DNA of 64,000 nt. It comes from Octopus vulgaris (taxonomy: Eukaryota). The DNA lies in the NCBI GenBank assembly GCA_951406725.2, contig OX597815.1:102238001-102302000 (forward strand). Reading direction: 5' to 3'. Numbering within the stretch: position 1 is the stretch's first letter; the number at the start of each line of letters is the position of its first letter. This document shows, in pieces, positions 1 through 64,000 of the stretch. A program made the translations under genes and the position numbers. Under the pieces are notes generated by a model that saw only the letters and a list, made by a program, of their open reading frames with translations, searched no databases and had not been told where the DNA came from.

Positions 1-11207
<11,207 letters not shown>

Positions 11208-11307
11208 NNNNNNNNNNNNNNNNNNNNNNNNNNNNNNNNNNNNNNNNNNNNNNNNNNNNNNNNNNNNNNNNNNNNNNNNNNNNNNNNNNNNNNNNNNNNN
11301 NNNNNNN
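11208..11307. other. Scaffold gap (100 N)
   Basis: Run of N. Confidence 1.
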
Positions 11308-11349
11308 CACCTGAAGAAGGCTGGAGGGTATATCAGCCGAAACGTTGTG
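11308..11349 (+). ncRNA. Minimal type-I hammerhead ribozyme (Penelope pLTR type)
   Basis: cac-CTGAAGA-a-GGCTG(gagggtatat)CAGCC-GAAA-CG-TT-gtg. Core is intact, helix III is the palindrome AACGTT, and helix I (cac/gtg) is truncated by the gap. Confidence 0.8.
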
Positions 11350-11639
11350 TTAACAACAAACAAGTTGAGGACAAATATCGTATGTAAATGATGTAAAAAA
11401 TGTAAATAATGTACATAATTCGTCATCTTTTAAATATAGAACAGAAATGTATGATATGTGTTGTGTCATTTTGTTTGGTGGTGTTTTTTTTATTAGTGGT
11501 TGTGGTGTGATTGGTGTTGTGTGACTTAGCGTGAGGCGTTGATCGTGCAGAGTATGTTCTGTGTGTATTATTTTATAGAAACGGAATGAATGAGAGTGAA
11601 GGAAGGAGTCCCTGATACGGTTTTTACGGATTTGTTTAT

Positions 11640-11880
11640 GTTTCTTTTCTTTGAAAATCATATTTAGTACTCCAAGTATTATCTACACTGTTTTCATTCC
11701 TCATATTGTACTTATTTCAGATTCAAGATCCTTATACTTTGATTATATCTCAATTTCTTTTAGCCATGCTTTGAACAGAAGGGTCTGAGTTGTTTATTAC
11801 AATGTAGAGGCTCTCACCCGACTCTTTGATAATTATATCTGGACAATTCTGCTGACGCGACTGTGTCTGTAAATGGCTCA
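11640..11880 (-). mobile_element. Decayed R4/Dong RLE fragment
   Basis: Manual minus-strand translation gives PDIIIK, SKYKDLESEIS and IILGVLNMI, with stops and frameshifts. Confidence 0.6.
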
Positions 11881-12135
11881 GACTTGGCAACTGCCTTGTT
11901 TGTTGGAAATGCTGTTGTTACTTGTCTCATTGTATTGGTTACTAGCAGTATAACCCGGCTTTTCAAACCAAACTAAGTAACATCGACGTCAAATTTGGTC
12001 GAAATCTGTTGAAATTACGCTGGATATAGATCCGCAAAGGGAATCCACCACCAAAGAATTGTTCTCAAGAAATAATTCAACACACCAAGAACGTAAGCGA
12101 GCAGGACAAATGAAAACTAACGAAAATATAGATTA

Positions 12136-12211
12136 ACTCTATACAATTGTTTCATCGTTAATAAATTATGTAATTTTACTTACATAAATATCTTCGATTC
12201 TTCAGTAGAGT
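12136..12211 (-). ncRNA. Type-I hammerhead ribozyme, left arm of the inverted repeat
   Basis: Reverse complement reads actcta-CTGAAGA-ATCG...ttatgtaa(gtaaaa)ttacataa...CGAT-GAAA-CAATTG-TA-tagagt. Confidence 0.85.
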
Positions 12212-12482
12212 ACGTCAAAAATATAATTTGTTGAACTGCACGGCAAATATCAACATCAGGTTGGAGAGGGGCGAACAGTTCGGCCTATTATATTCACAGT
12301 TACATTCAAATGCCCTCGTTCTGGCGCGCTAAATTCCCGGATATAAATACTGCATAAGTAATTTACTGCCGGTTTGAGAACATATTATAATGAAAGTCAA
12401 AATAAGGGTGAAAAACTATTCGCCCCTCTCCAACCTGATATTGATATTTGCCGTGCAGTTCAACAAATTATATTTTTGACGT

Positions 12483-12558
12483 ACTCTACTGAAGAATCGA
12501 AGATATTTATGTAAGTAAAATTGCATATTTTATTAACGATGAAACAATTGTATAGAGT
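12483..12558 (+). ncRNA. Type-I hammerhead ribozyme, right arm of the inverted repeat
   Basis: actcta-CTGAAGA-ATCG...CGAT-GAAA-CAATTG-TA-tagagt. 6-bp helix I, palindromic helix III ACAATTGT, predicted GUA cleavage after 12552. Confidence 0.85.
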
Positions 12559-13731
12559 TAATCTATATTTTCGCTATTTTTCATTTGTCCTGCTCGCTTA
12601 CGTTCTTGGTGTGTTGAATTATTTCTTGAGAACAATTCTTTGGTGGTGGATTCCCTTTGCGGATCTATATCCAGCGTAAGAGCGTCCACATAGTGGATTC
12701 ACTCATAGTTTTGTATTAATAATATTTACTGAATCCCAGTATATACGCTAGGCCACTTGGTGTTTGAATTGGTGTTATTAAATTAATATCCAATTTTTTC
12801 ATCCTTATTTTGACTTTAATTATATATATATATATAGGGAACACACACACACATACACACATGTACGTACGTACACCTATTGCATACAAGTTTTTTGTAC
12901 GCATACTTGTTCGTGTGTGTGCGTGTTGCCCATATATTAACAAAACACTTTTTTCCTCGATGGAAAAAACCCAACAAAAGTCTTAACAAAAATACTTACT
13001 TGTCGCTTGAAGGAGACTTAATTCCTGTTTGCAAACAATGGTGATTTCTCCGACCAGAAAATTGTTAAAAGTTTTGGTTGAAAATTTACTTGTACTGCTA
13101 TTCGCTGGTGCCTCTGGTAAAAATAAGTTGACGAAAATACAGCTAGGGTCATGACGAATGTCCTCCTAAAATTTGAGCGACATGTGTGCTAATTTGTGGA
13201 CGTGCATAAATAACAATTACGTACACACACACACACGTAAACACACACATACATCCTTTTATATATACAGATATCGTTTGCACTTTATGTTAGCATCTTT
13301 TTCCATTATATTATTTTTTGTTATTATTCATCGTAAGTTTGTTCGTTTGTTTATACGTTCAAAAGTTGTTAGCTGCTGAAATTTTGTTATGTAACATTTG
13401 TTTAAGCCAAGCAGAACGCATAGGGCTGGCTGGTCCCTTTGTGTCTTAGCCTATCTAGGACTGAAATTTGTTGGAAAGATTTTCAAATTTTGTTTTGAAA
13501 AACACTTAATTTTTTTTTGCTTTTTACAAATATGGCATCAAACTGAAGGGAGAGATAGAAATGATTCTCAAAGACAGGTGTAGCCAATTTCAGAATCCTT
13601 CCTCTTCAACCTCCGCTCGGAAGAGGAGAACGTTTTTCAAGCATTGAAAATTCAAAGTCCGAATAATTGCGCCGCTGCTATTATGGAAAACAACAACAAC
13701 ACCAGCAGCAGCAGCAGCAGCAGCAGCAGAA

Positions 13732-13893
13732 GGGCAGCGGACTCGCGGTCCTAAGAACGCGGTTTCAATTCCTGGTCCGGGAATTGTGAGTGTTTATTGG
13801 GCAAAAAGACATAAGTTCCACGAGGCCTCGGCGGGGGTGGTGGTGAACCCTGCTGTACTCTTTCACCACAACTTTCTTTCACTCTTTCTTCCT
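13732..13893 (+). mobile_element. tRNA-derived SINE fragment related to 44960-45285
   Basis: GCAGCGGACTCGCGGTC...GGTTTCAATTCC head and a shared CAACTTTCT.TCACTCTTTC segment. Confidence 0.6.
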
Positions 13894-14857
13894 ACTTCGG
13901 CCATAAAGTAGAGGAACCATAGTGTAACCCACTATGGTGTGGTAAACTTTCAGACCCTAGTCTAGATTGCGAATCCTCTGTACCCCAGGATGGTTCAGCA
14001 ATCCACCCGTTAAAAGCCACCGTTTACGGAATGAGGATAACAACGTAGCTTTCGCGCCCGTGCAACCGCCAGTCTATCGCGTGTGGTGGGTGGGTCTTCA
14101 AGCTTCCACACACATTCTTAGTAGCTTATAATAGGCTCGAATTAGAGATTATTCTTTGTGGCTAATGGTTTGAGTTCTGATTGAAAGAAGAAGGCGACAG
14201 CAGCAGTAAGGACACCAGAAACAGCAGTAGCTATATCAGTAGTACTCTGTCATTACCATTACAGAAGTGGTTGAACGTGTAATCATACCAAGGAGGCATT
14301 ATTACGCGACTATTTCTGACCTCGGCTTCATACCTGAATTTTTCAGCTGTTTTGCTCGAAGATCTCCTGTAAGAAGGAACCCAGTAAATGTCTATCTCGC
14401 TGCCATTTAGCCACAAACTCCCTTCCCACTAACTGTCTTTGTTCAATTTGCCCTTTAGTTGTGTTGTCATATTTTTGTTATGGTCTCCAGTCAGAGAGAC
14501 CACAGCATATTCCCCCTTGATTTGTCTTTGTCTTCTACCATCTTGTCTGTATTCAGTTTCTGCTTCTGATTGATTGTGGTGACTGGTTTGTAGCAGCTAA
14601 TTCATCGTTATTCTTGTTACCTAAAGGTCCGGAAAAGTATACACATATCATTTTGGAATCTGCCCTCCCCTCCTTTAACGAAATTAATAAAAATTTAAAA
14701 AACAAAACCAAAACAACAAAATTAAGAGGTGTGTAACCGTCTAGATCATTAGATATTTCTGTAATCAGTTGGCTTAGATTAAGAGTAAAGGAGTTTTAGA
14801 CGCTTGCAACAGAATGGAATACACCAAAGTTGCTCAAGGAACAGAGGGTATAAAGCT

Positions 14858-15065
14858 GCCACCATAAACAGGCTCAGTGAATCAGAGCGGCTTACACACA
14901 GTTTCGATCTGCCAAGGTGTAAAACTACCACCATAAACAGGCACAGGGAATCAGCGGCTTACATATAGTTTCGATCTGCCAAATTATGCCTGGATACTTG
15001 GATAGAATCAAGACTACGAGAGACGACACTTGCCCAAGCTGTCATACAGTAGGATCAAACCTGAA
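14858..15065 (-). mobile_element. Decayed SINE head with a local tandem duplication of about 57 bp
   Basis: CACCATAAACAGGC...AGTTTCGATCTGCCAA occurs twice. GACACTTGCCCAAG is shared with the 38730 SINE family. Confidence 0.45.
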
Positions 15066-15458
15066 ATAATCTGACAACAGAGAAGAGAACTTTTTTACTA
15101 CATAACTTACTAGGTATATACTCTAATTAATATTTCTTCATTTATAAGTAGTTTCTCTCGAATTGCAATAAGTTTCATTTTTGTCCATTAGCTTTTTCTT
15201 TTCTTTTATAGAAAATTTAATTTGCAGAACAAATTCCATTGCAATACCAATCCATTTCATCTCCTAAAGCGTAAGCAGAACTTATGATGAGAACCAACCT
15301 CAGCAGAGAAGGGAATCCGAGTCACAGATAGCGTAACTGGAGAACTTGCATACAGATATGTAAAACTAACAATATATTTCAAATAACACTTCAAATAACA
15401 ATTACACTTTTAGACATTTCGCTTCTACTTACGCTTCGTTTCTTTTCTTTTCGTTTCG

Positions 15459-15459
<1 letters not shown>

Positions 15460-15506
<47 letters not shown>

Positions 15507-15530
15507 TCCTTCGTTCTTTCTTCCTTTCGT

Positions 15531-15574
<44 letters not shown>

Positions 15575-15575
15575 T
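15460..15575. repeat. (TTTC)n microsatellite
   Basis: Direct sequence. Confidence 0.95.
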
Positions 15576-16027
15576 CACTGTTGCTTTTTTACTGCTTTCC
15601 TTCTTATGTATAGTTTTTTTCCAAATCTTTGATAGGTGATAATAATTTTACTCATCATTTCACCTCCCAACTGTAGCAGCTCCGCTCGTCTACTTTTCAT
15701 CTTCATTACTTCCATCCACTTCATTTTCCCCTTATACCACCGGTCCACCCCACTTCGCCTTCTTTATCTCACCAGTACTTACCAGCAACTTCCACTGACT
15801 CTACATTTTCTTTCTGACATTTCAACTTTATTACTAAATCTTCCTACAATTATTGCTGCTTCGTTTACTGTAAGTGACAGAATGATGTATTCTGTGGATC
15901 TGAAAAAATTCATCACCATAAAGAAAATATATATACGTACAACTATATTTAGATTTATGACCACATAAAGTATACATGAATATATTCTATGTGCATAGGA
16001 AAATGGAAATAAACAAGATAATATCAA

Positions 16028-16164
<137 letters not shown>

Positions 16165-16572
16165 GTTTGCACAAGTATGTGCGTATTCACGCATATAATG
16201 TTTTCTCGGTTTCAAATCATTGGAATTCAATTTTACTGGGGCACTACTTTCAACGGTTTAATCGGTTACATCGATACCAATATATATTTCAGTCCTATAT
16301 TATTTTACCAATCTATGCTTGACGAACGGCTAAGTCATAATATATAAAGTGACACAACATTAATACTACTGATATTTTGAACATTGTAAACAAAAGGAAA
16401 CACGGGCACAAACACACACATGTACGTACGTATGTATATGTGTATCTACAGACACACACACGCACACACACATATGAAGAGCGTTGTAATCCGTTGAAGC
16501 ATTGTGATATAGAAATAGAATAATACTTGAAATGAGGAAAGATTCTAACAATGCAGAGATGAAAGTTGAAAA

Positions 16573-16614
16573 ACTCTTATATATTTCGGGCGTTAAGCTC
16601 ATCTTCGGAAGAGT
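16573..16614 (-). ncRNA. Variant or degenerate minimal hammerhead motif
   Basis: Reverse complement reads actct-t-CCGAAGA-t-gagc(ttaac)gccc-GAAA-TATA-TA-agagt, with CCGAAGA in place of CTGANGA. Confidence 0.5.
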
Positions 16615-17299
16615 ACAGCCAAAAATATGTATATCTACGTAGATTTTACAATTTGGCTAGCTAGATAGGCAGTGAATCCGTTTTAGTTCAGTGCTTCTGC
16701 TAGTTTATAATTTATTCTATATACATATACACACAATGTTATCAGGGAGATCTTGAACACCATGTTTAAAATAGTGAAAATAATCGAACGACCCTAACAA
16801 CACAAGCTGCGCCATCAGCAAACGGAATTTCAAGTAGAACTTTTGAACCGATAACGTATTACAGAAATTATCTCATTCGACAATATTGTCAGGCAACCAG
16901 AAGACACAAGGGTGAAAATACAGATACGCTAACAGCTGGAACAAGAGAGCTATTAAAAAAGAGACAAACAATGAAATGATATGTCACTCTGCCTAAAACA
17001 TCTTGAATGTGTTGAAGTCTTGTAGTCACCAGGTATGCAATGAATCAGCTCAGAACATGGAACAAATTCTTGAGGTCTTCGGAAAAATAAGCGCGAAAAA
17101 TGCCGGACAACAGCAGCGTTTAGAAATAAAGAAGACAAGACTACAGTTCACAATGAAAAAATTATACTGGCCAAAGTGTTCACTATCTAACATCAAGTGT
17201 TCACAATACCGATACGAGAAATGAAAAAGAACAAAAAACGAAACATTTCTCATTCTATTCGTAAAACTTAAGATGTCACTGAAGACTCTACGTCATTGT

Positions 17300-17800
17300 A
17301 AGACCCTAGTGAAGTCAGCATGACTGGCGGTGTCTTCCAGAAGATGGAAATGCTCTAAACCAGGTCCCCACACAACTGCTCTCGAATATCACCGCCTAAG
17401 CATCTAAGTTCTAAGTGAGGAAAAATGCAGCAGTGGTTATAGTGTAGAAGAATGGCAAGTGTCAGCATCAAGAATTACAGATCAATTAGTTTGCTTTCCA
17501 TCACATACAAGATGTTTGCATACATCATGCAAAGACTTTAGACTTGCACCAATCTCAAGAACAGGCATGTTTTGGAGCAGATTTCCTTACGATTTATTAT
17601 CTTCATACAGTAAACCAGCAAAAAAAAACAACAAAAAACAAAAAAAAAAAAACCCAGGAATTCAACACTAAATTCAAAGCAATACTCAAGAAGTCAAGAA
17701 TCAGGGACTTAGTCGGACTTACAAGATGCTTGTAAGACTCCGTTATGCAAGCGATGTCACTCATGTTGAATCCTTTTGACAGCTGTCTACCAAGAACTCA
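17300..17800 (+). mobile_element. Decayed RTE-like LINE RT fragment
   Basis: NYRSISLLSITYKMFAYI and QEQACFGADF motifs with frameshifts. Confidence 0.55.
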
Positions 17801-18149
17801 CATTAATGAACATTATCTCTCGAAATGATAGGCATCACTTCTTTGGATAGATTTGTCTACGCAATATAAATTCGCTTTCATTCAATATTCTTTGAAAATA
17901 TATTTATGTACTTTCTTTTCTGGAGCACATCTCACCAATAGAGAAACAGAATTTTCGAAACAGACTGTCTGTGGCCAGAGAAGATTAACGCTAAATTAAA
18001 TACTTAAATTATTAAAAATAGATACAAAGAAATCAATATCATTGTGTAATTATTTTATGAAGAAAAGAGAGAATAGTATAGAAAAAAATTTCCAGCAAGC
18101 ATTCTGTATTCTTTGCAAAGAATAAAGAATGACCGATGAAAAGTCATTT

Positions 18150-19230
18150 TACATGACTAGATACTGTTAATACGCATCTAATTAATTGAATATCGATGTT
18201 CACCCATTAGTTTCGTCTATATTAAGATGTACACAGAAAGGATTTTCAGACGCATTAAAATGATATTCAATGTGCGAATGATTATATATTGTAGGTATGT
18301 TGATATGTTTTACGATTGTATAATAACATTAAGTGAAAACGTAGGCTTATATTTACTTCCCAATTTAAAGACAGAATTACAGCACATTGAAAGAGGATTT
18401 TATTAGGACGATGGATTATTAATCACAAAAAATCTCAACCCGCAGCAAATCAACAGATTAAGAAAAAGGTTATGTGTTTTATTCAACTAATACCGCCTAA
18501 AAGTAAATAAGCCGCACATTTTCTTGATGTTTTTAATTTGAAGAATACTATGCATAACTGCTATCATAAAACTCATAAAACACTAAATTATATCCAGTGT
18601 TTATCAAAATAACTACAGGACTATCACAAATAACATTCTTACGAATACATCAATCGGTCTTTCCAAACATTTGGCCAATAAAAATAATCTTAAGCAGTGC
18701 AAATTATTATATCAATACGTTGGAAAAAACTGAAACCGACAAGAGAAATATAAAATATATAAAAAATATTAACATCGCAAACAAGGGAAAAAATTTGGCA
18801 TAACCCCTCTTTTGTTACTACAGTTGCAAAGCAAATAACAGGAGCCTTTTGCAATATATAATCAAACACTTTCATACAAATATATTTAAAAAGAACACAC
18901 TTGAACTCTTTTATTCGGAAACTCAAAACTTTGTCTACGTCTTTGTTTCCTCCAGCATCAGGAAAAGGAGAAAAATCAATGACTAGTCATATAAACTGAA
19001 ATTGCAACTGTACTAGCCACATAAACTGTCCCCTAAAATCAAATTACCTACCCATTGCTACAATAAATATACACAACACATCTAGAATATATATTGAGGA
19101 CTAACATCAAACAATTTCGAAACAGATTTTAATTAATATGGCTATAGCTGCCAACACACGACAAAGGACCACTTATTCATCATAGCATTACGGATTTAAA
19201 TAACTGGAGCTAATGAAAATTTTAGGGTTT
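18150..19230 (+). mobile_element. Decayed Penelope-like element (RT plus GIY-YIG)
   Basis: Manual translation gives GFY*DDGLLITKNLNPQQINRLRKRL (GLYRDDGL motif), HFLDV, HTNIFKKNTLELFYS, NCNCTSHINCPLK and IY*GLTSNNFE in the expected order. Confidence 0.7.
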
Positions 19231-19349
19231 TCTTTCTTGTCTTTTGTTTAGAATTACTCATTTACATGATGATTATTGTCCTCATGTCTGTGCCTAGTAA
19301 CAAGAGTAGCAGCAGCAACAACAACAGCAACAACATTTATTACAATAGA

Positions 19350-19495
19350 TACCAGACTTGAAATTTTGGAGGAGGCACATCTCGATTACATCGACCCTCG
19401 TGTTCAGACCCTGGAAAGGATGAAAGGCAAAGTCGACCTCGGCAGAATTTGAACTCATAAAGACGCATGAAATGCTACCGCTGCCGCCGCCTTTA
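19350..19495 (-). mobile_element. tRNA-SINE, 30748 family
   Basis: GAAAGGATGAAAGGCAAAGTCGACCTCGGCAGAATTTGAACTC. Confidence 0.7.
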
Positions 19496-19647
19496 ACGAC
19501 GACGACGACGACGACGACGACGACAACAACAACAACAACGACAACAATTATAAATTTTGGCACAATTCCCGTAATTGAACTTAGGACATAAAGAGTTGAG
19601 GAAATACCGCAACGCATTTATTCCAGCGCTCTAACAATTCTATCAAT

Positions 19648-19725
<78 letters not shown>

Positions 19726-20946
19726 TTTTTTAAAATCTTCCACAATGGCTTGAAGTGACACAGATATACGAAACTCTCACATGCGAAACTCTCAACGCAA
19801 GAAAAGATCCCACAGAGTGTGAAGAAAAACATTTACAAATTACGAAGTGAGAGTAATATAGACAGTATATACAGAAGGACGTATTAAGAATTTTACAGGC
19901 GCGCAGATACAGACACACACATACTAATGCACACACATGCACACACACATGCACATACACGTGTCCTCTACATATATAAGCACACATATATATATATAAG
20001 CATACACATATGCAGGCATATACACACGCACACACAACAATACACCCCTCATGTATATGTATAGGAATTCATTCACGTATGCATGCATATACATTCATAC
20101 ATATGTGCATGCGTAGTTGAACAGAATTTGGATGAAAACCTTGTGGTTAGGCTCATACAAAGCTCGTCCACAGGTATTGACTACTGAATGTCAGTAGACA
20201 GTGAAAATATTCCTGTCACTGGATATACATCTGAAATTCCATTGTATCTATAGAGTTTATAAAGAGAGGTGAATAAGAGGAAATGGATTAAACAACGTTC
20301 TTTATTTTAAATCACTACAATTGTTTCCATACATCGTCACACCTGTAGTAATTGGTGAGATTATATAATTAACGCATTGTGTAATCACTACTATCCATCA
20401 AAGATGTAAAATGTGTTTTTTTCTGATGAGTATTTGAATAAATCCTTCATTTGATCAGATGGTCATATCACTCTAGACAAGAATGAATACTCAAAGCAGT
20501 GTCTATTTTCAGCAATTTTTAGCAATTTTCAAACAGAAACTAAACCGATAGATAAAATGATAGAGAAAATCCCTGAAATTTTGGATGACGCTCTCTGATC
20601 ATAGGCCATCTTTTACTAAAGACTGTTTTAGGCAATCCGTCACATTGCGATACAAAAGTCTCAATTAATCAACGTCGTGTCCAATGTCTCCTATTGTGAC
20701 TCTTGTGTTTGAGTGATGTACTGAGGTATAAATATACAATTAAAGATATATCTGATAATTTCAGCCCGTGTTTTTTTCGCCGCGTCTTCAGTTTTAAGGG
20801 TACAGTATATAATACCCTACCTGTTGTATATTTATAAAGAGATAACTCCTCCCAATACATTTTGGAGAGCATATTGCATGATGTGAAGCAGATGTAAATA
20901 AGTTTTCTTTCTGTCTTTGGTTTCTCCTGGATTAACTCTTTGTGGT

Positions 20947-21066
20947 AAAAAATACTATTCTGCTTTAAGAAACCCTGCCACCCATATTTCTTCTAACTAT
21001 GATAGATAAAAAATTCCATTCACTTTGTATTAAAGGAAAGTTTGCCTTCACGCAGTTAAAATATGA
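20947..21066 (+). repeat. About 120-bp direct repeat, second copy at 26708-26829
   Basis: AAAAATACTATTCTG...CACGCAGTTAAAATATGA occurs in both places with few differences. Confidence 0.9.
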
Positions 21067-21732
21067 GCGGTCTGCAGTATTTGAAATCATGTCAGAGCCG
21101 TTACTGTTGTTATTGTTTTTAGTAGTTCAGCAGGCTTCCTAATTTCCTTTTTGAGTATATGTGATATTTTCTTCTAATTATTCATCACACTATTTTCCTG
21201 TTGCATATTTAGTTTTGTCTTTGTGTTTTTTCTATCCATTACTGTAGCCTAATTACACGAGGAAGCTATTTTGTATGTGAAAATGTAATAAGTGTAATTA
21301 AAAGTTTGAAAGTTTGTAAAACAAACTTCTTTTTTTTCCGTTGTCACTCTCGATACCGAGGGCAGGTTTTCCATAGGCGATTATATTTTTTTCAAAGGTG
21401 AAAAAAGATAATTTAGAAATGCTTGAAGTAAAACGTGTTTCGAAGAGAGAAGCAAAAGCATCGTCATTACATTACGAGAGTGAAATATAATAACAGCAAC
21501 AACAACATCCCCATTATCAACAACATCCCCATTATCTACAACAACAACAGCAACGCGCAAGCGTAGACTATTCCCAGAAAACAGCTTTATTGGGTACAGC
21601 GAGGATTTTGAGACTTGGACGTTAAGTATCGAGAAAGAGGACCCTGTGAAACCCTTGACAATAGGTTGTTGTCCTCTATTACAAAATTAGCCAGAGCAAG
21701 TAAAAAGTGAAGATGATAATAATGATGATGAC

Positions 21733-21791
<59 letters not shown>

Positions 21792-21830
21792 CAATAATAA
21801 TAATAATAATAATAATGATAATAATAATAA

Positions 21831-23482
21831 GCGATGACATCGGGATGGAGTTTGGACTTGAGAAGTGTGCCAAGGCCACTTTCCAGAAAGGGAAAGTGAA
21901 GACCACAAATTCAGTCGTGTTAGATGTTGACACAGTCATAAGAGAGCTTGAGCAAGAACAGACATACAAATATTTAGGGATAAATGAAGGCTCTGGTATT
22001 CAGCATGCAAGCATGAAAGAGAAAATCAGGAAGGAATGTTATAGGAGAGTTCGTGCAGTCCTGAAATCTGAACTAAATGCACGTAACAAGGTGTTAGCTA
22101 TAAATTCCTTAGCAGTTCCAGTTGTTACTTATAGCTACAATGTGTTGAACTGGAATATGAGTGAAGTAAAGAATATAGATAGAAAAATACGAAGCTGCTG
22201 AGTTGTAATAGGATGCACCACCCAAAGGCAGACGTAGATCGCCTTTACCTTCCCAGAGCCCAAGGAGGTCGAGGCCTGATCCAATTTGAACTAGCTTACA
22301 AAACAACCACAATTGGACTGGCCAAATATCTCGAAATATCGAATGACTGGATGCTAAAGCTCGTGGAAAATCACGAGAGACGAAAGAAGCTTCATTCTAT
22401 CATCAAGGAAAGCAAAAAATTTGCTATTGATCTCGTGCAGGATACCCAAACTGAACAACCCGAGGGAAGTACGGCAACTATTTTTGCAAAGAAGGTGAAA
22501 ATGATGGCAATGAAAAAAGCGCACGAGCAATTGGCTGATAGGTGGGAGGAGAAACCTCTGCACGGCAAATATGTGACCCGCAGCAAACAAGCTGATGTTG
22601 ACCAGAAGCAAACCCATCAGTGGCTGCGGAGCTCAGGGCTAAAAGCAGAGAGCGAAGGTTTCATCCTGGCTGCTCAAGACCAAAGCCTATTAACCCGGAA
22701 CTACCAGGCCAATGTGATGAAAAATGGAGCAGACCCAAAATGCCGATTCTGCAACGACATGATTGAAACAGTGGACCACCTAATCTCTGGATGTAAAGTC
22801 TTAGCACCAGTGGAGTATAAATTAAGACATGACAGAGTTGGCCAATATCTCCACTGGCTAATAAGTCGGCATTACAATATCAAAACTGCCGACAAGTGGT
22901 ATAATCACCACCCTGAGGCTGTAACTGAAGGAGAAAATGTAACCATTCTGTGGGACTTTCCAGTACATACAGACCGAACCATCAAGGCCAATAAACCAGA
23001 TATTGTTGTGAAAGACCAAAACAATAAAGTTTGCTTATTGATCGACATGAGCATCCCCTGTGATCATAATATCTCAGCGAAAGAGTTTGACAAGCTCAGA
23101 AAATATAAAGACCTACTCATTGAAATTGAGAAAATGTGGCATCTCAAGGCGGTTACAATACCAGTGATCGTAGGAGCACTAGGAATGATCAAGAAGGGAA
23201 CCGAAAATTATATGAGAATGATCCCTGGCTTACCATCCCTGCAAGAAGTGCAAAAGATTGTCTTAACTGGTACATCACACGTATTGAGAAGAGCATTGTC
23301 GATGTGAGAACTGTTGCTGCTCATGTATTTTAATTTAAAAAAAAAAAAAAAAAAAAAAATGAACGAACTACTGAGTTTGGTTTAATGGCTTACCAATATA
23401 CACTATGAGTTTCTTTGCCCTAGGAGTCGGGAAGACACTCGGCAAGAAATGGAAGAAAATTTGAAAGAAGAAAAAAAAAAAG
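21831..23482 (+). mobile_element. R4/Dong-clade RLE non-LTR retrotransposon A, 5'-truncated, in (TAA)n
   Basis: IGMEFGLEKCAK, YKYLG, GGRGL, CCHC finger CRFC..VDHLISGC, RHD, KPDIVV, IDMSIP and KYKDL. Frameshift near 22200 and TAA repeats on both sides. Confidence 0.92.
22213..23307 (+). CDS. Dong A C-terminal zinc finger and restriction-like endonuclease
   Basis: 364-aa ORF with CCHC finger and PD..D..E..K motif. Confidence 0.88.
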   Translation: MHHPKADVDRLYLPRAQGGRGLIQFELAYKTTTIGLAKYLEISNDWMLKLVENHERRKKLHSIIKESKKFAIDLVQDTQTEQPEGSTATIFAKKVKMMAMKKAHEQLADRWEEKPLHGKYVTRSKQADVDQKQTHQWLRSSGLKAESEGFILAAQDQSLLTRNYQANVMKNGADPKCRFCNDMIETVDHLISGCKVLAPVEYKLRHDRVGQYLHWLISRHYNIKTADKWYNHHPEAVTEGENVTILWDFPVHTDRTIKANKPDIVVKDQNNKVCLLIDMSIPCDHNISAKEFDKLRKYKDLLIEIEKMWHLKAVTIPVIVGALGMIKKGTENYMRMIPGLPSLQEVQKIVLTGTSHVLRRALSM

Positions 23483-23524
23483 TAATAATAATAATAATAA
23501 CAATAATAATAATTATTATTAAAT

Positions 23525-25484
23525 AAAAAGGCGTTTGATAGCATCCCCCACACATGGATCCTCGAAACACTAGCCATTAACAAAGTAGCACCAACAATCA
23601 TAAAATTCATAGAGCACTCTATGAATAAATGGCAAACAGTCCTACACCTCCAAACAAAAGAGGGACTCATGAAAACCAAAGACATCCCCATTAGAAGAGG
23701 AATATTCCAGGGAGACACGCTCTCTCCACTCCTTTTCTGCTTGGCACTGTCACCTCTATCTGATATGCTAAATAGAACTGGATGCGGATATAAATGTTAC
23801 GGCAAAACGATCAGCCACCTTTTATATATGGATGACCTAAAACTATACGCTGCAAATGACAAACAGCTGGAAACACTATTAAAGACAGTTCATGGATTTA
23901 CCAAAGAAATAGATATGAAATTTGGATTAGAAAAATGCGCCAAAGTAACCATGAAAAGAGGAAAACTAGTTAAGAGTAACAACATCACACTAGATAAAAC
24001 CAATGAAATAAAAGAATTAGACCAAAGCCAAACTTACAAATACTTAGGAATCCATGAACTAGATAAGACACAACACACACAAATGAAAGAGAAAATAAAA
24101 AAAGAATATTATAGACGAGTTAGATCAATACTAAAAACAGAGCTCAATGCTAAAAACAAGATAATAGGTATCAACACTTTAGCTGTCCCAGTTATAAGTT
24201 ACAACTACAATATCCTTAACTGGACACGAAATGAACTGTCCAAAATAGATAGGAAAACAAGAAAGATACTGACAGGATCTAGGATGCATCACCCAAAATC
24301 TGACATAGAAAGACTATATATACAACGTATAGAAGGTGGTAGAGGCCTTATACAGCTGGAAAACTACTATAAAATAACCACCATAGGACTGCAAAAATAC
24401 CTACTTCAGAAGGAAGGAAAACTGATCCAGATAGCAGCAAAACACGAGCAAAACAAAAAACTGTTCTCAGTATTTAAGGAAGCTGACAAATACAAACAAG
24501 AAATCATACCACCTAATAAACACAAAGGAGAAGAAGATGATGATGAAGAAACAACAAAAGCTATAAAACAAATGAAATCCAAACTAAAAATAGAACAGCA
24601 ACGAGCCATGATAAAACGATGGCAAGAAAAGCCCCTTCATGGTAAATACTGCACTAAACTAAACGCAAAAGAAATAGACAAAGAAAAATCCCAGCAATGG
24701 TTGAGAAGCTCAGGACTCAAAGCAGAAACAGAGGGATTTTTAATTGCAGCACAAGACCAAAGCCTCCCCACCAGAAATTACCAAAAACATGTAATGAAAA
24801 GAAATATTACAAGTAACTGCAGAATATGTGGAGATGGACAAGAAACAATAAATCATATTATCTCTAGCTGCCCAGTCCTGGCTAAGAAGGAATATATTCA
24901 CAGACATGACAGAGTTGGAACCTACATACATTGGAAGCTATGCCAACATTATGGAATAACAACAGAAAAAAGATGGTATAGGCACACACCAGAAAAGGTC
25001 ACAGAAAACGAGAAAGCAACCATACTCTGGGATATGCCGATACACACAGATAGAGAAATTAAGGCCAACAGACCAGATATAGTTGTCAGAGATCATGAAG
25101 AAAAAAATGCTTTCTAATTGATGTATCAATACCGGCAGATGACAACGTGTCTCTAAAAGAAATGGAGAAACTCTCAAAATACAAAGACCTGGAAATAGAG
25201 ATAACTAGAATGTGGAACCTGAAAACAGAAACAATTCCTATCATAGTAGGTGCATTAGGCATGATAAAAAAATATTCAGACAAATACATAACAAAAACAC
25301 CAGGACTTACAAACACATATAACATACAGAAAATTGCACTACTAGGCACTGCACACATCCTACGCAGAACACTTTCCATACAATAACCATCAGAGCATCA
25401 CAACAAATCACAGCACATACCCAAGGCACACAGAGCTGCGCTCGGTAGTGAAGTGAAAGCACGCTATAAAAATAAAACTACTGA
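23525..25484 (+). mobile_element. R4/Dong-clade retrotransposon B, 5'-truncated within RT, with (TAA)n tail
   Basis: KKAFDSIPHTW, GIFQGDTLSPLLF, YMDDLKLY, CRIC..HIISSC, RHD and RPDIVV. Continues in another frame after an A-run near 25100 to the stop at 25386. Confidence 0.93.
23621..25117 (+). CDS. Dong B RT, zinc finger and RLE (partial)
   Basis: 498-aa ORF with the catalytic YMDD motif. Confidence 0.9.
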   Translation: MNKWQTVLHLQTKEGLMKTKDIPIRRGIFQGDTLSPLLFCLALSPLSDMLNRTGCGYKCYGKTISHLLYMDDLKLYAANDKQLETLLKTVHGFTKEIDMKFGLEKCAKVTMKRGKLVKSNNITLDKTNEIKELDQSQTYKYLGIHELDKTQHTQMKEKIKKEYYRRVRSILKTELNAKNKIIGINTLAVPVISYNYNILNWTRNELSKIDRKTRKILTGSRMHHPKSDIERLYIQRIEGGRGLIQLENYYKITTIGLQKYLLQKEGKLIQIAAKHEQNKKLFSVFKEADKYKQEIIPPNKHKGEEDDDEETTKAIKQMKSKLKIEQQRAMIKRWQEKPLHGKYCTKLNAKEIDKEKSQQWLRSSGLKAETEGFLIAAQDQSLPTRNYQKHVMKRNITSNCRICGDGQETINHIISSCPVLAKKEYIHRHDRVGTYIHWKLCQHYGITTEKRWYRHTPEKVTENEKATILWDMPIHTDREIKANRPDIVVRDHEEKNAF

Positions 25485-25557
25485 ATAATAATAATTATTA
25501 TTATCATCATCACTTCACTTGTTGGAGCTCACGATTTTACTTGCTCTGGCTAATTTT

Positions 25558-25623
<66 letters not shown>

Positions 25624-25734
25624 CAGGCTTACCATCCCTACAGGAAGTGTAAAAAATCGTATTAACTGGAACGGATCATGTACTGAGAAGAGCATTATCG
25701 CTGTGAAAACAACATCCATTCATGAATTCATTTA

Positions 25735-25872
25735 TTTATTAATTTTTAAATACATATTTTACCTGTGAATTTGCGTGTGTAATCTGGGAATGCATACTAT
25801 GAGTTTCTCTGCCCTCGGTGTACGGAAAACACTCGGCGAGAAACAGAAGAAAATTTGAAGAAAGAAGGAAAA
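25735..25872 (+). mobile_element. Isolated 3' UTR related to Dong A
   Basis: ACTATGAGTTTCT.TGCCCT...ACACTCGGC.AGAAA..GAAGAAAATTTGAA matches 23402-23465 and is followed by (TAA)n. Confidence 0.75.
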
Positions 25873-25889
25873 TAATAATAATAATGATA

Positions 25890-26135
25890 AAATTCGTGTC
25901 TGGTGCGTTGGTAACAGAAAGCAAAGATATAGACAAATGGTTGAAGGAGATTAAAATAGAATGCTCGGTAGAGCTCCTACAGAAAGTTTGTTTCTTAGGG
26001 ACAGAAGGGATTATCAGGAGGGTCCTAAACACTTGAAAGACTGCTGAAAACTTGTGGATTCCTAAGATTACAGGTAGTAACCCGCTACCCACAAAACTTC
26101 TACCAGGAATAAGGCTGAACCTGAGCCAAACCAAA
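25890..26135 (+). mobile_element. Dong-type 3' end, third family, with (TGA)n tail
   Basis: VSGAL...LLQKVCFLGTEGIIRRVLNT* C-terminus followed by a short UTR. Confidence 0.7.
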
Positions 26136-26599
26136 ATGATGATGATGATGATGATGATGATGATTGGTAATGTCGAAAATGACCAAATAAAAGAAAATTT
26201 GCACAATCATATTTGAGAAATAACTTAAATACTTCTCTGCAGATAAAACCATTACAGTTGAACATGCTAATGAGCCTACCAAAAATTCATCGAAAATAAA
26301 TAACACGTGATCTGACAGGACAAGTAATTTGACAGGGGAAATCACCTGACGGGACAAGTGAATTGATAGGACAAGTGGTCTGACAGAATTTGAAGAGTAG
26401 GTAGTTGCTGAATTGATCAATATCCAAAATATGGTCATGAATGAACATAGTGACCTTCCTGAGAGCCGCAACAGTAAAACGAATTACAAAATAAATCCAT
26501 AATGAATGAAAATGAACTAGACATCTCTTCCTTGAATTAATTACTCTATGCTGCTGCTACAATCTGCACTAAAATGTTTGGCGTAAAATTGAAAAATAA

Positions 26600-28500
26600 A
26601 ATAATCTTAACAAAAGACCAACGGGGTAAGAAAAAGAATCAAGTATTCTACAAAGATAACAGCATGTTTAAAAATCAAAAAATAGGCACATTGGGAAAAG
26701 CACCATCAAAAATACTATTCTGTTTTAAGAAACTCTGCCACCCATATTTTTTCTTCTAACTATGATAGATCAAAAATTCCTTTCACTTTGTATTAAAGGA
26801 AAGTTTGCCTTCACGCAGTTAAAATATGATAAAAAAATACTTGAATTCTGAAATGAAGCTTGGAAAAATGAAAAGGAACATACTGTGATTCCCTATGGAT
26901 TAACAGAGAAATACAACAGTGAGTTTAGAGAAGAGTAAATATGAGAAGAAATCAGTATAGAGGATGCTAAACTTACATTGAAAAAGTTCAGTAAATGGAA
27001 GTCACGTGGAAAGGATAAGATCTTAAACTATTAGCTTGACCTGTTTACGAATTCATACAAAATGCCAACTTTTTAAAAATTAATTACGAAGGAACCACAA
27101 ACAATACCGGAATGGCTGGTCAATTATTTTCTGATCCACGAAAATGATGAAATATATATCCTTAAGAACTATAGAATCACAACATGCCTTTCATCAATAC
27201 ACAAGATTCTTACATTTATCCTAATGGCATGCCCGTATACTTTCCTTCTTAATAGTATATTCTCCAATGAACAAAAAGGCTGTAAACATGGGTCATATGG
27301 ATGCAGGAATCAACTGCTGATTAACAAAATGATTCTTGACAATCGTTTCAATAAGAAAAATATTTCTCAGTGGTCTAGACAGATATTAAAAAGGCTTTTG
27401 ATAGTCTTCTTCTTCACAACTGAATGGAGGAATATCTGATGACATGCAAATTTTCACCAGTAATCTGAAATTTTGCATCTCGTCAAAGAACTGGAAAACG
27501 ACATTAATTCTCAACACAGACATTACAAAAATAAACTCAGGAGAAGTCAATATTAACTGCAGAATCTTTTAAGGAAACTCAACCGCGTCGGAATTTGAAC
27601 TCAGAACGTAAAGACGGATGAAATGCGTTAAGCATTTTACCTGGTGTGCTAACGATTCTGCCAGTACACCGCCTTCAATAACAACAACAACAATAATAGA
27701 CATGAGATAGAATTTAGCATAGATAAGTGTGCAATATTATTCATGAAAAGGGGTCAGGTAGTCAACAGTGAAAGCATCCAATTACGAGATGGCCAGACAT
27801 TAAAATCATTAAAAGAAGGAGAGAGTTATAAGTATCTAGGAGTATTAGAATCTGACAGAGTTCTAACTACAGAAATGAAAACGAAAATTGAGAAGGAGTA
27901 TATCAGACGGGTAATAACACTAATAAAATCAAAGCTAAATGGTCCGAATCTTGTAAATCTTTACTTAGATACTCAGCAGCTTTTGTAAATTGGACAAAAA
28001 TTGAATTAGCAAAGCTAGACAGAAGAACTAAGAAGGATTTCAATATGAATGGAGGACTTCACTCAAGCAAGATTATGCTTATCTAGAAAAGAAGGTAGAA
28101 GAGGGCTGATATCTGTAGAATACTGCGTGGAGTTAGCTAGAGTAGGTAATAGTGAAGAAAGTTTAGTAAGAGCTGTTAGAGTCACAGCAAAACATATATG
28201 GAAATAAAAAACAAAACAAACGAAGATAAAAACCAGAAAAAAGAACAAAAGTTATCTAACTGGCAAGAGAAGGCTTTGTATGGTAGGTTCCCAAAGATAG
28301 TTGCAGGAATAGTAGTAGTGAGACATGGTTATGGTTGCAAAAAGGAAAAGGAGATAGAAAGTTTATTAGTAGCAGCACATGATCAAGCATTAAGGACTAA
28401 TTAGATAAAAGCCAAAATAAATAAAAACCAAGTAGATTCTCAATGTAGGCTATGCAAATCGAAAGTGGAAAGTGTTATTCATATAGTAAGCGAATGTAAT
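26600..28500 (+). pseudogene. Old decayed Dong-type element(s), interrupted by a SINE and a 120-bp insert
   Basis: EQKGCKHGSYGCRNQLLINKMI, DIKKAFDS, IDKCAI, YKYLGVLE, EGRRGLI, WQEKALYG, ESLLVAAHDQALRTN and CRLC..HIVSEC. Confidence 0.8.
27580..27677 (-). mobile_element. SINE head, 30748 family
   Basis: GGAATTTGAACTCAGAACGTAAAGACG...TGCTAACGATTCTGCCAG. Confidence 0.7.
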
Positions 28501-28548
28501 ATATTTTACCCCAGTGTCACTTTGATAACATGCACTGTTCTCTCACTC

Positions 28549-28596
<48 letters not shown>

Positions 28597-28830
28597 CCTT
28601 TCTACTATAGGCACAAGGCCTGAAATTTTGGGGGAGGAGGATAGCCGATTATATTAAACCCAGTACTCAACTGGTACTTATTTTATCGACTTCGTAAGGA
28701 TGAAAAGGGGTCGATAAAATAACTACCAGTCAAGTTTCATTTGTCTTTGTGTTTTGAACTCTGAATACAAAGAAACGGACCAAATTCTATACAATGCCTG
28801 GTCTCTCACGATCTAACGATTCAGTCACTC
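28597..28830 (-). mobile_element. tRNA-SINE, 30748 family, rearranged
   Basis: GGCACAAGGCCTGAAATTT...GGTACTTATTTTATCGAC, following (TAA)n. Confidence 0.65.
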
Positions 28831-30747
28831 CACGCCCTACTGCTGCTACTACTACTGAAATTGATGATGATCATATTTGTATGTATGTATGTATGTATGT
28901 ATGTATGTATGTATGTATGTATGTATGTATATATGTATGTATGTATGTACGTATGTATGTGCATATGTGTGTGCGTGTCTCTGCGTGAGCGTATTTTGAA
29001 GACACAATTCTGCTCATGTTTAATCTTTTTTTATTAAAAATGTTTCATATTTTCTTACAAGTCGTTTATGTTTATTTTGGAGTAATAACATTCGTTTCAG
29101 GCCGTGTGCTACACATATAGGTTTTGTGTTTCCAAAGAATGCTCTATATATTAAATCTACTTGAGTATTTTGCTCTTGCATTGTTCTTTAAGTTGCTCTA
29201 GCAACATATTCGAGTATCCGTTATTAACTGTTTGTTTAACTCTTAAGGTTTGTTTATTTAAAGCTCCTTTGGTGGATGAAAATTTAAAAACTTAGAAGAG
29301 ATTTGACAATACACATTTTATCTTTATGGAGACGCTATATCTCCGTGCATATACGGGCGTTTGTTGAAGTTTTTCTTGTTATATTTACATGCTATATGAG
29401 TTGTTGAATATGTTGTATTTAATTTTTAGTTGTGTGCCGTTATCTTTCGTAACTTTGACAAATTTTCTGTTTGTCGATTTTTGTAATGTATACATTATTG
29501 TTCACAATCACAAACAATTTTCTCATATCGCTTTTACATATAACTTTATCTTTATTTTTCACTCGCAGCTCATCTAGTTTAACATACTTAATATGAACGT
29601 TTTTTTCTCTTTATATCTGTTTATTGCTTTCCCACCTGAACCATTCTGGTTGCTTGTCGTCAATTTTTATTATATATTTTTATCATTACGTGTCTCAAGA
29701 GACTGATAAAGTAATTCACTTCATTTTTCTTTGTGTTTTGATCTTTCTGTAAGGTAGAAGTTTGTACCGAAATTGAGGAGTGTAATTTGATCAGGGTTAA
29801 AATTGTGCTGTGAAATTTGTCTTTTTGAGGAGATAAGAATGTCTTACACTTATAAAGTCTACTAGGCTGTCATATATTATTATTCTTCATTCGACATAAG
29901 AGCGAAATCTGAACATTGTCCAAAACTGAATTAAATATGTTGCCTACTGGCTTTTCAATATTGCTTTTTTGCCGGGGAAAATTCATTAATAATTTCCTTA
30001 TATCCTTCGTTGCTAGGTCTGTCTATTTGATGCTCGAACAGCCTTCTCCAGAATTCTGACGTACACCTTTCGTTTTCGCAGCTTCGTAGCGAAGTTTTAT
30101 GTTTGTATATATATGGAGAATACTTTTTTAATTTTTATCAAATATGTTATATAGAAAACACGACTGCGTCCGGGTTTAATCTCTTTTATTTAAGAGGCGT
30201 TATATTTTATCATTAATCTTTTATGTCTAATTTGGAACAATAACGTTTCTAGGTCTATAAATATTCCATGACCTTGTCAACCTCACCCTCAGAATGGAAG
30301 GATAATATTGGCTTTTTCTTGCTGCGCTTTGTAGATGACAGCAAAGGGCTATGAGAATAATGCTGTAACTGTTAAAAGTATTATCACTTGATTAAAATTG
30401 TTATAGGGTTTACTCTTAGTTACATAATTTATTTCACATGTGCTGAATCTGTGCAGTGATCTTTGATGCGTATTTTAGAATTAATAAAGCTTCCGTAGTT
30501 GTTACTGGAATTTTATGTAGGAAGAAAGTGTTATTAGTATATGTTTTTCCTTTCACATTTGTTTTGTGCATAATATTGTAATATGTTGCAATACTCTGTT
30601 TCAAAGCATGACAAATCGATGGGAATGTATCGTACTTGTAAAAATTAAGGATTTGTATATGGAGAGCATAACTTTTATGTTTACATCGAAATTTGTATAT
30701 TACATTAGTTGTACTAAAAGTCATCAATATTATATGAGAAAATAAAG

Positions 30748-31130
30748 CGGTGAGCTGGTAGGATCATTAGCACGCGGGGCCAAATGCTTAGCAACATTTC
30801 GTCTGAGTTCAAATTCCGACGGGGTCGACTTTGTCTTTTATCCTTTCAGGGTCGATAAAATAAGTTCTAGTTGAACACTGGGGCCAAGATAATTGACTTA
30901 ACCCTTTCCCAGAATTTACTGGTCCTGTGCCAAAATTTGAAAACGATATACGATAAAATAAGGCAGCGAACTGGCAGAATCAACACACTGGGTGAAATGC
31001 TTAGCAGCTTTCCGTTTGTCTTTACATTCTGAGTTCAAATTCCGCCGAGGTCAGCTTTGCCTTTCATTTTTTCGGGGCTGATAAAATAAGTACGAGATGA
31101 GAATTGACGTCGGTATAATTGAAACCAATA
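30748..31130 (+). mobile_element. Two tandem tRNA-SINEs (about 30748-30945 and 30961-31130)
   Basis: GAGCTGG.AG.ATC head, B-box-like GAGTTCAAATTCC, and central CTTT.ATCCTTTC.GGGTCGATAAAATAAGT resembling conserved metazoan SINE core domains. Confidence 0.75.
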
Positions 31131-31637
31131 TTAAATGAGAAAATTTACGAAAATTTGGTAAGAACACACAAAGAATCTCTGCAAATTCCCCATACTAACT
31201 TACAGAAATAGCTAAACAACCAGATGGCGTCATAAATATACTTCAACGAAAGAAGATATGTTCATTGGCTGGACTTCTAAAAATTTTACCGGCGACCGAC
31301 AAAGTAAGCAACATTTCCATAATGCATGTATGAAGCCTTTCTTTTTTCTAATGCTTCTGAAGTGGAAACTATAGTATTAGACAATGTGTATGCGTAATCT
31401 ACAATTAAAAGCTTCCAAGAGATATATTTAAATGGCTTCTGGTGGCTTGTACATCACATACCAGAGGAACGAGGTGTCCATACGTTGCCGCTTTGGACTA
31501 ACGTTCTTCATGGGTAGTACTGAAAACAGCTATTCCTAAATATAATGTGGTTATATCAAAGAATAACTTTTTATAACATTAGCCATGAAGACTGTATCCG
31601 AAGAGGAAAGCTTATGTGCCTTATGGCACTATGCATA

Positions 31638-31746
<109 letters not shown>

Positions 31747-33378
31747 CATGCATACGTTTTCATTTAATGGACTGCGGGCATGCGAGGAGACGGTGTTTAA
31801 GGGTTTTAGTTTATCACATTGACCCCACTTCCTATTTCAGTCTAGAGCTTAGTTTTATTGAACCCCTTTTATCGCATGGTCCAATTTTCACTCGAAGTGT
31901 TTATGCTTTAAGATCTAACATTGTTTAGTGAAAAATGGAGAAAACCCCCGAGGAGATCAACTCTATTGACATAATCTTATGGTTTAAAAACTTTCAGCGA
32001 GATAAGTGTTGTTTTTCTTTCTTCAGTGCAAAAGTCAGCGGACCTTCGTTGATTTTTGTCACTCGATCTGTTATTCTACAATCTTTGATACTGGTATTCT
32101 ATTTTTACAAATAGTAATCGTGTTTTTGTTAGCATTTAACTCCAAATTGGCCTTTATCAATTAGACTTATGACTAAAGACATTTCATCCATAATGTTCCA
32201 TACTTTATTCAGACATAGTACCCCTCTACTTACATTATCTAATGTTTCTTTATTTTCTGATTTTATTTCTAGGGTAATTTTGTCTTGTTTGAGGGATTTG
32301 ACGACTATTTCTAGTAGAATGAGTGACTACGTAGATGTTTCCTCTTTGGCTCGTTGTGTTTATGGTTGAGCTGGTTGACTTTGCTTATTACCATTAATAT
32401 AGCGGGTGGTGGGAAATGCTTTGAAGATCTGTGTCTTGTCATTTAGTCATAAATCATCCCGTTTGAGCATATCTATGATAGAAGAGTTTCATCGTGACCA
32501 TCAAATCTTTCTGTATATCACGGACTACCACACTTCAGTGCAACTTCCTTTTCAAAAAAAATCTATAGATTGTGATTTGAAGGCGATTTGTCAACCATTT
32601 CTAAATAGCTGAGCAGCCGCCTAGAAGTTTTTGATGGTTGTAGTAGCCGTAGCAGTTAGTGGCTTGCTGCTGTTGTCGCTGGTGTGTCTTCTGGAGTTTT
32701 GTAGCGATGTGCTGCATTCGTTTTGATCAGTACGTTTTAAAATTCACCGTAGATGAAACGGTTTAAAGTTTTCTTTGATTAATTTATTTCGCCGTTCTGC
32801 AACAAACGACCGAGATATGTTTTGCATCAGTTTTTATTGCAAATGTTATCAATTTCACCATCTTTATGAAAATGGAAACAAATATTTAATAGAGAAGTGA
32901 TTTCACTTTCTTCCAGGTATGTCTGGTATAGGCTTGAAATATATTGCTCACCAAATGTGCAAAATAAAGAACAATCATACTGAACGTGTGTAATTAGTCT
33001 GTTAACGATAACACTTGATGTGTATAATTATCCTGTTACGCTGGATGTATGTAATTAGTTCGTTTTATAGTTTTATTGCCATTGTCGTGGGTGCTTGTTA
33101 CTTAGGACAATGAATAGTATGAGTAGCGAAGGACATTGAAAATACATTAATAATGAATAAAGTATTATATAATTAATGATACAGGCACAGATAATTTGAA
33201 TTACTGTTGGTGTAAATGAAAAATATGTATGTTTATATATAGATCAAGCAAGCAAGCAGAAGGAGGTGTGAAAAAAAATGGATGAATAAATAACACGAGG
33301 AAATAACTGTCATCAGGGAGTTTTACCACTGGTTGAGAACAATGAGGTCGGATTATATATCTATTTATATGTATGTAT

Positions 33379-33450
<72 letters not shown>

Positions 33451-33559
33451 ACACACACACACACACTCTCTCTCTTTCTCTCTCTCGCTCTCATATACAT
33501 TTAAAAAATTTTATATATGCAGGTACGCGTGAATGTTTTCGTGTTATGCAATTAGTCTG

Positions 33560-34447
33560 GGATCTTTTCAATTCTGAAGCCAGTTTTTTCAAATTTTTCC
33601 TACTGAACCAAACAATTTGAAACTTCGTATACTGGTAGAATGTGTCAAAAGTAAACTTAATTGTAAACCAGAATGAAAACGGAATTGTAACTTCTAAGTT
33701 TAACGTTGTTTAATAATTAGAATTTTAACCAATGATATTCCGTCATTCGGCTTTATTTTATTTACTCCGTCTCGACCACCAATTTGGTGACGTATTAAAC
33801 ATCTTAAATGTAAACAAGCCGCATGTCTCCGTGAAATCTCCTTCTAATTATTTAACGTACTCATGTTTCCAGGATCCTATAGTCAGCCACCTTCTAATAA
33901 CAATATTTAAAACTAGTTAATAAGCCACATGTATTAAATTGAAAATGTTTCCATTCTGTTAGTACTTGCTTTCGTTTGCTATTAAGAAGTGGCATCTCAG
34001 TGACGAGGCTTCTAACAAGATTTCGTTTCTAAGCTAATGCGTTTCATTTCACTTATTGTATTTATTTGTGCAAAAGGCAAGAAATTTAATATTAAAAAAG
34101 CAAAGAGCTGGCAGAAACGTTAGCACGCCGGGCGAAATGCGTAGCCGTATTTCGTCTGCCGTTACGTTCTGTGTTTGTTTACAGTTTTCCGAACGTTAGT
34201 ACTTCACAAAAGCGCTTTCTACGTCACACTAATAGAATGCAGTCAAGTTTTACACATGAAAACAAACAATCTGATTGGTTAAAATTCGCAGTTTTAATCT
34301 ACGATTAAAGTCATAAAATAGATTTTTCTCAAATAAACTAGTTCCAACCTGTGTCTTGTTTTGCTAGACTCTATCAGCATACGAAGTTTCAGAATATTTA
34401 GTTAAGTAGAAAGATCTGTGGTCCTGGCTTCAGAATTGAAAAGATCC
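33560..34447. mobile_element. Non-autonomous TIR DNA transposon (MITE) with 8-bp TSD
   Basis: Perfect 24-bp TIR GGATCTTTTCAATTCTGAAGCCAG, further subterminal inverted matches, and TSD TTAGTCTG at 33552-33559 and 34448-34455. A SINE head is inserted at about 34103-34172. Confidence 0.85.
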
Positions 34448-34879
34448 TTAGTCTGTGCTGTACGCATATACTTGGAAAAACTTCAATCCAATGTAAAGGA
34501 ACTAACAATCATAGAAGTTCCTAAATGAGTTGCCTCATCTTATCTTTGTGTCTACTAAACAAACTAATTCTGAAGTCTTCTATAATCTCGTGTAATCTCA
34601 CGTAATCTCATCCACTACGGGTACGATTAACAACATTAAGTGTAGCGCTTCAATAAATGAAAACTCCCGCATGAAACCATTTGTAGCATTGTTAATAAAA
34701 AAACAAAACAAAACAAAAAACAAACATCCCACCAAATGCAGCTTTGAGCAGTCATTCTCACAATTCGATTCTATCGTAATGTGGATAGATACAAACATTA
34801 CAAATGTGTATCTATCATGTGGGTAGATACAAACATACATACATGCATGCATACATGTATACAAACATACATACATTCA

Positions 34880-35545
34880 ACATACATACATTTTGCATTC
34901 AATAAAACAGTGGCCTGTTGCAGTGCCAGTACTCATACCAACATTTGGGCTGCTTGATTGATGAGATCCGAGCCACTGATGTGAAAACCCCCCACCAAAT
35001 ATTAACTAGCACACATAATTTCCACATAAACAATAACGTAGACCATCTCTACCTAAAACAAAAGCAAGGCGGCAGAGGCATAACATCGATCCAAAATGTC
35101 TTTGAATGTCGTATCATATCCCTTCGGCAACATCTTTTAACCACCAAGAGCCGAAGTGCATATATGAGGCTGATAACGTCATAAGACTTGGAAGGCAGCT
35201 CCTTGAATAACATTCCTTGTCTGATAACCTTAAATACATGGCCAAAGACGTCGTACGACTCTACCGCAACGTATTATCAGATGAAAGGATGAACGTATAT
35301 GAGCAGAAGACTATGTATATGTTAGTAGAAAGCTCTGAGATGATAGTAACATTGATCATCAAAGCAGTCTATCATAGACTAACAATCGGATTACTACCTC
35401 CCACTTTGAATGGGATGCGTTTGCAATCCAGGAACAGGAAATATCAACCAAGTACCTCATGAACAAAAGGGGACAGAGATGCAGGAAAAGCAGTAAAATG
35501 TGACGACCAATGCAGACTTTGTGGAGATAACACCGGAGATATGTA
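34880..35545 (+). mobile_element. Decayed Dong-like fragment, CATA-associated family
   Basis: NFHINNNVDHLYLKQKQGGRGI, TSHFEWDAFAIQEQEI and CRLC. Preceded by CATA repeats. Confidence 0.75.
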
Positions 35546-38500
35546 GATTTATATAATTGACAAAATGTTAAATTGATTATGCTTAGTTCAAACTCTCCAT
35601 TTTCTTTATCACGCACACACGCACACACACACACACATACACACGCACACACACACAGACACACACAGACACACACAGATCCACTTTTTACCAAGGTTCA
35701 CATTTTGAGGTAGGCAGTTTCGCTGCCAGCGCACATCCTGTGCAGTCTTTTACCAGGTTTTCAACTTTTTTGTCCATGCTTCGTCAGTATACGAAACTTA
35801 GCATCAACGCTTTCATTCTAGAGATGTCTGGATGTCCCACAAGGAACTCTGTTAGCATTCTTTTCTGTAATGTCTGTAGTATGACCACCTTCTGAGCGTA
35901 CATTAGTATACCATCACATATAGAGCACACGTTCACATCTTGGCGGTTATTTACATCAGAGCTCTCTTTATTTCCCTTTGTTCACTACAATATTCTTTTT
36001 GTCCTATTAATAAAGTTATCATATCTCATATTTCTTTATATTTCTTCCAAAGTGACTGGTAGTTCACGCACGATGTTCCACATCATGTTTTTTCGTTTCC
36101 TCTTCTGCTCTTAGCGCTAATGTAATACTGTTTTCGTTATTTCTCGGAATTAGTCTAGACTGACTATCGGCATGTCCCAACTCTTGTGAAGGCAGATATT
36201 CCTTTCTATAATCGTAGTTTAATAGAATGGTACCCCACCGCTACAGTTTGTTTGCTGTATGTGTCGATATTCCTTTCTTGGATCCGTATATCGTTATTAG
36301 AAGTCTATGGCCCGTTTGAAAAAACTTCAGCCTTGAATGAACCTGTGAAACTTTTTCACGCCAAATATAAAAGTCAACGCCTCTTTTTCAATCTGGCTAT
36401 AGCTCCTTTCCACCGGTAATAATGTCATTGATGTGTGAGCTATAGCCTTTCCCTTGCCCTCGTTATCCTTGTGTAGGAGCACGGCTCCTATCCCATAATC
36501 ACTAGCATCTGTAAGTAGTAATATCTCTAATTTTGGATCGGAATGCGTAAGATACAAGTCTGAAGTTAACGCATCTTTTAACTCATTAAATGCTTTCTGG
36601 CATTTCTTTATTCAAATCCATTTGGCATTTTAAAAAAATAATTCATTAAGTGGTGCCCTTACCTTATGGTATATGCACTTGATAATAATATATCAAATCT
36701 AGGAATGCTTGTAGTATTGTCACGTTCGTCGGGGGCGGCATCTTTCGTATTACCGTCATCCTTGCTAGGTCCGGTCTGCATCCACTTTCGTTGATTACTT
36801 GATCTAGATATTTTATTTTTTTCATAAAAAATTTGCATTTTTCTTCTGTCAGTTTTAGTCCGTATTTACTTATTCTCTCGAATACTTTCTTTGTGTTCGA
36901 CATGTTGCATCCTAGACTCGCTTTTTATCCGAATGTCATCTAGTTATGCGATGGCAAAGTCGCAATCACTTAACATAGCATCCGTTATTTGTTGGAATAT
37001 GGTAGGTACCACTTTTACCCCAAACTATACTTGTTTGAATTTGTACAATCCACTGTGCATGTTGATTGTTAGTAGATGTGTGCAATCTTCCTCTAACTGA
37101 ATTTGAAGGTACGCCTCTGAGAGGTCTAACTTCGAAAAAATTTTCCCTCCGTTTAGTTTAGCAAATACTTCTCGGCTCGGAAGTGGGTAATTGTGAGTGA
37201 GTAAACAGTCGTTTAACCCGGTTGAGAAGTCTACGCATACCCTTAGCTTATTATTATTTTTTTACGTAGAACCCCGTTGCTGCCCAGTCTGCATGGTCAA
37301 TGTTTTCAATTATATTCAGGCTTTCCAACCTTTCTAGTTCTTTATTCACATGGTCTACCGCCGCAAACGGCATTCCATTCGGGCCTGAAAGCGGGTGTTG
37401 AATTTTCTTTGATATCGATTCTTGCTTTTGTTTTTTTTTTTGTAGCAGCCCAAACCTCCCGAAAATCTTTTAGGTAAGTTTCTTTTATTTTTTGTTTCAG
37501 TTCATCGACCTCGTTCGGTTGTTTAACTGCCCCGTTATTGCACAGAGCGCTTATGAGTGTATCCCATGAATTAAATTTCTCCATACATTCGGTGCCAAAT
37601 ACATTCATGGATTTTTTCAACACATAAACATTCACTTTCTTGGTTCAACCTTTGATCATTATATTCCAAACGCGTTCGCCCGTGAAATATAATTTTCTTC
37701 CCGTAACACCGTACCCTATTTAGTTCGAACTACATAATTTTGGTTTACCCATTTGTTCCCAAGTTTTCTCATTTATGATTGTGATATCACTTCCTGTGTC
37801 TAATTGCATTCTCAAACTAGTATTTTCAATTCTCACATTCATGAATTTTCTGCTTGTTGTAGTCATAACGTTTCCTGCTGACAAACTATTTATTTTCCTA
37901 CCATTCTAGTTTTGCAGTGCAATTTTATATGTCATGTAAACCTGCAGCGAAAACACTTTGCTTTTTTCTGCAACACTTTATTTGCCGTCCGACAGTTTTG
38001 CACTGGTCTTATGTAGAAACACACTTTCCGTTGAATTTCTTCCGTGTCATGTCTTAATTGTAATATCCTGTCACACACTTCCGACAGTTTCTGCAATTCA
38101 AACCCCTGTTCTTTTCCAGTTTTGATAGAATTTCCGTTCGGATTTCTGCATCCCTTCTATCTGTCCATCCTTGCGCACTTGAAAGAATCTGGAGTAAGCA
38201 TATCTGGAATAAGCATATCTAGCCTAAATCTCTTACATTCTATGTTGATTCTGCCTGTGTAAGCAGTGAAGTCTTCATCTTTTCTATGTTTAAACATTTC
38301 CATCTATATTAAACAGTCAGCTCTTTTCACTATACATTTTGCACAAAATGTCAACTGTGTCGGTGAAATTTATGTCGGACGCTTTTTTTTTTGGCAATAT
38401 GAAGTTACTATTCTTCTCATGCTCTGCTGTCGCTAGTTTTCTTAACACTAGTCGTGTTTTCACATCGTCCGTTCAATCCTGGCATTCTTTTTCAAAAGTT

Positions 38501-38729
38501 TGTTGAAATTTTCGAAAGTAAGCCTCGAAGGTTTACCTTCTTGGGGGGAGGGTTATATTCGAATTCGCTTATGGAATTTGTTACATGGTCAGGTGGAAAT
38601 GTATTCTCCAATTTGGTAATCAACCTCATTAGTTGCAATATTTGCCGCTGTAATCCTTGTTGTTGTTCTCGTTGTTCCTTGAGTTGTTGTTGCTGTTTTT
38701 GTAGCACAACTATCCCAGCCAACAAGTAC

Positions 38730-38953
38730 TCTTTTACTCTCTTTTTACTCTTTTACTTGTTTCAGTCATTTGACTGCGGCCATGCTGGAGCACAGCCTTT
38801 AGTCGAGCAAATCGACCTCGGGACTTATTCTTTGTAAGCCCAGTACTTATTCTATCGGTGTCTTTTTGCCGAACCGCTAAGTGACGGGGACATAAACACA
38901 CCAGCATCGGTTGACAAGAAATGCTAGAGGGACAAACACAGACACACAAATAC

Positions 38954-38984
<31 letters not shown>

Positions 38985-39156
38985 CATATATACGACAGGC
39001 TTCTTTCAGTTTCTGTCTACCAAATCCACTCACAAGGCATTGGTCGGCCCGGGGCTATAGCAGAAGACACTTGCCCAAGATGCCACGCAGTGGGACTGAA
39101 CCCGGAACCATGTGGCTGGTTAGCAAGCTAATTACCAGACAGCCACTCCCGCACCT
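38730..39156 (-). mobile_element. Full-length tRNA-SINE with internal microsatellite, inserted in the gypsy gag region
   Basis: Head GGAGTGGCTGT.TGGTAA...GGTTCAGTCCC, TTGGGCAAGTGTCTT, and tail ...GACTGAAACAAGTAAAAGAG. Further copies at 51823 and 59531. Confidence 0.88.
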
Positions 39157-39308
39157 CTGAAGTGTTCCATATTTTATGATTTTCGTAAGTTTGCACAAGA
39201 TTTTTATCTCTTTTTTTTTTTGTCGAATTGAATTTTCCATGTGAATTAACTCTCCGTGTGAATGTTTTTTCTTCACTCCGCGTAAATTTGTTTTCCCTCG
39301 TTGCCCAC

Positions 39309-39646
39309 TGTCGTAAAGTGGTCTTTTGCCACTGTTATATCTGTCTTTTGACGACGATTGTCGCTCTGAGAGATATTGTTATATTCCGAAATCGTCGATA
39401 GAATGGTTCTATCTGGCACTGTACGACCCCCAGTAGTACAGTGTTATCATCCCCAAAAGGTTGGATCGATGTAACGTCCACTCAGTATCTCAGTATAATT
39501 AAGATATCAGCACAGGCACGACTATCAACACAGTCTACACGTACTCTCGACCTTCCGGCCTTCTCCTGTCGACCGGCTACTGGTCAATTTATAATGGTTG
39601 GTTACTACCACTATTTACCGGGAGGGGTGTACAGTTTCACTATACA
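39309..39646 (-). repeat. Putative 5' LTR with adjacent primer-binding site
   Basis: TG...CA termini on the minus strand, followed by TGGGCAACGAGGG (39295-39307), which is PBS-like. Confidence 0.6.
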
Positions 39647-40719
39647 ATATATGCATACATACATACATATATACGCGCACACACATATATAAACACATAC
39701 ACATACATGTGTAAGCATATATATGTGTATGTATATGTACGTTTGTACATGTATGTGTATGCATGCATGCGTATGTGTGTATATGTATGTGTGTGTATGT
39801 GTATATATATATATATGCATGCATGTGTACGTACGGGTTTAAATACACAAGTACGCGGGCCTATATAATAATGCATACACACTTACATACATGTACATGT
39901 GTACGTGCGTATTTCGATATACACTTCTTTCTTTCTTTATTTCTGATTCCTCTACCCACAGTATCACATTAGCCAGTAGAATAAACACATTAGTCTATTT
40001 ATAGAAACTTGACCATTCTTAGTATTCTTCTTTTCCGTTTTGTGGTTTACTACTAACTTTAGAAAACACTCCTCCTGTACTTTTTTCTGTATCCATCCTT
40101 TAATGCCATTCTAACATATCACCCCACCGCACACATCTCACACATATTCATTGCTTACATTCTTATCTCTTCCTACTTCTCCCCTATTCCTCTCTCATCC
40201 CCCCTCATAATATCTTGATCACCAACTAACACTCCTTTTTCACGTCTATCACTTTCTGAAACTTTTTTATTTTGTCTTCTAGTTTTCATTTTCTCTTCCT
40301 CTTTATTTCCTTCTTTTCTCACCTTTTTCTTTACCCTCTGTCTTCATTTTAATATACACATATCTTCTCCTCTCTCTATCCACTTAATACTACCACTACA
40401 TTCTCAAATTTTCATTCACACCACAAGACCCCTTTGAATGAACAGCACATGGAATCTACGTCTTCACACTTTCCATTCGTGGTGAAAAAATATGAATTCG
40501 TATTGGAATTTACATACCATGGACAGGAAACATTTCTATCACTCCTACACACCACTTTCCTAGGATAATGGAACTGCAACTATAACATCTTAATACATTT
40601 TTATTTTTATTTCTATATTCATTCTCCTATTTCCCTATATACTCCTTATTTGCTTCCTTTTCCTAAATAACTTTTCATATTGAACTCTAATATTTCCCTC
40701 TATTTAACCATCACATATC

Positions 40720-40767
40720 GTCTCTGATGAAGGGATATCCCTAATATCCCAGAAGCAGCTGTAAGAC
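40720..40767 (+). ncRNA. Minimal type-I hammerhead motif with one core substitution
   Basis: gtct-CTGATGA-a-GGGATAT(cccta)ATATCCC-a-GAAG-CAGCTG-TA-agac, with GAAG in place of GAAA. Confidence 0.7.
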
Positions 40768-40832
40768 TAACTTTCTCTTTATAAATGTCCTGAAAATTCC
40801 GCACAGCTTTGGTTTTGTTGTCTAATTTTATT

Positions 40833-40886
<54 letters not shown>

Positions 40887-40959
40887 ACGTACGTACGTAC
40901 GTACATACACACATACATACATGCATGCATACATACATACACACATACATATATACATT

Positions 40960-41040
40960 TATACAAGCATACAAGCAAAAATACCTTGTTGATGTTGAAA
41001 TCCCAATGAAGGAGCCTTTGAAATAATACTGAATAATGAC
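40960..41040 (+). mobile_element. 3' UTR remnant of the CATA-associated Dong family
   Basis: GTTGATGTTGAAAT.CCAATGAAGGAGCC...ACTGAATAATGAC followed by CATA-like repeats. Matches 45841-45945 and 63535-63635. Confidence 0.7.
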
Positions 41041-42019
41041 ATACAAACACATATACATACATAACACATACATACATACATACATACACGCAAACATACA
41101 TATATACTTGTGTGTGCAATGAAACTCCAAGATGTTGAAATGTATAGTAAAAATATTAACTCTTGCTTTGTGTTACTTTGTATCTGCTTTCATTTCATTC
41201 TTTTATTTTCAACTTGCATTCTTCTAGCTTTCTGAAATAATTTTAACAATTACGTTGCGAGATGGCTGAGAGCCGCAAGACATAAACTAAATCTAAGCAC
41301 ATATTTTTCTTTGTAAAGACATTTTAGTACAAAAGTTTTAAGTAAGTAATAAGAAATGCAGGTTTTCAATAATAGTTTGTGATGTATCTTGTTTTTAAAC
41401 TTCTGATTTGTATTTATTTCTGTAATCGAAAAATACATACCAAATATTTTGAAGATCGTGATTGACGAGTGTTTTAACTTTATAGAGCATATTTAAAACG
41501 GCAATGAATTAAAGGACCATCTAAGAAAAACAAGTGAATTTGCTTTCGGTAACATAAAATTGAACTGCAAATAATAAAACTAAAACAAAATAAAAAAATA
41601 TTTTAAATGATATTTATCTCAGCAAATATCAGGTTTAAAAAAATGGGAAAAACTGCAAACCACTAATTGAGATATTTTAATGAGATAACCCTTAGCAACA
41701 TTAGATAATTAGTGTTCTCTTATGGTTTTATAATGTTGCAATTATCAGGTTGTTAATGCAGTCATTAACTGCAAGACTAGGTCTTGTTGGTTTCAATTTT
41801 CATCGTGAGTTGGCAAAACGTAAAATCTGTACGAATTTGCTACGTGATGTGTTTCTTCTGACAATGACAACCGTAAGGCATGGAATGAATTTTCACACAC
41901 ATTTTTATTACATAAACATAATTGTTTTTACACAATGTCATTCACCAGCGTGTTTCATCCTGGGGATATTTGGGAGAAGCCATATTGTTGGCCTCGACAT
42001 CAACAACTATGACTAGCTT

Positions 42020-42640
42020 GCTAATCTCTTATCAAAACTAACAGCTTACAAGCTTTATGCATCTTTTATCTCTTGGCTTGGTAACTTCCTTTCAAATCAC
42101 AGTGAGCAACCTGTGTTAACGAAGCTCTCTTTGATTTCCACTCAACTCCGGTGTGCGCTAGGATTAGATTCTACCCCAACCCTTTTCTATACATCAAGGA
42201 CATATATGCCGTCACAGCCTGCAACGATTACTGTTACATAGGTGATATTACACTTCAATATTTTCTATCTTTCTCCATTCAAAAGCTATTGCCAGATAAC
42301 CTAGATACCTGATGCAAAATTTGCACTGAATTCCTTGACAGAAATCTCTCAAAAGCATCCTCCAATGGGGCCGTGCCAAAGCTGTCTTATAGAAGAACAA
42401 ATAGAACACCAACACTGAGCACTGCTCATATGAAGAAAATACAAGTACTGTTCATATCAAGATAATATCCTTTAAACATAAGAAGCACGTGGCGAGATTA
42501 CTCCAAATATTTCTGAGGATCTCTCATAGCGATAGCATATGTGTCTATAACTTCACTTCTTCACTTCAAAGCCTAACTTGTCTCCTCCGGTCTAGAAAAT
42601 TGTTCACCTCCTGCAATTACCAACCCTCTACACAGCTCAA
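42020..42640 (+). pseudogene. Highly decayed LINE RT fragment (CR1/Jockey-like)
   Basis: LLSKLTAY, ISWLGNFLSN, NSGV and YIGDITL remnants. Confidence 0.45.
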
Positions 42641-42977
42641 GTGTTTAGTGAAATAATTCAAAATGGACAATAGCATCAATCAGGACAATAAGGATGAATA
42701 AAGTTATATCAAATGTAATAAATATATGTTCTTGATTTATTGAAAATATTTTCCCTTAGAGAGATGAGTAAGTAAATACCTTACGGTTATTGTGACGAAC
42801 ACCATATGAGAAGGGAGATAATCTCAAAAATCAAGAATATTCCCAAACTAACGTGTACCATCGAGGAAAAAGACATTCTAATATGAAATTACTTAAATAT
42901 ACATTATCTTATTCAGTACATATTAGCGAGAATAACATGAATGTTATATTGGTTTTTAAACACTCGAGAGGGGAAGG

Positions 42978-43058
<81 letters not shown>

Positions 43059-43812
43059 GGAGAGAGTGAATACCGAAATCCTCCGAGACCTACCGAAAAT
43101 TCGAGGAAATTCAAACAGGCTATTTATCTATTTATGTGCAATCCTTCACCCGGTTTAACAGCACCCCCTTGTCCTTGGATATCATTGTGGAATTCGCTCT
43201 GTTGTATGCATTCAAGTCAGATCTTCTGGTTAGAGGATACATTCATCACTTCCACCAGTCTGGGAGACTCTACAAAGGGTCATCGGCATTGCCTTCCCAC
43301 CAGACTAAGCGTAAGCAATAAAATTATGTGGTACAACGAAAATCAGTGACACTCTGTCACATTGCTCAGTTTATTATCTGGTAATGATTGCGAGATGTGT
43401 ATTTATGAGTCTATGCATACGATTTTCGTGAGAAACATAGATCTATGTTAAGAGAAATATAATTTAGATATGTATAGTTAGTTCAAAGTATGCACCAAGG
43501 TTTATATTTCACCTGTTACTTCATTTAAGTTCTATGTCCAATATTTATCTATATTATTGTTTTGAAATTCGAAAATTTCCTCATTTCATTGAGACCTTTA
43601 GTAAACTTTTGTATGAACAAGTATCCTCGTTACATCTACAAGACTTGATGAATATGACGCGCGCGCACACACACACGGACATGTACTATTTATGAGCTCT
43701 GCGCGCATCGCCGCCGCGTCGGTCGCCCTGCCCTGTCTTCTCCCGCGAATACATGTATATATGTATATATATTTATATACGTCTATACATTATAAATAAA
43801 TATATAGATACA

Positions 43813-43887
<75 letters not shown>

Positions 43888-43979
43888 TTATAAACATTAG
43901 CGTGGTGATTCACTACATCACTAAGATTTCCTGTCCAATGCAATTCTTAAGGCGACAACAAAACTGCGTGTGACTATAT

Positions 43980-44071
<92 letters not shown>

Positions 44072-44959
44072 ATGTATGTATATATACACAGATATATGTA
44101 TATTTATCTACATATATATATTATGCGTGTGCGTTTGTGTGTGTGCGTCTATGCATGTATGTATTTCCTATACATAAACATACATGCCTAAAAGATATAT
44201 ATAAATAAAAAATGTATTTTACTGGAAAGCAACAAGTCGTTAAATTTATTCTTCTCTCTTAGAAAATAATCATTTTATTTATTGAAATATATTTCTATAT
44301 TTCTTGTTTATTAAAACACAGCCACAGGTTTTCCTTTTAGTAGCTTTAAGAGAAATAGAAAATAGTCTTGTGTTTTGTTTTTTCGTTTGAAAACTGAGTT
44401 GTTGATGTTTTTTTATTTCTTTTTAAAATTCCATCTAACAGAAAATTTTTAGATAAGATTTTGATTGTTAAACCTATGGAGCTGTAAATACCAATTTGTT
44501 TTTCTTACCTACAGGCAAAGAAGATGAAGTCTGGAGATTTTAAAATAAAAATGGAAGCTGTGATGCGTATGCTCTTTTACAAGGGAGCTTGCGACGTAAA
44601 TATATATAGAGGAATTCTGAGAAGACCTTACTAGAAACTTTGGTCGTTTCAATACCGATATAGAACTATAAAGAACTTTGCATATATTTCTCCACTTATT
44701 CCACGAAATTTGATGTATTAATGATGTGCTAATAAAATTCTTCGGAATCCTGAATTAAAAGGAATATATGCAATATATTTGCCAGAAGCTTGTGTCCTGA
44801 CTTTTCTTTGAGTATGCGTCAGCACTGTCTTCTCACCTATTATGTAAAAATCCTCCAGAAAGGTGCAACATGGTGTTGATACGCATTGCTTTGCCCTGAA
44901 TTGTTGTTTAGTGCATCATGGAGAAGTTTTTTTAATGTCGTCAGTTATATTTTAGAAAT

Positions 44960-45285
44960 GTGGAGGTACATGGCCTAGTGGTTAGAGCAGCGGACTTGCG
45001 GTCGAGGGATCGCGGGTTTGAATGTCAGACCGGGCGATGCGTGTGTTTATGAGTGAAACACCTAAGCACAACGCGGCTCCGGCAGAAGGTAATGGCGAAC
45101 TTCTGCTAACTCTTTCGTTACAACTTTCTCTCACTCTTTCCTCCAGGATCTAGCAGCTCACCTGCGACGGACCGGCGTCTCGTTCAGGTGAGGAACCTAT
45201 ATGCCAATGAAACCAGGAAACCGATCGTTATCAGTTAGGTATGGCTCGAGAAGGAACAAACAAACAAACAACAACAACAACGACG
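44960..45285 (+). mobile_element. Full-length tRNA-derived SINE with (CAA)n tail
   Basis: A box TGGCCTAGTGG, B box GGTTTGAATG, and a central CCTGCGACGGACCGGCGTC segment. Confidence 0.8.
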
Positions 45286-45630
45286 ACGATGACTACGGAC
45301 ATCTCCTCCAGCTGGTTAGCGACACAATCTGTGCAGGGGCGCGAACCCCTACCATCTATCGGTGGCAAGACAAGTATAACGGTCAGGTTTCAGGGTATTT
45401 CTCTAAGTCAGTACTGGACTGCTAGACATGGAAGTCATTCGTCCTAGTTCGTAACATAAGAAACACAAGCGACATTTAGCCGCTGATTTTGCAACAGACA
45501 AAGTTGCTAGTTCTAAAATCTCTATAAAAGATGTAAGTATTAACAATACTGAAAAGTAATGTTTGTTGTCATTTCAACATGGCTGTTACTACAGTTTTTT
45601 TAACCCCAGAAGGACGTCTCCTCCAGCTTG

Positions 45631-45840
45631 ATGTATGTATGTAAGAATGTATGTATGTATGTATGTATGTATGTATGTATGTATGTATGTATGTATGTAT
45701 GTATGTATGCATGCATGCATGTATGTATGTATGTATGTATGTATGTATGTATGTATGTATGTATGTATGTATGTATGTATGCATGCATGTATGTTTGTAT
45801 GTATGTAGGAATGTACGTACGTATCTATGGATGTATGTAT
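45631..45840. repeat. (TATG)n microsatellite
   Basis: Direct sequence. Confidence 0.95.
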
Positions 45841-45966
45841 GTCATTATTCAGTTTATTTTAAGATTTCTTGCCAATAGAAAAAGAATCGGTTTCTAACCT
45901 AGATCCAAGGTTCTTTCATTGGAATTTCAACATCAACAACAAAGTATTTTTGTATATATGTATTTA

Positions 45967-46019
<53 letters not shown>

Positions 46020-46850
46020 TTCTGTATGTATGTATGTACAGATTTATGTTTTATATATGTATTCTCATGCATATAGTTGCATATCTAGACATGCTCATAT
46101 ATATTTAAATAATAATAAACTTCTGGAAATATAATAAACTTCTGGAAAGTTTTATAGATTTTTGCAGTTCCAGTGATGGATTACATCTGTAGTCTTCGAA
46201 TTAGCTTTCTGCTTTCTGGTTTTGAGAAGCCTAATTCCTCAAAATTGGTATTTAGGCAGTGTGTTATATATCCCAGGGCCCCAATAATTACAGGTATATA
46301 CCTGAACTTGTAATCTAGATAGAGTAACTGCAGATTTCTCAATGGTTCAGCGTAGGTATTTTCTTTTACGTTGATCTTCAGCTTTATATTAACATCCGCT
46401 AGGCAGCTAATTTCCACAACTGTGCACATTTTTTTTCTATCCCAAATCGTTATATCAGGTCTGTTGTGCTTTCATTTTATTGAGGTCTTCACTAGTACAT
46501 TCCACCAGTATTCCTTTTTATTATGAGTGGCTATGGCTTCTACAATATTGTATGTTTTTAATTCTTTGTCGTCAGGATTATCCTTCCGAAGAATTTCATT
46601 ATAGAGCGTGCTAACTACAACGTCATGTCTCATCGGTAGATAAAACCGTGATCACATTTTCGGACAACTGCTTATGATGTAGGTGATATCTTCAGTGTGA
46701 ACTCCATAAAGTCTGCATCGGTTATCACATTTATGGCTTTTCCTGCATCTCTATCCCTTTTGTGCAACAGGTACTTGATTGATATTTCCTGCACCTGGAT
46801 TACAAACGCATACTCTTCAAAGTGGGAGGTAGTAATCCGGCTATTTGTCT
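45841..46850 (-). mobile_element. Dong-like RLE element, CATA-tailed family
   Basis: TSHFEEYAFVIQVQEI, HNRPDI, CTVVEISC and IPVIIGALG. The 3' UTR ends in (CATA)n. Confidence 0.85.
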
Positions 46851-46879
46851 GTCTGTCAGTCTGTCTGTATCTATGTATG

Positions 46880-46936
<57 letters not shown>

Positions 46937-47541
46937 ATTAGACTAAAATCCTTCAAGGCGGTGCTGCAGCATGACCCCAGTGAAATTACTGAAACAAGTA
47001 AAAAAATAATTACTCTATTAAGATATTTCTCATGCGGTCATGGACATTGGTTTCTTAAGGTAATGGTTTTAGCACTGCGTTATTCCTCAATAAGCTGGAT
47101 TCCTTTGGTCACAAATTTCTCCCGTTTCTCTTGTTCTGGAAGAATATCAGTTTGGTTAGAACACATCCTCGTCGCGGTTGTGAGTCTCGTATTGCAACCG
47201 TATTCACATCATTTAATTCTCGGTTGTTCTCTGCAGCCTCAACGATTTTACTAGCGCTCTATATTTATTTGTGAGACCAACCCAATTAGCAGTTCTTTTT
47301 TTTTTTCAGCTCTTAATATGCTGAATAAAGCTTCAATCGTCTGGACTTGTTCATGGCAACTTGGGAAAACCGGGACACTGAATTTGTGAACTAGGGTTTT
47401 AATGAATTCATTCACCGGTAGGAAACTTACCATCCTTCTTTTCAGCATCTCATAAAAGAGTTTCACACCGAGAAAGGATGCTGGAAAGAACTTGTCAGGT
47501 GTTGATGCACTCTCCCTCCTAATAGCCAGCACACGTATATA

Positions 47542-47650
<109 letters not shown>

Positions 47651-48195
47651 TGTGCATGTGTGTGCCTAGTCGTCGAGTTTTGAAAGATTAACTTTGTTAT
47701 TTGAAATTCTTGCAATTTTGTGTCGATTTCAGCAAAACCGACTCTTTTCCCTTGTCTTCTCATAATGTGCTATGTATATCTTCAGTATATCCCTTAATGT
47801 CTTTGCCAGATATCAACTTTTGAAAGTAAAGAAACGCGCATATATATATATTTACACTTTTGTATGCATGCACAAATGAAGAAATGGCTATATAAATCCG
47901 TGGGCACGTACACCCTCTCACCTATACACAACTGTATATATTTATCGAAACAAATCTATTCGATATACGTATAGAAATGTGTATCCAAGCCATGTTTACA
48001 TATCTAAATGTTACCATATATTTTCTGAGTTCAATAAAACGCGTTGTCATGTCTTGTTCTCAGGATAAATAAAAAAGAAATAAAGAAAAAAAAATCCCAA
48101 AAAGAAAAAAAAAGTATTTTAATTCAGTTTTTATTTTCCATCATAAATATAGGTTTCGTTTTCCATCAGCTATATTCCATTCCACAAAATACAGA

Positions 48196-48235
<40 letters not shown>

Positions 48236-48279
48236 GTGTGTGAATGTGTGTGTGCATCTGTGTACCTGTATATCTATCA

Positions 48280-48351
<72 letters not shown>

Positions 48352-48390
48352 GTCTGTCTGTCTGTCTGTCTGTCTGTTTCTCTCTTTTTT

Positions 48391-48446
<56 letters not shown>

Positions 48447-49679
48447 GATGCGTTTGCATACATATTAATATACATGCGTACAAACAATGCCACAAACTTA
48501 TATGCACATACTATATATTTATGTACCTTATACATACATATATATGTGCGTATATGCGTGTATATATACATCTATATATCTATCTATATATCTATCTTTC
48601 TTTCCCTCTCTCTCTTAATATATATATATATATATATATATACATACCACCATGCACAAACTTATTTATACGTATACATATTTATAGATACTTAACTATA
48701 TTTGTGTAAATTATATATGTACGTACAAATACATATTTCTACACATAGAGCTTCACACGAATATCGGGATATATGCACAGAGACACTGAAACAACTAATT
48801 TTTATATACTTGTCTTTATGTGTGAAGGAAAAGAGAACAAAAAAACCCCAAAAAACAAAGACAAAACAAAACAGGAAAACAAGAAAAAAAAACAAACAAT
48901 ATAAAACTGCTTCTCTGTAAAAGTAAGCGATATATCTCTGCTGTCTTCATCTACATGAGTTAACTATATATATTGTGTCTCAGAAAGGTAATGACTTCTT
49001 CAACTATGATTTATATGATATTTTATTTACTGCACTTTCCTTCCGTTTTCCAAAGACTTAGCAGAGGTTAGTGTAGCATGTGCTTGCATTATAAAAGCTA
49101 GTCATTTCACACTTGTAAGGAAACTTATAGTTGACACGGTCAAATGCCCCGTTGATACGAAAAGTTTACACTTTAACTCTAGACGTATCAGTTTCAAAAA
49201 AAAAAAAAGAATATTATTAAGATTTAATGCTTCTTTTATATATGATTTTGGTTTCGGAATGATATCGCTTTACTTTCCTATTTTGATATTTTCCTCAAGT
49301 CGTTGATGCAGGTATTGATTTCTAGCATTGGTATATAGCCATGATATTTTTGTTTTCAGCAGAATCAGTCGATTAAAACTATCTCAGTATTTGACTCTTT
49401 CTTTAGTAATATTGACCCCAGAATGATGAAAGAAAGGTATAGCATTTTGTGTCTGACATCCTACGAATTTTGCCAATCCATGATACGAATATTAACGACA
49501 CAAAGCTACATTAACAAATAATAGAAAAGTTAAGGTATTAAATATACCAGATCTTCAGTTATGTAAGAAATTGTACTGAAAATATATTTTGTTAGTATTT
49601 CTAAATGCTACGCATAGACATTAGACGTCCACATCCACGCACTCACACATCTGGTTTATACACACACATCCTCGCTGGC

Positions 49680-49845
49680 CATTTTTATGTTGGTTTTCAA
49701 GTCCCTCAAAGGCCGGTCAGACATCAATACGCCACCAGTTACCTGTCCAGCCATACGTCCAAGAAATTCTCCTTTGATTTCAAGATAGCTACGGATGCAG
49801 TTTTTCTCCAAAAACCGTACAAAAAATTCTTCTTTGCTCTAATAT
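49680..49845 (-). pseudogene. Possible hAT-type transposase remnant
   Basis: SKEEFFVRFLEKNCIRSYLEIKGE loosely resembles the WLS..L.RF..EI..FLE.KG block. Weak. Confidence 0.3.
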
Positions 49846-49963
49846 AAACATACCACCAATGGAAGATTGAGCAGGGATTAAAAATAATCATGGTTTTGAA
49901 AAACTTAGTTTGTATTACCACGAGATCTATACTATACTATAATAATAATATAGTAATCTATAC

Positions 49964-50029
<66 letters not shown>

Positions 50030-50506
50030 TTGTCTTGGTATAAAAGATGGGCTACAGCAAATATTCTGCTCAATACCACAGATTTGCTTGTCAGTTGTTT
50101 GACCTTAATCAGTTGAGCATGTCCCTCAGTGGCTGATGATATGTGCATCTCTGATCACGAGCAGAAGTAGTGGGAGAGCATCATAGCCATGTGTTGAGAG
50201 GGATTCTTTGGGGTTTGAATAATTCACCTCTGGAAACATGGGTGGTTCTTTCACCATCCTTAAACAACCCTTATTCAGGGACCTTTTGAGCGGGATGGGC
50301 TACTCAACCTGAAGAAAATTCTAACTGGGCCCCACCTGCAAGGTCATGTGCTGTTTATCTTGATATGAGATCACCATGTCGCGCACATATGGTTGTGATG
50401 CATGTGCCTGGTGTACCTTTATCAGACGGGTAGTCATGATGGGTATATTGGGCTTCATATATTTTACCCCAGTGTCACTTTGATGGCATGAACTGCTCTC
50501 TCACTC

Positions 50507-50507
<1 letters not shown>
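50030..50507 (+). mobile_element. Non-coding element flanked by (TAA)n on both sides, with a 3' end shared with 28502-28548
   Basis: TATTTTACCCCAGTGTCACTTTGAT..CATG.ACTG.TCTCTCACTC plus (AAT)n at both loci. Confidence 0.65.
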
Positions 50508-50538
<31 letters not shown>

Positions 50539-50572
50539 TAATAATAATAATAACAAAATAATAATAATAATG

Positions 50573-50664
<92 letters not shown>

Positions 50665-50685
50665 AATAAGAGAGAGAAAGAGAGA

Positions 50686-50745
<60 letters not shown>

Positions 50746-50749
50746 TATA

Positions 50750-50884
50750 TTGTCACGAAAGAAGTCATAAAAATAGCGGACGATATTTGCGATTCCGCGA
50801 ATAGGCGGTGGTTTCCGTGAACAATTATTTGTTCCGCGAATAACCGGGACCACGAATGCTCAACCGCGAATAAGCAGGAGTACA

Positions 50885-50889
<5 letters not shown>
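50750..50889. mobile_element. One end of a Tigger/pogo-like MITE
   Basis: Three CCGCGAATA motifs ending ...GAGTACACTG followed by TA. Confidence 0.5.
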
Positions 50890-50944
<55 letters not shown>

Positions 50945-50946
50945 TA

Positions 50947-50982
<36 letters not shown>

Positions 50983-51004
50983 TGTATGTATGTATGTATG
51001 TATG

Positions 51005-51049
<45 letters not shown>

Positions 51050-51822
51050 GTTAATATTTCGCTTAGGCATTGCGAAACTAATAACCTGGTGTAGAACTCA
51101 ATATATGTATGCTTCAGAACACAATGTTAGATGAGCATAGATTGGTAATAAGAACAAAAAGATGATACCAGAAAAAAAAAACAAAGGTTATGAAATGAAC
51201 TTCAATAGCTTACGGCTGTTTCTGATATAAGATGCAGTGCTATGTATGCCTGTATGTATATATATAAACTACACTATGTCTGTCAATCAATATAAATATA
51301 TTATATTATGGCTGACACTTTGTATATGGTTACCGTATTGAAACAGACAGTATGAATAAATGCTGTGACTGATGATATTCAGCATAAGAATACCGTATTG
51401 CTGCTGTCTCACTGGGTAAGAGTCCGTGTCATTGTGACTGACATTGCATTTAGTGTAAATTACATTGCATTGTGTCAAACAAATTAGTGATAGTTTTTTT
51501 TTTGTATAAACACAAAATATCAGTTTTATAGGCAAAGTACCATTTCTAAAATGTAACAATGGATGTCCCATTTTCCAGAGACTTAATTGAGGTGAGTTTG
51601 TAGAGCAGTTACATAGTAAAATCGACATTAGACTAGAAACTAATTCCTTCAGAATCAACACTTGATTGGGAGTTAATTCATCCAGAACTTAGCATTTCAT
51701 CGCTGTGCCCACTCATCATATAATTTCCATTTATCATCTAACAAGTAATAACCAAAGCAGTCATGGCGAAAAGATAAAATGGACACATCTCGAGGAGTTT
51801 ATTTTATATTTTATCAGGAATA

Positions 51823-52016
51823 TTACTCTTTACTCCTTTACTTGTTTCAGTCATTATACTGTGGCCATGCAGAAGCACTGCATTTAGTCGAGCAAATCGA
51901 CCCTAGGACTTATTCTTTGTAAGCATAGTACTTATTCTATCGTACACTTTTGCTGTACCGCTAGGTTACGGGGACGTAAAAACACCACCATCGGTTGTCA
52001 AGCGATATTGGGGGAA

Positions 52017-52052
<36 letters not shown>

Positions 52053-52221
52053 TATATACGACAGGCTTCTTTAAGTTTCCTTCTCCCAAATCCACTCACA
52101 AGGCTTTGGTCGGCCCGAGGTTATAGTAGAAGACACTTGCCAAGGTGCCACGCAGTAGAGCTGAACCCGGAACCATGTGGTTCGTAAACAAGCTACTTAC
52201 CACACAGCCACTCCTGCGCCT
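51823..52221 (-). mobile_element. tRNA-SINE, 38730 family
   Basis: Colinear with 38730-39156. Confidence 0.88.
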
Positions 52222-52783
52222 ATTATAAAATTATGAAATTATTGTTTACTTTTCAGTATATACTCTGCCATAACCACAAACAAATTGTGATTATTTTACG
52301 ATCATTAGTATTTGATTTACCTTTTTGTATATATACTTTTTTGTTAAGCAAAGAGCTGAATCTTGAAAGTAGAGCTTAATACAGCGTAAAGTTGAATGAC
52401 ACTTAGTTCCTCCGAAAGCTATCAGGTTAGACGATGCATTTACACAGATGCAAAATACAAACCAACATTAATTTCTTTTTCGAATTATTGTAACTTTTTC
52501 TTCGAAATATCTTCAGAATGAATGATTAGTTGCTGAGTTAGATACAAGATCGCCAACAGTCAACAAAAACAAACTAATTGCGTTAATATCTGTGGCGCAA
52601 ACTTGCTTTCAGAATATTACGATATACTGGAATTGTTTAGTGAGCAGGTGAATGTAAATTATCTGAAAATAAGCAATTTATTTTCAATTACTGTTATTGT
52701 AGGGTTACCATTAGATTGACTGATATACTGCCAATTAGAATTTATAGTGGCTCAAACCTACACCATATACACACAGCTAACCA

Positions 52784-52851
<68 letters not shown>

Positions 52852-53311
52852 CACACAATCCAGCTGTTTCATTATATTTCCGGAATTCTAATGAGTTGTA
52901 GTTGAAGTAGTTTTTGAGCTGAAGAGGCCAGTATTTTAACTGCATTTGTAGCAACTAAAATGCTGACTGCTCTAATGTTGAATTAATTAGTTTTGTGCTT
53001 CATTTAAATTCGTTTCAATGTGAAGCTGCCAGGCAACGTTATCTAAAATTTAGAATGATTCTTAAAAAATTCTCAAAATTAAGCAAACAAACAAACAAAC
53101 AAACAAACACTTAAGAAATACATAAAAAAAAAACAAAACACAATTGCATCAATGATATCCTTAACCTCTTAGCCAGATCTTGGGATTCACAATAATATGT
53201 GCCGGAGATCAGCAGTTATTGTACTCTGACTGAGTTTACTCCCTTCTCCTCTGTGGCCATCATCAGGCTCTTCTGATATATAAATCGTTAGTCAGTGAGG
53301 ATCCTCTAAAC

Positions 53312-53507
53312 CAGTGGTTCTCAGCCATTTTTTGCCTATGGAATCCTTTGATTCCTATTTTAAATATTATTAGTTGTATACAAAAAATTAAATTACATTG
53401 TGTATTGTGTATTGTAGAATTACAAGCAATTTATTGCACATAAATTTTAACAACAAAATCTTATATGGAATCACAAGGGCTATATGAACCCCAATTGAGA
53501 ACCATTG
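53312..53507. mobile_element. hAT-Charlie-like MITE
   Basis: TIRs CAGTGGTTCTCA / TGAGAACCATTG, with degenerate 8-bp TSD ctctaaac / ctcgacgc. Confidence 0.7.
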
Positions 53508-54681
53508 CTCGACGCCAAGATGTAAAACTCGTTTGGCTCTTTGATCCGGGCAGAAGCATAAATTATATCCCGCGAGCCAGATAGAGACAGTTATTCTTAA
53601 ACATCCTATTCGTAAAGTAGGTCAAAATAAGTGGATAAAGGGGTCAATATACACGATAACAACTTCAATACAAATAAAAGAAAAAATATGAAATAGTATA
53701 AATATTTAAATGCAGAGATGTGTTGACACAATTGACACTTATGAGTCCTTAGTGAGAGAACAGAGATGGAAATTATCCAAATGATATCTATAGTCCTAGA
53801 GAATAATGTTTGAAAGAAAGATTGCTCCGCTTCAGTTGCAAAACATTTTGATATTGTTTATATCACTAGAATCCATTCAATGAATACGCATATAAATAAA
53901 AAAAAAGTTCCGTTTAGCTTAGTTTGTATAAATAAAGTAACGAGAAACAAGGCCACATCCTTTAGTATATGGATTTGTAAGCTTCTTTTTCATTGGTTAA
54001 GATAACAAAAAGTTCCTTAAGATTCATTGATTTGATGAATAGGAACCGTTGTAAATGAAAACTAGAGTGAGGCTCCGACTCCGATCAACACAAGCTAGTG
54101 GTATATATTTAACAGAATATTTTAAAACTAAATAATAATAATTAATTATTTTTAAACAATATTGAACCGAGGTCAGGATAAAACATTGCAGTGGGTCATA
54201 TTTGATACTCCGGGTTCACTTTATTATTGTACGGACGTCCTACTAGAAATAGCAAAAAGTTTCCTTTAATACCATGCATGAAAAGACGGAATGGTTGTAG
54301 TTGGAATGCTTTCGACCATCTATCAGGCTGCTATGGAGCTAAACAAGGAGAGCTATTGACTCACAACAATATATTGAACAATGAAAGAAAGAAAATATTT
54401 AAGATCGGCAATCTTTCCTCTACATGATAAACCGCTGTATACGGGAGTATGTTGGGTGGTTCTTCTCTTCACAAAGCATAAAATATCTGGAATAAAAGTT
54501 TTGTGAATCGCATCTCATTGTTTGATTGTCGAGCTTTGGGCAAAAGTTCTGCTTCATCAAAGCTGATATAGGCTATACAACAAACGGCTGAACCAGCTTC
54601 TTTTTAAAATCAAGCATACAATCAATTAGTCAGTCTCTTATTCTACATACCAATCAATAAAACAGTCTAACAATCAAGCAA

Positions 54682-54834
54682 CCTACCTACCTACCTACCT
54701 ACCTACCTACCTACCTACCTACCTACCTACCTACCTACCTACCTACCTACCTACCTACCTACCTACCTACCTACCTACCTAACTACCAACCTACCTACCT
54801 ACCTACCTACGTATCTATCTATCTATCTACCTAC

Positions 54835-54908
<74 letters not shown>

Positions 54909-54977
54909 GTCTGTCTGTCTGTCTGTATACCTGTCTGCATGGCTGTCTGCCTGCCTGCCTGTCTGTCAGTCAGTCTA

Positions 54978-55057
<80 letters not shown>

Positions 55058-55070
55058 CCTATCTATCTAT
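54682..55070. repeat. Compound (TACC)n-(TATC)n-(TGTC)n microsatellite
   Basis: Direct sequence. Confidence 0.95.
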
Positions 55071-55412
55071 TTTTTAAACTTTCAATCGAACTTCCTTTCT
55101 CTGCTTTTATATTTCATACAAGGAACTCGTTAGAACACGGACAGTTATATACCCACTCATATATACTTAGCAAAACTTAAAAGTAACTATCATCTTTCAC
55201 ACGCAACACCCCCACACCCACACACCCACACACACACACACACACACACTCTCTCTCTCTCTCACACACACACATACATGAATGTATGTATGTACGTGTG
55301 TATGTGTGTGTATGTGCATGTATGTATGTGTATATGTTTGTATGTGTGCGTTTGTATGTGTGTGTGTGTGCGTTAACATCAAATAGGGATAATCACCCCA
55401 TTCTCTCTCTCT

Positions 55413-55456
<44 letters not shown>

Positions 55457-57115
55457 GATTATGAGGAAAATTTGGCAACTGTTTCTACCTAGTATATTTA
55501 AATTACAGCGTTCTCCTCTGTATGGTTCACTCACCAAAAATGGAACGCATTTTGTTAAAAAAAAAAAAATACATAATTTTCATCCTTACCTAAATTTTAT
55601 TATATTCTTACCGTTTGTTACTCATTTTGTCGCAGAGTTACGATAGTCATTTACTTATATGATATGTGAAAAAAAAAATTCTGATTCTGAATTGCCTTTG
55701 CCATTCTTCATCTGCGAGAAAAAGCAGTCAAATATCTCTCTTAAATCACATTCTGCGGTTTGAAAAGACGGACAAGTAAGACAATATAGTCTTAGATATA
55801 CAAAGGTGTGGCATAACCACGACTGGAACACGTTTCGTGAGAGGTGTGCTCGAGCAAAGCTCTACTGAGAATAAACAGCAAAATGTGACAAGAATTCAGC
55901 TGCGCAGTCAACTAAATACCCACAAGTGGATAAATAACAAGGTAGTAGTTATCATTGAATCTCATAGAAAAAAAATCATAAGTAGAATTTAGCCCTCTCT
56001 GCCTACTAAAAGAAAACATCTAAAAAACAGGAGAGAACGAAAATGGAACACACACATACACACACACACACACAAAAAAAAAGAAAACGAAAATGGAAAT
56101 AAAGCACATAAAAAAAGAAAAGGTAAAAGGAAACAAAGCGCAAAATACAAAAAACACCCGAAACAAACACTGAAATAATTTTCACCTTTCAGAAAATCAA
56201 CAGTAAAACCGAAACTGTTAGATCGATCAATAATTTGAAACATGTGTGTCGCTCTGAAATATCTTTAGTTCAGTCAAGAGAAAATAGACATTGTACTAAA
56301 AGGTCCGACAAGTTATGTGGAACTGAATTCACAATATGTGCTGAGAACACACACACACACACACACATGCACACACGTAAACTACACATTCACACATATA
56401 TATGCAGCTTGTATTTTGTGATTTATTCTTCTCTCTTTATTTCTCCAATAATATAAAAATCGTTCTTTGCCATTTAAATATGGCTTTCTCTTACGTTTAA
56501 CATGTTGTCACCAACGAAAGAACATCAGTTTTTCATCTTGAATAATTGATTCCCGATGCAAAAGAATAATCAATGATATCGAAATGTTACATTGATTTAT
56601 TAATTGAACAGTTGGCGGTGAGCATGTCTATCTTTTCATCTGGGAATTCCATATTTGTAATCCAATGATAGTATTAATTTATAAAGCTTTGCTCCATTTT
56701 TTCTACACAGATAAGCTGTTTAAGTCTATTTCAGTTTTGTAGCAAAGCTGGTGTAAACATAATTTCTATGCTATTCGTCTCTGTGTACTAATGTATGCTC
56801 GTTTATGATTTTATGCATGTTTCTATGTTTGTATGCATATGTGACTGTGCGTTGGCGTATGTAGAAAATAACTCTTAAATTTACTGATAGCATTGGCTAT
56901 TCCTTTGAATACAGAAATGCTTCGCTTTTATGATGAATTTGTGATAGTCAGATAAACATCATCTAACAAGCTATCTATCTTCAATCTCTCTCTTTGTTTC
57001 TCTCTTTGTGTTTTCTCTCTCTCTTCCCTCCCCCTCTGTGTATATAATATAATATAATACAATATATATGTATTTTTATATATATACATATATATCTAAT
57101 ACACACACACACATA

Positions 57116-58060
57116 CTGGTGCTGGACAAAATAATGGAAATGCTTCTTTAGATTAACTATTTTTTCTATTATTAGCTATAAGACAAATTCAAAGTTGCCC
57201 TACTTCGTAAATATATGCTCATATGAATTATATAAATATGTGTTCATATACCTTGTACTCCATTATATAGTCCTCAGTTTTTCTTTTGTTTTGCAGATAT
57301 TTATATTTAAATATGTTAAGATACCTGACCTCTCTGATTTCCAAAGTGAACAAATTGTTGGAGCACGGATAGCTGAAGAATTAGTCACTAAAACTTCTAA
57401 ATTGTTCAATATTTCGAGAGGTACAGTTTCTAAAATCAAATTGACATTCGTGAACCAAGATAAAACCTCTATCAATCATAATTCTTGACGGAAGGGAAAT
57501 CGTACAGATTAGGACCGCAAAATAATGAAACATACAATGTCAAATAAACATACGGTATCAAAATGAGAGCACAGCTAATCTCCCACTTTCATAGCCCTGT
57601 GTCAGCCAAAATCGTTCGTCGTGAATTCCATACAGCTGGACACAATAAAAGGGTTGCAATTGCTAAACTTCCCCATTTTCCCGATTAACACTAATAAGTG
57701 GAGAAAATGGTGTCTTGACTATTGAAATTGGTCGGTGGAACAATATAAACTTTTCTGATGAATCATTATTCACAATTTTTTCCACTCCGGGGCAAGTTTA
57801 TGCCTGGAGGCAATCCCAAAGAGCCTTCATCTCTAACTGTTTGGATCCTACTATGAAGCTTGGAGGTGTTTCTGTGATGATTTGGACACCTATATCATGG
57901 AATTCTATGTGGCAGAATAATTATCAAGGGTTATCCAATTATTTTGGCTAATTATGTTTATCCTATTGTACAAATATTATTATTTGGTGGAAGTGCAATC
58001 TTCCAGGGTGATAATGTACCGATCCACACGGCTAATGATATACAAAATTTGCACATCTGA
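57116..58060 (+). mobile_element. Decayed Tc1/mariner transposon, 3'-truncated
   Basis: TA plus CTGGTGCTGGACAAAATAATGGAAA terminus, HTH DLSDFQSEQIVGAR..ISRGTVSK, FSDES, GGVSVMIW and IFQGDNVPIHTA. Confidence 0.85.
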
Positions 58061-58925
58061 AAATAAAAGGACCATTATGATGCATTTTGGAGTAAGAAAT
58101 CGTGACAGAAACAGATAAAAGGATTTTAACTTGAAGAATGACTTAAAATTTCTTTAACTCATTAACGGTCAACATCCCATTTTTTGGACAGGTATTTTAA
58201 ATTTAATATAAATAATATTATAAGACTTTTGTGTTTCGTTTGTTATATACTTAATATTCTCTATGCATACATCCCCAAGCATAGAGCAGGAGAAATATGG
58301 TCAAAGAGCTCTTACAAGTGAGGAATATGTAAACGTTTATAAATAATATTTGTAGTTGAATTTTAATGGATTACCAACCGTTCCCACTATGTACGAGTCA
58401 ATTCTTCGACGTATTAAAGCTGTAAATGATGGATTGCAAAATTTCCATTTAACAAGGAGTTTTAATTATTTTATCCGACCTCTGTTCGTATACATACATA
58501 CATAAATACGTGTGTATGTATGTATGTATGTATGTATGTATGTATGTATGTATGTATGTATGTATGTATGTATGCATGTATGTAAGTATGTATGTGTGTT
58601 GAAAAATACAAGAGAAAGAGGACATCTACGGACCATTGATAAGGAGTTTGTAAATCCAGTACCCAAGAACTTCATACTCATTATTATTGAAACAACACGA
58701 TACATACCAACCCGTCTGGAGCACAGTGTGTCTGATCTTTGGGATAGAATGCAAATCCTTAATTCACACGCTACAAATGATCACGATATCTGGGAAAATA
58801 AAAATATGAAAAACCTTAAAATTTAAAGGATGACAGTTAAATCAAGATTGCTATCAAGACATCAAGACGGTGATCAATCAAAATTTACTCTAAATTAAAA
58901 AGAGAAAGAAAACACACACACACAC

Positions 58926-59036
<111 letters not shown>

Positions 59037-59530
59037 ATGTGTGTATGTAAGTATGTAATCAAGCACAATTATTGGCATCCTTTGTCAAAAACGGGTTTTT
59101 ATCAAATTTCTCGCTAAAATTAAATGTCTATGACAATGATCTTGTAATCATAATAATGTGAACAAATAAAACAAATTTTGCCAAAGGTGGACATCAGGTG
59201 GTGTTTAATATAATTGTCTCAGCTGAAAAAAATTTCAAGCACGGTTCAAAATTATTGGTATGTACATAAGTTGATTATTGCGTTGCAAACACACCGATTT
59301 GAGCTACAATATAAGAATAGGTGTCGTAGAATAAAGGTTACATGATCCTGAGAAAGTTCTAAAATACAGAAAACTTCTAAATACTGTTTTGTTGGAGTAG
59401 CTTGTGAAGTTTTTCGGCTTTACTATACTCGACTTTCTTGACCGACCAGAAAAAGCAGCCAAATCACTTTCTTATGTATGTATGTATGTATGTATGTATG
59501 TATGTATGTATGTATGTATGTATGTATGTA

Positions 59531-59943
59531 TCTCTTTTACTCTTCTACTCTTTTACTTGTTTCAGTCATTTGACTGCGGCCATTTAGTAGAGCACCGCCT
59601 TTAGTCGAGCAAATCGACCCCAGGACTTATTCTTTGTAAGCCTAGTACTTATTCTATCGTACACTTTTGCCGAACGTCTAAGTTACGGGTACATGAACAC
59701 ACCAGCATCGGTTGTCAAGCGATTTTGGGGGGACAAACACAGACACATAAACACACACACATATATATATACACATACACGACAGGCTTCTTTCAGTTTC
59801 CGTTTACCAAATCCACTCACAAGGCTTTGGTCAGCCCGAGGATATAGTAGAAGACACTTGTCCAAAGTGTCACGCAGTGGGACTGAGCCCGGAACCATGT
59901 GGTTGGTAAGCAAGCTACTTACCACATAGCCACTCCTGCGCCT
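59531..59943 (-). mobile_element. tRNA-SINE, 38730 family, within (TATG)n
   Basis: Colinear with 38730-39156. Confidence 0.9.
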
Positions 59944-60025
59944 ATGTATGTATGTATGTATGTATGTATGTATGTATGTATGTATGTATGTATGTATGTA
60001 TGTATGTATGTATGTATGTATGTAT

Positions 60026-60652
60026 GAATGTCTCTTCTATTTTCCACTTAGAAGGGAGCCGGTTTCCAAAAAAGAGACAAGGCTTCATCTTTAGGATGTA
60101 GTAAACATAGACAAATTCACATTTGGAACTTAAGAAAAGTATTGCATATTTTTACCGTTCCACTCACAGATTGCACTTGTAATGTACGAATTAGCCGGTC
60201 GATTTCTCTTTCTGAAAATCCCCGTGTATCCAGATTCTCCTTTAAGCGATTACTAACAAAACCTAGTGCTCCAATTATTATTGGTATGAATATGAATTCA
60301 TAGTCTGAATATAGAAGCTGGAGGTTTCGAAGCAGTTGTCCATAGATATCCTCTTTTTCTTTGATTTTCAAAAAGATATTTATATCTGCAGGGCAGCTAA
60401 CCTCTATGACGGTACATACCTTTGCCCCTCAGTCCCAAACAACAATATCTGGCCTGTTATGCTTACATTGGAGAGAAGTTTTAGTGGGAATATTCCACCA
60501 GTATTTCTTGAGTTGGTGTGTATGAATGTATTCCATAACAGAGGGATTTTCTAAGTTTATTTCAGGACTATCTTGCTTGCAGATGGCATTGTAAATTGTT
60601 TTAGCGACAACGCCGTGCAGCACAGGTGGGTAGTACTGGGACGAGATTTTAG
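60026..60652 (-). mobile_element. Dong-like RLE 3' fragment flanked by (TATG)n on both sides
   Basis: LHGVVAKTIY, YWWNIP, HNRPDIVVWD and FIPIIIGALG. Confidence 0.85.
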
Positions 60653-60759
60653 GTATGTATGTATGTATGTATGTATGTATGTATGTATGTATGTATGTAT
60701 TTATGTAGGTATGTACGTATGGATGTATGGATGTATGAACGCATGTATCTGTCTGTCTA

Positions 60760-60848
<89 letters not shown>

Positions 60849-61096
60849 TATTTTTCATATTTTTTTGTTAGTCCTTTATGCTTTGTTTTGGAACAATTAG
60901 TTTAACATTTCGAGACTGTTATGCTTATAATTTGATTGCAAGATTAATAGTTTCTTTCTTGTAATAGTGTGTTGTGCACAAGTTTATCGTACTTCGCAGA
61001 AACGCTAGTCCATATTTACACACACACACGCAAGCACACACAGGCACGCACGCACACACGCATGCACGCACGCACATACATACATACATACATACA

Positions 61097-61130
<34 letters not shown>

Positions 61131-61255
61131 CATATATACATACATACATGCATACATATATACTCACACACAGAGTATTAATATATAATACACATAAACA
61201 TACACACATAGACACATACATATATACATATATAAGTACACATACATACACACAC

Positions 61256-61326
<71 letters not shown>

Positions 61327-61425
61327 GAAGGAGTGATAGAGACAGAGAACTATATAGTTAGCAGTTATATATATTTTAAATTTACAAACGGGAGAAATGT
61401 ATTTAATCCATGAAGTATATTTTAA

Positions 61426-61464
<39 letters not shown>

Positions 61465-62784
61465 GTGATGATAATAACATCAACGACTATAACAATAAAG
61501 TGATGGGTCTATGTTAGTGCAGAAAAAAAAACGGGGCTTAAATTTCCAGCGAGATATGCTGACACTACTTTGTCGGAGGACATTTAGGCTTTGAAAGATA
61601 ATCACACCAATATTAATATCAAATAGAAAATTTTGAATTACACTTGCAAACGAATTTCCAAATTTTAGTATTTATGCATGTCTGAAAACGTGAAAGTTTC
61701 TCCCGTCAAGTGACAATCCTGAGGAATTCATTTCCTTTTTGCACACACACAGGTATTAATGTTCGTTTAAGAAGTATAAAGTACTTTTCCCATAATTCTA
61801 TATTTTATATGAGAAAAAACACTGTAGACTAATTCTCCTTACCTCAAGTAGTACGCATAAAGTTTCATAACTATTCATAGTTAACTTAATCGGGTACATT
61901 TAATATTTCGCAATACTCTCTTAAATTTCTACATTATACCTTACGTTATGCCATAACTGTAACCATGTTATCCTCCACAATGTTTCTTCCTCGTTATCTT
62001 TTCCATATTTTCCCCTCAATATTGAACGGCAGTTTATAAAGAAACTGTCATACAAGCCATCCTTTAAACAACATATTACACAATAAAACATTTTTATCCG
62101 TTCACTTACCTTTTTATCGTTACCGTTCTCTCTTCATCATTCAATTACATAGATCATCGATATAGAGCGTTTTAACATTTGTAGCTATTTATAATTCTAA
62201 AACTTTACTAAAAATTCTGTCTGTCTGTCTGTCTGTCTCTCTTTCTCTCTCTCTCTCTCTCTGTGTCTCTCTTTCTCTCTCACTCTTATAACCATTCTCT
62301 TCTTGCAAGCTATCGTGGTATTTTTCTTTCAATTACACTGTACTTCTGTCGTTGAAGTCTCTCTCTATCACTTTCTTTCACCTTCAGTATACGCCTACAT
62401 ACATACATACATACACGTATATATACACACATACACACATATATATGCATATATATGCACATGTGTATATATATACACACACACACACACACATACACAC
62501 ATATATATCCGTGTTGTTTTTTTACTTACACAAGCTCAATCGATTCCCAACAACCAATCAAAGTATGTATTAACATTCAAATATTTTGCGGCTTCCAGAA
62601 CGAATCCAAATTATATGTATGTTCTCTTTTCAATCACTACTGTCGAACAAACCCAAAAGGAAAGTGCAGAAAAGCATTATTGAAATTTCAGCATTTATTT
62701 TCTCTTTCCACGTCTGCATTTACATGTATATATATATATATATATCTGCTTAGATGTGTGTGTGTGTGTGTGTAGCCGTATAAA

Positions 62785-62851
<67 letters not shown>

Positions 62852-62921
62852 TAATAGTATTCAACAAATCACAATATTTACTGGAAAGCGTAGTCGATAG
62901 CATACGACGTTATAGTAAAGC

Positions 62922-62969
<48 letters not shown>

Positions 62970-63090
62970 CATGCATACTTACATAGCATCATACAAACAT
63001 ACATACGTACATACATATCCATCCATCTATCCATCCATTCATACATACATACATACATACATACATACATACATACATACATACATACAT

Positions 63091-63635
63091 AGTAAACGTA
63101 ATAGACTTGACATAGTGATTAGGGATAAGGAACAAAAACTGTGTACGGTTGTGGAAATCAGCTGCCCAACGGATGTTAATATAAAGCTAAAGATCAACGA
63201 AAAAGAAAATACCTACGCTGTAATACTAAGAAATCTGCAGTTACTCTATCCAGATTATATGTCCAGGTTTATACCGGTCTTTACAGGAGCTAAAAGATAT
63301 GTAACAGACTGCCTAAATACCAATCTTGACAAATTAGGCTTCTCAAAACCAGGAAGGAGAAAGCTGATTCGAAGACTACAGTTCCAATTCAACACTGGAC
63401 CTGTAAAAATCTAAAATTTTCCAAAAGTTTATCATTTAAGTATATATGATCATGTCTAGATATGCAGCTATATGCATGAGAATACATGCATAAAGCAAAT
63501 CATACAAATCTGCACATATACATACAACAATAGCCTGCTGATGTTGAAATTCCTATGAAGGAGCCGTTGATCTAAGTTAGGAACCGGCTACTTCTCTATT
63601 GGCATGAAATATTGAAATAAAACTAAATAATGACG
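63091..63635 (+). mobile_element. Dong-like RLE 3' fragment flanked by (CATA)n on both sides
   Basis: NRLDIVIRD, CTVVEISCP and KENTY. 3' UTR matches 45841-45945. Confidence 0.85.
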
Positions 63636-63744
63636 TTCATGCATACATACATACATACAAACATACATATACATACATACATACATACATACATACATAC
63701 ATACATACATACATACATACATACATACATACATACATACATAA

Positions 63745-64000
63745 TCCGGACTTCAGACTCGGCAATGACATCCCGGTCTCACTCCATTTCCGCTCTACAG
63801 GCCATTCGCTACATCTGTCTGCGTTTCGACTGTCTTTGCACAGGGGCCATCTGGATCCTTACCTTCGACGTGAACAAGAATTAATCTCCTGTCTTTGCTT
63901 TTTTGCTCCATATGGACTAAACTCACCTCCTCTCTTCATCTGACACCAGCCTCACCTCCTATTTTCATTTGATACAAACTCATTCCACGCACACTAGCAC
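63745..64000 (+). mobile_element. Penelope-like GIY-YIG C-terminus plus start of the pLTR
   Basis: Manual translation gives DIPVSLHFRSTGHS...RREQELISCLCFFAPYGLN. Confidence 0.65.

Follow-up and report, generated by a model that had tools for sequence, protein, structure and literature searches.

According to the available portions of the literature, insertions of Penelope-like elements (PLEs) are 5′-truncated, form partial tandems and often carry an inverted 5′-truncated copy beside the 5′ end, and some PLE clades are biased towards microsatellites or (TA)n (PMC8557442). Among inverted arrangements, head-to-head is the commonest, and its junctions show palindromes (PMC3846280); inverted pLTRs are a routine feature of curation (PMC8969392). 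A PLE protein nicks and extends both strands at AT-rich DNA, starts inside the RNA and uses uncleaved RNA (PMC11167929). Dual minimal hammerheads occur on opposite strands, 100-700 bp apart, and a dimeric form has been described for animal hammerhead motifs with a weak helix III (PMC4209133). Retrozymes consist of 150-450 bp units in head-to-tail tandem, with at least two same-strand ribozymes and circular RNAs (PMC7229834; bioRxiv 10.64898/2026.07.22.740005). Ribozymes go unmentioned in the available portion of PMC13282606.

The locus described here lies in eukaryotic DNA that is rich in repeats, among them long microsatellites and fragments of reverse transcriptases, within a window of 64,000 nt of Octopus vulgaris DNA (the whole stretch that was analysed). 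With good confidence, it can be explained as two truncated head-to-head copies of an abundant non-coding hammerhead repeat, likely co-inserted into (TA)n by a PLE RT-endonuclease. The first-pass annotation had regarded the same sequence as a mobile "ambisense unit" and as a candidate for an undescribed system. Its identification of PLE-type hammerheads in a non-coding, repeat-derived sequence is retained, but the palindrome as a mobile unit is not supported, since its boundaries are crossed by family contigs, its junction is seen on one contig at single-locus depth and the breakpoints of comparable joints vary. Nor is the arrangement new, as head-to-head truncated PLE copies have already been described in animals.

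The inverted arms occupy 12015-12280 and 12414-12679 and align without gaps at 260 of 266 positions (97.7% identity, or 2.3% divergence). They correspond to segment B alone, the overlap of two longer copies running from 12415 to 12015 on the minus strand and from 12414 to about 12824 on the plus strand. Followed in the direction of the ribozyme, family sequence runs through A (12385-12281), then B (the arm, with the hammerhead), then C (12680-12824). The left copy (12015-12415, minus strand, 401 nt) reads Z-A-B, with Z (12386-12415) contributing 30 nt, A (12281-12385) 105 nt and B 266 nt. The right copy (12414-12824, plus strand, 411 nt) reads B-C-Z′, in which B spans 12414-12679 and C, including Z′, spans 12680-12824, with a (TA)n tract at its end. 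Their 5′ ends meet head to head at 12414/12415 with a 2-nt AA overlap. Most of what had been called the spacer is segment A, family sequence upstream of the arm, as indicated by depth and by three contigs that bridge B and A. Segment A is unique to the left copy and segment C to the right copy. The left copy stops at the B/C boundary with a 2-nt TT overlap with the host repeat, and at its 3′ end the right copy extends 145 nt beyond it, as compared to 30-40 nt for the described optional PLE tail. Together, A, B and C amount to 105 + 266 + 145 = 516 nt. Z is an inverted copy of Z′ (12795-12824) at 28 of 30 positions.

The six arm mismatches comprise three A/G, one C/T and two transversions, a pattern not distinguishable from ordinary mutation, and an ADAR footprint was rejected on this basis. 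Among these differences, changes that are in the minority within the family occur in both arms. Compared with family depth, both arms also share a minority base at 12642, 12672, 12538 and 12572 and their mirror positions, which is expected if one template gave rise to both.

Each arm contains the series ACUCUA, CUGAAGA, a 45-nt helix II region, GAAAC, AAUU and GUA, followed after the predicted cut by UAGAGU. Alignment and descriptor agree with the first-pass annotation that the inverted repeat carries type I hammerheads on opposite strands, at 12483-12558 (plus strand, right copy; predicted cut 12552/12553) and at 12136-12211 (minus strand, left copy, read 12211-12136; predicted cut between 12142 and 12141), so that the first base past the predicted cut is 12553 and 12141, respectively. 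The features it listed (an intact core, a 6-bp helix I, a palindromic ACAAUUGU before the GUA site and a long helix II) are likewise found in both arms. The required core, C3 U4 G5 A6 N7 G8 A9 and G12 A13 A14 A15.1 plus a UH site, is complete in each, and N7 is A or U among relatives represented by contigs. With a type I descriptor (helix I of at least 5 bp, CUGANGA, helix II of at least 4 bp, GAAA and UH), the window matches in two places only, one per strand; when one arm was dinucleotide-shuffled 20,000 times the same descriptor matched once, and 100 shuffled versions of 11311-64000 gave a mean of 0.02 matches each. Rfam returned nothing at its gathering score, and no hammerhead family was among its matches at E ≤ 10. 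Exact-pattern scans gave 0 and 1 matches in metagenomes, 5 in viral sequences and 8 in prokaryote genomes; these 14 loci were dismissed as chance, none extending past 26 nt.

Helices I and II form the MFE fold of the 76-nt motif. Helix III has 2 bp in the monomer and 8 bp in a predicted co-folded dimer joined by an intermolecular ACAAUUGU helix (-33.8 versus 2 × -12.3 kcal/mol). Thus, like the dimer-working PLE hammerheads in the available text of PMC4209133, the motif is type I with a short palindromic helix III, a predicted dimer fold and an enlarged helix II, and the 272-bp spacing of the two opposite-strand motifs falls within the 100-700 bp of the pairs reported there. In contrast to the 6-8 bp of the variants in that source, the helix II region here is 45 nt long with three stacked stems; in addition, an A-U pair replaces G10.1-C11.1, there is no extra base after A9 and helix I has the canonical 6 bp. 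The A-U pair closes helix II in both arms, and G10.1-C11.1 is described as highly conserved in hammerheads although not strictly required (PMC4209133). Three listed contigs cover the whole ribozyme at nearly equal length, which marks the long helix II as a trait of the family. A C-G pair of helix II at this locus is possibly U-A in relatives, a hint only, as the two sides come from different contigs.

To place the locus within its family, Logan contigs of four out of 24 runs (X1, X4, X8 and X11) were compared with 11600-13100 at 85% likeness. Runs X1, X4 and X8 are labelled as organisms A, B and D, and X11 is guessed to be RNA. Depth was about 50-115 in the flank (11600-11905; X1 and X4) and 4,000-77,000 per bin over most of 11957-12823. 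With mirrored bins summed, family depth reached 42-1,812 times that of the flank, a summed depth that is no copy number and from which divergent copies escape; it is read only as hundreds to thousands of family loci. High copy number was seen in the runs of all three differently labelled organisms. Relative to the flank, depth was 64-177 times in segment A (12281-12364), 42-101 times in the 5′ part of the arm, 120-583 times in the 5′ half of the ribozyme and 121-705 times in segment C (12722-12823), with a peak of 611-1,812 times directly downstream of the ribozyme half, in the 3′ half of B. Run X11 also contained family contigs, one of them over the whole hammerhead, with no cover at 12416-12466; these say nothing firm on expression of the locus.

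Family sequence continues past the arms. Counting only contigs with at least 31 letters on either side, among the 32 pieces listed of 4,060, the B/A boundary (12280/12281) is bridged by at least three contigs, X1 #3 (12195-12311), X4 #19 (12166-12312) and X8 #28 (12209-12372), and 12679/12680 by at least one, X4 #21 (12594-12732), which reaches 53 nt beyond. The bridging contigs carry 12-19 differences to the locus, indicating that they stem from other loci. Since family contigs cross both the inner and the right outer arm boundary, the arms are not the bounds of an element. A MITE or fold-back DNA transposon was rejected because the family runs past 12679 and 12280 and there is no TSD.

The head-to-head junction itself looks like a one-off. 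X1 contig #4 (12359-12492) spans 12414/12415 with 0 differences over 134 nt, and its depth of 42.9 resembles that of other single-locus contigs; uniqueness was judged among the 15 joints listed of 29 and the 32 pieces listed of 4,060. The first-pass annotation had itself named a one-off rearranged relic as the alternative to its proposal, and this largely describes the locus, with the junction on one listed contig at single-locus depth. Among the 15 listed joints, at least seven further antisense-to-sense head-to-head joints occur at other breakpoints (12080>12612, 12134>12543, 12134>12561, 12134>12645, 12187>12779, 12255>12772 and 12363>12676), each on one contig per run at a depth of 27-80, and at least one more joint connects opposite strands. 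Two of the other joints are near-perfect palindromes. In X1, four other inverted joints accompany the 12414/12415 junction, too many to be allelic variants of this locus if X1 stems from one diploid animal. The shorter side of the other joints is only 20-39 letters long, and short sides are flagged as unreliable in repeats. Five of the 14 5′ ends at these junctions fall within 12543-12561, around the predicted cut site (binomial 0.0002, or 0.011 with position 12134 counted once), and depth drops several-fold directly upstream of the region equivalent to 12543-12561. This clustering is a lead only, as the ends are few and selected and may be alignment breaks.

The pair sits in a different high-copy repeat, whose left part (11941-12016, plus strand) is marked by a rise in depth from about 11930-11960. 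After 12016, other copies of this host repeat continue with GGTTAACATATATA, a TA tract, seen as a loose end in 35 X1 contigs and missing at the present locus, and other contigs link the halves of the repeat to each other (11987>12939). Together, the loose ends and these joints place the pair inside the TA tract of the host repeat. The (TA)n tract at the end of the right copy occupies 12821-12836. Bases were lost on the left side of the insertion, and no target-site duplication is visible at the ends of the locus. The host repeat (11941-12016 and about 12939-13272, with depth data to 13100) has an internal microsatellite, starts with ACTAGCAGTATAACCCGGC and ends with TTTTATATATACAGAT; we take it to resemble non-autonomous Helitron/HINE elements. 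Within the TA tract, 12830-12937 forms an imperfect, CA/TG-rich palindrome with 41-nt arms at 76% and high depth at 12875-12925, and is possibly a MITE-like insert.

These features follow the insertions of endonuclease-bearing PLEs as given in the available text (PMC8557442, fig. 2 legend; PMC3846280). The resemblance includes inverted truncated head-to-head copies with variable breakpoints (the locus plus 7 of the 15 joints listed), a short junction overlap, an AT-rich (TA)n target at 12821-12836, and a terminal-region type I hammerhead whose helix III is short and palindromic; it may extend to a short partial tandem, suggested by the 30-nt Z upstream of A. Outside the locus, the link between Z and A consists of ATTTATAATT, an AT-rich loose end of 10 nt lying behind 12387 on one contig each of X4 and X8 and matching the end of Z at 9 of 10 positions. 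Unlike those insertions, the locus has no RT/GIY-YIG ORF, present or found linked, and no TSD, and its one-copy-only 3′ stretch measures 145 nt rather than the 30-40 nt of the tail (PMC8557442, PMC3846280). The biochemistry in the available text of PMC11167929 suggests a route to two head-to-head cDNAs. A PLE protein would nick the AT-rich target, and two cDNAs would be made from one uncleaved (or circular) RNA source; both would stop short, and the 2-nt AA overlap would serve to join their ends. C would be missing from the left copy because synthesis started earlier or because sequence was deleted afterwards. The absence of an RT/GIY-YIG link and of a TSD, together with a left end at 12015 rather than at Z, counts against this explanation.

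Mobilisation by a PLE is thus inferred from structure. The locus contains no PLE reverse transcriptase or GIY-YIG ORF and so does not qualify as an autonomous PLE, and with the short A and B frames neither Pfam nor a HMMER search nor either of two word searches gave a credible RT/GIY-YIG partner for the family. Segment A was considered as the end of a GIY-YIG domain and rejected: word search and Pfam found none, and the two HMMER matches were both tandem-repeat proteins with summed weak scores. The first-pass statement that there is no ORF does not hold literally, as a 46-codon ORF is present at 12539-12679, but no meaningful ORF exists. The left-arm counterpart is interrupted by a stop, and at 12642 about 99% of the X1 depth has TAG in place of TGG as codon 35. 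As a candidate PLE N-terminus this ORF was rejected, with no homologue match and a stop in relatives.

The family can also be compared with non-autonomous elements. Like the animal non-LTR retrozymes in the available text of PMC7229834 and bioRxiv 10.64898/2026.07.22.740005, it is non-coding, has a GC content under 50% and one type I hammerhead per inferred unit, and fits their proposed PLE mobilisation; unlike them, it has two ribozymes on opposite strands here and an inferred unit of about 516 nt. The locus was not classed as a retrozyme, with one motif per strand in the window rather than a tandem and an inferred size of 516 nt as against 150-450 bp. MRC1 of Chlamydomonas, a non-autonomous PLE, offers a similar model of a non-coding, pLTR-forming sequence dependent on an autonomous PLE, but it belongs to the Chlamys clade, mostly without canonical hammerheads, and no autonomous partner was identified here (PMC8557442, available text).

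What kind of family supplied the two copies is a separate question from how they were inserted. The 30-nt Z/Z′ duplicate suggests a non-coding unit of about 516 nt, and we lean slightly towards a non-autonomous unit of this size (A+B+C) copied from partial tandems. A competing account, for which there is a substantial if smaller chance, opposes only this family-level step and leaves the insertion event the same: the family would be the terminal-repeat (pLTR) region of an autonomous PLE or its gutted by-product, with Z acquired by a local template switch and no ~516-nt unit. Depth agrees with this account in peaking directly 3′ of the hammerhead and declining both ways, a misfit with a single fixed 3′ end at Z′ because the peak lies in the 3′ half of B and not at the end of C. 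Single motifs in truncated copies are also typical of most PLE hammerheads (PMC4209133, available text), and support for Z-A elsewhere amounts to just the 10 nt. However, the right copy finishes with Z′ precisely at (TA)n, and Z lies directly above A, an arrangement that a permuted unit yields in one step. Moreover, no ORF remnant was found in the searched A or B frames, and the pLTRs of PAc and Pen2a include the first codons of the ORF (PMC11167929, PMC3846280, available text).

At the level of the locus, a single insertion followed by DNA-level fold-back or repair, duplicating part of it in inverted orientation, would account for the minority bases common to the arms, the mere 6 differing sites in 266, and the ragged left end with its missing host bases. 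This origin is improbable, as A is found only on the left and C only on the right, so that a simple fold-back needs further deletions, and the family shows recurrent head-to-head junctions. Still less credible is a purpose-built mobile unit that carries ribozymes in ambisense arrangement and whose cleavage would be in competition with folding into the hairpin. Both cores are intact in arms of 97.7% identity, and the symmetric joint 12134>12561 is present in both X1 and X4, but a divergence of 2.3% predicts intact cores without selection. The arm ends also differ from the family ends, the junction has single-locus depth, breakpoints vary, and the ribozyme is predicted to be unable to fold in read-through RNA. 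An inverted mis-join in this repeat-rich scaffold might be suspected from the 100-N gap at 11208-11307, 700 bp away, and from a nearby 3.76-kb tandem duplicate at 97.6%. The chance of such an artefact is minimal, given the short-read contig that crosses the junction and matches the locus at all 134 nt, and given the six arm differences with family-minority changes on both sides. Co-insertion of two truncated copies is thus the preferred reading, and the locus is probably a dead by-product.

RNA folding bears directly on the proposed competition between cleavage and hairpin. The long hairpin expected from read-through RNA was borne out by prediction, with a 266-bp fold at -507 kcal/mol for the full read-through RNA. 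Competition is unlikely, however. Whichever strand is read, the antisense arm is made ahead of the ribozyme and is predicted to trap it fully; on the plus strand, the helix I bases are predicted to pair with the left arm with a probability of 1.0 from synthesis on, and the helix I probability is 0.0 at every tested 3′ end from 12558 on. Even on the lone motif, 14 extra 3′ bases allow a rival hairpin (12551-12567) that lowers the predicted probability of helix I to about 0.04. Helix III is weak and likely depends on a second copy on the same strand, absent at the locus. If the locus is transcribed, its read-through hairpin would be a generic dsRNA substrate. The unique left flank (11605-11702) is covered by an X11 contig at a depth of about 8, reflecting either intronic transcription or DNA carry-over.

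The locus itself cleanly illustrates a PLE insertion pattern already in print and has little wider import. The family is a modest resource for specialists. What PLE hammerheads do is called open (PMC8557442, PMC11167929), and no RNA ends were found at the hammerhead cut site (PMC11167929), as far as the available text of these sources goes. A high-copy family with a long, variable helix II, and with 5′ ends that may pile up directly 3′ of the cut site, would allow this role to be tested. The architecture is known in animals. The parent family, marked by its long helix II, may be absent from catalogues; the literature listings searched contained no publication on it, and it may already be listed in Repbase or Dfam. 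A more ambitious picture is doubtful: an uncatalogued non-autonomous PLE parasite of ~516 nt, larger than described retrozymes, with a dimer-type hammerhead and a family-wide 45-nt helix II at hundreds or thousands of loci, in which many copies would start beside the cut site, with cleavage setting template ends in vivo, and habitual head-to-head hairpins would silence the family via ADAR or small RNAs.

Other features of the window were noted in passing. At 11308-11350 (plus strand) lies a third, unrelated minimal hammerhead with CUGAAGA, an extra A, a 6-bp helix II and GAAACGUU followed by GUG, its 5′ helix I strand cut off by the 100-N gap at 11208-11307; it is another PLE-type family. A possible decayed hammerhead at 40724-40800 (plus strand) has CUGAUGA, a 7-bp stem and GAAA, without a matching helix I under the strict descriptor. 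The 3.76-kb tandem duplicate (3392-7149 and 7465-11205, 97.6%) contains a fragment of a reverse transcriptase flanked by very long (TA)n tracts and represents either a recent duplication or a haplotype mis-join.
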